Positions 1 through 64,000 of a stretch of 64,000 bases of DNA are shown here, one piece after another. This stretch comes from Candidatus Marinacidobacterium sp. (GTDB lineage: Bacteria > Acidobacteriota > Vicinamibacteria > Marinacidobacterales > Marinacidobacteraceae), in NCBI GenBank assembly GCA_965204755.1, contig OZ242011.1:3584001-3648000 (forward strand), in the 5' to 3' direction. The notes under the pieces were generated by a model. The model saw only the letters and a program-made list of their open reading frames with translations, did not search any database and was not told where the DNA came from. The position numbers and the translations under genes are program-made. Position 1 is the stretch's first letter, and every line of letters begins with the position of its first letter.

Positions 1-104
1 AATGCGGCAGCGTCCCGAACCGCCGGGCCGCCGCCCGCGCGGCGGAGCGGGCGCGGCCCTCGGACGAAGACCTCACGCCGCGCGCTGCGACTCGGCGCGC
101 AGGG

Positions 105-533
105 TCAGTCCTCTTCGGCGCCCGGATAGACCCGTTCTCCCTCGTAGTCCCTCAGACCGCAAAAACCGGTGACTTCGAATCCGTTGGACTGGAGCATCTC
201 CGCGGCACGCGCGGCTCTTCCTCCGCCCTGTCAAGCGGTGAGGATGGGAACGCCGGTCGGCAGTTCCCCCATCCGGGCCTCCAGTTCGTCGATCGGGATG
301 TGGACGAACCCGTCGAGGGTTCCGTGTTCGGCGAGTTCTTCGGGGGTCCTCACATCGAGGAGCAGCGCGCCGCCGGCGAGCGCGGCGTCGATGTCCGCCG
401 CTTCGACGCGCGGAGCGGGCGCCGGTTCCGGCTCTGCCGCGGGCTCGCTCGACGACGACTCTTCGCCACCGCCCCCGCCGCAGGCGAGGGAGACGCCGAC
501 GAGGCCGGCGGCGAGGGGAAGAAGACTGCGCAT
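105..533 (-). CDS. Rhodanese-like lipoprotein, probable selenoprotein (TGA at 233-231 read as Sec, residue 101 of 142)
   Basis: ATG at 533; lipoprotein-like signal MRSLLPLAAGLVGVSLA-C; rhodanese motifs LLDVRTPEE and HIPIDEL. Frame continues past the TGA as ILTA-U-QGGGRAARAAEMLQSNGFEVTGFCGLRDY...EED, stop at 107-105. UxxGxR matches the rhodanese CxxGxR loop. Confidence 0.88.
191..224 (-). promoter_or_regulatory. Putative bacterial SECIS hairpin of rhodanese 1
   Basis: After the UGA: GGAG...CCGCG-CGUGC-CGCGG...CUCC. The apical loop begins 22 nt after the UGA with G then U at loop positions 2-3. Confidence 0.65.
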
Positions 534-597
534 GGGGAAACCCTCCCGGGTGAGACTCGACTCGTGTTTCGGCCGAACGGCGTCGCGGCGCCGCGGG

Positions 598-942
598 TTA
601 TTCCGGCAGCGGCCGGTACTCGCGGCGGCCGCGGTAACTCTTGAGGCCGCAGAAACCGCGCACCTCGAAACCGGCCCGCTCCAGGATCGCCGCGGCACGC
701 GCGGCCCGGGGGCCGACCATTCAAGTGGTCAGGATCGGGCGGTCCCGCGGGATCTCGTCGGCGCGCTCGGTCAACTCGTCGAGACCGATGTGGAGCGCGC
801 CCGGGATCGTTCCCGATTCGGCGAGTTCCACCGCCTGCCGCACATCCAGCAGGACGACTTCGCCGCCCGCCAACTGGCCGTCTATCTCGTCGGCCGGAAC
901 GAAGGGGGCGCGGGTTCCGAACATGCGGCCGACGATCGCCAT
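598..942 (-). CDS. Rhodanese-like protein, probable selenoprotein (TGA at 723-721 read as Sec, residue 74 of 114)
   Basis: LLDVRQAVE, GTIPGALHIGLDEL, then PILTT-U-MVGPRAARAAAILERAGFEVRGFCGLKSY..., TAA at 600-598. The post-TGA part is homologous to that of the neighbouring paralog. Alternative start ATG at 924. Confidence 0.88.
673..714 (-). promoter_or_regulatory. Putative bacterial SECIS hairpin of rhodanese 2
   Basis: GGCCC...GCCGCG-CGUGC-CGCGGC...GGGCC. The core GCCGCGCGTGCCGCGG is identical to that of rhodanese 1 and at the same offset (+16) from the UGA. Confidence 0.65.
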
Positions 943-997
943 CGCGCGCCGCCCGTCCGGTCTCTCGCGCCCGCCCTCTCTCTCGTCCGGTTCCGCC

Positions 998-2173
998 CTA
1001 GGCGGCCATCTTCTGCGCGGAGTCGAGCACCGCCGCGAACGCCTTGGCGGCGCGCTGCATCTCGTCCATCGTCCCGATGGAGATGCGGCAACGCGTCCAC
1101 AGTGGCGGGAACGGCCGTCCCACGCGGACGCCTTCGGCGGCGCAGGCCGACTGGAACTGCTCCACCGGCATCCCCACATCCGCGAAGATGAAGTTCGTCT
1201 GCGCGTCGGTGGCCGAGTAGCCGCGGTCGCGGAAGAACTTCAGGATGAAGTCGCGCGCCTCGGCGTTCCGCTTCTTCTCGTTGGGGAGGAAGTCCGGGTC
1301 CTTCCGGTCGCGGTCGAGCGCCGCGTTGGCCGCCACCAGCGAGAGCGTGCTCACCGTGTTCCCCATGTGGAACTCGCGCAGGTGGGCGATGGTGTCCTCG
1401 TGGGCGATGGCGTAGCCGACGCGGAGGCCGGCCATGCCGTAGGCCTTCGAGAAGGTGCGCGCCACGATCACCCGCGGGTTGTCGAGCGCCAGCGGGATCA
1501 TCGTCTCGTGGCCGGGCGTCGTCACATAGTCGATGTACGCCTCGTCCACGAGGATGCGGAGGTCCTTCTCCGTATCGAGCGCCCGGTTCAGGAAGTCCCG
1601 CCCATCGGTCGGGTCCACCAGCGTCGCCACCGGGTTGTTCGGGTTGCAGAAGAAGAGCATCCCGCTGCCCTTGACTGCGTGGAGCGTCTGGTCGAGGTCC
1701 ATCTTGAGTTCGGAAGTCAGCGGAACCGCCTTCGTCCGATACCCCATGAGCGCGGCGTAGCCGAAGCACTCTTCGTAGGTGGGGAGGGAGCCCACCAGCG
1801 CCTTCTCGGCGCTTGCGTACTGGTGGGTGACATTCACCAGGATCTGCGTCGAGCCGGCGCCGATGAGGACATTGCCCGGCTTCACGCCCCACTTCTCGGC
1901 GATGGCTTCCTGCATCGGGCCGACGAAGCGGAACGGGTACCGGCCGGCGATCGTCCCCTCGGGGCCGATGACGGCGTCCACGGCGTCCATCACCGCTTCA
2001 CCGGGGCCGAGCGAGTTCTCGTTGTTGGCGAGGTTGATCGCGTCTTCGGGCGCGATGCCCATCTCGGCGGCGAAAGCGACCTGCTCGCGCAGGCGGGAGC
2101 GGACCAGGGTCGCCGCGTAGAGGCCGGCGGCGCCGGCGGAAGCGCGGTTCAGGAAACTGCGGCGGGAAAACAT
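998..2173 (-). CDS. HisC-like class I/II PLP aminotransferase with Tat signal
   Basis: MFSRRSFL twin-arginine motif; NNENSLGP, FCNPNNP, VDEAY, RTFSKAYGMAGLRVGY (PLP Lys). Confidence 0.9.
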   Translation of the reverse strand: MFSRRSFLNRASAGAAGLYAATLVRSRLREQVAFAAEMGIAPEDAINLANNENSLGPGEAVMDAVDAVIGPEGTIAGRYPFRFVGPMQEAIAEKWGVKPGNVLIGAGSTQILVNVTHQYASAEKALVGSLPTYEECFGYAALMGYRTKAVPLTSELKMDLDQTLHAVKGSGMLFFCNPNNPVATLVDPTDGRDFLNRALDTEKDLRILVDEAYIDYVTTPGHETMIPLALDNPRVIVARTFSKAYGMAGLRVGYAIAHEDTIAHLREFHMGNTVSTLSLVAANAALDRDRKDPDFLPNEKKRNAEARDFILKFFRDRGYSATDAQTNFIFADVGMPVEQFQSACAAEGVRVGRPFPPLWTRCRISIGTMDEMQRAAKAFAAVLDSAQKMAA

Positions 2174-2251
2174 GGTCGTTCCTCCTCGGGGGCGAACGGG
2201 ACGGCGCGGTGTCCGGGGCGTCGGCGGGAAAGCGGGAAAGGGGAGCGGGCC

Positions 2252-3448
2252 TTACTGCTGCTGGTTGTCGGTGGTCGCCAGCCCGAGCACCTCCGCGAAG
2301 ACCGCGGTCGCGCGCTGCATCTCCTCGAGCGTGCCGATGGAGATCCGGGCGTGGCTGTTCTCGTAGGGCGGGAAGTCCCGGCCCACCATGATGCCCTTCT
2401 CGGCGCAGGCCTCGCGGAAGGACTTGGCGCTGCGGCCGATGTCCACGAAGATGAAGTTCGTCTGGCTGGGCACCGGGTCGAGGCCGTTGCTCGAGAAGAA
2501 GTCCAGCGTGAACTGCCGGGCGGCGTCGTTCCGCTTCACTTCGTTCCGGATGTAGTCCGGATCCTCGAGCGAGCCCATCGCCGCGGCGATGGAGAGGATC
2601 GAGGTCCCGAAGGTGAGCGCCAGCGGCGCGAGCCGGGCGATCGTGTCCTTCTGGCCGTAGGCGTAACCGACCCTGAGACCGGCCATGCCGTACGCCTTCG
2701 AGAAGGTGCGGCCCACGAACACATCGCGGTACTTCATGGCGAGGCCGGCGCCGGTCTCGAACGACTTGTCGGTCACATAGTCGTAGTAGGCCTCGTCGAG
2801 CAGGATCGCCGTGTAGGGCGACTCCTTCTTCACGAAGTCCACGAAGTCGGTCACATCGGCGAGGCTGTGGATGGTGCCGGTGGGGTTGTTCGGGTTGCAG
2901 AGGAAGACGAGCCCGGCGCCCATCGCGGCCCCGGCCATCTTGTCCAGGTCGAGGCCCAAACTCCCGGTGTTCGGGACCGCCTTGACCGGCGCGCCGAAGT
3001 ACTCGGCGGCGCGCTTCGGGCTCTCGAAGGAGCAGGTGGCGGTGACCAGCGGGCGGCCCTTGCCGGTGTACACCCGCACGGCGTTCCGGAGGATCTCGGA
3101 GGAGCCGGGGGCGAGCACCACATTCTCGGCGCCGCCGCCGTACATCTCCCCGAGGCGCTTCCGCAGGTCGTTCCCGCTGATGCGGGCGTTCATCGGGTAG
3201 CGCATGATGGAGCCGTACTCGCCCCGGAGCGCCGCCACCGCCGCCGGGCCGGGGCCGAGCGGGTTCTCGTTGCTGCTGATGCGCACCTCGTCCGCCTCGG
3301 GGGGCGGCACGAACACCGGGGCCTCGCGGAAGCCGTTCGCGGCCTCCCAGGCTTCCCGTCCGCGGGCGCCGATGGCGTGGAGCGCCGCCGGGGAAACGGC
3401 GGGGGCGCCGGCGGCCAGACTCAGAAAGCGGCGGCGGTTCGATTTCAT
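2252..3448 (-). CDS. HisC-like class I/II PLP aminotransferase with Tat signal (paralog)
   Basis: MKSNRRRFL; SSNENPLGP, LCNPNNPTG, LDEAY, RTFSKAYGMAGLRVGY. Confidence 0.9.
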   Translation of the reverse strand: MKSNRRRFLSLAAGAPAVSPAALHAIGARGREAWEAANGFREAPVFVPPPEADEVRISSNENPLGPGPAAVAALRGEYGSIMRYPMNARISGNDLRKRLGEMYGGGAENVVLAPGSSEILRNAVRVYTGKGRPLVTATCSFESPKRAAEYFGAPVKAVPNTGSLGLDLDKMAGAAMGAGLVFLCNPNNPTGTIHSLADVTDFVDFVKKESPYTAILLDEAYYDYVTDKSFETGAGLAMKYRDVFVGRTFSKAYGMAGLRVGYAYGQKDTIARLAPLALTFGTSILSIAAAMGSLEDPDYIRNEVKRNDAARQFTLDFFSSNGLDPVPSQTNFIFVDIGRSAKSFREACAEKGIMVGRDFPPYENSHARISIGTLEEMQRATAVFAEVLGLATTDNQQQ

Positions 3449-3706
3449 CGGGTTTCTCCCAAGTTCAGTGGGCCGGATCGGTGCGATCGGTCAGAGGGGA
3501 TTTCGGTTCCCGGAGAGCGGCCCGGACGGAAGTTCCGACCCGGCGGTCGGGGCGGGAACGCCCGCTCCCGGGCCCGTCCTTCCGGGCGCTCCGTGGGGCT
3601 GAGGCCGAAGGGCAAGAGTAGCGGGAGGCGGGCAGCCGCCGCAACCGCGAAGGGGCGCTCCCGCGGGGGCGGCGAGGCGGCGGCGGGGGGCTCTTCCCAC
3701 GGGCGG

Positions 3707-4240
3707 TCAGTGCATCATCAGCGGCGCGACCAGGGCGGTGGAGCCCCAGTGCATCCGCAGCGAGCCGTTCATGCCGTCGTCGGCGGAGACCACGCTGATC
3801 GTGAACATTTCGGCGGACTCGGCCGCCTCTTCCACGGTGAGCGGGACGCCGAACAGGTCCTTCTCCGGGTCGCGCGCCATCCCCGACTGCCCGGTCTCGC
3901 CGTTCACGAGGAGGGTCCAACCCTCGTCCGTCTTCTCCGCGAAGAGGGTGTAGGAACCGGCCTCGACGCTCTTGCCGCCGAACCACAACTGGCCTTCGGT
4001 CATGAGGGTGGTGGCGTCCTCCGAGCCGAGCCGCCAGACCATGCCGGACTGGGCCTGGCCGAGCATGTCCCGCCCCTTCAGGCTGGGGCGGCCGTAGGTG
4101 ACGCTGATCTTCTTCCCGGCGATGGTCGCTTCCGCGGTGCCGCGGGGGTTGTGGGCGGCGGCGAGAGCGGCGCCGAAGGCGAGCAGCAGCGCCGGAAGGG
4201 TGAGCGCGCGGTGGAGCGCGCGGCGGCGGGTGGTGGTCAT
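3707..4240 (-). CDS. DUF2911 family secreted protein
   Basis: Signal peptide, then ISVTYGRPSLKGR, VWRLGSEDAT, AGSYTLF, W-LLVN, LRMHWG pattern. This is the C-terminal part of track ORF 3707..6664. Confidence 0.8.
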   Translation of the reverse strand: MTTTRRRALHRALTLPALLLAFGAALAAAHNPRGTAEATIAGKKISVTYGRPSLKGRDMLGQAQSGMVWRLGSEDATTLMTEGQLWFGGKSVEAGSYTLFAEKTDEGWTLLVNGETGQSGMARDPEKDLFGVPLTVEEAAESAEMFTISVVSADDGMNGSLRMHWGSTALVAPLMMH

Positions 4241-4332
4241 CGGCTGGGGTCTCCTCGTCTCCGGTCTCGTCGGATTCGTCTTCGTCCGGTCGCGCTCGTC
4301 AGCGGGGCCGAACCGGCCCCGGCGGGCGGCGA

Positions 4333-4338
4333 ATTCTA
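4333..4338 (-). promoter_or_regulatory. Probable -10 box (TAGAAT) for the DUF2911 gene
   Basis: AT-rich hexamer in a GC-rich divergent intergenic region about 95 nt upstream of the ATG. Confidence 0.4.
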
Positions 4339-4513
4339 GCGGGCGCGGAAGTGGGGGCGGCCGCCGCCGGCGCGGTCGGAGTTCCCGGTCGGGGAATGCC
4401 GGATTCGAGTCGGGCGGGGGCGGCGCCGCTGATTGCGGCGCTCGTCGGGGCCGGGATAGTCTCCCGCCGAAGCCCCGGCCTCTCCCGCCCCTCCGGGCCG
4501 GGCCGACCCGCAG

Positions 4514-6844
4514 ATGACTCGACGCCGCCTCCCTTCGCTCCCCGCTCCCCCGGATCCCGCGATTCCGGTCGTTCCCGGTCGTTTGGTTCCCGGTCGTTTG
4601 GTCCCCGGTCGTTCGCGGGCGCGCCCGGGGCGGCGGCTCGCCCCGGCGGCGGTCGGGGTCTCGGCCCTGCTCGTCCTCGCCGCCCCGGATGCGGCGCTCG
4701 CCGCGTCCGCCGGCGCCGCTGCCCGAGCAACAGCGGAGGACGACCGACTGGAGCGCCTGCCGGAGGAACACCGCCTCTGGCTCGAGGAAGAGGTCGTCTA
4801 CATCATCACGCCGCCGGAGCGGGAGGTCTTCCTGGGCCTCGAGAGCCACGAGGAGCGCGAGTACTTCATCGAGGCGTTCTGGGATCGGCGCGACCCGTTC
4901 CCGGCGACGCCGGAGAACGAGTTCCGGGACGAGCACTACGAGCGCATCGCCTACGCGAACCGCTTCCTGGGTCGGGACGCCCCCCGGCCCGGCTGGCAGA
5001 CCGACCGGGGCCGCCACTGGATCATCCTGGGGGAGCCCCGCACCCGGGAAGTCTTCGAGGGCCGGAACGAAGTGGTCTCCATGGACCTCTGGATCTACGA
5101 CGGCGACACCTCGCTGGGCCTGCCGCCCCGCTTCAACCTGCTGTTCTTCAAGGAGAACGATGTGGGCGAGTACCAGTTGTACGACCCGTGGGGCGACGGG
5201 CCGGACGCGCTGGTGGCCCGGGGGGAACTGCTGCGGAACCGGCAGCACCAGGCCGTGGACCTCCTCGAGACGGTCTCGATGGATGTGGCGCGGGCGAGTC
5301 TGGTGGTGGACCTGACCGACCCCCACGCCGACTTCCTCTCGGCCACGAACACCATTTCGCCGCAGTTGCAGACGGTGCGGCCCTCCATGAGCACCGGCCG
5401 GAACTTCCTGGACATCTCCAACTCGCCGCACCGCCGGGTGGACCTGGACGAGATCGAGGGGTACCTGCGCTACGGCGACCGGGTCACTTCCGAGTACTCG
5501 TTCCGCTTCGTGGAGAGCCGGTCGGACTTCCGGGTGCTCCTCGGCCCCCGGAACACGCCGTTCGTCCACTACAGCGTCGCGCTCGCCCCGAAGGACTTCA
5601 CGCTCGAACTCGACGAACGGGAGAACCTCTACCGGACCACCCTCGAGGTGGAGACGGAGGTGCGGACCGCGGAGGGCCAACTGGTGGCCATCCAGCGGAA
5701 CGAGCCGGCGATCGAACTCACCGAGAGCCAGCACCAGGCCGCCGGCGGCAGTCCGTTCGCCTACCGGGACAATCTCCCGCTGATTCCCGGCGACTACGAA
5801 GTGAGCGTCCTGCTCCGGAACCGGGCCACCCGGCAATACACGGTCGCCACCGCCGAGGTGCGCGTCCCCGGCACGGGCGGGGCCGAGCCGGGCCTCGCCG
5901 ATCCGGTGCTCGCCTACCGGCTCGACGAGTCTTCCGCCGCCGCGGCCTCGCCCGGAGCGCCGCGTTTCGGGACCTTCGAGTTCGGCGGCGTTGTCCTCGA
6001 ACCCTCGATCGGCGGCGTCTTCTCCGCGTCGGAGACCCTCACCGCGGCGGTGCAGGCGGTGAACCCGCCGCCGGACGCCCGGGTCCGCCTGCGGATCGCC
6101 CCGGAGCAACTGCCGGACTCGGCGTCGGCGGACGAGACCGCGGAACCGGAGGTCGGCCCGCCCGTCGCCGAGGAGACGGCCCCCGCGGGCGCCGCGGCCT
6201 CCCCCCCGATCGTGGAATTCCCGCTCGCCGGGATCCCCGCGGGACGCTACCGGCTGACCGCGGAGTTGCTCGACGCGGAGGGCGCGGTCACCGCCCGACG
6301 GGACGCGCCGTTCTCGATCTCCCCCCGGGCGGCGGTGGCCCGTCCGGCGTTCATCGTCCGCCGTTCCTTCGGCGCTCACATCCCCGGCCTGCTGGCCCTG
6401 ACCCTCGGCGAACAGTTCATGGCCCGGGGACGGATCCACGAGGCGACGGTGGCGCTCCGGGAGGCCTCGGTGAATCCGGACCTGCCGATGGCCCGCTGGA
6501 AATTGGCGAGCGCGCTCCTGTTCGCGCGGGACGCCGACGGCGCGCTCGACCTCCTGCTGCCGCTCGAAGCGGAGCACCCGAACGAGATCGAGGTCGTCGA
6601 GGGCGTGGGCTTCGGCTACTACCTGCGCCGGGAGTGCGCCGAAGCGCTGCCCCGCCTCGAACACGCGCTGACCCTCCGCGCCCCGGACATCTCGCTGCTC
6701 AACGCGGTGGGCGACTGCCTGGAAGAGGAAGGCGAGACCGCCCGGGCGGAGGAGATCTTCACCCGGTCCCTCGAGTTGAACCCGGAGCAGACGGCGGTGG
6801 CGGACCGGCTGGCCGGACTCCGCGAGCCCGAGGGGCGTCGGTAG
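4514..6844 (+). CDS. GWxTD domain protein with C-terminal TPR repeats
   Basis: WLEEEVVYIITPPERE, FWDRRDP, GWQTDRG motifs; helical TPR-like C-terminus. Confidence 0.88.
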   Translation: MTRRRLPSLPAPPDPAIPVVPGRLVPGRLVPGRSRARPGRRLAPAAVGVSALLVLAAPDAALAASAGAAARATAEDDRLERLPEEHRLWLEEEVVYIITPPEREVFLGLESHEEREYFIEAFWDRRDPFPATPENEFRDEHYERIAYANRFLGRDAPRPGWQTDRGRHWIILGEPRTREVFEGRNEVVSMDLWIYDGDTSLGLPPRFNLLFFKENDVGEYQLYDPWGDGPDALVARGELLRNRQHQAVDLLETVSMDVARASLVVDLTDPHADFLSATNTISPQLQTVRPSMSTGRNFLDISNSPHRRVDLDEIEGYLRYGDRVTSEYSFRFVESRSDFRVLLGPRNTPFVHYSVALAPKDFTLELDERENLYRTTLEVETEVRTAEGQLVAIQRNEPAIELTESQHQAAGGSPFAYRDNLPLIPGDYEVSVLLRNRATRQYTVATAEVRVPGTGGAEPGLADPVLAYRLDESSAAAASPGAPRFGTFEFGGVVLEPSIGGVFSASETLTAAVQAVNPPPDARVRLRIAPEQLPDSASADETAEPEVGPPVAEETAPAGAAASPPIVEFPLAGIPAGRYRLTAELLDAEGAVTARRDAPFSISPRAAVARPAFIVRRSFGAHIPGLLALTLGEQFMARGRIHEATVALREASVNPDLPMARWKLASALLFARDADGALDLLLPLEAEHPNEIEVVEGVGFGYYLRRECAEALPRLEHALTLRAPDISLLNAVGDCLEEEGETARAEEIFTRSLELNPEQTAVADRLAGLREPEGRR
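4565..4612 (+). repeat. Short imperfect 15-bp tandem repeat (CCCGGTCGTTTGGTT, about 3 copies; VPGRL)
   Basis: Visible directly in the 5' end of the GWxTD gene. Confidence 0.7.
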
Positions 6845-6883
6845 GGCCGGGAAACGGCGGCGCCCGGGTTACCGGGGCGGCCG

Positions 6884-9100
6884 TCAGCGGGCGAGGTAGC
6901 GGGCCCGGAATTTCTCGATTGCCGGCAGCAGGGGCTGGCGGTCGTGGAGGGCGTCGGCGAACAGGTCGCCCAGCCGCGCCAGCCGGTCGGGCATCGAGCG
7001 GATGGTGAACTGCTCGGGGCTGAGGTCGCCGTTCAACTCGTCCCAGTCCAGCGGCGCGGAGACCGAGGCGGCCGGCACCGGGCGGGCGGCGTAGGCGGGC
7101 ACCACCGTCTGCCCGCGCCGGTTCTGCAGGAAATCCAGGTACACCCGGCGGCCCCGGCGGGACACCACCCGCTCCACCGTCGCGATCTCCGGGTGCTCGG
7201 CGGCGACATGGGTGGAGACCGCCTCGCAGAACTGCCGCACCAGGTCGTAGGGGTAGATCGGCTCCAGCGGCACCTGGACATGGAGCCCGGTGGCCCCGGA
7301 GGTCTTGACCAGCGGGCGGAGCCCGATCCCCCGCAGCACCTTCCCGAAGGCGCGGGCGAGCCGCGCGACATCGGAGAAGGGACCGCCGCCCGGGTCGAGG
7401 TCGAAGACCGCCCAGTCCGGCCGGTCGAGCCGGCCCCGGATGGAGAGCCACGGGTGGATATCGATGCTGCCCAGGTTGGCGGCGAACAGCAGGGCCGAGG
7501 GGTCGTTGCAGATCAGGAACCGGATCGTCTCCCCGCGCGACCCGGAGGCGATCTCCTCGACTTCGACCCAGTCCGGCGTGTGTTCGGGCAGGTCCTTCTG
7601 GTAGAAGGCCTTGCCGCCCACGCCGTCCGGCATCCGCAGCAGGTGCGCCGGCCGCTCGTGGAGGTAGGGCAGCATGTGCTCCGCCACCCGGTCGTAGTAG
7701 CGGATCAGGTCGCCCTTGGTGTAGCCGGACTCCGGCCAGAAGACCTTGTCGAGGTTGGTGAGCCGGATGGGCCGGGCGGCGCTCCGCTCGGCCCGGCCCC
7801 GCGCGAGCCCGGCGAGCACATGGTCGTCGTCCGCCGGCGCCGCTTCCGGCCGGGCGGGAATCCGCGCGGTGTCGGGCGGGCGGGTTTCCGGGGCCGACCG
7901 GCGCCGGCCCCCGGCCGGTTCGAGCGCCCCCTCGCCATCCGCCGGGGGTACGCCCGGATACGCGCCGTCCACCCGCCTCGCGATCGTCCCGGAGAGCCCG
8001 GCCGCCTCGCAGGCGGCGTGGAACTCTTCGCCCCGAACCCCCACATGCTCCCCGAAAAGGAGGCGGGATGATTGCGCAATCATGCTGCGCAACAGTTGCT
8101 TCCGTTCGAGCAGCGGGACCCGGCGGATGTCCCAGTCGTCGTAGCGGAGGAGGTCGAAGAGGTAGAGCGAGACCGCGATCGAGTCGTCTCCCCCGAGCCG
8201 CGCGGCGAGTCGGTCGGCGGAAGGGCGTTCCGACCGGTCGGTCGCCACCAGGATCCCGTAGGCGAGGAACGCTTCGGCGCGGATCCCCTCGGCCTCGGCC
8301 CGGAGTTCGGGCAGGCCGGGCAGGGGGCCGCCGCCGGCCGCGGGAGCGAGGCGGGGGCCGTCTTCGCCGCGCTCCAGGAAGACCGGGAGGCCCTCCATCT
8401 CCGGCTCGAAGAGGAAGTTGCGGTCGGAGAACGGCGCGGCCTCCCCTTCCGGCTCGGGCGGGATCGGCGGGGGATCGCCGGTCCAGGGCTCGGCTTCCGC
8501 CAGGGCGAAGAACGGCTGCCGGTCGGACTCCTTCCGGGCGTAGCGGTCGCGTCCCTTGAACAGGAGCCACTCGTCGGCGCCCCGCTTCGTCTTGACCAGG
8601 TGCCAGGCGCCGCGCAACTTGCGGCCGCGAAGTCGGACCACCAGTTTCCCGGCCTCGACGCCGGCGGCGCCGCCGTCGCCTTCCCCTTCGGTGATCTCGT
8701 AGGCGCCCCGATCCCAGATGACCATCGTCCCGCCGCCGTACTCCCCGGCGGGAATCACCCCGTGGAAGTCGGTGTAGGCGAGCGGGTGGTCCTCGGTGCG
8801 GACGGCGAGTTTCTTGACCTCCGGGTCGTAGGTGAACCCGCGCGGCACCGCCCAGGACTTGAGGACGCCGCCGATCTCCAGGCGCAGGTCGTAGTGGAGC
8901 CTTCGCGCCTCGTGCCGATGCACGACGAACGCTCGCGCCGGAGGGGACGGCGCCGCCGCGTCCCCCGGCGGCGGCTCGGGAGTCCGGTCGAACCGCCGCT
9001 TGGCGCCGTAGGCATCTATGGACTTCCGCTCGGGCCGCTCCCCCGGCCCGGCGGGCGGGGCCGGCGCTTCCGGGGAGGGTCTCGATCGGGAATCGGGCAT
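6884..9100 (-). CDS. ligD: LigD-like NHEJ protein: phosphoesterase + degenerate ligase + primase-polymerase
   Basis: PE motifs HEARRLHYDLRLE, KSWAVPRG, TEDHP; Pol motifs LTNLDKVFWP, FYQK, FDLDPG, KTSGATGLH, LDFLQN. Ligase motif I reads FEPEMEG (no Lys). Start uncertain. Confidence 0.85.
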   Translation of the reverse strand: MPDSRSRPSPEAPAPPAGPGERPERKSIDAYGAKRRFDRTPEPPPGDAAAPSPPARAFVVHRHEARRLHYDLRLEIGGVLKSWAVPRGFTYDPEVKKLAVRTEDHPLAYTDFHGVIPAGEYGGGTMVIWDRGAYEITEGEGDGGAAGVEAGKLVVRLRGRKLRGAWHLVKTKRGADEWLLFKGRDRYARKESDRQPFFALAEAEPWTGDPPPIPPEPEGEAAPFSDRNFLFEPEMEGLPVFLERGEDGPRLAPAAGGGPLPGLPELRAEAEGIRAEAFLAYGILVATDRSERPSADRLAARLGGDDSIAVSLYLFDLLRYDDWDIRRVPLLERKQLLRSMIAQSSRLLFGEHVGVRGEEFHAACEAAGLSGTIARRVDGAYPGVPPADGEGALEPAGGRRRSAPETRPPDTARIPARPEAAPADDDHVLAGLARGRAERSAARPIRLTNLDKVFWPESGYTKGDLIRYYDRVAEHMLPYLHERPAHLLRMPDGVGGKAFYQKDLPEHTPDWVEVEEIASGSRGETIRFLICNDPSALLFAANLGSIDIHPWLSIRGRLDRPDWAVFDLDPGGGPFSDVARLARAFGKVLRGIGLRPLVKTSGATGLHVQVPLEPIYPYDLVRQFCEAVSTHVAAEHPEIATVERVVSRRGRRVYLDFLQNRRGQTVVPAYAARPVPAASVSAPLDWDELNGDLSPEQFTIRSMPDRLARLGDLFADALHDRQPLLPAIEKFRARYLAR

Positions 9101-9243
9101 GGCGGAAGGCGCCCGCCGGCGCCGGCCTCCCGGTCGGCAGCGGGCCTCGCCAATTCTGACGGCCGACCCCGGCCGGGGCCGGTGGCACAATCGGCGGCCG
9201 CGCGACGGGCGGGAAGACCGCCCGCGCCGAGGAGGGCCCGACC

Positions 9244-11475
9244 GTGCCGACCATGAACGCCGAACCACGAGGAAAGAGCCGGGGCGCCGCCCCGCCGACC
9301 CGGAGCGCGGTCGGGAACCGCCGGAGAGCCCGGCGCCGGGCGACCGTCATCGCGGGCGGGGCCGCGCTCGCCGCGCTGCTCGCCGCCGGGTGCGGCTCGG
9401 AGGAGGCCGCCCCGGAACTCACTCTGGAACAGATCCTGGCCATCCGCCACCCGGCGAGTCCGGTCTGGAGCCCCGACGGCGAGCGGATCACCTTCGTCTG
9501 GGACCGCAACCAGGAGATGGACCTCTACTCGGTCGAGCCCGGCGCCGGCGAGGCGCCCCGCCCGCTCACCCGCTGGGGCGAGTCCTACGAGGAGATCGGC
9601 GGCCTCTTCTGGGGCCCGGCCGGCGAGTTTCTCCACTTCGTCCGGAACGGCGCGCTCTACCGGATGAACCCGGAGCAGCCGGGCACCCTCGAGCGCGTCT
9701 TCGACGAGGAGCCGGGCGGCGAGTCGGGCTACTCGCCCTCCCCCGACCGCGCGCGGATCGCCTTCCTCCGCGGCGGCGACCTGCATGTCCGCGACCTCGA
9801 CTCGCCCGCCGAGTTCCCGCTCACGGGTACGCCGGACCTCCGGGAGGGAGCGGCCGTCTGGTCGCCGGACGGGCGGTTCGTGGCCTACACCGTCGCCTCG
9901 ACCGAAGCCATCGAGAAGACCCCGGAAGTCTCCGGGGCCAAACTGGCCTTCCGCAGCCGACGGTCCACCCCGCCCGACCTTTGGGCGGCGCCGGTGATCC
10001 GCCGGGGCGTCCCGCGCCGGATCGCCGCCGGCGAGAACTTCCAGTCCTCCCCCGGATGGCTCGACGCCGCGCGGCTGGTCTTCCTCGAAGTCAGCGCCGA
10101 CTACCGCGAGCGCTCCGTCCGGGTGGCCGACCTCCGCGACGGCTCGGTGCGGACCCTGTCCAGCACCCGCGACCCGAAGTGGTGGAGCCTCACCTTCCTC
10201 GGCGCGGAGCCCCGCCCCTCGCCGGACGGGAAGTGGGTGGCGTTCGTGGACGACGCCTCCGGCTGGGACCGGTTGATGGTCGTCTCCGTGGACGACGGCT
10301 CGGAGACCGCCCTCACCGACGACGGCGCCGAGGTCCGCCGCTACGCCTGGTCACCCGACGGCCGCTACCTGGCGTGGGACGCGAATCCGGAGCACCCCGG
10401 CCGCCGCCAACTGTTCGTCGTCGAAACCGCCTCGCTGCCGGACGCCGCGCCCCGCGCCCTCACTTCGGGCCCGGGCGCGAACACCCAGCCCGCCGCCCGC
10501 ACCGGCTTCCGCCTCTCCGCGGAGTTCGGCGGCTTCTCCCCGGACGGCAGCCGGATCGTTTTCCAGCGCACCGGCCCCCGCGCCCCGGCCGACCTCTACA
10601 CGGTGGCGGTGGACGGCGGCGGCGAGCCGGTGCGCCTCACGAATTCGCTGCCGGAGGGACTCGACCCGGCCCTGTTCACCGAGGGCGAGTTCCTGCGCTT
10701 CCCGGCGCGCGACGGCGGCGAAGTGCCCGGCTACCTGTTCACGCCGGAGGGACTCGACCGCTCCCGGAAGCACCCGGCCATCGTGTGGGTCCACGGCGAC
10801 GGCATCGCCCAGAACTACGAAGGCTGGCATGTCCGCCGGGACTACGCGGCGTACCACTCGTTCCACCAGTTGCTCCTCCGGGACGGTTATGTGGTGCTCA
10901 TGCCGGACTACCGGGGTAGCGTCGGCTACGGGCGCGACTTCCGGCAGCAGTCCTACCGAGATGTCGGCGGCGGCGACTACCAGGATGTGGCGGCGGCGGG
11001 GGACTACCTGAAGACCCTCGACTTCGTGGACCCCGAGCGCGTCGGCGTCTGGGGACTCAGTTACGGCGGCTTCATGACCATGCAGGCGCTCACCCTCGAC
11101 CCGACGCTCTTCGCCGCCGGGGTGAATGTCGCCGGGGTCGGCGACTACCGGCTCTGGTTCCAGGACCCCGGGGGGAGATGGGTGGTCAGCCGGATGGGGA
11201 CTCCGGAGGAGAACCCGGAGGTGTACGACCTCGCCGCTCCCGCCGACCGGGTCGAGGCGATCGAGCGGCCGCTCCTCATGATGCACGGCACTTCGGATGT
11301 GAATGTTCCCTACTTCGAGTCCGTCCACCTTGCCGACCGCCTGCTCCGCGCCGGCAAGGACTTCGAGTTCGTCACCTACCCGGGCGAGTTCCACTACTTC
11401 CACCGCGAACATGTCCTCCGGGACGCCTGGAAGCGCGTGCGCCGATTCTTCGGGGAGCACTTGGCCGCGCGGTAG
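9244..11475 (+). CDS. S9 family (DPP IV/acylaminoacyl-peptidase-like) peptidase, probable lipoprotein
   Basis: PD40/WSPDG beta-propeller repeats; GLSYGG nucleophile, HGTSDVNV Asp, YPGEFH His; LAAG-C lipobox. Confidence 0.9.
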   Translation: MPTMNAEPRGKSRGAAPPTRSAVGNRRRARRRATVIAGGAALAALLAAGCGSEEAAPELTLEQILAIRHPASPVWSPDGERITFVWDRNQEMDLYSVEPGAGEAPRPLTRWGESYEEIGGLFWGPAGEFLHFVRNGALYRMNPEQPGTLERVFDEEPGGESGYSPSPDRARIAFLRGGDLHVRDLDSPAEFPLTGTPDLREGAAVWSPDGRFVAYTVASTEAIEKTPEVSGAKLAFRSRRSTPPDLWAAPVIRRGVPRRIAAGENFQSSPGWLDAARLVFLEVSADYRERSVRVADLRDGSVRTLSSTRDPKWWSLTFLGAEPRPSPDGKWVAFVDDASGWDRLMVVSVDDGSETALTDDGAEVRRYAWSPDGRYLAWDANPEHPGRRQLFVVETASLPDAAPRALTSGPGANTQPAARTGFRLSAEFGGFSPDGSRIVFQRTGPRAPADLYTVAVDGGGEPVRLTNSLPEGLDPALFTEGEFLRFPARDGGEVPGYLFTPEGLDRSRKHPAIVWVHGDGIAQNYEGWHVRRDYAAYHSFHQLLLRDGYVVLMPDYRGSVGYGRDFRQQSYRDVGGGDYQDVAAAGDYLKTLDFVDPERVGVWGLSYGGFMTMQALTLDPTLFAAGVNVAGVGDYRLWFQDPGGRWVVSRMGTPEENPEVYDLAAPADRVEAIERPLLMMHGTSDVNVPYFESVHLADRLLRAGKDFEFVTYPGEFHYFHREHVLRDAWKRVRRFFGEHLAAR

Positions 11476-11527
11476 GCCGATCCTTCCGGCGCCTCGGTGC
11501 ACCGGCTGTCTTGAGTCTGCGGGCTCG

Positions 11528-12937
11528 TCAGCCGGGATCGCGCAAGGCTTCGCGGAACGCCGGCGGGATCTCCATGCCGAGGCCTTCCGCCTCCCCCAGG
11601 TGCCGGAGGGCCTCGGAGCGGTTGCCGCGTTTCGCTTCCACATCCGCCAGCAGGAAGTGGAGCCCGGCGCGGCGAGAGGCGTCGGCGGGGGCGGAACCGG
11701 TTCGACCCAGCGCCGCGCCCAGCGCCTCGGCGGCCTCGTCGAAACGCCCGCGGGTGGCGAGCAGTTGGCCGAGGCCCTGGAGGGCGCCGGGGTCGCCGGG
11801 CGCGACTTCGAGCGCCTGGCGGAGGAGTCTCTCGGCGCCGCGCAGGTCGCCGCGCTGGAACCGCAGGCTGGAAGCCCCGAGCAGCGTGGGCAGGTGGGTC
11901 GGGTCGTTCTCGGCGGCTCGCCGGTAGAGCGAGTCGGCCTCGGCGTCCCGCCCGGTGCGGACGAGCAGGTTGGCGAGATTCGCCATCGTTGGGCTCGACT
12001 CCGGGTCGAGGGCGAGCGCCTCCCGGTAGGCGGCCTCGGCTTCGTCGGGCTGTCCCCGGCGCGTGAGCACATTTCCCAGGTTGTAGCGGAGCGCGGGTTC
12101 CTCGGGCCGCTCGGTGATGAGGCGGCGGTAGATCGCTTCGGCGGTCTCCGCGTCCCCGGCGGCGGCGGCGCGGCGCGCGCGCGCTTCCCTCCCGGCGGCG
12201 TCGGCGCGCAGGTCCTCGACCACGGTGAGCAGCGGGTCGGGATCGCCGACCGCGCCGGAGGAAGGGGAGCGGGCAGCCGCGCGCGCCCTCGCCGCGGCTT
12301 CGGCCGCCCCTTCGGGGTCGTCGCTCCGGCGGCGGATCTGGGCGAGGAAACTCCAGGCGGCGGCCGCTTCGGGCGCCCGGCCGGTCACGGCTTCCATCGC
12401 TTTCTCGGCGGCGTCGAGATTCCCGGCGGCGAGGTCGCGGCGGCCGAGGGCCATCTCCGCCTCGATCGAAGACGGGCGCGCCGCCCGCAGCGCCTCCCAC
12501 GCGGCGCCGGCGTCGTCGGCCCGGCCCAGCGCTTCCAGCAGCCGGGCGCGGAGCGCCAGCGTGGGAGAGGCGCCCGGACCGCGCCGCAGCGCCTCCTCCG
12601 CGAGCGCGAGCGCCGCCTCCGGATCTCCGGCTTCCAGCAACCGGGCGTGGAGGTGCGGCCACGCCCGGTCCGAGGAGTCCAGCCGGGCCGCCTCCGCGTA
12701 CGCCGCAGCCGCCGGCGCCGCGAGCCGGTGGGCGTGGAGGATCATCCCCAGCCGCCCCCGCCGCGCCGGGTCACGCGGGTCGGCCGCGGTCTCGGCCCGC
12801 GCGTTCTCGACGAGCGCCGCCACGGCCGGCTCCATCCCGACGGTAGCCACCGGGGGGACTTCCGCGCCGCCGCAGGCGAACAGGAGCGGCGCCGCGAGGG
12901 CCGGCGCGAGCGCTCGACAGCGCCGCCGTTCAGCCAC
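11528..12937 (-). CDS. TPR repeat lipoprotein
   Basis: GTG at 12937 overlapping the upstream stop; LLFA-CGG lipobox; multiple TPR helices (YNLGNVL, YREALALDP). Confidence 0.8.
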   Translation of the reverse strand: MAERRRCRALAPALAAPLLFACGGAEVPPVATVGMEPAVAALVENARAETAADPRDPARRGRLGMILHAHRLAAPAAAAYAEAARLDSSDRAWPHLHARLLEAGDPEAALALAEEALRRGPGASPTLALRARLLEALGRADDAGAAWEALRAARPSSIEAEMALGRRDLAAGNLDAAEKAMEAVTGRAPEAAAAWSFLAQIRRRSDDPEGAAEAAARARAAARSPSSGAVGDPDPLLTVVEDLRADAAGREARARRAAAAGDAETAEAIYRRLITERPEEPALRYNLGNVLTRRGQPDEAEAAYREALALDPESSPTMANLANLLVRTGRDAEADSLYRRAAENDPTHLPTLLGASSLRFQRGDLRGAERLLRQALEVAPGDPGALQGLGQLLATRGRFDEAAEALGAALGRTGSAPADASRRAGLHFLLADVEAKRGNRSEALRHLGEAEGLGMEIPPAFREALRDPG

Positions 12938-14606
12938 CGGGCGTTCCCTCGCCGCGGACGACGACCGCCGCGCGGTTCGGCGGCGGGGCCGGGAACCGTT
13001 CCCGCTCGCCGTTCGACCAGCGGACGACGAGGCCGGTGACCTCCGCTCCGGGTTCGATCCCGAAGTGGGCGCGGGGGTCGCCGGAACCCAGGTAGGAGAC
13101 GCCCCGGTTCGCCCGCCCGACCCGAATCCCGGCGGTCGTTTCCAGGAACACGGTCGCGCCGTGGTCGGGGAGTCCGTTCGCGGGCAGGCGCGGTTCCACC
13201 AGCAGCCAGCCGCCTTCGGGTGTCGAGTCGTTCCGCAGCATCCTCGCCGGGCCGTCGCCGGCGGCGAGCGCGAAGTCGAGATCGCCGTCCCCGTCGAGGT
13301 CCCCCGCCGCGAGGCCGCGCCCCACGACTCGGGCCGCGAGTCCCGGAGAGGCATCGCCGGCTCCGGAGAACCGCCCGCCTTCGTTCCGCAGCAGGAGGGT
13401 CGGCTCGGCGTAGGAGTCGAAGAACGGTTCGCGGGGCGGCGCCCCCGGAGGACGGGCCACGCGGCCGTTCGCGATGACCGCGTCCGGGCGGCCATCGTGG
13501 TTCCAGTCGCCGACGGCGACCCCGAACCCGGTGGTCGAGAGGCCGAGCGAGCCGAGGCCCCAAGCGTTCGAAGCGTCCACGAAGAACCCTCCGTCCTCCG
13601 CCAGGTAGAGGGTGTTCGTCTCGTCGGCGAAGTGGGTGACGAGCAGGTCGAGCGCCCCGTTCCGGTCCAGGTCGGCGACTTCGATCCCCATGCCCGCCTC
13701 CGGCCTTCCGAAGCCGCTGAGGGCTGCGCCGGACTGCATGGCCTCTTCGCGGAAGCCCCCCGCGCCATCGTTCACCCAGAAGTGGTTCGCCTCGGTGTCG
13801 TTGGCCACATAGAAGTCGGGCAATCCCTCCCCGGTGAGGTCGTGGCAGACCACGCCGAGCCCCCGGGCGGCCAGCGAGCCGATCCCGATCCGGCGACCGA
13901 CTTCCTCGAACCGCCCGCGGCCGAGGTTTCGGTAGAGGAGGTCGGGGACGCCGGGGAGTTCCGTCGGGCCGCAGTAGTCGCGGCGTCCGTCGGCGGCGAA
14001 GCACTCGAACGCCGGGTCGTAGTCCATGTAACGCGTGACGAACAGGTCGAGATGCCCGTCCGCGTCGTAGTCGCAGAACACCGCGGAGGCCGACCATCCC
14101 TCGTCGGCCGGAAAGGTCGCGGAGGCGGAGTATCCCGCCGCGTCGTCGTCCCGGAGGAGCAGGGCGTCGGCGCCGTAGGCCGTTCGGTAGAGGTCGAGGT
14201 CGCCGTCCCCGTCCGCGTCGCCGACCGCGGCGCCCATCCCGTAGCCGGCCGGTGGCGGGAGCGCGTCGGGTACCGCGGCGAAACGCAGCGCCGCCGGGTC
14301 GGACCCCCGGTTCTCGTAGAGCGCGTCCGACCCGGCGCCCTGGACGAAGTGGAGGTCGAGGTCCCCGTCGCCGTCGTAGTCCAGCAGCGCCAAGCCGCCG
14401 CCCATGATCTCGGGCAGGAAGTAGTCGGGCTGCGCGTCCGTTCCGCGGCCCGAGTGCCGCCGGAACTCCACGCCGGCGGCCTCGGTGATGTCGGTGAACC
14501 GGATCTGGAGGCCGGTTCCCGCAGCGGGAACCGCGACGCCGAGCGCGACGGAAGCCGCGCCGAGCCTCGACCGGCGGGCGCGGCGCCGCAGGCCTCCGGT
14601 CGTCAG
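12930..14606 (-). CDS. CRTAC1-like FG-GAP/VCBS repeat protein with ASPIC/UnbV domain
   Basis: FTDITEAAG, repeated DxDGDGDLD motifs, C-terminal SYLGSGDPRAHFG and VRWSNG. Start probably CTG in a CTGA overlap. Confidence 0.85.
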   Translation of the reverse strand: MTTGGLRRRARRSRLGAASVALGVAVPAAGTGLQIRFTDITEAAGVEFRRHSGRGTDAQPDYFLPEIMGGGLALLDYDGDGDLDLHFVQGAGSDALYENRGSDPAALRFAAVPDALPPPAGYGMGAAVGDADGDGDLDLYRTAYGADALLLRDDDAAGYSASATFPADEGWSASAVFCDYDADGHLDLFVTRYMDYDPAFECFAADGRRDYCGPTELPGVPDLLYRNLGRGRFEEVGRRIGIGSLAARGLGVVCHDLTGEGLPDFYVANDTEANHFWVNDGAGGFREEAMQSGAALSGFGRPEAGMGIEVADLDRNGALDLLVTHFADETNTLYLAEDGGFFVDASNAWGLGSLGLSTTGFGVAVGDWNHDGRPDAVIANGRVARPPGAPPREPFFDSYAEPTLLLRNEGGRFSGAGDASPGLAARVVGRGLAAGDLDGDGDLDFALAAGDGPARMLRNDSTPEGGWLLVEPRLPANGLPDHGATVFLETTAGIRVGRANRGVSYLGSGDPRAHFGIEPGAEVTGLVVRWSNGERERFPAPPPNRAAVVVRGEGTPGG

Positions 14607-15874
14607 AGGCGCCTGACCGAAGCCGGCCCGATGTCGCCGAGCGACGGGGTCCCCGCGAGTTGCATGGCGAGTTTCAACTCGGCGCGCAGCATCCGCAGCA
14701 CCGCCGCCACTCCCGGTTCGCCGAACGCGGCCAGCCCCCATAGGTAGGCGCGCCCGACGAGCACGGCGTCGGCGCCCAGCGCGAGCGCCTTGAAGATGTC
14801 CACCCCGCGCCGGATGCCGCTGTCCATGAGGATCGGGATGCGCCCGCCGATCGCGGCGGCGACCTCGGGGAGGCTGTCGAGCGTGCCGATCCCGCTTTCC
14901 TCGGCGCGCCCGCCGTGGTTCGAGACCACGACGGCGTCCACGCCGTGTTCGATGCAGAGTTCGGCGTCTTCGGCGGTGACGATTCCCTTGAGCAGCAGCC
15001 GCATGTCGGTCGTGTCCCGGAGCCGCCGGATCACTTCCCAGGTCATCGCCGGCTGGTTCAGGCCGGCGAAACGGCTCCGCCCCACCGCGTCCGCGACTTC
15101 GATCTCGTCGAACATGGACTTCCGCGACACATAGTTGGCGAACCCGGGCTGGTGGCAGATCGTGCATTCGCGCTGGTCGAGACGGGCAGAGAGCGCCTGC
15201 GTGATCCGGTTGCTCCCGGCGGGGAGGTCCACGGTGAGCACCAGCGCCGGGCAGCCGGCGGCTTCCGCCCGCGCCACCAACTGCTTCGTGACCTCGAAGG
15301 AGGTCGTCGGATACAACTGGTACCAGACCGGCTCGCCGCGCGCCTCGTTCACTTCCTCTACCGAGGAGGTCGTCACGGTCGAGAGCAGTTGCAGGTGGTC
15401 CTCGCTGCGGGCGGCCAGCGCGACCGCGACTTCCCCGCCGGCGTGGAACGCCTTCTGGCTGCCGCAGGGAGCGATCCCGATCGGCGAAGTCCAGCGCCGC
15501 CCGAAGAGGGTCACGGACAGGTCCGGCTCGGACACATCCACCAGCCGCCGCGCCCGGATGCCCACCCGCTCGAACGCCGCCCGGTTCGCGGCCAGCGTGC
15601 CTTCCCCGTCCACCCCGGTGGCGATGTAGCCGTAGTGCGCCGGCGGCAGGTTCCGCTCGGCGAGCGCCCGGAAGTCGAAGACATCGGCCGCTTCGTCCGG
15701 GGCCTCGATGAGGGCGCGCGGGAACCGGTTGTAGCCGAACCGCTCCGCGCTCTCCTGCCCGCCCTCGGCGCGCGCCGGCGGCGCGTCCGGGTCGTAGCAG
15801 GCCGCCCCGCCGAAGAGCGCCGGACTCCCGGCGAGATAGCGGAGAAACCGCCGCCGTTCGAGAAATCGGGTCAT
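14603..15874 (-). CDS. FMN-dependent alpha-hydroxy acid oxidase/dehydrogenase with Tat-like signal and CxxCH motif
   Basis: WYQLY, LTVD, LLKGI, VSNHGGR, DSGIRRGVD, GRAYLWGLAA; N-terminus ERRRFL...GAAC; CTICH at 15166-15152. Confidence 0.9.
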   Translation of the reverse strand: MTRFLERRRFLRYLAGSPALFGGAACYDPDAPPARAEGGQESAERFGYNRFPRALIEAPDEAADVFDFRALAERNLPPAHYGYIATGVDGEGTLAANRAAFERVGIRARRLVDVSEPDLSVTLFGRRWTSPIGIAPCGSQKAFHAGGEVAVALAARSEDHLQLLSTVTTSSVEEVNEARGEPVWYQLYPTTSFEVTKQLVARAEAAGCPALVLTVDLPAGSNRITQALSARLDQRECTICHQPGFANYVSRKSMFDEIEVADAVGRSRFAGLNQPAMTWEVIRRLRDTTDMRLLLKGIVTAEDAELCIEHGVDAVVVSNHGGRAEESGIGTLDSLPEVAAAIGGRIPILMDSGIRRGVDIFKALALGADAVLVGRAYLWGLAAFGEPGVAAVLRMLRAELKLAMQLAGTPSLGDIGPASVRRL

Positions 15875-15978
15875 GTGTTCGCCCCCTGCTCGCTGGGCCG
15901 CCGATTCTCCCACGACGGCCAGCCGGGGCGCTGTGACGGCGGTGTCTCGCCCGTCGGTCCGGGGCGCCGCTCGCTGCC

Positions 15979-17046
15979 CTATCCCGTCGAGGTGGTCAGC
16001 GATCTCGCCATGACTTCCCGGTAGATCGGATTGGCGATTCGGGGCGGGGGAGCGGGGGCGAGGAGGCCCGTATCGCGGAGATACAACAGGTCGTCTGTCT
16101 CGAAGGGCGGGCGTTGCCTCGAACCGGTGATCAACGGTTCGATACTGCGTCGGACTCGCTCTTCCCTGAGCCTCCGGATGACCGGTTCGAAGTGACCGGG
16201 ACGGTTCGCTAGCCATCGCTCTCGCGCGGCCGAGACCGCGTCCCTCGTGATTTCCCGGTTCCCATCCCGGCCCTTCGGGTCGCGGAAGCAGGCGGTGTCG
16301 GCCAAGGCGTTGACGAGCCACGGCTGGCCCAGCGTCGAATCCCGGATTTCCTCGACGGCGTCCGGTGTGAACCGCTGTCCGGTCTCCGCCGTGTGCTGCT
16401 CGAGCAGCGCGCGGGATTCGGCCTCCGAGAAGGGACGGAGTGGAACGAACTCCACCATGATGTTCAACGCCTCGTGGCGGGAAATCGCATAGTCCTTGGG
16501 GTGACGCCGACCACAGAGAACGATGCTCCAAGGAAACTTGGCAGGGCGTCTCTCGTAGCCGGCTCGGAGTTGGTGGAGGACGGTCAGCAGGGATTCATCC
16601 CGAAGGGAGTCCACTTCGTCCAGGAGCAAGACGATGGGCTGGGGACTGGCGGCGCTCCACCGGTTGAGCACCCAGCGGAGGGCATCCTCGGGGCCGGCGC
16701 GTTCGAGGCAGTTCTCCCATTCGCGGGATAGGAAGTCGTCGTCCAGAGAGTCCGAGGCCTCGGTCGCCAAGCGGTTGAGCGTCGCCCGGATTGCCCGCTC
16801 CAAGTCGTCGTCGGCCGTCTGCACGCCCTCGAGATTCACATGCATGGCCCGGTAGCCCCGGTCGTTCAGGGCGTCCCGCAGCGCATACAACGCGGTCGTC
16901 TTTCCGGTCCGGCGCGGCGCGAACACCGCGAAGTACTTCTTGCCCTCGACGAGATCCGGCATCGTGTCCGCGCCGAACCGTTGGAGCGGGTGGATGTGGT
17001 AGTGGTCATCCGGGAGGATCGGGCCGGAGGTGTTGAACTCCCGCAT
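15979..17046 (-). CDS. AAA-like ATPase (paralog 1, lacks the C-terminal nuclease-like domain)
   Basis: FNTSGP, Walker A APRRTGKTT, Walker B LLLDEVD, GQPWLVNALA, IANPIYREV, then stop. Confidence 0.8.
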   Translation of the reverse strand: MREFNTSGPILPDDHYHIHPLQRFGADTMPDLVEGKKYFAVFAPRRTGKTTALYALRDALNDRGYRAMHVNLEGVQTADDDLERAIRATLNRLATEASDSLDDDFLSREWENCLERAGPEDALRWVLNRWSAASPQPIVLLLDEVDSLRDESLLTVLHQLRAGYERRPAKFPWSIVLCGRRHPKDYAISRHEALNIMVEFVPLRPFSEAESRALLEQHTAETGQRFTPDAVEEIRDSTLGQPWLVNALADTACFRDPKGRDGNREITRDAVSAARERWLANRPGHFEPVIRRLREERVRRSIEPLITGSRQRPPFETDDLLYLRDTGLLAPAPPPRIANPIYREVMARSLTTSTG

Positions 17047-17061
17047 GGCCTCTCGGGTCGG

Positions 17062-18714
17062 TTACAGGCCCCAGATCCGGATTCCGCGATCCGTCGGGGC
17101 GGGGGATTCCGTAGCCGGGACCGCCTGCCACTCGGCGCCGGTCGGCTCGTCGCCGCGTTCGGGGCGGCTCGTTCTGCGCACCTTGACTTCGCGGTCGAAG
17201 ATCTTCTCCTCCCACGACTTGTTGCGGTCCGAGTCGAAGATGACCAAGTGCCCCTCCTCCGCGCCGGAGCGATCCATGTAGCCGGCGGTCTGCGCCGCGC
17301 CCTTTCGGATGACTTCCTCCAGACCGTCCCGCGTCCGCCGTACCTTGCACTCGATCACGAAGACTTGGGGGCGACCGCGCTTGCGCCACTCGATACGAAG
17401 ATCCGTGCGCCCCATGCCCAAGCCGTACTCCCTGGCTACGACGCCGCCGGCGTTCACCACGCGCTGCAGGAATGCCTGCAGCAGTACCTGGGCGGCGGCT
17501 TCGCCGTATGCGAAATCTCGCGACCACCACTCTGCGTTCTCGCGGAAGAACTGCCGGAACTCCGTCAGCAGGAGGATGGCATCGAGGGAGCCGTCGCTTT
17601 GGAGGTAGCGCGCGCTGTCGTTCGTCAGTCGCTCATCCGCATCGCGAGACAAGATACGAGGGATGACCTCCCGGTAGATCGGATTGGCGACCCGGACGGG
17701 AGGGTCAGATGCGATGAGCCCGATGTCGCGGACATACTCGACATCCTCGTTCGCCAATCGAGGCCATTCTTCGGACGCGGCCAGGACCGGCTCCATGACG
17801 CGGCGAACCCGATCTTCCTTGAGTCGGCGGGCGATGTGTTGGAAATGGACCGGTCGGCGCAGGATCAGGCGTTCCCGCGCGGCCGAGATCGACTCGGAGG
17901 TGATGTCTCGATCCCGAGCGGATCCGTCCGGGTCGTCGAAACAGGCGTGGGCGGCTAAGGCGTTCACCAACCAAGGTTGTCCCCGGGTCGCGCCCCAGAG
18001 GGCTTCGACAGCACTGTCCGTGAATCGCTGTCCGGTCTCCGTCGTGTGCTGGCCGAGCAGGTCGACCACCTCGGTCTCGGAAAAGTCGCCCAGACGAAGG
18101 GAGATGTCCGCGATGTTGAACGGGCTCGTGCTCGACAGGGTGTAGTCCTGGACCCGGCGCAGCCCGCACAACGCAACACTCCGGGGGAAACCGTCGTGGC
18201 GCCGGGGGTAGTCAGCCCGAAGTTGATGGAGAATTGCGAGCAGCGTCTCGTCGCGGAATCCATCCGCTTCATCCAGCAACAGTACGAGCGGCTTCGGGCT
18301 GGCCTCGGCCCAGCGGCCGAGAGCCTCGCGGAGGGCATCCTTCGGGCCGGACTCTTCCAGCAGTGCCCTACGATGTCGAGAGAGGAATTCGTCGCCGAGG
18401 GTGCGCCGCGCCTCGCTCGCCAAGCGACCGAGAATCGTTCGCATCGCCTGTTCCACATCGTCGTCGGGCGCCTGGGCACCCTCGAGGTTCGCATAGACAG
18501 CGCCATAGGCGCCGGCGTTCAGGGCATCCCGCAGAGCGAAGAGGGCGGTGGTCTTTCCCGTCTGGCGCGGGGCGTACACCACGAAGTACTGACTGCTCTT
18601 CACCAGGCGCAACAGGCGGTCGCAGCCGGCCCGCTGAAGCGGAGGGATGTGGTAATGCATCTCCGGCACGATGGGGCCGGCGGTGTTGAAGGTCCTCGTG
18701 GCTGGGGCGGTCAC
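17062..18714 (-). CDS. AAA-like ATPase fused to a PD-(D/E)XK-like C-terminal domain (paralog 2)
   Basis: APRQTGKTT, LLLDEAD, ANPIYREV; C-terminal REYGLGMGRTDL...FVIECK...QTAGY. Confidence 0.82.
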   Translation of the reverse strand: MTAPATRTFNTAGPIVPEMHYHIPPLQRAGCDRLLRLVKSSQYFVVYAPRQTGKTTALFALRDALNAGAYGAVYANLEGAQAPDDDVEQAMRTILGRLASEARRTLGDEFLSRHRRALLEESGPKDALREALGRWAEASPKPLVLLLDEADGFRDETLLAILHQLRADYPRRHDGFPRSVALCGLRRVQDYTLSSTSPFNIADISLRLGDFSETEVVDLLGQHTTETGQRFTDSAVEALWGATRGQPWLVNALAAHACFDDPDGSARDRDITSESISAARERLILRRPVHFQHIARRLKEDRVRRVMEPVLAASEEWPRLANEDVEYVRDIGLIASDPPVRVANPIYREVIPRILSRDADERLTNDSARYLQSDGSLDAILLLTEFRQFFRENAEWWSRDFAYGEAAAQVLLQAFLQRVVNAGGVVAREYGLGMGRTDLRIEWRKRGRPQVFVIECKVRRTRDGLEEVIRKGAAQTAGYMDRSGAEEGHLVIFDSDRNKSWEEKIFDREVKVRRTSRPERGDEPTGAEWQAVPATESPAPTDRGIRIWGL

Positions 18715-18794
18715 GACGGTGTGGAGGGCTTGGTTCGGGGAGGGAGGAGAGCGGGGCGTCGCTGCGGACGGCCGAATGGTAGGGCAGCGGCCGG

Positions 18795-19604
18795 TCAGGT
18801 GGCGGGGAGGGGGAGGAGGCGGCGGCGTTCGATGAGGGCTCGGAATCGGGTGGAGACGCTGAGGGCGAGGGGGCGGTCGCGGAGGACGATGCCCATCTCG
18901 ATGTTGCGGTCGAAGGCGGCTTCGGTGAGGTTGGCGGAGGTCACGAAGACGGATTCGTCGTCGGCGACGACGGCTTTGGCGTGGAGGACGCCGCCTTCCC
19001 CGCCGCCGTTGCCTTCCGGCGCGAGGGAGCGGGGGTCGTAGAAGACGGAGGGGCGGCGGCCGCCGGGCCAGTCCTTGTTCCAGAAGCGGTCAGCGAAGCG
19101 GCGAACCAGTTGGTCGGCGGGAGCGTCTTCGTGGCGCCGGCGCTGGATGTTCAGGAGCAGGGTGACTTCGAGGGCCGGGCGGTTCTCCATTCGCCGGGCG
19201 AGCGGGTGGAACGCCCGGGGGCCGTCGAAGAAGACGAACGACGAGACGAGCAGGGAGCGTTCGGCGCCGCCGATCAACTCCTCCACGACCCGGCGGGTAG
19301 CCCGGCCGTGGCAACCGGGGACCTCGGGGCCGGACCACACCAAGTCGGGGCGGGACCGGCGGCCCGACACGGCCTCGAACCCGGCGAGCCAAGCCGCGCA
19401 CCCCTCCGGGGAGACGCCGAGGCGGTCCAACTCGCCGAGCGCCGCCGCCACGCGTTCGGCGTCTTCGTCCGGCGGCAGTTCGGCCCGTACCGCGCCAGCC
19501 GCGTACGGCGGCGTCAGGAAACCGGTCGCGAGCGCCGTTCGCAGCCGCTCCCGCGCCGGGGGCGGCAGGGCGAGCAGGGTCTCGGCCGGGTCTCGATCAG
19601 ACAG
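18795..19604 (-). CDS. drmC: DISARM phospholipase D-family nuclease DrmC
   Basis: LVWSGPEV, single HKD motif LHAKAVVADD...TSANLT...NIEMG; position after drmB. The frame is open to about 19604 (CTG); first canonical start GTG at 19451. Confidence 0.85.
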   Translation of the reverse strand: MSDRDPAETLLALPPPARERLRTALATGFLTPPYAAGAVRAELPPDEDAERVAAALGELDRLGVSPEGCAAWLAGFEAVSGRRSRPDLVWSGPEVPGCHGRATRRVVEELIGGAERSLLVSSFVFFDGPRAFHPLARRMENRPALEVTLLLNIQRRRHEDAPADQLVRRFADRFWNKDWPGGRRPSVFYDPRSLAPEGNGGGEGGVLHAKAVVADDESVFVTSANLTEAAFDRNIEMGIVLRDRPLALSVSTRFRALIERRRLLPLPAT

Positions 19605-21411
19605 GGGAGTCGAAGAAGGCGGCGCCGCTACTCCCGAGGGTCGGGGCGACCAGTGCGCGGTCGAGGTAGTCGTTCCGCATTTCGCAGGAAGTCTCGGAGA
19701 TCAGCGTGCAGCCGTGGCAGGCGGCGCCGTGGAGCCAGCGGTGTTCGAGAGTCGAAGCCGGCTCGTGTTCGGAGCACACCGGATCGTTGGAGCAGACCTC
19801 CGCCATCCGCCGCGCGAAGCGCAGGTGCGCCTCGATGTTCCGGCCTTGGTGCACCAGGCCGCCGAGCGTGCCTTCGGCGTCCGGGCTTCCGGTGTAGAGC
19901 AGGATCCCGGCGCCCCGCTCCTCGACATAGATGCGTTCGCGGATCGCCCCGGCCGGGTAACCGCAGCGGAGCGCGAACGAGGAGATGAGCAGGTGGGAGA
20001 GCGTGTGCAGGAGGATGTAGCGCGCTCCGGGGAACGGCGGCACGACTTCGTTGCGCTGCGCGCGCCAGTGGTCGTATCCGGCTTCGAGCGCGGCCTCCCG
20101 CCGTTTCACCTCCGGGCGCGCCAGCCAGGACTGCAGGGCGTCCCCGGAGAACTCGAGGAAGACGCCTTCGCCCCGGTTCTCCACCGCGGGGTACCAGCGC
20201 GGCTCGTCCGCCAGACGGGCCACTTCCACATCGCCGGGGAAGTCGCCGTGGATGTCGGAAAGAAGCGCGTCGAACCGCGTGAATCCGGTGAGCGCCAACA
20301 CCTCCCGGAGGCGGTGGAGTTGATAGACGGCGACCGGGCCGGACGCGTCGGAAGAGCGCCGCCAGTGGAGGTCGGGGAGCCGGCGCACATGGAAGTCGTC
20401 GTCCACCGGCGGCTCGTCGCCGCAACCCTCCGGCGCGTCGAGGATGGCATCCAACTCGGCCTCCTTGACGGATCCCTTCTTCTTGCCGCCCGCCCGGTGC
20501 CCCTCGATCGCCCGGAGCACTTCGTCGTCGCCGTACGCTTGGAGAGCGGCGGTGATCCGGGGCTTCCGCTTCACGAATTCGAGACTCACGGCGTCGTCGA
20601 CGATCGAGAAGTCGTCCCAGTGTTCGTCCACGGTCTTCGCCAGTCCGACCTTGCCTTCCGGGAGGGAAAGGACGCGGAGCAATCGGGGGAAGTAGGAATT
20701 CGTGGCGGTCCGCACCAGGAGGCGGCTCTGTTCGGAACACGGCTCCCGTTTCCCGGGACCGAGCCAGGGAAGCGCGCCGGAGCAGGAACCGAGCGCCCCC
20801 TCCGCGGTCGCTTCGTGCATCCGCCGCGACGCCTTGCAGTCGCAGCGGACGATGATCTCGCCCAAGTCGCCGCCGGTGCCGTCTTCGTCCAGCCAGAGCG
20901 GCCGCGTTCCCGGGCACTCCTTCGAGCCGTGGACGAACTCCTGCCAGTCCAGGTCGTCCACATGGCCCTTCCGGCAGGCGCGGACGAAGCGGATCGGCAC
21001 CACCCGGTCGCCCTCGAAGCGGAGCCTCCGCCCCTGCTCGAGCATGTTGCGGTGGACCAGTCGTCTCTTTCTCCGGCTCCCGACGCTTCGCTCGTCGGGA
21101 CCGGGTTTCGCCTGCGCCACGAACCACAGCGGAAACCGCCAGCCGTCTATCCCCTCCGAGGAGGGCCGCTTCGACGAAGAATCCGAAGGCGGGGCGTAGA
21201 ACTGCGGCCACTCGATCCCGTAGACGCCGCGCAGCAGCCGCGACAGGCGCGGCTCGACGATCTCCTCCAGTTCGGAGAGTTGACCCTTCGGCGGCCAGGT
21301 CTCCGTGCCGGCGACGATCGCCGAGTCGCGGGGAAGGTCGAGCAGCGCTCCCGGGCCGTAGGTCGTGATGACCTGGCTGCGGCGAATCGTCCCGCCGTCG
21401 GAAACGCTCAC
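19597..21411 (-). CDS. drmB: DISARM DUF1998 protein DrmB
   Basis: IRRSQVITTYGPGAL, RFVRACRKGH, GEGVF, HTLSHLLI, GTLGGL, CSNDPVC...GAACHGC...SETSCE; GTGA overlap with the drmA stop. Confidence 0.92.
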   Translation of the reverse strand: MSVSDGGTIRRSQVITTYGPGALLDLPRDSAIVAGTETWPPKGQLSELEEIVEPRLSRLLRGVYGIEWPQFYAPPSDSSSKRPSSEGIDGWRFPLWFVAQAKPGPDERSVGSRRKRRLVHRNMLEQGRRLRFEGDRVVPIRFVRACRKGHVDDLDWQEFVHGSKECPGTRPLWLDEDGTGGDLGEIIVRCDCKASRRMHEATAEGALGSCSGALPWLGPGKREPCSEQSRLLVRTATNSYFPRLLRVLSLPEGKVGLAKTVDEHWDDFSIVDDAVSLEFVKRKPRITAALQAYGDDEVLRAIEGHRAGGKKKGSVKEAELDAILDAPEGCGDEPPVDDDFHVRRLPDLHWRRSSDASGPVAVYQLHRLREVLALTGFTRFDALLSDIHGDFPGDVEVARLADEPRWYPAVENRGEGVFLEFSGDALQSWLARPEVKRREAALEAGYDHWRAQRNEVVPPFPGARYILLHTLSHLLISSFALRCGYPAGAIRERIYVEERGAGILLYTGSPDAEGTLGGLVHQGRNIEAHLRFARRMAEVCSNDPVCSEHEPASTLEHRWLHGAACHGCTLISETSCEMRNDYLDRALVAPTLGSSGAAFFDSPV

Positions 21412-24400
21412 CGTTTCGGCTCCCGATAGACCGGGTCCCGGACGGAGATCCGGACCTCCGGCTCCACATCGCGGAGGGACCGCGCGGCGCGGAACTTCCG
21501 GTGGTGCTCGGTCTGGAAGTCCCGATCCAGCACCTCGCGGAGGAGCGGCGGACCGCTGTTTCCTTCGCGGGGCTGGTAACGAAGCGGGGAGCGGTCCTTC
21601 TCGTAGCCGTCCCGGATCCGCCCCCAGGCATCGAACAGGTCGGCCGTTCGCGCCTGGGCGGTCGCCTCGGCGGCGTCCCGTTCCTCGTCGCTCAGCGGCT
21701 GCCGGCGGATGCGTTCCCGGAACACGGACGCCACCCGCTCCCGCAGGTCGGCGGGCGCGTCCGAGATCCGGCGAGCGCCCTCGGCCGGCGTGAGCACGGG
21801 TTCGGCGTGGCGCGCGAGGGCCACCATCGCGCCGGCGAAGCCCCGATCCAGCGCCCGCGAGGAGAACGGCGTGACGGTCGCGGCCTCCACCGAACGGTAG
21901 AAGGTCTCGTGGTAGTGGCGGAAGCGTTCGTAGTGGGAGCGGTCGCGCGGTTTGTCGATGCTCAACAGCGTGACCACCAATCCCGGCCGGTTCGCGTCGC
22001 GCCCGACCCGGCTCGTCGCCTGGATGTATTCGGCGTGCACCTTCGGCTGGCCGAGGACGACCATCAACCCGAGGCGCTGGATGTCCATCCCGACGGAGAT
22101 CATGTTCGTGGCCAGCGCCCAGTCCACGGGGCTCTTTTCGTGGAAGCCGCGACCCAGGCGTTCGCGGGCGCGGGCGACTTCGCCGGTGGAAACGCGGGAA
22201 GTCAACTCCACGATCTCGGACCGGATGTCCCGGTCGCGGAACAGTCCCGGTTTCTCGCCCAGCCGGCGCCGAATGCCCAGCGACCTCAAGGTGCTTCGGA
22301 CTTCCTCTTCGAGGATGCGGCGGGCGCCGCCCAGGACGCGCAGGTTGTTGAAGTAACCGAGGACCGTCATGTAGGGATCGGCCGGGTTGTTCTCGTTCCT
22401 GTTCCACCCGGCATCGCCGAAAGCGCGCTGCGCCGCCCCCATCAGGGCGAGGACGACGCGGCGCATGAGCACCCTCGGGCTCCGTCCGGGCGCGGCGAGC
22501 CCCAGGTAACGCCGCGCCGGACTCTCTTCGGGAGTCCTGGCGCGGGCGAAGAAGGAATCGCGGCGCGTGATGCCGGGAGGCGGGAACAGGGCGGTTCGCG
22601 GGCGGGCGAAGACGGCCTGCATCTGCTCGTTCGCGCCGCGCGAAGTGGCCGTCGAGGCGATGATCTTGGGATTCGCGCCGCTTCCCCGAAGGGAGCAGAG
22701 ACCGCCGATGGCCGTCTCGTAGAGCCCGACCATGGTGCCGAGCGGGCCGGAGATCAGGTGCACTTCGTCCTGGATCACCAGGTCCGGCGGCGGGAGCGGC
22801 GAAGGAAGGCGTCGGCCGCCCCGTGAGGCGGAACCCGGCCCGGAGAAGCCCTGCGCATCCCAATGGGTAGCGCCGCCGAGCAGCAGGCCGGAGTCCCCGG
22901 TCCACGGGAGCGCTGCGAACTTGTCCACGGTGGCGATCAGGAAGGCGGGGAGCCGGCGGTAGAGCGGTTCGTCCACCCCGAGCACCGGGAGCGGACGGCC
23001 CCCGCCGAACTCGCACTCGAAGTCGAGGCACCGAAGGCGAAGGTCGCGCGGCCGGTCGGCGTCCGGTTCGAGTTGGAAGGACGCCGGCTCGAAGGACTTG
23101 CCGCACCACGGGCAACTCGCCAGCGGAATCGGGAGCGTCCTGCCGTCCCGCTGGAACTCGACGACCTTGGCGCGCGCCGTGTCGTCGCGCCTGTCGCCTT
23201 TCCGTCCCATCTGGTTCGGCGTGGCGGCCTTACCGACCCACAGCCCGATCTCGAACGGCCACAAGCCGTAGCGCTCCGGCGCCTTCTCGCGCTCGAGTTC
23301 GAGGGCGCAGACCAACCGGGAGGCGCGGTTCAACTGATCTATGGTGAGCAGCCGCAGCGTGTAGCGCATGATGACGCTCACCCCCGCGCCGGCGCGTCCC
23401 TCCTCCTCCGGCCGACGCAGCCGCCGGAGAACCATGGCGACCGCGGCGAGGCCGAGGTAGGCCTCCGTCTTCCCGCCGCCGGTGGGGAAGAACAACAGGT
23501 CCACCAGGTCGCGATCCGCGTGTTCCCCGTCGTTGAGCGCCGGAAGGTTCAATAGCAGGAAGGCGAGTTGGAAAGACCGCCAACGCGGTGAGTCGTCGGC
23601 CGTTCCCTCGGCGCCGGGGGCGCGAAGCGCCGCCGCAACGGCCCGGTTCGCGGTGCGGAAGGCGTCGAGGAGGGTCAGGTCGTCCGCCAGCGCCTCGATC
23701 CCGCGCTCGATTCGCGCGGCGGCGACCCCCGCCTCGTGGAGCAGGCGTTCCGCCGTTTCGCGCCGCTGCCGGGGCAGGGAATCGGCGCTGGCGCGCTGCT
23801 CTTCGATCCACGCCCGATAGCCGGTCGCGAGCGGCTCCAGCGCGGCGAGCGCCGCCGGGCCGTCCCGAAGGGCGCCGAGGGCATCCATGGATCTCTCCGC
23901 GCCCGTCGCGTCCTCGGTCTCCACGCGCTCCACTGCGGCGCTGCCGATCCACTCGGTCCGCACCCGGCGGCAGCCACCGCCGCCTTCCTCCGTCTCCCAG
24001 GCAGCCGAAACGCCGTGGCCCACGGCGAACTCCGGGGCGTCGGCGTAGTGGAGGTCGGCGACCCGTTCGTCGGGATCGTCCGCGTCCGCGCCGCGGAGAT
24101 CGTGCATCGGGGCGAACGGCGTGTCGGCCCGGACTTCGAGTTGGGCCTGGAACGCGAAGCGGAGGTCGCGCTCCTTCTCGTCCTTCGCGCGCCGGCGGCG
24201 ATTCGCCAGGAACACCGAGACGGAGCGCTCGCCGCCCTTCGCGCCCGCGTCCCCGCCGTCCGCCGACGCCGGGCGCGACCTCACATGGAATTGGAGTCCG
24301 TCGGAATCGGGGACCTCCAGGTCGGCGTTACCGGACGACAGGCTGACGGACACCGCGCCTTCCTTCTCCGCGCGCCGCCAGCAGCGGGCCTTCTTCCCGT

Positions 24401-24860
24401 CGTCCCGATCCTCATCCACCAACTCGTAGTCGCCCCAGCGCGCTACGAGTTCGAGGGTGTCGAGGCCGCCCGGCGCGCGGAAACTGAGGCCGATGGACGA
24501 GGGGAAGAAGGTCTTCTTGGCGGCCTTCTCCTTCGCCGCCGAGTCTTCGGAGTCGCCCTCACCCGCCGGTGTTTCCCCCACCTCCTCGTCCTCGCCCAGA
24601 TCAACCGTCCGGTCGTCGGTGGGCACCAGGAACCCGGTCAGGTACCACTTCGACGGCCGTTCCCGCTTGGGAAGCCGCTCGTCGGCGAACCGGTGGCCCG
24701 GCGTCGGCCCGACCAGGTCCAGCCGCAGCGCTTCGACGAGCGACTTGCGGACAGCGACGGAATCGGCCGGTGGCCGGTCGGCCCCGGCGCGTCCGTCCGT
24801 GGAAGCCGCGCCGGTGTCTTCCGGGGCGGCGTCCGCCGCCGAGCGCCCCTCCCTGTCCAT
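21408..24860 (-). CDS. drmA: DISARM helicase DrmA
   Basis: PSKWYLTGFL, EFAVGHG, WRSFQLAF, FPTGGGKTEAY, QDEVH, ATNMISVGMDI, YIQATSRVGR, RDRSHYE. Confidence 0.93.
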   Translation of the reverse strand: MDREGRSAADAAPEDTGAASTDGRAGADRPPADSVAVRKSLVEALRLDLVGPTPGHRFADERLPKRERPSKWYLTGFLVPTDDRTVDLGEDEEVGETPAGEGDSEDSAAKEKAAKKTFFPSSIGLSFRAPGGLDTLELVARWGDYELVDEDRDDGKKARCWRRAEKEGAVSVSLSSGNADLEVPDSDGLQFHVRSRPASADGGDAGAKGGERSVSVFLANRRRRAKDEKERDLRFAFQAQLEVRADTPFAPMHDLRGADADDPDERVADLHYADAPEFAVGHGVSAAWETEEGGGGCRRVRTEWIGSAAVERVETEDATGAERSMDALGALRDGPAALAALEPLATGYRAWIEEQRASADSLPRQRRETAERLLHEAGVAAARIERGIEALADDLTLLDAFRTANRAVAAALRAPGAEGTADDSPRWRSFQLAFLLLNLPALNDGEHADRDLVDLLFFPTGGGKTEAYLGLAAVAMVLRRLRRPEEEGRAGAGVSVIMRYTLRLLTIDQLNRASRLVCALELEREKAPERYGLWPFEIGLWVGKAATPNQMGRKGDRRDDTARAKVVEFQRDGRTLPIPLASCPWCGKSFEPASFQLEPDADRPRDLRLRCLDFECEFGGGRPLPVLGVDEPLYRRLPAFLIATVDKFAALPWTGDSGLLLGGATHWDAQGFSGPGSASRGGRRLPSPLPPPDLVIQDEVHLISGPLGTMVGLYETAIGGLCSLRGSGANPKIIASTATSRGANEQMQAVFARPRTALFPPPGITRRDSFFARARTPEESPARRYLGLAAPGRSPRVLMRRVVLALMGAAQRAFGDAGWNRNENNPADPYMTVLGYFNNLRVLGGARRILEEEVRSTLRSLGIRRRLGEKPGLFRDRDIRSEIVELTSRVSTGEVARARERLGRGFHEKSPVDWALATNMISVGMDIQRLGLMVVLGQPKVHAEYIQATSRVGRDANRPGLVVTLLSIDKPRDRSHYERFRHYHETFYRSVEAATVTPFSSRALDRGFAGAMVALARHAEPVLTPAEGARRISDAPADLRERVASVFRERIRRQPLSDEERDAAEATAQARTADLFDAWGRIRDGYEKDRSPLRYQPREGNSGPPLLREVLDRDFQTEHHRKFRAARSLRDVEPEVRISVRDPVYREPKR

Positions 24861-24915
24861 CGGGGACCGGCCCTCCTGCGTCTCGGCTCGGTGAGGAAGG
24901 ACGCCGGCGGGACGA

Positions 24916-25398
24916 TCAGTCCGTCTCGAACGGGACCTGGAGACGGATGGACATGGCGCTCGTCGGCACGAAGAAGATCTTCGCCAGGGCCTCGACCGTG
25001 TTCGCGCCGCGCGAAGCCTCGTCGCGGATCAGGCCCATGGGCATCAGGAGCCAGGCGGCGAAGCGGTTGGCCTGGGTCTCCGCCCTCCCGCCGAGGCGGC
25101 TTCGGTAGAGCCCGTCGTCCGTGACGCCCCGGCCGATGCTCTCCAGATGCAGCACATAGTGGCCGATCTCGTGGGCGATGGTGTAGCGGCGCCGAGCGTC
25201 CGGGTGCGCGGCGTTGGTCAAGATCTTGTAGCCGCTGGAGCCGGTCTTCTCCGGGTCGGGCCTGATGCCGCCGGAAGCGCCGTTCTTCCAGTCCGCCATG
25301 AACAGGGGGATCCCGAGGTCGCGAGCGACCGCGGCCACGGAGACGGGAGCGCTGCGCCGATGGGAGCACACGATCTCCATGACGGTCTTCGAAGCCAT
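24916..25398 (-). CDS. ImmA/IrrE family (M78) metallopeptidase
   Basis: RRYTIAHEIGH (HExxH at 25173-25159), ETQANRFAAWLLMP, C-terminal HTH-like LAKIFFVP...RL. Confidence 0.88.
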   Translation of the reverse strand: MASKTVMEIVCSHRRSAPVSVAAVARDLGIPLFMADWKNGASGGIRPDPEKTGSSGYKILTNAAHPDARRRYTIAHEIGHYVLHLESIGRGVTDDGLYRSRLGGRAETQANRFAAWLLMPMGLIRDEASRGANTVEALAKIFFVPTSAMSIRLQVPFETD

Positions 25399-25763
25399 CA
25401 GGGCACGATCTCCTTCCGTTCTTCAGAGTCCTCTTCGCCCTCGGGCTCGGTAGGGAGGTGTTCGTCCGCGACCCGAAGCGCGCGCATCTGGCGGCGAGCC
25501 TCCTTCCCGGCGACCCGCCCGGCCACCGAGCGCGCCTCGTTCTTGAGGGACTGGTAGCCGAGGACGCCGAAGACCCCGACGACGAGAGCCAGGATGACCA
25601 GGATCATCTCCATGAACCAGAGGTGGAGGGACACTTGGCTGTAGATGCGCTCCGCGAACAGGGGCGGGGCCAGCCGCACCGGCACGCCCACGAAGCCGAG
25701 GAGCAGGGCGCCGATCCCGCAGACCGCGCCGACGACGGCGCTGACGCTCACGAGCCGGGTCAT
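25398..25763 (-). CDS. Small membrane protein (two hydrophobic helices, charged C-terminal tail)
   Basis: GGAGG RBS before the ATG; two hydrophobic segments; stop overlaps the ATG of the peptidase. Confidence 0.7.
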   Translation of the reverse strand: MTRLVSVSAVVGAVCGIGALLLGFVGVPVRLAPPLFAERIYSQVSLHLWFMEMILVILALVVGVFGVLGYQSLKNEARSVAGRVAGKEARRQMRALRVADEHLPTEPEGEEDSEERKEIVP

Positions 25764-26215
25764 GCCTGCCTCCGGTGAGTCGAGCCCGGACGCCGGACGC
25801 CGGGGCGAACTCCGGGCGGAGCGTCCGCCGGGCGGCCGAAGAGGGCCGTGGTCGAGAAAAGGGGCCTCAGAGCCCCGAACCGCGATCCCCGAACCGGGAA
25901 CCGCGGGGGATACCGCAAGAGCACTTGCCGTAACTCCTTGAAAAAGCGAACAACATCAAGATTCAAGGTTGGGACAAGGTTGCCCGGAAGGCTATCACGG
26001 CGGAAAGGACAGGCCGGTGTCGACGAGCCCTGACCGGCGCACCGAGTAACGACCCGTCTCGCCGCTTCGGGACCGGTCGGCGGGTTCTGTCGGAATTCGC
26101 GTGGCGGAGGAGTCCACCGGCGGCGTCGTCCCGGCCTGCCGCGGCGCCCCGCCGGGATGGTTCCTGATGAGGAGAGGCGAGGCAGCCGGAGCGGGGAGCC
26201 CGGCAAGACGGCGGG

Positions 26216-28428
26216 TTACCGGTGGCGCTCGTTCGCTGATTGTGGAGTTCGTTCCTCGGCGGCGCGTTCAGTGTTCAGGGCAAGGAGGCGGGCGAGAACT
26301 TCGTCGTGCACCTCGTCCGGCCAACGGTAGCGCCACCGTTTCCCCGCACCCGATAGCGGTACCTGGTTGCCTCTGTCATCGTGATCGACGAGAAACTCGC
26401 ACTTCGTAGGAATGTCGTTCCAGCCGTAGGCGGCGAGGACGGCACTGTCCATCGCCTCGTGAAGTTCGCGGAGGCGGTGGATCGCAGGATCATGCTCGTC
26501 GGGCGCATGAAAGCGGTTGTACGTCTTAGTCAGTCCCTCCCTCCGCGCGCTCATATATTTCGCCCGCCATGCGTCGTACTGGTGCCCGGCAGTCTCGAGA
26601 TTTGTACGGGTCTGCCACTTCTCGGGAAGAGGAAAAGTGTCGAAGCAAGTGGACGGGTGGTAGTCCCCTCGCGATGAACCGAAGAAGCGCGCCCAGATCT
26701 CATGTAGACGGGATTGGAGGACACAATAGGTAGCATAGGTCTCAAGCGCGAAGATGATCAGGGAGTGTTGATAGATCATCTCGGTCGGGAGAAACGCGAA
26801 CGCCGTGTGTGAACTCACACTGGCGATAGCCAAGACACGGGAAAGTCCGTGCGTCGCGGCGTAGAGATGCGTGCGATGGTCCCCATAGCGCCACCAACGA
26901 TCACTGTGGGACTTGCGGCGTTGACGCAGACGCTCGGGGCGGACTTTGTGTTTGACGATCTCCAAGATGTCTGGCCAGTCCTCGGCAACCGGGTCGGGGT
27001 AGTCCAGCGGCACGACCGTCTGGCGCCGCATGTGATTTCGTTCGCGGTCATCGGCGCGTGACCACAACCGACCGATGTCGTCGCGCCGAAGGGGCCAGTC
27101 CTGGAAGTCGATGGCGTAGCGGTGATGTGCGTGAGTAGGACTGGTGTTCAGTTCGAGCCCGCCGATGGTGGGGTGAACGACGTTTCGGTTTCGCTCGTCA
27201 CTCCGAAAGAGGTGTCTCATCGTGCTCAGAGGTGTGGCGGCATCGCTTCGTGCGAAGTCGTCGAAGGTGAACCCCATGCCGTGAAGAAAACTGCCGACGA
27301 AACTCTTTCCGCGATTTGAGTCTAAGGAAACCGGACCGCGATCGCTGCCCGAGTGAAACAGAAATGCGGTAATTCGGTCAACCGGACGCCCGTTCAGGTG
27401 TCGGCGTAGAGGGAACGCACCCTTGCGGACATGAGCGACACTCACGAAGACGGTGGCGGGGCCGGGCCAGCTCAGGCGAGTTCGTGCGTCGTAGATTGTT
27501 CCGCCTGACTCGCAGATAGTTTGTAGGCCGTGGACGCGGGTGTCACCAGTGGTGATCTCGCTAGTGGCGATGAGGCCGAAGTGACCTTGATCGCGGAGCA
27601 GGGAAAAGGCTTGCCGGAGGAAATGGGCGGCGAGATCAGCATTGCTCGTGCGTGATCGGTGACGAGTGGCCAGCCAGTCGCGGTACTGTGAGCCGAGGAC
27701 TGTGCTGATTCGTTTTCCGCCCAGAAAAGGCGGATTGGAGACGATCGCGTCAAATCCGGGATTCTGGCGGCCAAAGACCTCCGGGAACTCGACTTCCCAA
27801 TGGAAGGGAGCAAACGGTGGATCGTGGGTTCGCTGTTCTTCGAGCGATGGCCGTAGCTCGGCCGCGGTATCGTTGAGAACGAGGAGGGCAAGTTCGCGAA
27901 GTCTTCTGCTCCGAGCGGCCGGCCGAGTGCTGTGGAAGAAGGCGGAGAGAGCCAAATCACCGTAGAGAGTGACATTCGCCGCCGCGTCCCGTGCCTCGCG
28001 CTCCCAGTCGCGGAGTCGCCGGTCCGGCGTGTCGGGTTCGGCGGTTTGAATGCGCCGGCGGAATTCGGTGACCTTCCGGACCTGGTTGGAGACGATTTCT
28101 GCCTCGAAACGCTGTTGAATGGGTTCGCCGTCGGCGAACCAGTGGAATCTGTCGATCTGCTTTTGGGACAGTCCCACGAGGGAATCGCCCGCCCGGAGGG
28201 CGTGGTCGACAAAGCTGAGCGGCTGGTCTTTGGCCAGCGTGGCCAACCAGAGGGACAACTTAGCGAGGTCCACGGCGATGGGGTTTCTGTCCACACCGTA
28301 GAGGCACCGACGGACGATCAGCCGCCGAGCGAAGGTCTCGTCGTCTTGGTCAGAGGGTATCTCTGGGCGGTCCCCGTGGTGGCACCAGGACTCGGTCAGT
28401 TGTCGGCCCAAATGGCGGCAGACTTCGA
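26216..28428 (-). pseudogene. drmMI: DrmMI adenine methyltransferase, 3' part (motif IV and TRD), separated by the IS
   Basis: CLYGVDRNPIAVDLAKLSLWL, FHWEVEFPEVF, GFDAIVSNPPFLGG, EGLTKTYNRFH, YRWPDEVHDEVLARLL. Confidence 0.88.
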
Positions 28429-28523
28429 CTAGGCCGAAGTTCCAGCCCGAAGAGCGCTTCAAGCCCTTGTGCGCCAACGAGTTCCGCCCGTTTCGGAGGA
28501 GCATATTGTAGCCAGTAAATGAC

Positions 28524-28552
28524 TTGCTTTCCGCTCCGGACGACCTTACGAT
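28524..28552 (+). promoter_or_regulatory. Sigma70-like transposase promoter TTGCTT-N17-TACGAT, nearly leaderless
   Basis: Canonical spacing; ATG lies 9 nt after the -10 box. Confidence 0.6.
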
Positions 28553-28561
28553 TCCCCCGAG

Positions 28562-30319
28562 ATGCCCCGGAGGAAGAGCCCCGGTCATGTCGCCAAGATC
28601 GTCCACAGACGGAACGGCAAGACCTACACCTCCTACCTCCTCCGGCGGTCCTACCGCGAAGGCGGCAAGGTCAGGCACGACACCTACGGCAACATCTCCC
28701 ACTTCCCGCCGCATCTCATCGATGTCGTCCGACGGGCGCTCGGCGGCGAGACCCTGGTCCCCGCCGGCGAGGCGTTCGCCTGTGAGCGCTCCCTCCCCCA
28801 CGGCGCCGCCGCGGCCGCCCTCGGCCTGCTCCGCGCCCTGGGCCTCGACCGCGCCCTCGCCGCCCGCCGCTCCCGCCAGCGCGACCTCGCCGTGGCGATG
28901 ATCGTCGCCAGCCTGCTCGAACCCCGAACCAAACTGGCCACCGCCCGCGCCCTCCGCCCGGAGACCGCCGCCTCCTCCCTGGGCCAGCTGCTCGACCTGG
29001 GGGAGGTGGACGAGAACGACCTGTATGCCGCCCTGGACTGGCTGGGCCGGCGGCAGGCGGCGGTGGAGGCCCGGCTCGCCGGGCGGCACCTGCGCCGGGG
29101 CTCGTTGGTGCTCTACGACCTGAGCTCCTCCTGGTTCGAGGGGCGCTGCTGCCCGCTGGCGGCGCGGGGCTACAGCCGGGACGGCAAGCGGGGGACGCGG
29201 CAGGTGGTGTTCGGGCTGTTGTGCTCGGCCGAGGGGTGCCCGGTGGCGGTGGAGGTGTTCGAGGGGAACACCGTGGACTCGGCGACGGTGACGGCCCAGG
29301 TGGAGAAGTTGCGGGAGCGGTTCGGGCTCTCGCGGGTGGTGCTGGTGGGGGATCGGGGGATGCTGACCGAGGCCCGGATCCGGGAGGACCTGTCCGGGGT
29401 CCCGGGGCTGGGCTGGATCACCGCGCTGCGCTCCACCGACCTCCGCCGACTGGTGCGGACCGGGACGGTGCAGCCCTCGCTGTTCGAGGAGCGGGACCTG
29501 GCGGAAGTGCGGGCGCCGGAGTTCCCCGGGGAGCGGCTGGTGGTGTGCCGCAACCCCCGGGTGGCGGCGGACCGCCGGCGCACCCGGAAGGACCTTCTCA
29601 GGGTCACCGAGGCGGGGCTGGCCCGGCTGCGGGCGGCCACCCTCCGGGAGCGGGCGCCGCTGCGCCGCGAGCGCGCCATCATCGAGCGGGCCACCCGCAT
29701 CCTCGACCGCCACCGGATGCGGAAGCACTTCGAGATCGAAACCGGCCCCGGACACTTCGCCTTCCGCCGCCGCGAGGCCCGGATCGCCGAGGAGGCGGCC
29801 CTCGACGGCTTCTATGTGGTGCGCACCAATGTCCCCGCCGACGCCCTCCCCGCCCCCCGCGTCGTCGCCGCTTACAAGCAGCTCAGCGCGGTGGAGGCCG
29901 CCTTCCGCTCGTTCAAGACCTTCTCCCTGCACGTCCGCCCCATCCACCACTGGCGCGCCGACCGCGTCCGCGCCCACTTCTTCCTCCGCATGCTCGCCTA
30001 CCACCTCGAATGGCACCTGCGCCGCCGCCTCGCGCCGCTCCTCTTCCAGGAAGAAGACCCCGCCGCCGCCGAAGCCGCCCGCGAGTCCGTGGTCGCCCCC
30101 GCCGTCCGATCCCCCAAGACCCGAGCCAAGACCGCCGCCCGCAAGACCGAGGAGGGCTTCCCCCTCCACTCCTTCGACACCCTCCTCCAAGACCTCCGAA
30201 CCATCAGCCGCGTCACCGTCCGGATCGCCGACACCCAACACACCTTCGATCAGCTCACCGAACTCACCCCCCTCCAGCGCCGAGCCTTCGACCTCCTCGC
30301 CGTCTCCCCCAACCAGTAG
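28562..30319 (+). CDS. IS1634-family DDE transposase
   Basis: YLLRRSYREGGKV N-terminus; LYDLSSSWFEG, GYSRDG, VGDRGM, YKQLSAVEAAFRSFK, RVRAHFF. Confidence 0.92.
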   Translation: MPRRKSPGHVAKIVHRRNGKTYTSYLLRRSYREGGKVRHDTYGNISHFPPHLIDVVRRALGGETLVPAGEAFACERSLPHGAAAAALGLLRALGLDRALAARRSRQRDLAVAMIVASLLEPRTKLATARALRPETAASSLGQLLDLGEVDENDLYAALDWLGRRQAAVEARLAGRHLRRGSLVLYDLSSSWFEGRCCPLAARGYSRDGKRGTRQVVFGLLCSAEGCPVAVEVFEGNTVDSATVTAQVEKLRERFGLSRVVLVGDRGMLTEARIREDLSGVPGLGWITALRSTDLRRLVRTGTVQPSLFEERDLAEVRAPEFPGERLVVCRNPRVAADRRRTRKDLLRVTEAGLARLRAATLRERAPLRRERAIIERATRILDRHRMRKHFEIETGPGHFAFRRREARIAEEAALDGFYVVRTNVPADALPAPRVVAAYKQLSAVEAAFRSFKTFSLHVRPIHHWRADRVRAHFFLRMLAYHLEWHLRRRLAPLLFQEEDPAAAEAARESVVAPAVRSPKTRAKTAARKTEEGFPLHSFDTLLQDLRTISRVTVRIADTQHTFDQLTELTPLQRRAFDLLAVSPNQ

Positions 30320-30401
30320 TAGCCAGAAACCGAGCCCCGCCACACCCCCGAACCCCAAGAACTACAAGGGACTGAGCGCCTCAAGGCCCTGGAACTTCGG
30401 T

Positions 30402-32217
30402 CTAGGAAGGCTCCGGAACCCATGGCGATATCGCAGATCTTGAGGTCCAAAATGGCGGACGGGCGGGGTGGGGTGTCCTCATCATCACGGAGGCGGGCGA
30501 GGATCGGTTCCAAGGTGCGGCGGACGATTGGTTCGGTGAGCGATCGGGGCGTGTAGTGGGTGCCGGAGCGGCGGCGTTCGTTCGTCGGCTGAAGGATCAT
30601 CCGTCCGGTCCTGACGGGTTCCGGTGTGGCGGCCTTGTCGATGACCGGGTCGAGCGCGGCGTCGAGGGCGTCCATTGTGTTTGCGCCGCGGAGCGCCGCT
30701 TCCTGTTTGGGGGTGAGTTTCCGGTCGCTTCGTTTGCGGAGGAAGGCGGGGCGCTCTCGGGGCGGTGTAGCCAGGAGTTCGTCGAAGTTCAGGATTGCGG
30801 GGGCGCCGCCCTTCTTGGCGGCTCGGATGGCGCGGGAGCGGCCCTCGGCCTGTTCGAGGCGGAAGCCCATCATCGTTTCGTACACGGTGCCGATGTGTTC
30901 CACATCGAGCGCCCGGTAGGAGACGCGTTCGCCGTCGAGGACCAGCAGGTTCTCGAGCGCGCGGTGGATCGCGCCGTCGGGGATGAACGGCGGGTCTATC
31001 GGGGTAGTGAGGGGCGGGCCGATGCGCTGCTGGATCTGCCAACTGCCGGTTTCGCCGCGGCCTTCGAGGAACTTGTACTCGTCGGGGTCGAAGAGGACGC
31101 CCTGGCGGGCGGGGAGCCGCATCGCGCCGGACTTCGCGCCGGCGAACACCATGCGGAACAGCGAGAGAAGCCCGGCCCAGGCGCCGAACCGCTGTTCCAT
31201 CGTGTCCGGGTGCCTCGCGGCGTCTTCGCGGAGGCGCTCGTAGAGGCCGGTGAGCGAGTAGTGACGGAGGAAGACGCCGCTCTCGGCGGTCGGCAGCAGG
31301 TCGCGTTCCTCCGCGTAGAGGAGGAACACGAACCGGAGGACGACGGTGAGCAGGCCGCGGTAGATGCGGTTCGGCGCGGTCTTCAGGACTTCGGAGAGGA
31401 GCCGGCCGTCCGTCTTGTCGTCGGCGGTCTGGAGGCCGCGCAGCAACTCGTAGAGCGAGTGGAGCACCTGTTCGGCAAGGCGTTCGCTGACATCGTTCTG
31501 GTACTTGCGGCTCTTTTCCAGCAGGGCCGCGAGCCGCCGGTCGGTCGGCACGGCGAGGAGGCGCTGTTCGCCCAGCAGCAGCCGCATCGCGGAACAGATG
31601 GGGCGGCCGGCGGTCTCGGTCATCTGGGCGAAGCGGAAGTCGAGCCAACCGGAGTTCTCGCCTTCCGGGGCGGAGATCAGGCGCAGGGACCGTCCGTTGA
31701 AGATGAGGCCGGCCGGGACCTTCTTGGCGCGGAGCAGGCGCTCCATCTCGACTCCGGGGGAGAGGTCGGTGGCGGCGTCCCTGTCGTCGAACTTCCGGGT
31801 CGGGGGGAGGACGCGGACGAGGAGTTGGAAGTCGCTGTCGTCCTTGCCCTTCCGGACGGCGTAGTCCGGGCGGATCACTTGGTCGCCGCCGGGCAGTCGG
31901 ACTTCGAGGTCATCCGGGATCGGGGACTCCGGGGTTCCGGCGTACCCGGAAGGGAAGAAACGCCAACCGAGAGCGCCGCGGGCGAACGCTTCGAAGTCAG
32001 CGGCGAACGGTTCCGGGTCGGCGTCCCCGTCTCCGTCGAAGCGCCGCTCTTCGAGACAGTCCGCGAATGCCTGCTGTCCCTCGATGTCGCGGCGGGGGAG
32101 GATCGCGCCGGCCTTCACCAGCGCGGTGGCGGAGACGACGAGGCCCGTGGGCTGGACGAAGCCCAGCCACTCCAGGTGGTCGCGGACTTCGGGCGGGATC
32201 TTGGCGCGCTTCCTCAC
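30402..32217 (-). pseudogene. drmMI: DrmMI adenine methyltransferase, 5' part (to motif I)
   Basis: HLEWLGFVQPTGLVVS, FLLYAEER, LDVEHIGTVYE, ERRRSGTHYTP, KICDIAMGSGAFL, then IS sequence. Confidence 0.88.
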
Positions 32218-32295
32218 CGGGGATCTCCCGTCGCCGCGTGGTTTCGGTCGAGGCCGCCGGAGGGCAGGGCGCGGTCGAGTTGGGCCATCGGTCGG

Positions 32296-33924
32296 CTACA
32301 CGCCCCAGACTTGGATGAGACGCTCGTCCGCTGCCTCGCTGTCGGCCTTGTCAGCGGGAGCCCAGGTTTCTTCCGTTCCGCCGGACGCGGTTTCGACGGC
32401 GGTTCTCCGCACCGACGCCTCCCGGCGAAAGATCCGCTCGTCCCGGGACTTGCGGTCGTCGGTGTCGAAGACGACCAAGTGTCCTTCGCTCGCCCGGCAG
32501 CGATCCATGTAAGCGGCCGTCTGGGCGGCGCCGCGGCGGATGACCTCGTCCAGGCCGTCGCGCGCCCGCTTGACCTTGCACTCGATGACGAAGACCTGCG
32601 GGGCCCCGGCCCTGCGCCAGGTGATTCGGAGGTCGGCCCGGCCCATGCCGAGGCCGTACTCGCGGGCGATGTGGCCGCCGGCGTTGACGACGCGGTGGAG
32701 GAAGGCCTGCAGCAGCACCTGCGCCGCCGCCTCGCGGTAGGTGAAGCCCTGCGACCACCACTCCCCGTTCTCTCGGAAGAACTGTTGGAACGCGGACAGG
32801 AGTTTCGGGACATCCAGATTGCCGTCGGCGCCGTCGTACCGCTCTTCGTCCTCGGCCACCGCTTCTTCGACGCGCCGGGCGAGGATTCGCGGGATTACTT
32901 CACGGTAGATGGGGTTGGCGATGCGGACGGGGTCGGTGGATGCGATCAGGCCCAAGTTCCGGGCGGACTCCACATCGTCGGGATTCGCGTCGGCCAGCTC
33001 TGGAAGACCGCCCACGATCGGCTCGATCACGCGTCGGAGGCGACCGTCCTTCAGGCAGTCCTCGATCTGCCGGAAGTGCGTAGGGCGCCGGAGGATCAGT
33101 CGTTCCCGGGCATCTCTGACCGCTTCGTCCGTGATGTCACGGGTTCGGTCCCGGCCGGCGGGGGCGTCGAAACTGGCGCCCGCCGCCAGCGCGTTCACCA
33201 GCCACGGCTGGCCTCGCGTGGCGTCCCGGGTTTCGTCCACGGCATCGGCGGTGAATCGCTGCCCGGTTTCCTCCGTGTGCTGTCCGAGGAGCGCTTCGAC
33301 TTCGTTGCTCGAGAAATCATCGAGTCGAATGGATCGGTCGGCGGTGAACGGGTTGCCCGCGGGTATCGGATACTCCCGCGCGCCCCTGACCCCGCACAGC
33401 GCGATGCTCCACGGATGGCCCGCCCGACCGGTCTCGCAGTCCGCGCGCCGTTGCTGCAGGAGAGCGGACAGCAGGTCTTCGGGGAGCGCGTCCGCTTCGT
33501 CGAGGAGCAGCACGAGCGGCTCGGGACTTTCGGCCGCCCAGCGCGTCAGCGTTTCCTGCAGCGCGGCGGCCGGGCCGTACTCCGCGAGCACGCCGGGCCA
33601 AGTCTTCGCAGGGAAGTCGTCGTTGAGCGTCAACTCGGCGCGGGACGCCAGGCAGCTCAACACGGCGCGAATGGCCTGTTCGAAGTCGGGAGCGGTCTGC
33701 GCGGCTTCCAGGTTGGCGTGGATGCAGCGGTAGCCGCGTTCGTTCAGGAGGTCGCGGAGGGCGATGAGCGCGGTGGTCTTGCCGGTCTGCCGGGGCGCAT
33801 GGACGACGAAGTACTGCTTGTCTTCCACGAGGCGGAGCACGCCGTCGAGGTCGAACCGCTCGAGGGGCGGGATGTGGTAGTGCTCGTCCGGGAGGATCGG
33901 CCCGGCGGTGTTGAAGGTGAGCAC
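32296..33924 (-). CDS. AAA-like ATPase fused to a PD-(D/E)XK-like domain (paralog 3)
   Basis: FNTAGP, APRQTGKTT, LLLDEAD, REYGLGMGRADL, FVIECK. GTG at 33924; possible CTG start overlapping the drmD stop. Confidence 0.82.
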   Translation of the reverse strand: MLTFNTAGPILPDEHYHIPPLERFDLDGVLRLVEDKQYFVVHAPRQTGKTTALIALRDLLNERGYRCIHANLEAAQTAPDFEQAIRAVLSCLASRAELTLNDDFPAKTWPGVLAEYGPAAALQETLTRWAAESPEPLVLLLDEADALPEDLLSALLQQRRADCETGRAGHPWSIALCGVRGAREYPIPAGNPFTADRSIRLDDFSSNEVEALLGQHTEETGQRFTADAVDETRDATRGQPWLVNALAAGASFDAPAGRDRTRDITDEAVRDARERLILRRPTHFRQIEDCLKDGRLRRVIEPIVGGLPELADANPDDVESARNLGLIASTDPVRIANPIYREVIPRILARRVEEAVAEDEERYDGADGNLDVPKLLSAFQQFFRENGEWWSQGFTYREAAAQVLLQAFLHRVVNAGGHIAREYGLGMGRADLRITWRRAGAPQVFVIECKVKRARDGLDEVIRRGAAQTAAYMDRCRASEGHLVVFDTDDRKSRDERIFRREASVRRTAVETASGGTEETWAPADKADSEAADERLIQVWGV

Positions 33925-33950
33925 GGCGGTTCGTTGATCGCTGGACAGTG

Positions 33951-36900
33951 TCAGTTGGTGTCCGGCCAGAGATAGACGACGCCCACCGGCTCGAGCCGCG
34001 TGGCGCGGACCTGGTAGAAGTCCCGGACGCGTTTCGGTTCTTCTTCGATCTCGGTCTCGAAGTGCTGCAGCCGACGCTTCCAGGACTTGGCGTCCCGCTC
34101 CGCTTGCCGGCGCTCCTCGCGGTTCAGGTCGTCGAAGAGCAGACGCTGCGGGCCTTCCTTCCGGTACTTCGCCCACTCCTCGGCCACCCGTTTGCGTTGG
34201 CGTTCGAGGGTCGTGCGGAGGGCCTTCGCTTCGGCATCGCCGCGGCTGCGCAGTTTCGCCTCCGCGGCCTTGCGCCGCTGGTCGGCGCGGGACTTCAGGG
34301 CGGGCCGGAGGGCGGCCACATCGTGGGGCGCTTGGGCGAGCAGCGGGCCGTGGACTCGTTCGTCGGGCACGCGATGCTGCGTCAGGGCGCTGTCCAGGAC
34401 TTCCATCGTCCGCCGGTGTTCGTCCGAAGATTCGCCGAACGGCCGGAGTTTCTTCGTGGAGGCGTGTTCGGGGAACCAGCGGGCCGCCACCCTCACTACC
34501 TCCTGGTGGAGCCGCTCGGCCCCGGCGCCGTAGAGGGAGAGCCGACCGAGCAGCACCACCCGGGGGATCGAGTCGGCGCCCTGCGTGAGACAGGCGCGGG
34601 ACAGGTCGTGGTATAGGAATCCCTGGCTGCGGAACCGGGCGAGCAGCCGCTGCGCCAGTCGCTGTTCCAGGTGGAGATGGACCACATCGGCGGCGACGCG
34701 CTCCGGGTCCCGGAAGACGACCGGGCGGGGGCGAGCCCGCTTGCGCCACTCCGCCTCCTTTTCGTCCTTTTTCCTCGGGGAACGCAGCGAGTCGAGGGTG
34801 GTGCGCCAACTGGGGTCGCTCGCCTGCTGCTCGGTCAGGGCGGGGAAACGCCAGACGGATTGCCCGCCTCCACTGCGTTCCTCGATCAGGCCTCCGGCGT
34901 TTTGGAGTTCGAGGGAACGGGACAGGGCGTCGCGGAAGGCGTCTTCGTCGAAGCGGAGATGCCGCCGCGACTTCTCCAGGGTATTGCGGCAAACCTCCAG
35001 TTGCTTTTGGAGTCCGGTGCTCCCGTCGCGGGTCGCTTCCAACACTTCCCGGACGACTCGCGGGTTCCGGGGACCGGCCTGTCCGAGGTGGCCGGCGAGG
35101 GTCCCGGCGTTTCCCGGACAGATCCCGCCGCGAAGCAGGCGTTCGGTGTCGGAGATGACCCGGGCCAGACTGCCCAGTTCCTTGCGGATCGTTTCGGTTT
35201 TCTTGACCAGGACCTCGAGAACCCGGTCTTCGGCGCGCTGCGGGAGTTTGAAATAGCGGCAGGTCACGACCGGTGCGGGTTGGAGTTTGCGGTCGATCCG
35301 GCCGTTGCGCTGTTCGATCCGGCCGGGGTTCCAGGGGAGGTCGAAGTGGAACAGGTCGGCGCAGTGCGCCTGCAGGTTGAGCCCTTCGCGGGCGGCGTCC
35401 GTCGCGATCAGGATGCGGAGCGGCTCTTTCTCCGGGTCGGCATTGAACCGACGCTGGATTTCCCGCCGGTTGTCGAGGCCGGTGAGACCGGTGAGGACTT
35501 CGATCCGCCGGTCGGCCTCGTCGGTGTAGCGGACGGCCGCTTCGAGCATCTCCTTCAGGTACCGCTTCGTGCCTTCGCGGTTCTCCGTGAAGATGAGGAC
35601 CCGCCGGTGGCTCCAGCGGGGCGGCTTCCCGGACGGGCGTTTGTTGAACTCCGGCAGGTCGGGGCACTGGTTCTCGCGGATCCAGCGAACGAGGCGGCGG
35701 ACCTTGGCGTCCGGGAGGTGGCGGTGTTCCTTCGCGACCCGCGCCATTTCGTCGAGGAGCCGGCGCTCCCCGGCGGGAAGCGAGCCGGGAGAGTCGGTGG
35801 CGCGGGTGAGCGCCTCCGCCTGCTCGTCTTCCTCCTTCGCCAAGTCGTCGTCCTCCCAGTCGGCGCGTTCGTCGTCGGCGTCCGGGGCGGCGATGAATCC
35901 CTTCGTCGGTGTCGCTGCGTCCGGGGACGAAGACGACTCGGCGAACTGTCTCTCCACCGTCTTGCGATGCACCTCCAGCGTGCGGGCGAAGGCCTCGATC
36001 GAGGAAAGGAGCCGCTGCTGCAGTCCGACGAGGAGCAGCCGCGCCGCGGTCTGCTCCCGTTTCGACGCCTTCTTCAGCCGCTCTTCCCGGGCGCTCCGGT
36101 ATTCGTCGAGCAGTCGCGAGAGGCGGAGTTCCGGGGCGTCTTCCGGGAGGTCGGCGATGACCACTGCCTCTACCCGGCGCTCCGGGAAGCCGCCGCTCAC
36201 CTCGCGGAGGTCGTCCTTGAGGCGGCGCACCAGCACCGGTTCGAGTTCGCGTTTCTCCCGGATCCGGATGCCGCGGGTGAACCGGCGGGGGTCGAGGATC
36301 TCCATGAGGGCGGCGAAACTGTTGGAGTGGCCGTTATGGGGCGTGGCGGAGAGGAAGAGGCGGTGCTCGAACCGGTTGGCCAGGTCGCGGACCGCGCGGG
36401 TGAACTTGGATTCGATCCCGTACTTGCCGGCCGACGAAGGCGCGGCGTGGTGGGCCTCGTCGAGGATCAGCAGGCTGCCCGGCAGGCGCTCGCCGAGCCA
36501 TTCGCGCATCGGTTCGGCGTAGGCGGGGTCGCGCAGCAGGTTGTGGGAGACGAGGAACCGGGGGTGGGTGCGCCACGGGTTCGCGCCGAAACCGCGTTGG
36601 CGGCGCACCTCGGAGACATAGCGGCGGTCGAGCACCTTGAAGACGAGTCCGAACCGCTCTTCCATCTCGGTCCGCCACTGGTCGAGCACCGACGCCGGCG
36701 CGGCCACGACCACCTGCCGCGCCTTGCGGCGGAGGAGGAGTTCCTGGGCGATGAGGCCGGCCTCGATGGTCTTGCCGAGGCCGGTGTCGTCGGCGATGAA
36801 CAGGTTGACGCGGGGGAGGCGGAGGGCCTTCCGCAGGGGCTCCATCTGGTAGGCGTCGAGCCGGATGCCGGCGCGGAACGGCGCCTGGAGGAGGTCGCGG

Positions 36901-37235
36901 TCGGTGGCGGTGACGCAGTTCCAGAGGAGCGTCCGGTAGAACGCGGCGAACTGGCGGGGTTCGTCGAACTGCCCCTTCGCGAGACTCTTCCAGCCATCGT
37001 CTTCGAGGACCCGGCGGTCGGGCTCGTAGTTCCAGAAGACTTCGAGCGGCTCGCCGGGCGAGTCGTCCTCGGCGCAGGCGAGGCGGACGACCGCGGATTC
37101 GTCCGGCGCCGGTGGATCCTCGACCTGCTGGACGATCCACTTGCGCGATCTCACCTGCACCAGAGCGCCCTGGGCCGGCGGCGCGAGCGGCGATACGGCG
37201 AGTTGCCCGGTGGCCGCCGGGTTCGCCGGGTTCAT
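33951..37235 (-). CDS. drmD: DISARM SNF2-like helicase DrmD
   Basis: APFRAGIRLDAYQ, LPRVNLFIADDTGLGKT, DEAHH, SATPHNG, ATDAAREGLNLQ, QRNGRIDR, C-terminal PVGVVYLWP. Confidence 0.93.
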   Translation of the reverse strand: MNPANPAATGQLAVSPLAPPAQGALVQVRSRKWIVQQVEDPPAPDESAVVRLACAEDDSPGEPLEVFWNYEPDRRVLEDDGWKSLAKGQFDEPRQFAAFYRTLLWNCVTATDRDLLQAPFRAGIRLDAYQMEPLRKALRLPRVNLFIADDTGLGKTIEAGLIAQELLLRRKARQVVVAAPASVLDQWRTEMEERFGLVFKVLDRRYVSEVRRQRGFGANPWRTHPRFLVSHNLLRDPAYAEPMREWLGERLPGSLLILDEAHHAAPSSAGKYGIESKFTRAVRDLANRFEHRLFLSATPHNGHSNSFAALMEILDPRRFTRGIRIREKRELEPVLVRRLKDDLREVSGGFPERRVEAVVIADLPEDAPELRLSRLLDEYRSAREERLKKASKREQTAARLLLVGLQQRLLSSIEAFARTLEVHRKTVERQFAESSSSPDAATPTKGFIAAPDADDERADWEDDDLAKEEDEQAEALTRATDSPGSLPAGERRLLDEMARVAKEHRHLPDAKVRRLVRWIRENQCPDLPEFNKRPSGKPPRWSHRRVLIFTENREGTKRYLKEMLEAAVRYTDEADRRIEVLTGLTGLDNRREIQRRFNADPEKEPLRILIATDAAREGLNLQAHCADLFHFDLPWNPGRIEQRNGRIDRKLQPAPVVTCRYFKLPQRAEDRVLEVLVKKTETIRKELGSLARVISDTERLLRGGICPGNAGTLAGHLGQAGPRNPRVVREVLEATRDGSTGLQKQLEVCRNTLEKSRRHLRFDEDAFRDALSRSLELQNAGGLIEERSGGGQSVWRFPALTEQQASDPSWRTTLDSLRSPRKKDEKEAEWRKRARPRPVVFRDPERVAADVVHLHLEQRLAQRLLARFRSQGFLYHDLSRACLTQGADSIPRVVLLGRLSLYGAGAERLHQEVVRVAARWFPEHASTKKLRPFGESSDEHRRTMEVLDSALTQHRVPDERVHGPLLAQAPHDVAALRPALKSRADQRRKAAEAKLRSRGDAEAKALRTTLERQRKRVAEEWAKYRKEGPQRLLFDDLNREERRQAERDAKSWKRRLQHFETEIEEEPKRVRDFYQVRATRLEPVGVVYLWPDTN

Positions 37236-37309
37236 CGGCGGCGGATCGTACCGCCGGTCGGGAGCGGGGCGAACGGGGTCGCGGCGGAGCGCGGTGGCGG
37301 GAGCCGGGG

Positions 37310-38452
37310 TCAGGCCGGGTGGGGGATTCGGAGGCGGCGGGTGACTTGGCCGTCGTTCTCCCAGGGGGTGGCCTTGTAGCGGGAGGCCTCCTCGGCGGTG
37401 CGTTGGGGGCCGCCGGCGTCCTCGGCGCGGGCGGTGAGGCGGTGTTCGCCGGGGGCGGGGGCGGGCCAGGCGATCTGGAAGTGGCGGAGGCCGAAGGGGT
37501 GGGCGGTGGGGAGGAGATGGGCCGGGCGGAACGGGGCGTGGTCGAAACGGACGGAGACGCCGGTGACGGGAGATCGGCCATCGTTCCAGGCGAGGCCGTG
37601 GACGGTGTGGCGGCCGGTGCGGTCCGCTTCGACGCGGGTGACGAGGGACTTCAGGCGCATCCGGCCGATGGCGGAGGCGCGGTGTTCGATCCCGGTCGGC
37701 GTTTCGACGCCCTGGATCGTCACATAGTCCTTCGCCTGGTACCAGCCGGCGAACCGAGTGGGCCAGACCTCGATGCGGGTCACCCACTTCACCTGGGCGA
37801 TGCCGTAGAAGCCGGGGACGAGCAGCCGCAGCGGGCCGCCGTGTTCCGGGGGCAGGGGGGCGCCGTTCATCGTGTCGGCGAGCATCACCTCCGGCGCGAG
37901 GGCGTCGGCGACGGGGAGGCTGCGGGCGAAGCGGCCGGGGTAGGCGTTCCCTCGCAGGCGCTCGTTCGCGGCGTCGGCGCCGAAGAAGACGACTTCGCGG
38001 CTGTCGGCGCGGAGCAGGGGTTCGAGGAGCGGGGCGAGCGGCGTTCCTTCCCAGCGGGCGGCGCCGACGAGGCCGTGCATGCCGACGCCGCCGTTGCCGC
38101 AGCACTCGAAGGCCGCGACCCGGTTCGCGCGGGGCAGGGCGCGGAGGGCGGTCGGCGTCAGCGTCCCGTGCGGCGCTTCGCCGCGGCGGCCGACTTCGAG
38201 ATGGAACTCCGCCGGCGGGAGCGCGGGAACGCCCGAGTGGTCGAGGACGAAGAAGTCCTCGTTCGGGACGACTTCGCCGGTGATGCCGGTGAGATCGGTG
38301 TATCTCGCCCGGGTTCCCGGCGGGAGTGGCTCGATGTCGGCCCAGGGAAGCGTCGTCGACGCGGGCTGGGCGGCCGCCGGCCGCGGCCCGACGCCGGAAG
38401 GAACGGACGCCGCCGCGCCGAGGGCGGCGAGGAAGGCCCGGCGGTTCATCAT
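37310..38452 (-). CDS. Sulfite oxidase-family molybdopterin oxidoreductase with Tat signal
   Basis: MMNRRAFL; FECCGNG (Mo-ligating Cys region), MNGAPLPPEHGGPLRLLVPGFYG...VKWV; C-terminal dimerisation domain. Confidence 0.88.
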   Translation of the reverse strand: MMNRRAFLAALGAAASVPSGVGPRPAAAQPASTTLPWADIEPLPPGTRARYTDLTGITGEVVPNEDFFVLDHSGVPALPPAEFHLEVGRRGEAPHGTLTPTALRALPRANRVAAFECCGNGGVGMHGLVGAARWEGTPLAPLLEPLLRADSREVVFFGADAANERLRGNAYPGRFARSLPVADALAPEVMLADTMNGAPLPPEHGGPLRLLVPGFYGIAQVKWVTRIEVWPTRFAGWYQAKDYVTIQGVETPTGIEHRASAIGRMRLKSLVTRVEADRTGRHTVHGLAWNDGRSPVTGVSVRFDHAPFRPAHLLPTAHPFGLRHFQIAWPAPAPGEHRLTARAEDAGGPQRTAEEASRYKATPWENDGQVTRRLRIPHPA

Positions 38453-38546
38453 CGCGAAGGGGCGGGTGAACAGCGCCTCGGCGGTCGAGTACGAAGAAAG
38501 AGGCCGGCCCGGTCGGGCCGGCCTCTCGAAAGGAAGGATCGCTCGC

Positions 38547-41402
38547 TCAGAAGTACACGCGGATCGCGCCGCGAATGATCCTCGGCGAAAGGAAGTTGAG
38601 GACATCCCCGTAGGCGGAGCCGCTCGAAGTGTTCAGTTGGGTTTCCGTGTTGGCGTTCGTGATGTTGAAGATGTTGATCTCCGGGGAGATCCGCACATCG
38701 CCGATATAGAAGTCGCGGAAGAGCGCCATGTCGAAGGTCGTGACATTGGGCAGCCGCTCGCTCCCCACGGGAGCGGAGAGGATCGTCGCGCCGCCCTGGT
38801 TCAGCCCGGAGACGAAGAAGGTCCGGGCGACCGGCTGGCCGGTCTGGTACCGCATGACGCCCGAAGCGCGGATGCTCCACGGCGCGTGCCAGGTGCCGAT
38901 CACCTTGAACTGGTTGGTGCGGTCGTAGAAGGACTTGCCCTTCGCGTTCACCTGGTTGTTCGGGTTGGTGAATATGCCCGGGTTCGTGTTCTCCCACTGA
39001 CTCCCGCGCGACCACGCGTCCGTGTCGTTGTACGAGTAGGAGACGATCGCCTGCCAGTCGTTGGAGAGGCGCTTTTGCGCGATGACCTCGAAGCCGCGGT
39101 AACTCGTCTCGAATTTGTCCACGGTCTGGATGGCGAGTTGGCTGATGCCCACCAAGTCCGGATTCAGGTTGTAGATGGTGACCATGCCGGCGTCGTCCGC
39201 GGTGCCGACTGCGCCGTCCGGGCCGGGATCCTGCACATCCATCGGGGTGTACGCGGAGTCGGGCGCAGCCAAGTTGACGCTGTCCGACTTGTCGTTGCTG
39301 CTGCGCATCGAGAAGGTGGTCTGGATCCAGATGTCGCCCGGGAACTCGCGCTCGAGGCCGATGGTGAATTCATCGGTGTACTCGTGTTTCAGGTTGGCGT
39401 CCACCGTTCGCACGGCGGCGGTCCTTCCGAACTGGTCGGAGAGGACGGCGCCCTGTTCGCCGTTCTGGAATTGGTTGTCGCCGTTCAGGTCGTTCCACTC
39501 GTGGGTGTTCGACAGACTGCCGTTCTGGTTCACGAAGTTGGCGAAACCGGTGGAGAACTGGTGGTAGTAGCGGCCCCAACTCGACTTCAGGGCGCTCTTG
39601 CCGCCCTCTTCGAGCCCGATGACGAGGCCGAAGCGGGGGGCGAAACTGGAGAGGTCGAGGATGCCGGTCCGTTCGGCGAAACTGCGGGGGCAGCCGTCGG
39701 CCGCGCGGCAGTAAGTCCCGTCCGCGCTGTTCTGTTCCGGCAGCCAGCCGTGGTAGCGGTCCCAGCGCAGGCCGAGTTTCAGGGTGAGGCGGTCCCCGAT
39801 CGAGATGATGTCGTCTATGTAGGCCGAGGTCTGGGCGAGCGCCTGCGCCTCCGTCCTCGGTGTGTTGCGGAGGAGAACCTGGTAAGGCTCGCCGTTGTTG
39901 AACTGCAGGAAGACATCGCCGATTGCGGTCGTCTCGTTGCGGATCGGGTTGTGGGAATACTCCGCGCCGATCTTCAACTCGTGGTCGGCGCCGGCCACGC
40001 CTTCCGCGAAATAGGTCAGGTCACTCTTGTAGGAGAACCGCTTCCGGCGGCGCTCCACATTGAAGTCGCGCGCGTTGAGGAATGTCCCGGTGCCCACATC
40101 GTACCCGGCTTGGAGTCCGGCGGCCTTGGCTTCCTCGGTATGGGAAGTCGGGAACCAGACATTCAGGTGGGAGAACCGCGTGTCCAGCAGCGCGTTCTCG
40201 CTCAGGGTCGAGGTCCAGGTCGCCTGGATGATGCGGAAAGTGTCGTCCTCGATCCAACTCGCTTCCGGCGGGCGGTTGCCGGCGAGCCCCCGGCGCGGCT
40301 TCCAGTAGGACATCTCGTGCCATTCGAGGCTCACCTTGTTGCTCTGGGTAACTTCCGTGTCGCTCTTGATCACGAACTGCCACATGTCCGTGTCTTCGGT
40401 CACGCTGGTCACGCCGGAGACATAGCGGTGGACGCGCTCGTCCCGGAACGAGAAGTAGAAGGTCGAGCGGTCGCGCACCACCGGGCCGCCGAACTGGACA
40501 TTCGCGTCGGAGAGGTAGTCGAACTCGGACGCCGTCGCGCCGTTGTTCTCGAGTTCCTGCGTGAAGTTGTCGAACTGGGTGGCGGCGTTCTGGTAGTGGA
40601 AGCCGACGCCGCCGTTGAAGTCGTTGGTGCCGCTCTTGGTTACCATGTTCAGGTACACGCCGGGAGCGTTCACGGACGCCGGATGGGAGCCGGTCTCGAC
40701 CTGGACTTCCTCGAAACTGTCGTAGTCGTAGTAGTAACCGCTCGCGCCGAGGGCGGCCGGGCAGGTCACATTCACGCCGTTCAGGTAGTAACTGTTCTGG
40801 CCCCAGGAAGTGCCGCGCGCGGAGAAGACCGCCTGCAGGCCGGTCTCGCTCCCCCCGACATCGAGGCGGTTCGTGGTTACGCCGGGCGCCTGGTGCTCGA
40901 GCAGCGACCAGACATCGCGGGCGCTCGGCACCTCTTCGAGGAGGCTCTCGTCGAAGGTGGCGCCGATGACCGTGCTCTTCGTGTCGAGCAGCGGGGACTC
41001 GCCGACGACGGTGATCGTCTCCTCGAGGGTGGAGAGTTCGAGTTGGACATCGAGGGCGGTCGTCCGGCCGATGTCCACGCGGACGCCCTCGTTCACCCGG
41101 GTCTGGAAGCCGCCCAGTTCGAAGCGGAGGCTGTAGATGCCGGGCGGGACGGCCACGAAGCGGTAGGTGCCGGTGCCGCTCGAGACCGAGACTTCGGGCG
41201 AGCCGCCTCCGGTGAGGGTCACCGAGACGCCGGGGAGCACCTGGCCGGTGCCGTCCCGGACCGTGCCTTCGACCGTCCCGCTGGTGGTCTGGCCGAGGGC
41301 CGAGGCCGCGGGGAGCAGGACGAGCGCGGCAAGCGCGAGCACCGTCGGGGCGAGCGTGGCGGCGAAGCCGCCGAGCGCGCGTTCGGGGGAGCGTGTTCTC
41401 AT
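38547..41402 (-). CDS. TonB-dependent receptor (Oar-like, carboxypeptidase-regulatory N-domain)
   Basis: Signal peptide; GTVRDGTGQVLPGVSV, LGGF, ETITV; beta-barrel repeats; C-terminal PRIIRGAIRVYF. Confidence 0.9.
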   Translation of the reverse strand: MRTRSPERALGGFAATLAPTVLALAALVLLPAASALGQTTSGTVEGTVRDGTGQVLPGVSVTLTGGGSPEVSVSSGTGTYRFVAVPPGIYSLRFELGGFQTRVNEGVRVDIGRTTALDVQLELSTLEETITVVGESPLLDTKSTVIGATFDESLLEEVPSARDVWSLLEHQAPGVTTNRLDVGGSETGLQAVFSARGTSWGQNSYYLNGVNVTCPAALGASGYYYDYDSFEEVQVETGSHPASVNAPGVYLNMVTKSGTNDFNGGVGFHYQNAATQFDNFTQELENNGATASEFDYLSDANVQFGGPVVRDRSTFYFSFRDERVHRYVSGVTSVTEDTDMWQFVIKSDTEVTQSNKVSLEWHEMSYWKPRRGLAGNRPPEASWIEDDTFRIIQATWTSTLSENALLDTRFSHLNVWFPTSHTEEAKAAGLQAGYDVGTGTFLNARDFNVERRRKRFSYKSDLTYFAEGVAGADHELKIGAEYSHNPIRNETTAIGDVFLQFNNGEPYQVLLRNTPRTEAQALAQTSAYIDDIISIGDRLTLKLGLRWDRYHGWLPEQNSADGTYCRAADGCPRSFAERTGILDLSSFAPRFGLVIGLEEGGKSALKSSWGRYYHQFSTGFANFVNQNGSLSNTHEWNDLNGDNQFQNGEQGAVLSDQFGRTAAVRTVDANLKHEYTDEFTIGLEREFPGDIWIQTTFSMRSSNDKSDSVNLAAPDSAYTPMDVQDPGPDGAVGTADDAGMVTIYNLNPDLVGISQLAIQTVDKFETSYRGFEVIAQKRLSNDWQAIVSYSYNDTDAWSRGSQWENTNPGIFTNPNNQVNAKGKSFYDRTNQFKVIGTWHAPWSIRASGVMRYQTGQPVARTFFVSGLNQGGATILSAPVGSERLPNVTTFDMALFRDFYIGDVRISPEINIFNITNANTETQLNTSSGSAYGDVLNFLSPRIIRGAIRVYF

Positions 41403-41539
41403 TCGGATGCGTTCTCCTCGGGGCTCGCGCCCCTGGTCTCGTTCCTCCGGAACGCTTCCGGGGAAGACCGAGTTCTCTATCTTCGATTCGGGGGGCGCGG
41501 AAGTCAAACGGGAACGACCGGCGGCCCGTTGCGGCGGCT

Positions 41540-42913
41540 TCACCGGCGGGCGCCGCCGAGGGAGCAGGAGAAGAGCGCCCGCTGGGCGGTCGTCCAGTCC
41601 CCGGAGCCGTCCGCGTGCTGGATGAGCATCCGGCCCTCGCGGTAACTGTCGAGGTCGAGGGTGAACTCCTTGCCGTTCGACTGGCGGCCGCCGTGGTCCC
41701 AGGACGCCGGGATCCCCGGATCGTGGAACCGGTAGGTCCCGGTGCGCCCGTAGGCGATCCGGTTCGACCACACATCCATGCCGGGGATCAGGTCGGCGAG
41801 CCGCCCGGCGGGGGTGCGCGGGAGCGTGGTCTCCATCTCCAGGATCCCCGGGATGACGGCGCGGCGGAAGACGGCGCCGGGGCGCTCGGAGGAGGTGATG
41901 ACCAGCGGGGCGCGGCGGAGGGCCCGGTACCGCTGGGGCGCCCCCGGCGCGAGGCTGCGGAAGATGCCGAGCACCGCCTGCTCCTGCGGTCGTGTCAGGC
42001 GCTCGTCCAGGTAGAGGGCGACCCAGTGTTCCGGGCCGAGGGTGACGAACTCGGCGCCCGAGAGGTCGGTGTCCCCGTAGGCGCCGGTCTCGATCCGGGT
42101 GGCGGTCGTCGCGTGGCAGGGCGGGTGCGAGGGCGGGGCGTTGCTGCGGCAGGGGCAGGGGGTGTCGCAGGGGCAGGCGGTGAAGGCGTGGCCGGAGATC
42201 CGCCAGTGGGGGAAGTCCGCGGCGGGACGGGCGTCTGCGGTTCGGGCATCTGCGGTTCGGGCGTCCGCCGGTCGGGCCGGCGTCCCCGAGCCGGGAGGAA
42301 GGCGCATTCCCTGGCCGCCGGCGGCGCGCAGCACGAACCGGACGCTCTCCGCGAAGCGGAGCGGGATCGGGCCGCTGTCCCGGATCGTGGGCTCGTAGGT
42401 CCAGCGGCGGGCGGCGGCGGCGGCCGCGGCGGCCAGGTCGTCCGCGCCGCGCAGGGGGCGGGCGGCGGCGACGCGGCCGGCGCGGTCGAGGGTGAGTTCG
42501 AGGATGACGATCCCCTCTTCGCCCCGGGCGCGGGCGGCCTCCGGGTAGGCCGGCGGCTCGAACCGGGTCCGCAGCGGACGCGCGACTTCGCCGCCGACGG
42601 GGACGATCTCCTCCTCGGCCGGGAGATCGGGGCCGGTGTTCCCGCCGCTCGCCGGCGCTTCCGCGGCGTCGACTGACGGGCGCCGGCCGCCGCCGTCCGG
42701 TCGGGGTTCCTCCGCGGGGCCGCAGGCGGGCGCGGCGAGCGCCGCGGCGAGCAGCGCCGCCGCCGACGAGCCCCGGAGCGTCCCGGTCGCGCTCGCGGCG
42801 TACGCCGCCGCCGCCCGACGCCCGGCGGCATAATGCGGGAAGCGGCTGCGGCGGGGCCTCGCCCGGCTCCGCGGCGCGGACGCCGGAATCCGGTTCGAGC
42901 GAGTCTGCGACAG
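41540..42913 (-). CDS. Lipoprotein fusing a TonB C-terminal domain to DUF1326
   Basis: Frame open from 42961 to 41540: LAAPA-C lipobox; PPAYPEAARARGEEGIVILELTLDRAGRV...AARRWTYEP (TonB_C); then WRISGHAFTACPCDTPCPC...C...IETGAYGDTDLSG (DUF1326). No ATG/GTG/TTG before 42334, so the start is uncertain (CTG at 42913 or 42937). Confidence 0.72.
   Translation of the reverse strand: MSQTRSNRIPASAPRSRARPRRSRFPHYAAGRRAAAAYAASATGTLRGSSAAALLAAALAAPACGPAEEPRPDGGGRRPSVDAAEAPASGGNTGPDLPAEEEIVPVGGEVARPLRTRFEPPAYPEAARARGEEGIVILELTLDRAGRVAAARPLRGADDLAAAAAAAARRWTYEPTIRDSGPIPLRFAESVRFVLRAAGGQGMRLPPGSGTPARPADARTADARTADARPAADFPHWRISGHAFTACPCDTPCPCRSNAPPSHPPCHATTATRIETGAYGDTDLSGAEFVTLGPEHWVALYLDERLTRPQEQAVLGIFRSLAPGAPQRYRALRRAPLVITSSERPGAVFRRAVIPGILEMETTLPRTPAGRLADLIPGMDVWSNRIAYGRTGTYRFHDPGIPASWDHGGRQSNGKEFTLDLDSYREGRMLIQHADGSGDWTTAQRALFSCSLGGARR
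42228..42266 (-). repeat. 15-bp tandem repeat encoding the ADART linker (about 2.5 copies)
   Basis: CGGGCRTCTGCGGTT repeated between the two domains. Confidence 0.65.
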
Positions 42914-44184
42914 TGGAGAACGCGTCCGTCGAGCCAGCGACGGGGCGGCGGCGATTCTGCCTTATCCGCCCGGGGGAGAAGCGCCCGAACCGCCGCGCGC
43001 GGATCGGCGCCGGCGCGTTCTTGGGAGCGGCGGCGGCGACCGGTCTCGCCCCGACTCCCGCCCCGGCCCAACCGCCCCCGGAGGCGCAGGGCGCCCCGCC
43101 GGCGGAACTTCGGGAGGCCGCCGACGCGCTGCGGGCCGGGGAGTCCGAGCGCGCCGAGGCCGCCTTCCGGGCGTTCCTCGGCGGGCGGGAGGAGGATCCG
43201 GCGGCGCTCCAGCAGGCCGGGGCGCTCTGGCTGCTCGCCGGGGAACCGGCGCGGGCCATCCCCCTGCTCCGCGCCTCCGTGGCGGCGGATCCCGGTTTCG
43301 CGGACGCCCGGTTGGCCCTCGGGCAGGCGCTCGGCCAGACCGGCGACGCCGAGGGGGCGCTCGCCCAACTGGCGAAAGCGCGGGAGATCGCGCCCTCCCG
43401 CTACGAGGCCCCGTACCTGGCCGCCGCGGTCCTCGACCGGGCCGGCCGGCTCCCCGAGGCGGTGGAGGAGGCGCGGGCCGCCGCCGCGCTCGCTCCCCGC
43501 GATCCGCAGGTGCGGCGGTTCCTCGGGCGGTTCCTGCTGAGGATCGAGGCCTGGCCGGAAGCCGCGGCGGAACTCGAAGCGGCGCTTCGGCACGGGTTCC
43601 GGGACGATCCGGCCATCTTCGGCGAACTCGGCGCCGCGCTCCTCGGCCAGGAACGGCTCGACGCCGCCGAAGCCGCCTACGAACGACATCGCGCCTTCGC
43701 CCCGGACGACGCCGAAACCCACCTGCAACTCGGCTACATCGCCTGGCGCCGGGGGGAGGACGAACGGTCGGAGGAGTTGCTGCGAAGAGCCATCGCGGTC
43801 GACCCCGGCCTGCTGCGCGCCCACCACTTCCTCGGCCTCACCGCGCTCCGCCGGGACGACTTCGACGGCGCCGAAGCGGCGTTCCGCCTCGCGCTGGAAC
43901 GGGACGGCGGGTTCGCCGAAGCCTGGTTCCACCTCGGGAAGATCGCGCTCCGCCGGGGGAACCCGGAGGAAGCGGAGCGCCTGCTGGGAGAGGCCGTGGA
44001 GCGCGCCCCGGACTACGCCGAGGCTTACTATCAGTTGGCGTTCGCCCGGCGGCGGCTGGGAGACCGCGAGGGCGCCGACCGTTCGCTCGCCCGGTTCGAG
44101 GAACTCCGCCGCCGCGAGGCCCCCGCCCGTCCGGAAGACGAACCCCGTCAGCAGCCCGACCCCGTCAGGAGACGAGACCCATGA
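42913..44184 (+). CDS. TPR repeat protein, secreted
   Basis: Hydrophobic signal region followed by about 9 TPR-like repeats; start uncertain. Confidence 0.82.
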   Translation: MENASVEPATGRRRFCLIRPGEKRPNRRARIGAGAFLGAAAATGLAPTPAPAQPPPEAQGAPPAELREAADALRAGESERAEAAFRAFLGGREEDPAALQQAGALWLLAGEPARAIPLLRASVAADPGFADARLALGQALGQTGDAEGALAQLAKAREIAPSRYEAPYLAAAVLDRAGRLPEAVEEARAAAALAPRDPQVRRFLGRFLLRIEAWPEAAAELEAALRHGFRDDPAIFGELGAALLGQERLDAAEAAYERHRAFAPDDAETHLQLGYIAWRRGEDERSEELLRRAIAVDPGLLRAHHFLGLTALRRDDFDGAEAAFRLALERDGGFAEAWFHLGKIALRRGNPEEAERLLGEAVERAPDYAEAYYQLAFARRRLGDREGADRSLARFEELRRREAPARPEDEPRQQPDPVRRRDP

Positions 44185-45203
44185 CCCCGAACCGATTCCC
44201 CCGCGCCGCCTTCGGCGGCTTCCTGCTCCTCGCTGTCGCGGCTGCGCCGGCCATCGCGCAGCCGCCGGCCCCGGAAGTCCACGAGCCGGTCGCCACCTTC
44301 TCCATCGTCGCCCGCGACCCGGCCACCGGGGAACTCGGCGTGGCCGTCCAGTCCAAGTACTTCTCGGTGGGGCATGTGGTGCCCTGGGCGGAAGCCGGAG
44401 TGGGCGTGATCGCCACGCAGGCGAATGTGAACGCCGGCTACGGGCTCAAGGGGCTCGACCTGCTCCGCGAAGGACTCGGCGCCGAAGAGGTCCGCGACCG
44501 GCTGCTCGCCGAGGACGAGTTCCCGAATGTGGAAGGGCGGCAGTTCGCGGTCATCGATGCCCGGGGCGGCATCGCCGTCCACACCGGCGAGACCGCGAAC
44601 TTCTGGGCCGGGCACCGGGTCGGCGACCACTACTCGGCGCAGGGGAACATCCTGACCGGGCCGGAAGTGGTCGAGGCCATGGGGGACGCCTTCGAGGCGG
44701 CGGAGGGCACGCTCGCCGAGAAGATGCAGGCGGCGATGATGGCCGGCCAGGAGGCCGGGGGCGACAGCCGGGGCCGGCAGTCCGCGGCGATGCTGGTGGT
44801 CGGGAAGGGGATGGGCCGCAACATCAACAACGATGTGGTGGCCCGGCTGCAGGTGGAAGACCACCCGACGCCCATCGTGGAACTCGGACGGGTGCTGGAC
44901 ATCAACCTGGCGCTCTCCGCGATGTCCCGGAGCCGGGAGCGGATGCAGGCCGGCGACTCGGCGGCGGCGCTCGCCGAGGCGGAGCGCGCGGCGGAACTCT
45001 GGCCGGCGGCTTCGGATTCCTGGCTCAACCTGGGGCTCCTGCGGTACTCGGCGGGCGACCGGGACGGGGCGCTCGAGTCGCTGGAGAAGGCGGCGTCCAT
45101 GAACGACCTGTTCCGGGGGCAACTGGAGTCCACGCTGGGGTGGACGAACCATCCGGGGCTCGACGACGAGTTCCTGGCCGCGCTCTTCCCGGAGGGCTCC
45201 TGA
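44181..45203 (+). CDS. DUF1028 (Ntn-hydrolase-like) protein with C-terminal TPR
   Basis: TFSIVARDPATGELGVAVQS, IATQA, QGNILTG, GGDSRGRQSAA, VEDHPTPIVEL. Confidence 0.88.
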   Translation: MTPNRFPRAAFGGFLLLAVAAAPAIAQPPAPEVHEPVATFSIVARDPATGELGVAVQSKYFSVGHVVPWAEAGVGVIATQANVNAGYGLKGLDLLREGLGAEEVRDRLLAEDEFPNVEGRQFAVIDARGGIAVHTGETANFWAGHRVGDHYSAQGNILTGPEVVEAMGDAFEAAEGTLAEKMQAAMMAGQEAGGDSRGRQSAAMLVVGKGMGRNINNDVVARLQVEDHPTPIVELGRVLDINLALSAMSRSRERMQAGDSAAALAEAERAAELWPAASDSWLNLGLLRYSAGDRDGALESLEKAASMNDLFRGQLESTLGWTNHPGLDDEFLAALFPEGS

Positions 45204-46186
45204 CGGAGAGGGCCGCGCCGGCGCCGCCGCGCCGAAGGCCGGCGGGGGGCGGCGCCGCGCTGCTCGTCCTCGCCCTCCTCGGCGTCGCGGCCCCGACGCC
45301 GGCCCCGGCGCAGGACGCCGAGGAGTTGCTGCGGGCCGGGCGGCGCTGGCTGGACGCCGGGAACGCCGAGGCCGCGCTTCGCTCGTTCCGGCGGCTGGCG
45401 GAAGTCCGGCCGGACTCGCGTTCCCACTACTACCTGGGCGTCGCCTACCTCCAGGCGGAGCGTCCGGCGGACGCCGTGGCCGCCCTGAGACGAGCCGAGG
45501 CGCTCGCCCCCGCGCCGAACCGGGCGCTCTCGCTCTCGCTCGGGACGGCGCTCCTGCGGGCGGACGACCCGGAGGCGGCGGTCTCCGTGCTGGGCGCGGC
45601 GGCGCGCCGCCATCCGGGCGAAGTCGAGTTGCTGCTCCAACTGGGACATGCGCACTACCGGCGCCTTGACGCGGAGCGGGCGCGCGAAGCGCTCCTGGCC
45701 GCCCGCGGCGCCGACCCGGGGAATCCCCGGGCGCACTTCCACCTGGGGCTCGCGGAGTCGGCGCTCGGCGACCTGGCGGCGGCCGAGGCGTCGTTCCGCG
45801 AGGCGGCGCGGCTCGCCCCGGGTGACCCCGAGGCGCGGGTGGCTCTCGGCCGGACGCTCGCCCGGCTGGGGAGGGCCGGGGAGTCCCGGAGCGCCTACGA
45901 GGCGGCGCTCCGCGTCTGGCCCGGTTCGGCGGCGGCGCTGACCGGGCTGGGGATGCTCGACCTGGCGGCCGGGGACGCCGAAGGCGCCGCCGAGCGGTTC
46001 CGGGCGGCGCTCGCCTCCGAGCCGGAGCATCGGCAGGCGCTCTACAACCTGGGCGCGGCGCTTCGGCGGCTGGGGCGGTTGGCCGAAGCGGAAGAGGCGC
46101 AGCGGCGGTTCGACGCCACCGAGCCGGTGGGCCCGGCGTCGGCGAGCCGCTCCCGGGCCCGGCCGGACGCCGTCCGGCGCCGCTGA
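45200..46186 (+). CDS. TPR repeat protein, secreted
   Basis: Signal peptide and TPR repeats; probable CTG start in a CTGA overlap (alternative GTG at 45140). Confidence 0.8.
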   Translation: MTERAAPAPPRRRPAGGGAALLVLALLGVAAPTPAPAQDAEELLRAGRRWLDAGNAEAALRSFRRLAEVRPDSRSHYYLGVAYLQAERPADAVAALRRAEALAPAPNRALSLSLGTALLRADDPEAAVSVLGAAARRHPGEVELLLQLGHAHYRRLDAERAREALLAARGADPGNPRAHFHLGLAESALGDLAAAEASFREAARLAPGDPEARVALGRTLARLGRAGESRSAYEAALRVWPGSAAALTGLGMLDLAAGDAEGAAERFRAALASEPEHRQALYNLGAALRRLGRLAEAEEAQRRFDATEPVGPASASRSRARPDAVRRR

Positions 46187-46193
46187 CCGGGGG

Positions 46194-47903
46194 GTGTTCC
46201 CGGCCGCCGTGGGGCTCGCGGCGCTGGCGCTGCCGCCCCCGAACGCCGCCGGCCCGGCCGGGGGCGCCGAGGGATTCGTCTTCGCGGACCGCACCGCCGA
46301 GGCGGGGATCCGCTTCCACCACGAGGACGGCGGCAGCGGGCGCCGGTATGTGGTGGAGATCGTGGGCGGCGGCGCCCTGGTGTTCGACTACGACGAGGAC
46401 GGTTGGCCCGACCTGTTCTTCGTGAACGGGCGCCCCCTCCCCGGCGATCCGGGAGGCGCCACCGCCGGGCACCGCCTCTACCGCAACCGGGGAGACGGGA
46501 CCTTCGAGGACCGCACCCGGGAGGCCGGGCTGCTCGACGAGCCGGAAGCCGCGACCTACGGCATGGGCGGCGTCGCCGGCGACCTGGACGGCGACGGCGA
46601 CGCCGACCTGCTCCTCACGCACTTCGGGGCCGAGCGGCGGTTCGAGAACCGGGGGGACGGCACCTTCCGGGAAGTCCCGGACGCCGGCGGGGCGAGCGAC
46701 CCCCGGTGGACGACCAGCGCCGCCCTGCTCGACGCCGAGGGGGACGGCGACCTCGACATCTACGCGGCGAACTACCTCGACTACTCGCTCGACCGCCACC
46801 GGGACTGCGTGAGCCCGGCGCGCGGCCTGCCGGCGTACTGCCATCCCCAGGAATACCCCGGCGCGGCGGACTCGTTCTTCGAGAACCGGGGCGACGGCCG
46901 GTTCCGGGCCGTCGCGGTTCCGGGGACGGGGGAGGGGAAGGGGCTCGGCGTGGCGGTCACCGACCTGGAGGCGGACGGGGCGCCGGAGATCTATGTGGCG
47001 AACGACACCACGCCCAACTTCCTGCTCCGGGTGGAGGCCGATGGCGGCGGTGTCCGCTTCCGGGAAGCCGGCTTCGCCTCGGGGGTGGCCTACAACGAGG
47101 AGGGGCTCCCGGAGGCCGGGATGGGGGCGGACTGGGGCGACCCGGACGGCGACGGCCGGATGGACCTGATCGTGACCAACTTCGACTTCGAGACGAACAC
47201 GCTCTACCGGAACCTCGGGGACGGGCTCTTCCTCGACGCCACCGCGGCGTTCGGGCTCGGCGGCGAGAGCCTCACCGAGTTGGCGTTCGGCTGCGACTTC
47301 GCGGATTTCGACAACGACGGCTGGCCGGACCTGGCGGTGGCCAACGGCCACATCCTGGACAACATCGCGGAGATCCAGTCGAACCTGACCTTCGCCCAGC
47401 CCGGGCAGGTCTTCCGGAACGAAGCCGGCCGCTTCCGGCGCGCGGCGGAGAGCGAGGGCGCCTTCGCGGTTCCCCGGGTGCGCCGGGCGCTGGCGTCGCT
47501 CGACTACGACCGGGACGGCGACCTCGACCTGGCGCTCGCCTCGAACCGGGGGCCGGCGGAGTTGCTGGCGAACGAGGGGGGCGCGGCGCTGGGCGGCGCC
47601 TTCGGCCTGCGCCTGGTGGGCGTTCGGACGAACCGGGACGGGGTCGGGGCGGTGGTCACCCGCCGGGACGGGGAGCGGATTCGGCGGGAGGAGCGGCAGG
47701 CCGGGGCGAGTTTCCTCTCCCAGCACGACCCGGTGGTCTGGTTCGGGGTCGGGGAGGCCGCCGACTCCGGGGAAGTCGTCGTGCGCTGGCCTTCCGGGGT
47801 CTCCGAGACCTTCTCCGGACTCGCCGCCGGGTGGATCCATGTCCTGAAGGAGGGGCGGGGCGCGGTCGGGCGGCAGCCGCTCGGCGCGGGGCCGCCGCGG
47901 TGA
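46194..47903 (+). CDS. CRTAC1-like FG-GAP/ASPIC-UnbV protein
   Basis: FADRTAEAGI, DxDGDG repeats, NRDGVGA, SFLSQ...FGVG, VRWPSG. Confidence 0.88.
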   Translation: MFPAAVGLAALALPPPNAAGPAGGAEGFVFADRTAEAGIRFHHEDGGSGRRYVVEIVGGGALVFDYDEDGWPDLFFVNGRPLPGDPGGATAGHRLYRNRGDGTFEDRTREAGLLDEPEAATYGMGGVAGDLDGDGDADLLLTHFGAERRFENRGDGTFREVPDAGGASDPRWTTSAALLDAEGDGDLDIYAANYLDYSLDRHRDCVSPARGLPAYCHPQEYPGAADSFFENRGDGRFRAVAVPGTGEGKGLGVAVTDLEADGAPEIYVANDTTPNFLLRVEADGGGVRFREAGFASGVAYNEEGLPEAGMGADWGDPDGDGRMDLIVTNFDFETNTLYRNLGDGLFLDATAAFGLGGESLTELAFGCDFADFDNDGWPDLAVANGHILDNIAEIQSNLTFAQPGQVFRNEAGRFRRAAESEGAFAVPRVRRALASLDYDRDGDLDLALASNRGPAELLANEGGAALGGAFGLRLVGVRTNRDGVGAVVTRRDGERIRREERQAGASFLSQHDPVVWFGVGEAADSGEVVVRWPSGVSETFSGLAAGWIHVLKEGRGAVGRQPLGAGPPR

Positions 47904-49621
47904 GGTTCCGGTCGGCGCTCGCGCTGGGCCTCTTCGCGGCGGCGTCCCCGGCGGCGTCCTCGGCGGCGGGGCAGGCAGTGGCGGAGCGATCGAGGGAGGC
48001 CCCGGTGGAGATGCGGTTCACGGAGGCGACAGCGTCCGCCGGGATCCGGTTCGTGAACATGTACGGCGGCGTCCGGGCCAAGCGGTACATCCTGGAGACC
48101 ACCGGCACCGGCGCGGCGTTTTTCGACTACGACGAGGACGGGGCGCTCGACCTGTTCCTGCCGAACGGGACGCGGCTCGGCTACGGGGACGCGGAAAGCC
48201 TCTCCGCCGCGCTCTTCCGGGGGGACGGACGGGGCGGGTTCGTGGAGGTGACCGGGCCGGCCGGGCTCGAGGCCTACGGCTGGGCGCAGGGGGCGGCGGT
48301 GACCGACCACGAGAACGACGGCGACCTCGACCTGTTCGTCACCTACTACGGCCGGAACCGCTTCTACCGGAACCGGGGGGACGGCACCTTCGAGGAAGCC
48401 GCCGCCGAAGTCGGGCTCGACGATCCGGCCTGGGGCGCCGGCGCGGCGTTCGCCGACCTGGATCGGGACGGCGCCGCGGACCTGGTGGTCGTGAACTATG
48501 TGGACTTCGACCCGGAGGAGACTCCGGGGCCCGGTGAAGCGCCGACCTGCTTCTTCCAGGGGCTCCCGGTGATGTGCGGGCCGAAGGGGCTCCCCCCGGC
48601 GCCGGCGCTGCTCTACCGGGCGCGCGCCGACGGGACCTACGAGCGGGTGGAAGACGCCGGGGTCGGCGAGGAGCGGTTCTTCGGCTTGGGGGTGGTGGTC
48701 GGGGACCTCGACGGGGACGGCGACCTCGACATCTACACCGCGAACGACCAGACCCCGAACAACCTCTACCGGAACGACTCCGGCCCGGAGGGGCTGCGGT
48801 TCACCGACATCGGGCTCCCCGCCGGCGTGGCCTACAACGAGGACGGGCGGGCGCAGGCCGGGATGGGGGTGGACCTCGGGGACTACGACGAGGACGGCGA
48901 CCTGGACATCTTCGTGACCCACTTCTCCCACGACTACAACACGCTCTACCGGAACGCCGGCCCGGAGTTCTTCCTCGACGAGTCCTACGCGGCGGGCGTC
49001 GCCGAGGGGAGTTGGCCCTACCTGGGCTGGGGGGGCGGCTTCGCCGACTTCGACCGGGACGGGCGGCTCGACCTGCTCACCGTGAACGGCCATGTCTATC
49101 CCGAAGTCGAAGGGGGCGTCACCGAGAGCGACTACGCCCAGCCGATCCTGCTGTTCCGGAACCGGGGCGGCGGATCGTTCTCCGAAGTCCGGCCGCCGGC
49201 GTTCTCCGTCCCCCGGGTGTACCGGGGCGCGGCCTTCGGCGACTACGACGGGGACGGCGACCCCGATGTGCTGGCCACGGTGATGAACGGGCCGCCGGCG
49301 CTCTTCCGCAACGACGCCGAGCCGGCGGTCTCCGGGAACTGGGTCGGCTTCCGGCTGGTGGGCCGGACGAGTCCCCGCGACGGCGTGGGGGCGCGGGTGG
49401 TTGCGGAGGCGGGCGGCCGCTCGCTGCTGCGGGAGTCGCGGAGCGGGTCGAGTTACCTGTCCGCCGGCGACTCCCGGGTGCTGTTCGGTTGGGGCGCCGC
49501 CCCGGTGGAGTCGGTGAGCGTCCGGGTCCGCTGGACTTCCGGCGTCACGCAGACCGTCGAGGTCGCGCCCGGCGGGTACCGGTTGCTCGTGGAGCCCGCG
49601 CCGGACGCCGGCGCCCGCTGA
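47900..49621 (+). CDS. CRTAC1-like FG-GAP/ASPIC-UnbV protein
   Basis: GTGA overlap; FTEATASAGI, DxDxDG repeats, GSSYLSAGDSRVLFG. Confidence 0.88.
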   Translation: MRFRSALALGLFAAASPAASSAAGQAVAERSREAPVEMRFTEATASAGIRFVNMYGGVRAKRYILETTGTGAAFFDYDEDGALDLFLPNGTRLGYGDAESLSAALFRGDGRGGFVEVTGPAGLEAYGWAQGAAVTDHENDGDLDLFVTYYGRNRFYRNRGDGTFEEAAAEVGLDDPAWGAGAAFADLDRDGAADLVVVNYVDFDPEETPGPGEAPTCFFQGLPVMCGPKGLPPAPALLYRARADGTYERVEDAGVGEERFFGLGVVVGDLDGDGDLDIYTANDQTPNNLYRNDSGPEGLRFTDIGLPAGVAYNEDGRAQAGMGVDLGDYDEDGDLDIFVTHFSHDYNTLYRNAGPEFFLDESYAAGVAEGSWPYLGWGGGFADFDRDGRLDLLTVNGHVYPEVEGGVTESDYAQPILLFRNRGGGSFSEVRPPAFSVPRVYRGAAFGDYDGDGDPDVLATVMNGPPALFRNDAEPAVSGNWVGFRLVGRTSPRDGVGARVVAEAGGRSLLRESRSGSSYLSAGDSRVLFGWGAAPVESVSVRVRWTSGVTQTVEVAPGGYRLLVEPAPDAGAR

Positions 49622-49663
49622 CCCGCCCGGCTTCGTTCGGCCGGGCCGGGGCGCCGGGCCGGG

Positions 49664-50785
49664 TCAGTCCATTTCGAGCGAAGCCCCGCGGAGCAGGGCG
49701 AAGACCGGGGTTCCCGGCTCGAGGGACAACTCGGCGGCGGCGTCGTCGGTGATCCGGGACTCGAGCCGGGCTTCGCCGACCTCGACGGAGACTTCGGTGA
49801 AGGGGCCGGCCGGGTCGGAGCGGACGGCGGCGACCCGGCCGGAGAGGATGTTGCGCACGCTGATCGCCTCGGGGCGTTTCCGGGCCAGCGCGACCTCGCG
49901 GGCCGGCACGCGGAGTCGCGCGCTCTCCCCTTTGCGGGGCGCGGGGGAGGGCGCCGGAACGAGGAGCCGCTGACCGGCGAGGTCGAGTTCTAGGAGTCCG
50001 CTCCGCCGCCGGTCCGTCGAGACCACCCGCGCGACGAGAGTGGCGGCGCGTCCGCCGCCGAGCGCGGCGCTCTCGTCTTCCAGCCGGGCGAGCATCGCCG
50101 CTGCCGGGCCCCCGGCCTCGATCCGGCCGCGCCGGAGCAGCAGCAGCCGGTCCGCCAGCCGGACGACCTCGCTCGGGTCGTGGCTCACATGGAGCACGCA
50201 CAGCCCCCGTTCCCGCGCCAGCGACCGGACGAAGGGGAGCAGCCGGGCGCGGGCCGGCCGGTCGAGCGCCGAGAAGGGCTCGTCGAGCAGGAGGACCGAC
50301 GGCGCCGTGAGCACCGCCCGCCCGAAGGCGACGCGCTGGCGCTCCCCGCCGGAGAGGTTTCGCGGGGCGCGGTCGAGGAGGGGGCCGAGCGCCAGGGACT
50401 CGACCAAGTCGTCGAAGCGGAAGAGGCCGCGGCTGTCCGGGTCGGCGCGGCGCGCGGCGTAGTCCAGGTTCCCGGCGACCGAGAGGTGCGGGAAGAGCGC
50501 CGGCTGCTGGAAGACGAACCCGACCGGCCGCCGGTGCGCCGGGAGGAACCGGCGCGAGCCGTCGTCCTGCCAGACGGACTCGCCGAAGCGGACCGCGCCG
50601 CCGAGGCGGGTGAGGCCGGAGACGGCGCGGAGGAGGGTGGTCTTCCCGCTCCCCGACGGGCCGAAGACGCTGGTGATCTCGCCGGCCGGCACGTCCAGGT
50701 CGGCGTCCAGCGAGAAGGCCCCGAGGGTCCCGTCGAGCCGGGCTTCGAGGCCGGCGCCGTCGGGAGCGACGGGTTCCGGGCTCAT
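49664..50785 (-). CDS. modC: Molybdate ABC transporter ATPase
   Basis: GPSGSGKTT, LSGGERQR, DEPFSALD, TOBE domains with ISVRN. Confidence 0.93.
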   Translation of the reverse strand: MSPEPVAPDGAGLEARLDGTLGAFSLDADLDVPAGEITSVFGPSGSGKTTLLRAVSGLTRLGGAVRFGESVWQDDGSRRFLPAHRRPVGFVFQQPALFPHLSVAGNLDYAARRADPDSRGLFRFDDLVESLALGPLLDRAPRNLSGGERQRVAFGRAVLTAPSVLLLDEPFSALDRPARARLLPFVRSLARERGLCVLHVSHDPSEVVRLADRLLLLRRGRIEAGGPAAAMLARLEDESAALGGGRAATLVARVVSTDRRRSGLLELDLAGQRLLVPAPSPAPRKGESARLRVPAREVALARKRPEAISVRNILSGRVAAVRSDPAGPFTEVSVEVGEARLESRITDDAAAELSLEPGTPVFALLRGASLEMD

Positions 50786-50803
50786 GTCAGGGGATGTCCC
50801 GGC

Positions 50804-51484
50804 TCATGTTCGGGCGGCGCGCATCCGGCGTTCGATCTTCATCGTGGCGAAGACCACCGCGAAGGCGAAGAGCAGGAGCCCGGCGGAGAGCAGGTGCGCC
50901 GTTCCCCAGTCCATGACTTCCACCCGGTCGTAGATGGCGATGGAGAGGACGCGGGTCGCGCCGGGGATGTTGCCGCCGATCATGAGCACCACCCCGAACT
51001 CGCCGACGGTGTGGGCGAAGCCGAGCACCGCGCCGGCGATGAGCCCCGGGCGCGCGAGCGGCAGGGCGACGGTGCGGAAGGCGTCGAAGGGCGAGGCGCG
51101 GAGGGTGGCCGCGGCTTCGAGCGGGCGGTCGCCGACCGCCTCGAAGGCCGCGCGGATCGGCTGGACGACGAAGGGCAGGGAATAGACGATCGAGCCGACC
51201 ACCAGCCCGCCGAAGGAGAAGGCGAGCGACCGCCCGCCGAAGAGCCGGGCGACCGCGCCGCCGGGGCCGTCGGGGCCGAGCGCGATGAGCAGGTAGAACC
51301 CGAGCACCGTGGGCGGCAGCACCAGGGGCAGCGCGACGACCGCGGCGACGGCTTCCCGCGCCCGGGACCGGGTGCGGGCGAGCCACCAGGCGAGGGGGGT
51401 GCCGATCAGCAGCAGCGCCGCGGTGCTCGTCGCCGCGAGGCGCAGCGTGAGCAGCACCGGGGCGGCGATCGCCGAGCCGTCCAT
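50804..51484 (-). CDS. modB: Molybdate ABC transporter permease
   Basis: [36 protein letters not shown]. Confidence 0.95.
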
Positions 51485-51535
51485 TTCGTCGGGGTGGCGT
51501 CGGGACTCGGGATGGGAGGCGGCCGCCGGCCCGCC

Positions 51536-52282
51536 TCAGTCTTCCGCCCGGTAGCCCCGCCGCCGGAGGACTTCCCGGACCGGGGCCGACTTCAGGAACC
51601 GGAGGAAACCGGACGCCGCCGGGTTCCCGGCGCCGGCTTCGAGGAGCACCGCCTGCTGGCGGATGGGCGAGTGCATCTCCTCCGGCGCGACCCAGTGGGA
51701 GCCCCCGGCGCCCCCGGCCCCGACCTGGGCGAGCGCGACGAAGCCGGCGTCGGCGTTCCCGGTGTGGACGAACTGGTAGGCCTGCGCCACATTCGTCCCC
51801 CGGACGAGTTGGAAGGGCGCCGCGCCGCCGAGCCCCAGCCGTTCCAGGACTTCCAGCGCGGCCCGGCCGTAGGGGGCGGTTTCCGGGTTCGGGAGGGCCA
51901 GCCGGGCGAGGGGCGGGGAGCGGAGCGACTCCGGGCCGGTGATGCGGCCCGGTTCGCGGCTGTAGAGGGCGAGCCGCCCCACGGCGTAGGTGAACCGGCT
52001 GCCGGGGACTGCGAGCCCGGCGGACTCCGCGAGCGCCGGGCGCTCCTCGTCGGCGGCGAGGAACACCTCGAAGGGCGCGCCCCGGAGGATCTGCGCGTAG
52101 AGGAGGCCGGTGGAGCCGGAACTCAGGAGCGTCCGGTGGCCGGTCTCCCGCCGGAAGAGATCGGAGACCTCGCGGGCCGCCTCGGTGAAGTTCGCCGCCA
52201 CCGCGACCCGGACGGTTTCGGCGGCGGCCGCCGGCGGCGAGGCGGAGAGTGAGCCGAGGAGGAGCGCCGCCGCCGGGAGCAT
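51536..52282 (-). CDS. modA: Molybdate-binding periplasmic protein
   Basis: VAVAANF, SGSTGLLYAQI, GAPFEVFLAAD, PETAPYG, NVAQ. Start at 52282 or 52363. Confidence 0.92.
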   Translation of the reverse strand: MLPAAALLLGSLSASPPAAAAETVRVAVAANFTEAAREVSDLFRRETGHRTLLSSGSTGLLYAQILRGAPFEVFLAADEERPALAESAGLAVPGSRFTYAVGRLALYSREPGRITGPESLRSPPLARLALPNPETAPYGRAALEVLERLGLGGAAPFQLVRGTNVAQAYQFVHTGNADAGFVALAQVGAGGAGGSHWVAPEEMHSPIRQQAVLLEAGAGNPAASGFLRFLKSAPVREVLRRRGYRAED

Positions 52283-52410
52283 CCTCGAAAGGGGGAAGAG
52301 GAGGCTCGCCTCAGCGGCCCGCGGAAAAAGCGCCCCGCTATCCCTTCTCGACCGTCGAAGCATGAAGTCCGCCCGGGTTCCCGGAGGGGCGCCGGCCGGC
52401 GGGGCGGGGC

Positions 52411-53646
52411 TCAGGCCCCGCCGGCGTCCTCCGGGTACTCGGCGGTCATCATGATCTCCACCTTGATCCCCGGCCCCATGAGTTGCGCCTCGACGGTGGC
52501 CCGCGCCGGCGGCGGCGCGCCGACCACTTCCCGATAGACCTCGTTCATCGCCGCGTAGTCGCGCATGTCCTCGAGGAACACGGTGGCGTCCACCACATCG
52601 GCGAAACCGAGCCCGGCGAATTCGAGCGCCTCCGCGAGCCGTCCCAGGACCGCCCGCGTCTGCTCCTTCGGGTCCTCGCTCCGATCCGGGCCCGGCGGCA
52701 CCATGCCGGAGAGGTAGAGCCGGTCGCCCGCCCGGATCCCCGGCGAAAGCGGGCTCCCCGACCGCGGCCCGCCCGGCGACAGGACTTCCCGCTCGGCGTT
52801 GCTGGCCACGCACTGGACTTCCGCGGTGAAGAGCGGGTTGGCGAGGCGCGCCTCCACCGTCGCCCGGCTCGGCGGGTCTTCGGGGAAGAACTCGCGGTAG
52901 GCCTCGTTCATCTCCCGGAAATCGCGCGGGTCTTCGAGGAAGACCCGGCAGTTCGCCACATCCCCGTAGTCCATCCCGCCGGCTTCGAGGATGATGCCGA
53001 TGTTCCCCATGATCCGCTGCATCTGCTCGGTGACGCTCCCGGCCACCGGCTGGTAGGTGTCCGGGTCGCGGGCGGTCGCCCCGGCGACGAACAGCGTGTC
53101 CCCGGAGGCGATGCCCCACGAATAGGGGAGTTCCGGGCTCTTCAGCCGCTCCGGGCGGATCACCCGCCGCTCGGCGCCGGGGCGGATGGCCACCATCGAG
53201 ATCTCGACCAGCGCGCCGGGGACCGCGATCCCGGCCTCCACGGTGGCCCGGGTGGGGGGATCCTCCGGGAAATACTCCCGATAGACGGCGTTCATCTCGG
53301 AGAAGTAGCGGATGTCCGAGAGGTACACATTCACCGCCGCCACCCGCGAGAAGTCCATCCCGCGGCTCTCGAGGACGGCGCCCAGGTTCGCCATGGTCTG
53401 CCGGGTCTGCTCTTCGATGCCGCCGGGAACCAGGTCGAGGGTGCCGGGGAGGTTGCCGAGCGCCCCGGCCAGGTACACCAGGTCGCCGCTCTCCCGCGAT
53501 TCGGAGAAGGGCAGGCCGACCTCGTTCAACCCTTCGTCGGCCCCCTCTTCCGGCGCCGGAGCGGCGCCGCCGCAGCCGGCGGCGCCGGCCGAGAGCAGCG
53601 AGCAGGCGAAGACGGGGCGGGAAAACGCGATCAACTTACGGAACAT
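52411..53646 (-). CDS. Lipoprotein with three tandem RidA/YjgF domains
   Basis: AAG-CGG lipobox; three repeats each with MNxxY...PP(T/S/A)RATV...E(I/V). Confidence 0.88.
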   Translation of the reverse strand: MFRKLIAFSRPVFACSLLSAGAAGCGGAAPAPEEGADEGLNEVGLPFSESRESGDLVYLAGALGNLPGTLDLVPGGIEEQTRQTMANLGAVLESRGMDFSRVAAVNVYLSDIRYFSEMNAVYREYFPEDPPTRATVEAGIAVPGALVEISMVAIRPGAERRVIRPERLKSPELPYSWGIASGDTLFVAGATARDPDTYQPVAGSVTEQMQRIMGNIGIILEAGGMDYGDVANCRVFLEDPRDFREMNEAYREFFPEDPPSRATVEARLANPLFTAEVQCVASNAEREVLSPGGPRSGSPLSPGIRAGDRLYLSGMVPPGPDRSEDPKEQTRAVLGRLAEALEFAGLGFADVVDATVFLEDMRDYAAMNEVYREVVGAPPPARATVEAQLMGPGIKVEIMMTAEYPEDAGGA

Positions 53647-53715
53647 GGCGGGCCTCCTGGGGGGTGCGGCGCGCGCTCGGGGAAGCGGAATTCCCGGCGG
53701 CGGGCGGGGGTTCCG

Positions 53716-53725
53716 ATGGTACATT
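53716..53725. promoter_or_regulatory. Overlapping divergent -10 boxes (TACCAT on minus, TACATT on plus) for the Rid gene and lysA
   Basis: ATGGTACATT lies in the short GC-rich divergent intergenic region. Confidence 0.45.
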
Positions 53726-53769
53726 CGCTCGCCGCCCGCCCGACGCGCTCCGAACCGCGCGGAGCAAGA

Positions 53770-55065
53770 GTGCAGCACTCCGTTTTCCGCTACGACTCGG
53801 CCGGGAGTCTCCGCGTAGGGGCGATGTCCGTGGAGGAGGCGCTCCGCGCGTCCGGCGCCGGGACGCCGGCCTACCTCTACGACCTCGACGCGGTAACCGG
53901 CCGCTACGCGGAGTTCCGGGAAGCGGTGGGCGCCGGGCCGGTGGTGGCGGCGGCGCTCAAGGCGAACCCGCTGCCGGCGCTCCTCGCGCCCCTCCGGGAC
54001 CTCGGCGCGGGAGCGGAGGCGGTCTCTGGCGCCGAGGCGCTGCTCGCCCGCGGTCTCGGGTTCCCGGCGGAGCGGATCACGATGTCCGGCGTGGGGAAGA
54101 CCGCGGCGGACCTCGACGCGGCGCTCGAAGCGGGCGCGCGCTTCGTGTCCGTGGAGTCCCCGGCGGAGTTGGAGTTGCTCGCGGAACGCGCGGCGCGGCG
54201 GGGCCGATCGGCCGGGGTCGCGTTGCGGCTGAACCCGGACATCGCGGTGGACACGCACCCCAAGATCGCCACCGGCCGCGCGTCCGCCAAGTTCGGGATG
54301 GCCGAGCCGCTGCTGCTCGAAACCGCGGAGCGGGCGCGGGAATTGGACGGGATCGAGGTGCTCGGCGTCCACGCGCACATCGGGTCCCAGGTTCGCTCCG
54401 CCGCCGCTTTCCGGGAGAACGCGGCGCGGCTGGGCCGGCTCCTCGACCGCCTCCGGGCCGCCGGCCATCCGGCCGACCTCGTGGATGTCGGGGGCGGGCT
54501 CGGACTCTCCGAACGGGACGGCCGGCCGGCGCCGTCCTTCTCCGAGTACGCCGACGCGGTCCGGGAGGGGCTCTCCGCGGCGCGCCCCGCGCCGGAGGTC
54601 TGGTTCGAGCCCGGACGATGCCTCTTCGGCGCCGCCGGGGCGCTGGTGGTGGGCGTGCTCCACACCAAGACTTCCGGGGGCGCGGAGTTCTGCGTCGTGG
54701 ACAGCGGCATGAACGACTTCCTGCGTCCGGCGCTCTACGGGGCGCGGCACCCGGTGCTCCCGACGGTGAGGCGGGACGCGCCCGAGCGCGGATTCGAGGT
54801 CGTGGGGGGCGTCTGCGAGAGCGGCGACTCCTTCGGTTCGGACATCCCGCTTCCGCCGCCCCGCCCCGGTGACCGGCTCGCGGTGCTCGAGGCCGGCGCC
54901 TACGGGTCTTCCATGGCCTCGAACTACAACCTGCGGCCGCGCCCGGCGGAGGTGGTGGTCTCCGGGCGCGAGGCGTTCCTCGTCCGCCGGCGGGAGAGCC
55001 CGGCGGAACTCGCCGCCCGGGAGCGGGAGGCCGAACTCCTGCCGGAAGCGGCGGCCGGGGCGTGA
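53770..55065 (+). CDS. lysA: Diaminopimelate decarboxylase
   Basis: ALKAN, THPKIATG...SAKFG, HIGSQ, GGGLG, EPGR, CESGD, GAYGSSMASNYN. Confidence 0.93.
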   Translation: MQHSVFRYDSAGSLRVGAMSVEEALRASGAGTPAYLYDLDAVTGRYAEFREAVGAGPVVAAALKANPLPALLAPLRDLGAGAEAVSGAEALLARGLGFPAERITMSGVGKTAADLDAALEAGARFVSVESPAELELLAERAARRGRSAGVALRLNPDIAVDTHPKIATGRASAKFGMAEPLLLETAERARELDGIEVLGVHAHIGSQVRSAAAFRENAARLGRLLDRLRAAGHPADLVDVGGGLGLSERDGRPAPSFSEYADAVREGLSAARPAPEVWFEPGRCLFGAAGALVVGVLHTKTSGGAEFCVVDSGMNDFLRPALYGARHPVLPTVRRDAPERGFEVVGGVCESGDSFGSDIPLPPPRPGDRLAVLEAGAYGSSMASNYNLRPRPAEVVVSGREAFLVRRRESPAELAAREREAELLPEAAAGA

Positions 55066-55625
55066 ACCCGCCGGAGGCCCCCGTCCCGCCGAAGGGCGGC
55101 CGGCCCCCGCTCCCGCCGCCGCGCGGGGCGCTCCTCGGCGCCCTCGGGTTCGTCGGCGTGGGGGCGGTGCTCTTCCACCTCTCTTCGGGGGCGCCGGACC
55201 CCGCCGACTACCTGCTGGCGCTGGGGCTGGTGGCGCTGTTCACGCCGCTGAAGGCGCTCATGATCCGCTGGCTCGACGGACGCCGCCCGTACATATCCGC
55301 CTTCGCCGCCTCGCTCTTCTCGATGGTGGTGGGGCTGGCCTTCCAGCAGGACCTGCCCTTCGGCCAACTCATCGCCCGGAGCACGGTGATCACCGCGGCG
55401 CTCGAATGGCCGGTGCTCTTCGCCCTCCGCACCGCGGACTCCGCCGGACGCCTGCTGGTGTTGACCGCCTACCTGAGCGTGGTCGTGCACCTGCTGTCCG
55501 GAGGTTTCGTCCTCCTGTCCCGCTACCCGGGGCCGGGCGCCCTGCTCATGGCCGCCGGCGTCCTCACGCTCTGGGCGCCGCTCTTCCTGCGCCGCGCAAA
55601 GGAACGCGGAGGCGGCGTCGGCTGA
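55062..55625 (+). CDS. Hypothetical multi-pass membrane protein
   Basis: GTGA coupling with lysA; about 6 hydrophobic segments. Confidence 0.65.
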   Translation: MNPPEAPVPPKGGRPPLPPPRGALLGALGFVGVGAVLFHLSSGAPDPADYLLALGLVALFTPLKALMIRWLDGRRPYISAFAASLFSMVVGLAFQQDLPFGQLIARSTVITAALEWPVLFALRTADSAGRLLVLTAYLSVVVHLLSGGFVLLSRYPGPGALLMAAGVLTLWAPLFLRRAKERGGGVG

Positions 55626-55680
55626 CGCGGGCCGCCGCGGTCGGCCGGCCCCGGTCCCGTCGGGGGCTCGACCGATCGGG

Positions 55681-56940
55681 TCAGGGCCGGTTCGGGGCCT
55701 CGCTGCGGATGGCGCCCACCGTCATGAGGAGGGCCTCGACATCGGCCTCGCCGAATTCGCCGTCCGCGGTGGCGGCGGCGACCAGGCGGGCGGCGCGCCA
55801 CACCTGGAGGACGCCGACCCGTCCTTCGCGGCTGAGTTCCGAGAGGGTCTCGAAGGCGGCGTCTATCTCCGCCCCCCTCCCCTCGGCTTCGGCGGGGAGC
55901 GCGTCGCGGGAGATGATGCGCAGCGACTCGATCGCCGCGGCCCGCTGCGCTTCGGGGGCGACGATGTAGCCGAGATAGGTGAACAGTCCCCCGGCCACCA
56001 CGACCCCGGCCGTCAGGGAGAGGCCGAGCGCCAGGTAGCCGAGGCGGCGGCGCGCCGCCGGGACGCCCGCGAGTTCCCGGCCGATGCTCAGCGCGCCGGG
56101 CGGCGGACTCGGCGCTTCCGGCAGCCGTCGGCGACCGGGTTCCTCCGCGGGCCGGCCGGAGGTCTTCGCGGCGCCCTCGGCGGGGACGAGCCGCCGGCAG
56201 TAGCCGAACCCCACGATGGCGAGGATCGCCGCCGCCGGGATCAGGATGTTCGCCGGAACCCAGAGCGGGTCGGCCAGGGTCTCCACGCCGGCGAGGTTGT
56301 AGAGGAGCAGCGCGGCCAGGTTGTGGAAGAAGTGGATCGAGATCGGCGTCAGGATGCTGCCGGTCGCCCGGGCGGCGAGACCGAGGACCAGTCCGGCCAC
56401 GAAGTAGTTCGGGAGCAGCAGGCCGTGCATCACCGTGAACAGCAGCGCGGAGAGCGCGATGGAGCCGTACCGCCCCAACCGGCGGAAGCCGCACAGGATC
56501 ACCCCCCGGAACAGCATCTCTTCGGCGAGCGCCGCGCCGCAGGCGATGCCGGCGATCCGGATGACCCACGAGGCGAGGCTGTCCGCGGTGACCAGTTCCG
56601 CCGCCGCGCGCAGGACTTCCTCGTCCACCGGGAGGAAGAGCCGGCCCAGGGTCGCCAACTGGTCGCTGACCACGAACAGCGCGAGCGCCGCCGGAACCGA
56701 CAGCAGGAGGTCGAACAGGGACGCCGGGCGCAGCCGGAACACGCGGAACGGGTCCAGCCGGAAGATCCGGATGGCCGCGAGCGCGGTGAGCAGCGTGAGG
56801 CCCGGCGTCGCGAGCACCGCGAAGCCCAGCGGGAGGCCGGTCCGGGCGAGGAACACCCCGAGGCCCAGGACCGCCGCGAAGGCGGTCGCGAAGGCGAGGA
56901 GCGCCTGTCCGGGAGTGGGCAGTCCGGGGGGCTTCTTCAC
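55681..56940 (-). CDS. CPBP (Abi/CAAX type II) intramembrane glutamic endopeptidase
   Basis: AEEMLFRG, FTVMH, IHFFHN motifs. Confidence 0.85.
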   Translation of the reverse strand: MKKPPGLPTPGQALLAFATAFAAVLGLGVFLARTGLPLGFAVLATPGLTLLTALAAIRIFRLDPFRVFRLRPASLFDLLLSVPAALALFVVSDQLATLGRLFLPVDEEVLRAAAELVTADSLASWVIRIAGIACGAALAEEMLFRGVILCGFRRLGRYGSIALSALLFTVMHGLLLPNYFVAGLVLGLAARATGSILTPISIHFFHNLAALLLYNLAGVETLADPLWVPANILIPAAAILAIVGFGYCRRLVPAEGAAKTSGRPAEEPGRRRLPEAPSPPPGALSIGRELAGVPAARRRLGYLALGLSLTAGVVVAGGLFTYLGYIVAPEAQRAAAIESLRIISRDALPAEAEGRGAEIDAAFETLSELSREGRVGVLQVWRAARLVAAATADGEFGEADVEALLMTVGAIRSEAPNRP

Positions 56941-56988
56941 GGTGTCCGCCGGCTTTCGGAGGGGAGTTCCGGTGCTACCTTGCCCGCC

Positions 56989-57321
56989 GTGCCCGACACG
57001 ATCTCCACAGGATACCGTCCGCCTCCCGCCCCGGCGGAACCGGCGGCCGGGGGCCTCGCGCCCTCCGGGAAGGCCGGGGCGTTGGAGCGCCTGCCGACGC
57101 GGCCCCGGCGCGGGGGCTTCTTCCGGGCGTTGCGAATCGTCGTGGGTTTCGCGCTGCTGGCCCTCGGGGTGGTCGGGCTCTTCCTGCCGGTGCTGCAAGG
57201 AGTCCTGCTCCTCCTGGCCGGGCTCGCGGTGCTGGGGCGGGACCTGCCCTGGGCGCGCTCGCTCACCGACCGCCTGGCCGGTTACCTGAAGCGCCGCCGG
57301 GCGCGCTCCGGCGGGGGCTGA
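56989..57321 (+). CDS. Small membrane protein (PGPGW-like)
   Basis: GFALLALGVVGLFLPVLQGVLLLLAGLAVL...PWAR; TGcTACCTT box 7 nt before the GTG. Confidence 0.65.
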   Translation: MPDTISTGYRPPPAPAEPAAGGLAPSGKAGALERLPTRPRRGGFFRALRIVVGFALLALGVVGLFLPVLQGVLLLLAGLAVLGRDLPWARSLTDRLAGYLKRRRARSGGG

Positions 57322-57349
57322 GTCGGCGCCCGCCTTCCCGGACCGGCCC

Positions 57350-59881
57350 GTGGGAGTCCCGGAAGAACTCCGGCGGCGCTACCGCGCGCTCGTCGCCGAG
57401 GTCGCCCGTCACGACCGGCTCTACTACCTCTACGACGCTCCCGAAATCGGCGACGACGAGTACGACCGCCTCTACCGGGAGTTGGAGTCCCTCGAACGGG
57501 CCCGCCCGGGGATCGCGGACCCGAACTCCCCCACGCAGCGGGTGCCCGGGGGCGTCGCCGAAGGGTTCGCCGAAGTCCGGCACCTGAAGCCGCTCCTCTC
57601 GCTGCAGAGCGTCCTCGAAGACGGGGAGGTCCGGGAGTTCGCCGAACGGACGGAGCGGGAGATCGGCCGGGAGGGGATCGTCTATTGCCTGGAGCCGAAG
57701 TTCGACGGGCTCTCGGTGGAGTTGGTCTATGAGGACGGGGCCTTCCGGCGCGGAAGCACCCGGGGCAACGGCGAAGTGGGGGAGGACATCACGCCCAACC
57801 TCCGGACCATCCGCACGCTGCCGCTCCGGTTGTCCGGTTCGTCGTTCCCGGCGACGCTGGCGGTCCGGGGGGAAGTGGTCCTCCCGGTCGCGGCGTTCCG
57901 CCGGATGAACCGGCGCCTCGAAGAGGAGGGGAACCCGACCTTCCAGAACCCGAGGAACGCCGCCGCCGGCTCGCTCCGGCAGTTGGACTCCCGGGTGGCG
58001 GCCGCCCGTCCGCTGGCGCTTTTCGCCTACGACATCCTGGTCTGGGAGTCCGCGCCCGGGGGGGCGCCGGCGCCGCCTCCGCCGGAGACGCAATCCGGCG
58101 CGCTGCGGACGCTGGCGGCGCTCGGTTTCACGGTGGCGGCGGAGGGCGGGAGCGCCGACGGGGACGGGCGGGGCGTGTGGTGGGAGACCGGGGTCGGGGT
58201 CGAAGCCGTGCTCGACTACCGCCGGCGGTTGCTCGCCGGGCGGGAGGCCCTCCCGGTGGAACTCGACGGGGCGGTGGTCAAGGTGGACCGGGTGCTCGAC
58301 CGGGAGGAGATCGGGGTCCGGTCGCGGAGTCCGCGTTGGGCGGCGGCCTGCAAGTTCCCGCCGGAGACCGCGGAGACCACCCTCGAGGAGATCGGGCTCC
58401 AGGTGGGGCGCACCGGCAAACTCACGCCGGTGGCGCACCTCGCGGCGGTGGAGGTGGCCGGGGTGGTCGTGCGGCGGGCGAGCCTCCACAACGAGGCGAT
58501 GGCGCAGTCGCTGGGCGCCCGCCCCGGCGACCGGGTGCTGGTGCAGCGGGCCGGGGATGTGATTCCGCAGGTCGTGCGGACGGTCTCGCCGAAGCGGGAA
58601 GCGGAGGGCGCCGCCTGGACGATGCCCGACGAGTGTCCGGTCTGCGCCGGGCCGGTGGAACTTTCGGGGGCGAACCACTTCTGCCGGAGCGGCTGGGATT
58701 GTCCGGCGCAGCGCCACGCCCGCCTCGTCCACTTCGTGAGCCGGGGCCGCATGGAGATCGAGACCCTGGGGGAGGAACTCGTGGAGGCGCTGACGGAACA
58801 GGGGCTGCTCTCGACGCCCGCCGACCTCTACCGGCTGAGCCGGGAGCGGTTGCTCGCCGTGCCGAGCCGGTCCGCCGGGCGGCCGTTCGACCGCGCGGCG
58901 GCGGAGGCGGTGGTGGCGGCGCTCGCCGAACGGCGGGCCGCGGCGGAGAAGGCGCCCGACGATGCGCCGCTCGCGGAGCGCGCGGCCGAGGAGCGGAAGC
59001 CGCTCGTCAAGTACATCGCCGGGCTGGACTTGCCCGGAGTCGGCGGCGTCACCGCGGAGTCGCTGCTCGATACCGGGCTCGTGGCGCGGCGGGCCGACCT
59101 GTTCCGGCTCACCGTCGAGGACCTCCTGTCCCTCCCGGAGCGCAAGCGGCGGCCCTTCGCCGAGCGCTCGGCGAAGAACCTGCTCAAGGAGATCGAGGCC
59201 AGCCGCTCCGTCCGGCTCGACCGGTTCCTGTTCGCCCTGGGGATCCCCCACATCGGGCAGCGCGCGGCGCGGGTGCTGGCGGGAAGGTTCGGCGCGCTCG
59301 GGGCGCTTCGGGCCGCGACCCGGGAGTCGCTCCTCGAAGTGCACGAGATCGGCGAGCAGGCGGCGGACGCGCTCACCGCCTTCTTCGCCGACGAGGGGAA
59401 CCGGCGGATGCTCGACGACCTGGCGTCGCTCGGCGTCTCGCCGACCTGGGAGGCCACCGGGGAGGCGACGCTGGCCGGGCTCAAGATCGTCCTCACCGGC
59501 AGCCTGACCGGGATGACCCGCGAGGAGGCGGCCGAGTTGATCGAGCGCCACGGCGGCCAGACGCCGTCGAGCGTGAGCAGCCGGACTTCGCTGGTGATCG
59601 CCGGCGAAAAGGCCGGGTCGAAACTCGACCGGGCGAGGGAACTCGGCGTCCCGGTGGGCGGCGCGGCGGACCTGGTGCGGCTCGCCGCCGGGGAGATCAC
59701 CCTGGACGATCTCGCCCCCCCGGCGGAGCCGGAACCGGGGCCCCTGTCGGAATCCAGTTCGGAGTCCCGATCGGACTCGAAACCGGCGGGGCTCTTCGCC
59801 GACGGCGGGGCCGCGCCCGGCGGCGAAGCGGGCGGCCCCTCCGACTCCACGCCGGAAACCGGCGGGGGCGCGGAGGCGTAG
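57350..59881 (+). CDS. ligA: NAD-dependent DNA ligase
   Basis: HDRLYY, EPKFDGLS, STRGNGEVGEDIT, RNAAAGSLRQLD, VGRTG, CPVC zinc finger, HhH, BRCT (AGSKL). Confidence 0.96.
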   Translation: MGVPEELRRRYRALVAEVARHDRLYYLYDAPEIGDDEYDRLYRELESLERARPGIADPNSPTQRVPGGVAEGFAEVRHLKPLLSLQSVLEDGEVREFAERTEREIGREGIVYCLEPKFDGLSVELVYEDGAFRRGSTRGNGEVGEDITPNLRTIRTLPLRLSGSSFPATLAVRGEVVLPVAAFRRMNRRLEEEGNPTFQNPRNAAAGSLRQLDSRVAAARPLALFAYDILVWESAPGGAPAPPPPETQSGALRTLAALGFTVAAEGGSADGDGRGVWWETGVGVEAVLDYRRRLLAGREALPVELDGAVVKVDRVLDREEIGVRSRSPRWAAACKFPPETAETTLEEIGLQVGRTGKLTPVAHLAAVEVAGVVVRRASLHNEAMAQSLGARPGDRVLVQRAGDVIPQVVRTVSPKREAEGAAWTMPDECPVCAGPVELSGANHFCRSGWDCPAQRHARLVHFVSRGRMEIETLGEELVEALTEQGLLSTPADLYRLSRERLLAVPSRSAGRPFDRAAAEAVVAALAERRAAAEKAPDDAPLAERAAEERKPLVKYIAGLDLPGVGGVTAESLLDTGLVARRADLFRLTVEDLLSLPERKRRPFAERSAKNLLKEIEASRSVRLDRFLFALGIPHIGQRAARVLAGRFGALGALRAATRESLLEVHEIGEQAADALTAFFADEGNRRMLDDLASLGVSPTWEATGEATLAGLKIVLTGSLTGMTREEAAELIERHGGQTPSSVSSRTSLVIAGEKAGSKLDRARELGVPVGGAADLVRLAAGEITLDDLAPPAEPEPGPLSESSSESRSDSKPAGLFADGGAAPGGEAGGPSDSTPETGGGAEA

Positions 59882-59889
59882 AGGACATC

Positions 59890-60081
59890 GTGCCTACTTT
59901 CCTGCTCTGGCTGCTGGTCTTCGTCGTCTGCTGGCCGATCGCGGTGCTCGCGCTGCTCCTGTGGCCCCTGGTGTGGCTGTTCCTGTTGCCGTTCCGGCTC
60001 CTCGGCGTCGCGGTGGACGGGGTATTCACCTTCCTGCGGGCGATGCTGACGCTGCCGGGACGGATGCTCGGCGCCCGCTGA
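59890..60081 (+). CDS. Small hydrophobic membrane protein (63 aa)
   Basis: GAGGA RBS, GTG; CWPIAVLALLLWPLVWL...PFRL. Confidence 0.65.
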   Translation: MPTFLLWLLVFVVCWPIAVLALLLWPLVWLFLLPFRLLGVAVDGVFTFLRAMLTLPGRMLGAR

Positions 60082-60201
60082 GGCCTCGGCCGCCACCAAC
60101 CGGGACAATCGAACCGCGCCCGGACTCCCGGCGCGCGCCGGGGGCGGCGTCGAGGGACTTCCGGCGCGGCGGGCGCAGCGCGGAACCGGGAGAATGCGCC
60201 G

Positions 60202-61869
60202 ATGGAGCACTCGGAACGCGCCGCCGCCGAACGGCTCGAGGCCCTGCGGCGCGAACTCGCGCCGGTCCGGCGGTCGCTCGACCGGATCGCGGGAGCGGAT
60301 CCCTCCGGCGCGGCCGCTCTGCCGCCTCGCCGGGAGGCGGTGGAGCCGCTGGCCTCCGCCGAGATCGCGGCCCGCGCGGCTGCCGACGCGCGCCGGGAGG
60401 ACTCTTCCTCCCCGGTCGGCTTTCCGGTCGGGGGGACGGCGCCGCCCGGCAGTCTGCCCGGCAGTCTGCCCGGCAGTCTGCCCGGCAGTCTGGTCGAAGC
60501 GCTCGCGCTGGTCCGGGCCCGGGAGGTCTCGCCGGAGGAACTCCGCGCGGACGCGCTCGCGCGGGCGGAGTCGTCCGGGCTCGGCGCGTTCCTCGAGACC
60601 GGGGGCGGCCCGCCGAGGGCCAGGGTCGCGGACGAGCGCGACGGCGCCGTCGCGGACCTGCCGCTGGGCGGTTTGCCCCTGACGCTGAAGGACATCTTCG
60701 ACGCCGCGGGCTGGACGACGACCTCGGGCTCTCGTTTCCCGGTTCGGGCGAAGGCGGACTCGTGGGCCTGGGCGAGGCTCGCCGAGGCCGGGGCGGCGCT
60801 CCTCGGCAAGACGAACCTGAACGAGTGGGCGTTCGGGGTGGACGGGGGGAACCCGCACTTCGGGCCGACGCGGAACCCGCACGACCCGGAGCGGATCGTC
60901 GGCGGCTCGTCCTCCGGGTCGGCGGCCTCGCTCGCCGCCGGGATCGGGTACGGGTCGCTCGGTTCGGACACCGGCGGCTCCATCCGCATCCCGGCGGCGC
61001 TCACCGGGATCTTCGGCCTCAAGCCGACTTGGGGCCGCCTCTCCCGCGCCGGCGTCACGCCGCTCTCCTGGAGTCTCGACCACATCGGCCCGATGGCGCG
61101 GAGCGCCGCGGACCTCGGGCTCCTCTGGTCGGTCCTCTCCGGCGAGTCCGCCTCCGGCGGCGACTCGGCGGCGGGGGCGGTCCCGGACTCGGCGCCGCTC
61201 GCGGGCCTCACCGCCGGAGTCCCGGAGAACTTCTTCTTCGACGATCTCACTCCCGAAGCGCGGGCGGCGGCGGAGCGGGTCGTTCGGGCCCTCGAAGGGA
61301 TCGGCGTCCGCGCGGCGCCGGTCCGCATCCCGGAGATCGAACTCGCCGGGATCTGCCGGACCGTGATCGCCTTCGCGGAGGCGGCGGCCTTCCACCGCCG
61401 CCGCCTCCTCGAGCGCCCCGCGGACTTCGGCGGCGCCGTCCGGATGCTGCTCACCGCCGGCGCCGGGCTCACGGCGGACGAAGTCCTGACCGCGCTCCGG
61501 GGCAGGCGGCTGGTTACGGACGCGGTTTCCCGAGCGTTCGAGGCCGTGGATTTCCTGATCGCGCCCACCACCCCGGCCGGGGCGCCGCGGCTCGGGGAAG
61601 CCGCGCTGGACACCGGCGAAGACCTGCGCGGCGGGCTCATGCGGCTGGTCGGCCCCTTCGACCTCACCGGCCATCCGGCGCTCCAGATCCCCGCCGGGCG
61701 CGACCGGAACGCCATGCCGCTCGGGGCCCAACTCGTGGGGCCGCATGGCGGCGAAGGGATCCTGATCCGGGCGGCGCGGGAACTCGAAGCCGCCGGGGCC
61801 GGGGGTTCGGAGAGCGCGGGGGCGCCGCCGCCCGGTTGCTATATTCCGCCCGATGCTGCTCGAAGGTAA
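60202..61869 (+). CDS. Amidase signature family enzyme
   Basis: LKDIFD, GKTNLNE, GGSSSGS, GSDTGGSIRIPA. Confidence 0.9.
   Translation: MEHSERAAAERLEALRRELAPVRRSLDRIAGADPSGAAALPPRREAVEPLASAEIAARAAADARREDSSSPVGFPVGGTAPPGSLPGSLPGSLPGSLVEALALVRAREVSPEELRADALARAESSGLGAFLETGGGPPRARVADERDGAVADLPLGGLPLTLKDIFDAAGWTTTSGSRFPVRAKADSWAWARLAEAGAALLGKTNLNEWAFGVDGGNPHFGPTRNPHDPERIVGGSSSGSAASLAAGIGYGSLGSDTGGSIRIPAALTGIFGLKPTWGRLSRAGVTPLSWSLDHIGPMARSAADLGLLWSVLSGESASGGDSAAGAVPDSAPLAGLTAGVPENFFFDDLTPEARAAAERVVRALEGIGVRAAPVRIPEIELAGICRTVIAFAEAAAFHRRRLLERPADFGGAVRMLLTAGAGLTADEVLTALRGRRLVTDAVSRAFEAVDFLIAPTTPAGAPRLGEAALDTGEDLRGGLMRLVGPFDLTGHPALQIPAGRDRNAMPLGAQLVGPHGGEGILIRAARELEAAGAGGSESAGAPPPGCYIPPDAARR
60445..60492 (+). 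repeat. Perfect 12-bp tandem repeat CCCGGCAGTCTG x4 (PGSL)
   Basis: Read directly from the sequence. Confidence 0.95.
61837..61845 (+). promoter_or_regulatory. Extended -10 promoter TGcTATATT giving a leaderless fabI mRNA
   Basis: 7 nt upstream of ATG 61853; no SD sequence. Confidence 0.6.
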
Positions 61870-62647
61870 ACGGGGCCTGATCGTCGGGGTCGCCAACCAC
61901 CGATCCTTCGCTTGGGGCATCGCGCAGTCGGCGGCGAGGGAGGGCGCGCGCCTCGCGCTGAGTTTCCAGAACGAGCGGCTCGGGCGCAATGTCCGGAAGT
62001 TGGCAGCGGAAGTTCCCGGCGCGGTCACCCTGCCGCTCGATGTCGGCGAAGAGGAGCAGATCGAAGCGGCGGTCCGGACGGTCGAGGCCGAACTCGGCGG
62101 GCTCGATTTCCTGGTGCACGCGGTCGCTTACGCGCTGCGCGAAGACCTGACCGGGACTTACCTCGCCACTTCGCGGGACGGGTTCCGCGTCGCGCACGAG
62201 GTTTCCGTCTATTCGCTGACCGCGCTCGCGAACCGGTTCGCCGGACTGCTCGAGGCGGACGGGGGAGGGGCGGTGCTGACCTTGAGTTATCTCGGCGGCG
62301 AGCGCGCGGTGCCTCACTACAATGTGATGGGCGTCGCCAAAGCGTCGCTCGAGTCCTCCGTTCGTTACCTGGCCGGCGATCTCGGGCCGCGCGGCGTCCG
62401 GGTGAACGCGATCTCCGCCGGCCCGGCGCGGACGCTGGCGGCGTCGGGCGTTTCCGGGATCGGCAAGATGGTCGAGCACTACTCGGAGTACGCGCCGCTC
62501 CGCGCCGGCACCGACAAATCGGAAGTGGGGGACGCCGCAGTGTTCCTGCTGTCGCCTTACGCCCGGGGAATCACCGGGGAAGTCCTCCATGTGGACAGCG
62601 GGTTCCACTCGGTCGGCGCGACGATCCCCGGCCTTTCCGCCGACTGA
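61853..62647 (+). CDS. fabI: Enoyl-ACP reductase
   Basis: GVANHRSFAWGIA, YNVMGVAKASLE, NAISAGP-RTLAASG, HVDSG. Confidence 0.95.
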   Translation: MLLEGKRGLIVGVANHRSFAWGIAQSAAREGARLALSFQNERLGRNVRKLAAEVPGAVTLPLDVGEEEQIEAAVRTVEAELGGLDFLVHAVAYALREDLTGTYLATSRDGFRVAHEVSVYSLTALANRFAGLLEADGGGAVLTLSYLGGERAVPHYNVMGVAKASLESSVRYLAGDLGPRGVRVNAISAGPARTLAASGVSGIGKMVEHYSEYAPLRAGTDKSEVGDAAVFLLSPYARGITGEVLHVDSGFHSVGATIPGLSAD

Positions 62648-62652
62648 GCGCC

Positions 62653-63939
62653 ATGGCGCCCGACCCGACTGCGGCGAGCCGGTCTTCCGGCGGTGGAGCG
62701 AACGGCGGGGAGAACGGCGGGGCGGCGCTGGTCTATGACTGGAACCGCCCGGACCCGGAGTCCGCCTGGCGCCCGCCGAAACCGGTACTGCTGAACGACG
62801 AAACGCTGCGCGACGGCCTGCAGAGTCCGTCGGTCGTTTCCCCGCCGGTGGAGAAGAAGTTGGAAGCCCTCCACCTGATGGAGCGGCTCGGCATCCACGG
62901 CGCCGACATCGGCCTGCCCGGCGCCGGGCCGGCGGTCGAGGCGCAGGTTCTCCGGCTGGCGCGGGAAATCACCGACTGCGGGATGGATATCCGGCCGAAC
63001 TGCGCCGCCCGCACCGTGATCGCGGACATCGAACCGATCGCGCGGATCTCGGAAGCGGTGGGACAACCCATCGAGGCCGCGATGTTCATCGGTTCGAGTC
63101 CGATCCGGCAGTACGCGGAGGATTGGGATCCGGACATCCTCCTGCGGCACACCGAGAAGGCCGTCACCTGGGCCGTGGAACACGGACTCCCGGCGATGTA
63201 TGTGACCGAGGACACGACCCGCGCCCGCCCGGAAACGGTCCGCCGCCTCTACCGCGCGGCCATCGAATCCGGCGCGCGCCGGGTCGTGGTATGCGACACG
63301 GTGGGCCACGCCACCCCGGACGGGGTTACCCGGCTGCTGCGTTTCGTCCGCGAAGTGATCGAGGAGACCGGCGAGGAAGTCCAACTGGATTGGCACGGGC
63401 ACCGGGACCGCGGACTCTCCGTTCCGAACAGCCTCACCGCCATCGAGGCCGGCGCCGACTGCGTCCACGGCACCGCCATCGGGATCGGAGAACGGTGCGG
63501 GAACACGCCGATGGACCAGTTGCTCGTGAACCTGCGCCTGCTGGAGTGGGTGGACAACGACCTGACCTGCCTGCCGGACTACTGCCGGCTGATCGCGGAA
63601 GTCACCGGCGTGCCCATACCCGCCGGGTACCCGGTGGTGGGGCGCGACGCGTTCCGCACCGGCACCGGCGTCCACGCCGCGGCCATCATCAAGGCGTTGG
63701 CCAAGGGTGACGACTGGTTGGCCGACCGGGTGTATTCCGGCGTGCCGGCGGGGGACTACGGGCTCCACCAGCGGGTGGAGGTCGGGCCGATGAGCGGGCT
63801 GTCGAATGTCATCTACTGGCTGCAGCAGCACGGCTACGAACCGACCGACGAACGACAACATCGAGTGTTCCGCGCCGCCAAGGAGGCCGACCGGGTCCTC
63901 ACGGACGCCGAGATCGAATCGGTCCTGGCGGAGGCGTAG
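62653..63939 (+). CDS. LeuA-like DRE-TIM acyltransferase (isopropylmalate/homocitrate synthase type) without the regulatory domain
   Basis: DETLRDGLQ, CDTVG, HGHRDRG, GIGERCGN, GVHA, GPMSGLSN. Confidence 0.85.
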   Translation: MAPDPTAASRSSGGGANGGENGGAALVYDWNRPDPESAWRPPKPVLLNDETLRDGLQSPSVVSPPVEKKLEALHLMERLGIHGADIGLPGAGPAVEAQVLRLAREITDCGMDIRPNCAARTVIADIEPIARISEAVGQPIEAAMFIGSSPIRQYAEDWDPDILLRHTEKAVTWAVEHGLPAMYVTEDTTRARPETVRRLYRAAIESGARRVVVCDTVGHATPDGVTRLLRFVREVIEETGEEVQLDWHGHRDRGLSVPNSLTAIEAGADCVHGTAIGIGERCGNTPMDQLLVNLRLLEWVDNDLTCLPDYCRLIAEVTGVPIPAGYPVVGRDAFRTGTGVHAAAIIKALAKGDDWLADRVYSGVPAGDYGLHQRVEVGPMSGLSNVIYWLQQHGYEPTDERQHRVFRAAKEADRVLTDAEIESVLAEA

Positions 63940-64000
63940 CGGGCGCCCGGGCGGCGGCGGTTCTCGCGTCAGCGGCTCGGCGGGCATCGAAGCGCGGCGG

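Follow-up and report, generated by a model that had tools for sequence, protein, structure and literature searches.

In the window, the 64,000-nucleotide stretch of a Candidatus Marinacidobacterium sp. genome that we analyzed, two adjacent rhodanese open reading frames each appear to end at a TGA codon placed where the catalytic cysteine would be expected. The first-pass annotation had proposed that they are two selenocysteine (Sec) enzymes which standard annotation would truncate. The locus thus raises two questions: what the two products would be if the in-frame TGAs are read, and whether they are in fact read as Sec. The features that bear on the first question are as follows, from the upstream gene (gene B) to the downstream one (gene A).

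598..942, minus strand: gene B, a single-domain rhodanese predicted to be cytoplasmic; 114 residues if the TGA is read, with Sec as residue 74
721..723, minus strand: predicted Sec codon TGA of gene B, opening the U-MVG-P-R active-site loop
649..651, minus strand: Cys98 of gene B (FCG, Sec+24), present in the window copy and Ser in 21 of 27 orthologues
598-600, minus strand: terminal stop TAA of gene B, read from the sequence
541..547, minus strand: GGGAGGG, judged Shine-Dalgarno-like from its sequence, 7 nt ahead of the start codon of gene A
105..533, minus strand: gene A, a lipoprotein rhodanese predicted to be exported; 142 residues if the TGA is read, with Sec as residue 101
480..533, minus strand: predicted signal peptide and lipobox of gene A, MRSLLPLAAGLVGVSLA-C18, ahead of a linker rich in Gly, Ser, Glu, Pro and Ala
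231..233, minus strand: predicted Sec codon TGA of gene A, opening the U-QGG-G-R active-site loop
159..161, minus strand: Cys125 of gene A (FCG, Sec+24), the second cysteine, which is conserved and may partner Sec
105-107, minus strand: terminal stop TGA of gene A, the second TGA of the gene

Gene A reads ...VPILTA-TGA(233-231)-QGGGRAARAAEMLQSNGFEVTGFCGLRDYEGERVYPGAEED and continues for 41 codons past the in-frame TGA to its terminal TGA; gene B reads ...RPILTT-TGA(723-721)-MVGPRAARAAAILERAGFEVRGFCGLKSYRGRREYRPLPE and continues for 40 codons to its TAA. With the TGA taken as a residue, the loop contexts become ...VPILTA-U-QGGGRAARAAEMLQSNGFEVTGFCGLRDY... and ...RPILTT-U-MVGPRAARAAAILERAGFEVRGFCGLKSY..., and the two read-through products share 57% identity over 98 residues (E 6e-33). 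Both match the Pfam Rhodanese family PF00581 (cut-off 22.2 bits) in a single stretch that spans the TGA, gene A with 37.1 bits up to residue 119 and gene B with 46.8 bits up to residue 93. In alignments to rhodanese domains of known structure, 3icr and 4ocg among them, the TGA of each gene falls on the catalytic Cys; the family profile aligns to solved rhodanese domains through position 96 of 105. The resulting loops, UQGGGR in A and UMVGPR in B, are of the six-residue C/U-x-x-G-x-R type, which differs from the seven-residue loop of Cdc25/Acr2. The first-pass annotation had placed the TGAs exactly at the catalytic Cys and had described about 40 further codons of mutually homologous sequence that complete the fold, and the alignments bear out both statements. 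At 231-233 and 721-723, no difference is listed for contigs that span both TGAs in four further public runs from four studies, indicating that the TGAs are not assembly errors.

The pair recurs within the family to which the organism belongs. Both paralogues are present in 26 of 27 other same-family genomes, and the sole genome without a match is 89% complete and contains withheld bases. A Cys following a hydrophobic N-terminus was found in 25 of 27 gene A orthologues by pattern and in all 27 by eye. By this pattern match and inspection, gene A most likely encodes a lipoprotein. In the wider family most members carry either a lipobox or an ordinary signal peptide. The N-terminus of gene B, in contrast, has about 10 residues ahead of the domain, with neither a hydrophobic stretch nor a signal peptide, and this opposition of a lipoprotein copy and a copy with no signal, pointed out in the first-pass annotation, recurs wherever the pair is present among same-family genomes (27 of 27). 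The two genes are separated by a 64-nt spacer that holds the GGGAGGG stretch. B-type sequences group in a single clade (SH-aLRT 99) that is confined to the window's family, and their rate of evolution is roughly double that of A (dN 0.17-0.20 vs 0.09); the tree, with 95 columns and many open forks, did not locate the origin of this clade. Only one further rhodanese gene is present in the window genome, a two-domain Cys form.

A second tandem Sec rhodanese pair occurs outside the family but within the order, in one genome (G052; locus L168, G052:C212), at about 1500-2100 on the minus strand. Here the lipoprotein copy comes first and the no-signal copy second, the opposite of the order in the window, and both copies fall outside the B clade in the tree. 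That a lipoprotein and a no-signal copy are again paired in another family, in reversed order, hints that the pairing is selected rather than accidental. Copy number can also be higher: a 10.2-Mb relative (G045:C1) has six Sec-rhodanese copies, two of which (L169, L170) lie about 15 kb apart on opposite strands and differ by two residues within the N-terminal part compared, with no other difference, which suggests a recent inverted duplication.

We then considered the second cysteine, which the first-pass annotation had described as shared by the two proteins and as a possible resolving residue. Its conservation holds for the A type: the FCG Cys at Sec+24 is kept in 27/27 A orthologues, in 30/30 other genomic Sec forms, in 63/71 metagenomic Sec forms and in 5/7 Cys forms. 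Among B orthologues it is found in only 6 of 27, the other 21 having Ser, and since most B orthologues have lost it, it is not a feature common to the pair. In solved rhodanese domains the position of Cys125 corresponds to the GG motif after the last strand, a motif that adjoins the active-site loop in the rhodanese fold.

Among solved structures, the best matches are the rhodanese domains of CoA-disulfide reductase and NADH-dependent persulfide reductase (3icr, 3nta, 4ocg, 8a56), with E values of about 1e-10 for a single sequence and 4e-20 for the profile, and their active-site Cys aligns with the Sec of genes A and B. These domains are C-terminal parts of flavoproteins of about 570 residues, whereas the domain of genes A and B stands alone. 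In that respect the two proteins resemble PspE (2jtq), GlpE (1gmx) and the Sud polysulfide-sulfur transferase (1qxn), each of which consists of a lone rhodanese domain, roughly 100 residues long, whose active-site loop has six residues; the E values of the family profile against these three structures are 4e-10 to 4.5e-8. PspE, GlpE and Sud have a Cys nucleophile and GG where the family of genes A and B has Sec and F-C-G. PspE and Sud are periplasmic and GlpE is cytoplasmic, and E. coli thus combines an exported PspE with a cytoplasmic GlpE in one organism, as is predicted here for genes A and B. To our knowledge, none of the three is a lipoprotein.

By analogy with Cys rhodaneses, we infer a sulfurtransferase cycle with a selenolate nucleophile as the biochemical role. 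The selenolate would attack a sulfane-sulfur (or selenium) donor to form a Se-S adduct, comparable to the persulfide of Cys rhodaneses, which would then be passed to an acceptor. The gene A product would act outside the cytoplasm, exported and lipid-anchored via the lipobox Cys18, which a low-complexity linker follows, and the gene B product would stay in the cytoplasm. In the exported type, a selenenylsulfide between Cys125 and Sec would probably serve as a protected, resting or resolving state. A bolder version, in which exported A is an envelope-anchored selenium redox centre running a Sec101-Cys125 selenenylsulfide cycle and cytoplasmic B is its inside counterpart in a two-compartment sulfur/selenium relay, is speculative and in our judgment improbable.

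The main competing view of the chemistry is that the Sec enzymes are not sulfurtransferases but selenol/thiol oxidoreductases, which would, for example, form or reduce disulfides or reduce oxyanions in the envelope with Sec...Cys(+24) as the redox centre. The distribution of the second Cys, conserved throughout the exported type of the family and in nearly all other Sec forms and mostly lost in the cytoplasmic B, speaks for it, as does the fact that the solved relatives closest in sequence (3icr, 3nta, 8a56) are rhodanese domains of CoA-disulfide/persulfide reductases. More generally, a 2022 review states that most predicted selenoproteins resemble thiol oxidoreductases (PMC9312934). On the other hand, the active-site loop is of the six-residue rhodanese type, U-x4-R, most B orthologues do without the second Cys, and no redox partner gene is conserved nearby. 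We therefore regard an oxidoreductase role as unlikely, if deserving of serious attention, and favor sulfurtransferase chemistry.

The genes surrounding the pair are of little help in choosing a substrate. At 998-2173 and 2252-3448 on the minus strand lie two class I/II aminotransferases in tandem (PF00155, E about 1e-44), which begin with twin-arginine-like signal peptides (MFSRRSFLNRASAGAAGL... and MKSNRRRFLSLAAGAP...); exported pyridoxal phosphate (PLP) aminotransferases, if that is what the genes at 998-3448 encode, would be unusual. On the other side, an Amidohydro_3 protein (window 1-76, minus strand, running past the window start; L058:3-1469) is encoded in a different frame, with its start 29 nt downstream of gene A; its N-terminus, ...ALALAAASGC-GG, resembles that of a lipoprotein. 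Among 138 other loci, an upstream aminotransferase was found in 3 and a downstream amidohydrolase in 2, and these genes accompany the rhodanese pair only within the same genus. A Pfam search of 58 flanking ORFs from 12 loci, in which many ORF calls had no family and, the flanks being GC-rich, some frames may be wrong, revealed no recurring partner. As the neighbors are not conserved beyond the genus, context is no guide to the substrate. At one of the 12 loci examined, on a metagenome contig, a class-V aminotransferase (PF00266) of the cysteine desulfurase/selenocysteine lyase type is encoded directly upstream of the Sec rhodanese (L131:1142-2281, plus strand). DNA nearly identical to window positions 60-1000 is present in runs labelled marine metagenome and sponge metagenome, among others, from which the organism appears to be marine or sponge-associated.

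Whether the TGAs are read as Sec can be approached from the decoding machinery, the homologues, selection past the TGA and the RNA itself. The window genome, a single 3.98-Mb contig that is 89% complete, encodes selB (286 bits), selA (474.6 bits) and selD (245.8 bits), all above curated cut-offs, and the same contig carries a tRNA-Sec (71.8 bits, above cut-off) whose anticodon is TCA according to ARAGORN. No RNA run carrying the stretch with genes A and B was found.

Homologues show the same codon at the same column. Exactly one in-frame TGA is present in all 78 matches with E <= 9.2e-23 from 61 related genomes, and it occupies the Sec codon in 27/27 A orthologues and 27/27 B orthologues. In a phylum sample of 401 genomes, 43 have a match at E <= 1e-12; all 36 matches with E <= 4.4e-16 contain one TGA, and of 11 weaker rows 2 contain a TGA and 9 none. 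These genome tallies include two unpublished genomes, G036 and G107, on which alone no claim hangs. Metagenomes extend the set: a first contig search with gene B as query returned only 4 loci, and of the 80 loci eventually collected 78 could be parsed by pattern, with TGA at the column in 71 and TGC/TGT in 7. Taken over all parsed Sec-type homologues, from 60 related genomes and 71 metagenome contigs, the codon is TGA in 155 of 155 and never TAA or TAG. The protein database holds full-length Cys forms as well (P0004, P0010, P0027), and in the 95-column tree Cys forms branch among Sec forms, with one Cys form falling in a clade supported at SH-aLRT 99. The gene A orthologues contain an internal control, since their terminal stop is TGA in 11 of 27 and TAG or TAA in 16 of 27 while the Sec column is TGA in all 27.

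We measured selection across the 27 orthologue sets, taking codons +12 to +35 as the downstream part, which lies beyond the hairpin described below. Downstream of the TGA, dN/dS is 0.18 for B and 0.10 for A, compared to 0.16 and 0.13 upstream, values that indicate purifying selection on both sides of the codon.

In the proposed mechanism, the UGA would be decoded by SelB with Sec-tRNA(Sec), and SelB would be recruited by a short GC-rich hairpin whose apical loop starts 21 nt past the UGA. A candidate SECIS hairpin of this kind is present in both genes.

689..705, minus strand: predicted SECIS hairpin of gene B, with a 6-bp stem GCCGCG/CGCGGC and loop CGUGC, in the A-A-R-A-A codons
200..215, minus strand: predicted SECIS hairpin of gene A, with a 5-bp stem CCGCG/CGCGG and loop CGUGC, and a lower stem in the 45-nt fold

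The two genes share the 16-mer GCCGCGCGTGCCGCGG, which provides the codons for A-A-R-A-A, and gene B adds a sixth pair. In both, the apical loop starts 21 nt past the UGA; the core energies are -7.8 (A) and -9.9 (B) kcal/mol, and those of 45-nt segments are -19.2 (A) and -17.5 (B) kcal/mol. The bacterial model (bSECIS), as given in a figure legend of a 2026 review (Fig. 2A legend, PMC13188914), has an apical loop of 3-9 nt, an upper stem of 4-16 bp, a G at loop position 1 or 2, a UGA-to-loop distance of 16-37 nt, and an MFE <= -7.5 kcal/mol. With 5-nt loops, stems of 5-6 bp, a spacing of 21 nt and a sufficient MFE, both hairpins satisfy this model, and the loop G is invariant at position 2, followed by U or G.

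We examined the hairpin further in 127 distinct 48-nt sequences drawn from the 155 Sec-type genes. The core reaches -7.5 kcal/mol or lower in 105 of the 127. Pairing is found in 95.9% of 635 cells, against 22-76% when the 3' partners are slid, a control that favors the hairpin because it was defined from the same sequences used to test the pairing. Changes on both sides of a pair occur in 17 cells, compared to 1.4 in shuffles, at two of the five pairs (C:G to U:A, and G:C to C:G or A:U). In the 113 rows encoding AARAA, third-position entropy at the five hairpin codons is 0.25-0.46 bits, compared to 1.47-1.87 bits at nearby invariant Gly, Arg and Leu codons. The hairpin is thus written into the codons of an invariant A-A-R-A-A, so that RNA pairing and peptide both limit how this stretch can change. 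In Cys forms the codons vary, the peptide is often altered (RAAKGA, RAGRAA) and the closing pair is broken in 5 of 7; these forms still pair in 77.1% of cells, a weak contrast given n=7 and the contribution of GC-rich Ala codons to pairing.

Other searches were less favorable to the hairpin. RNAalifold on 127 rows and 48 columns did not recover it and gave only two unrelated pairs at -0.15 kcal/mol; single-sequence MFE z-scores of the 67-nt stretches past each TGA were +0.20 and -0.50, no better than shuffles; and an Rfam scan of window positions 1-1200 at E <= 10 had no match. The 16-mer occurs exactly 2 times in the genome, in genes A and B, and a reversed control pattern occurs 3 times; with the control the commoner of the two, the rarity of the 16-mer alone proves nothing.

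Several loci outside the window show variants of this arrangement. The second copy of the pair in L168 has the hairpin with a compensatory U:A pair. Several more distant Sec members (L081, L083, L085, L086, L157, L160, L162, L151-L154 and L166) are without the CCGCG/CGCGG hairpin; they have the peptide RA[SAE]RAA or RARRAA and, in the same place, other GC-rich palindromes such as GCGCG..CGCGC, which are probably a second SECIS variant. In one set of metagenome contigs, a Cys copy (L161, TGC) has close Sec orthologues (L163 and L165, TGA); its hairpin stretch is preserved apart from one mismatch and an Ala-to-Gly change, which suggests that Sec gave way to Cys recently and that the SECIS is now decaying.

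Two further alternatives concern the decoding itself. The UGA could be read through outside the Sec pathway, by near-cognate insertion of Trp or Cys or under a reassigned code, with the hairpin doing no more than slowing termination; we consider this very improbable, as the complete Sec pathway is present, the TGA alternates with Cys codons only, TGA also works as a normal terminator in these very genes, and the hairpin fits the bSECIS model in its loop, G position and spacing. Least probable of all is that the TGAs are real stops in truncated or split genes followed by relic frames: standard annotation does end at the TGA, with 38 of 51 database matches only 70-77 aa long, and single-sequence folding is no better than shuffles, but the codon never varies to TAA or TAG in the 155 homologues, dN/dS downstream stays at 0.10-0.18, Cys homologues are full length, and a 73-residue product would lack the active-site loop together with the final portion of the fold.

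Together these lines of evidence indicate that the in-frame TGAs of genes A and B are almost certainly read as Sec. The first-pass annotation had named three places to look in the sequences, namely alternation of TGA with Cys among homologues, the Sec machinery of the genome, and conservation past the TGA, and each of them, joined by the SECIS-type hairpin, speaks for two Sec enzymes; its expectation that standard annotation truncates such genes was also borne out by the database entries. With high confidence, the best explanation is that genes A and B encode genuine selenoproteins, predicted single-domain rhodaneses with Sec as the catalytic nucleophile in a U-x-x-G-x-R loop.

The novelty of these proteins is smaller than the first-pass annotation held. 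Sec rhodaneses have been predicted since 2005, in a table of PMC1088965 and by Zhang & Gladyshev 2005 as cited in PMC13188914, and a single-domain form of COG0607 is listed in the 2022 review PMC9312934. The 2026 review PMC13188914 describes five rhodanese selenoprotein forms, two of which (forms 2 and 4) have a UxxG motif, with MBM9537886.1 and MCY3690685.1 as representatives. These share with genes A and B the PF00581 domain, Sec at the catalytic Cys position and the UxxG motif (UQGG and UMVG here), a likeness judged by descriptions of domain and motif in the excerpts at hand; like genes A and B, they were predicted by bioinformatics. Sec rhodaneses with a UxxG motif are accordingly already known, and genes A and B are predicted further members. 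The pairing of a lipoprotein with a cytoplasmic copy, the Cys at +24 and a SECIS within an invariant AARAA go unmentioned for the UxxG forms in those excerpts, and our literature search on Sec rhodaneses and selenoproteins in Acidobacteria/Acidobacteriota, which covered main texts, found nothing specific to this subfamily.

We also compared the pair with two named families. Rhodanese_LYCAU (NF041203, form 3) is, like genes A and B, a rhodanese-domain selenoprotein, but its motif is CxU, with Sec two residues after a Cys, whereas in genes A and B Sec replaces the Cys and no Cys stands two residues before U. Gene B scores 25.1 bits against the cut-off of 115 for this family, and no match is listed for gene A. 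TsoB (NF045694, form 5) combines a UxxxxU motif with a DsbD-like fusion; genes A and B have one U per protein and a single domain, and the family is absent from their NCBIfam matches with E <= 0.01.

The tandem Sec rhodanese pair does not overturn current knowledge. It corrects annotation, as nearly all copies of these genes in public protein sets are cut to 70-77 residues, and it makes visible a widespread family, present in 43 of 401 sampled genomes of the phylum and on many soil, marine and sponge metagenome contigs. The compact and well-supported SECIS, with its 5-bp stem and CGUGC loop, could improve selenoprotein finders for Acidobacteriota. Should the two-compartment relay prove true, the invariant RAARAA would illustrate plainly how an RNA signal can freeze the peptide in whose codons it lies. 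Finally, a predicted exported, lipid-anchored Sec enzyme with a conserved partner Cys would offer a tractable model for what selenium contributes to rhodanese chemistry.
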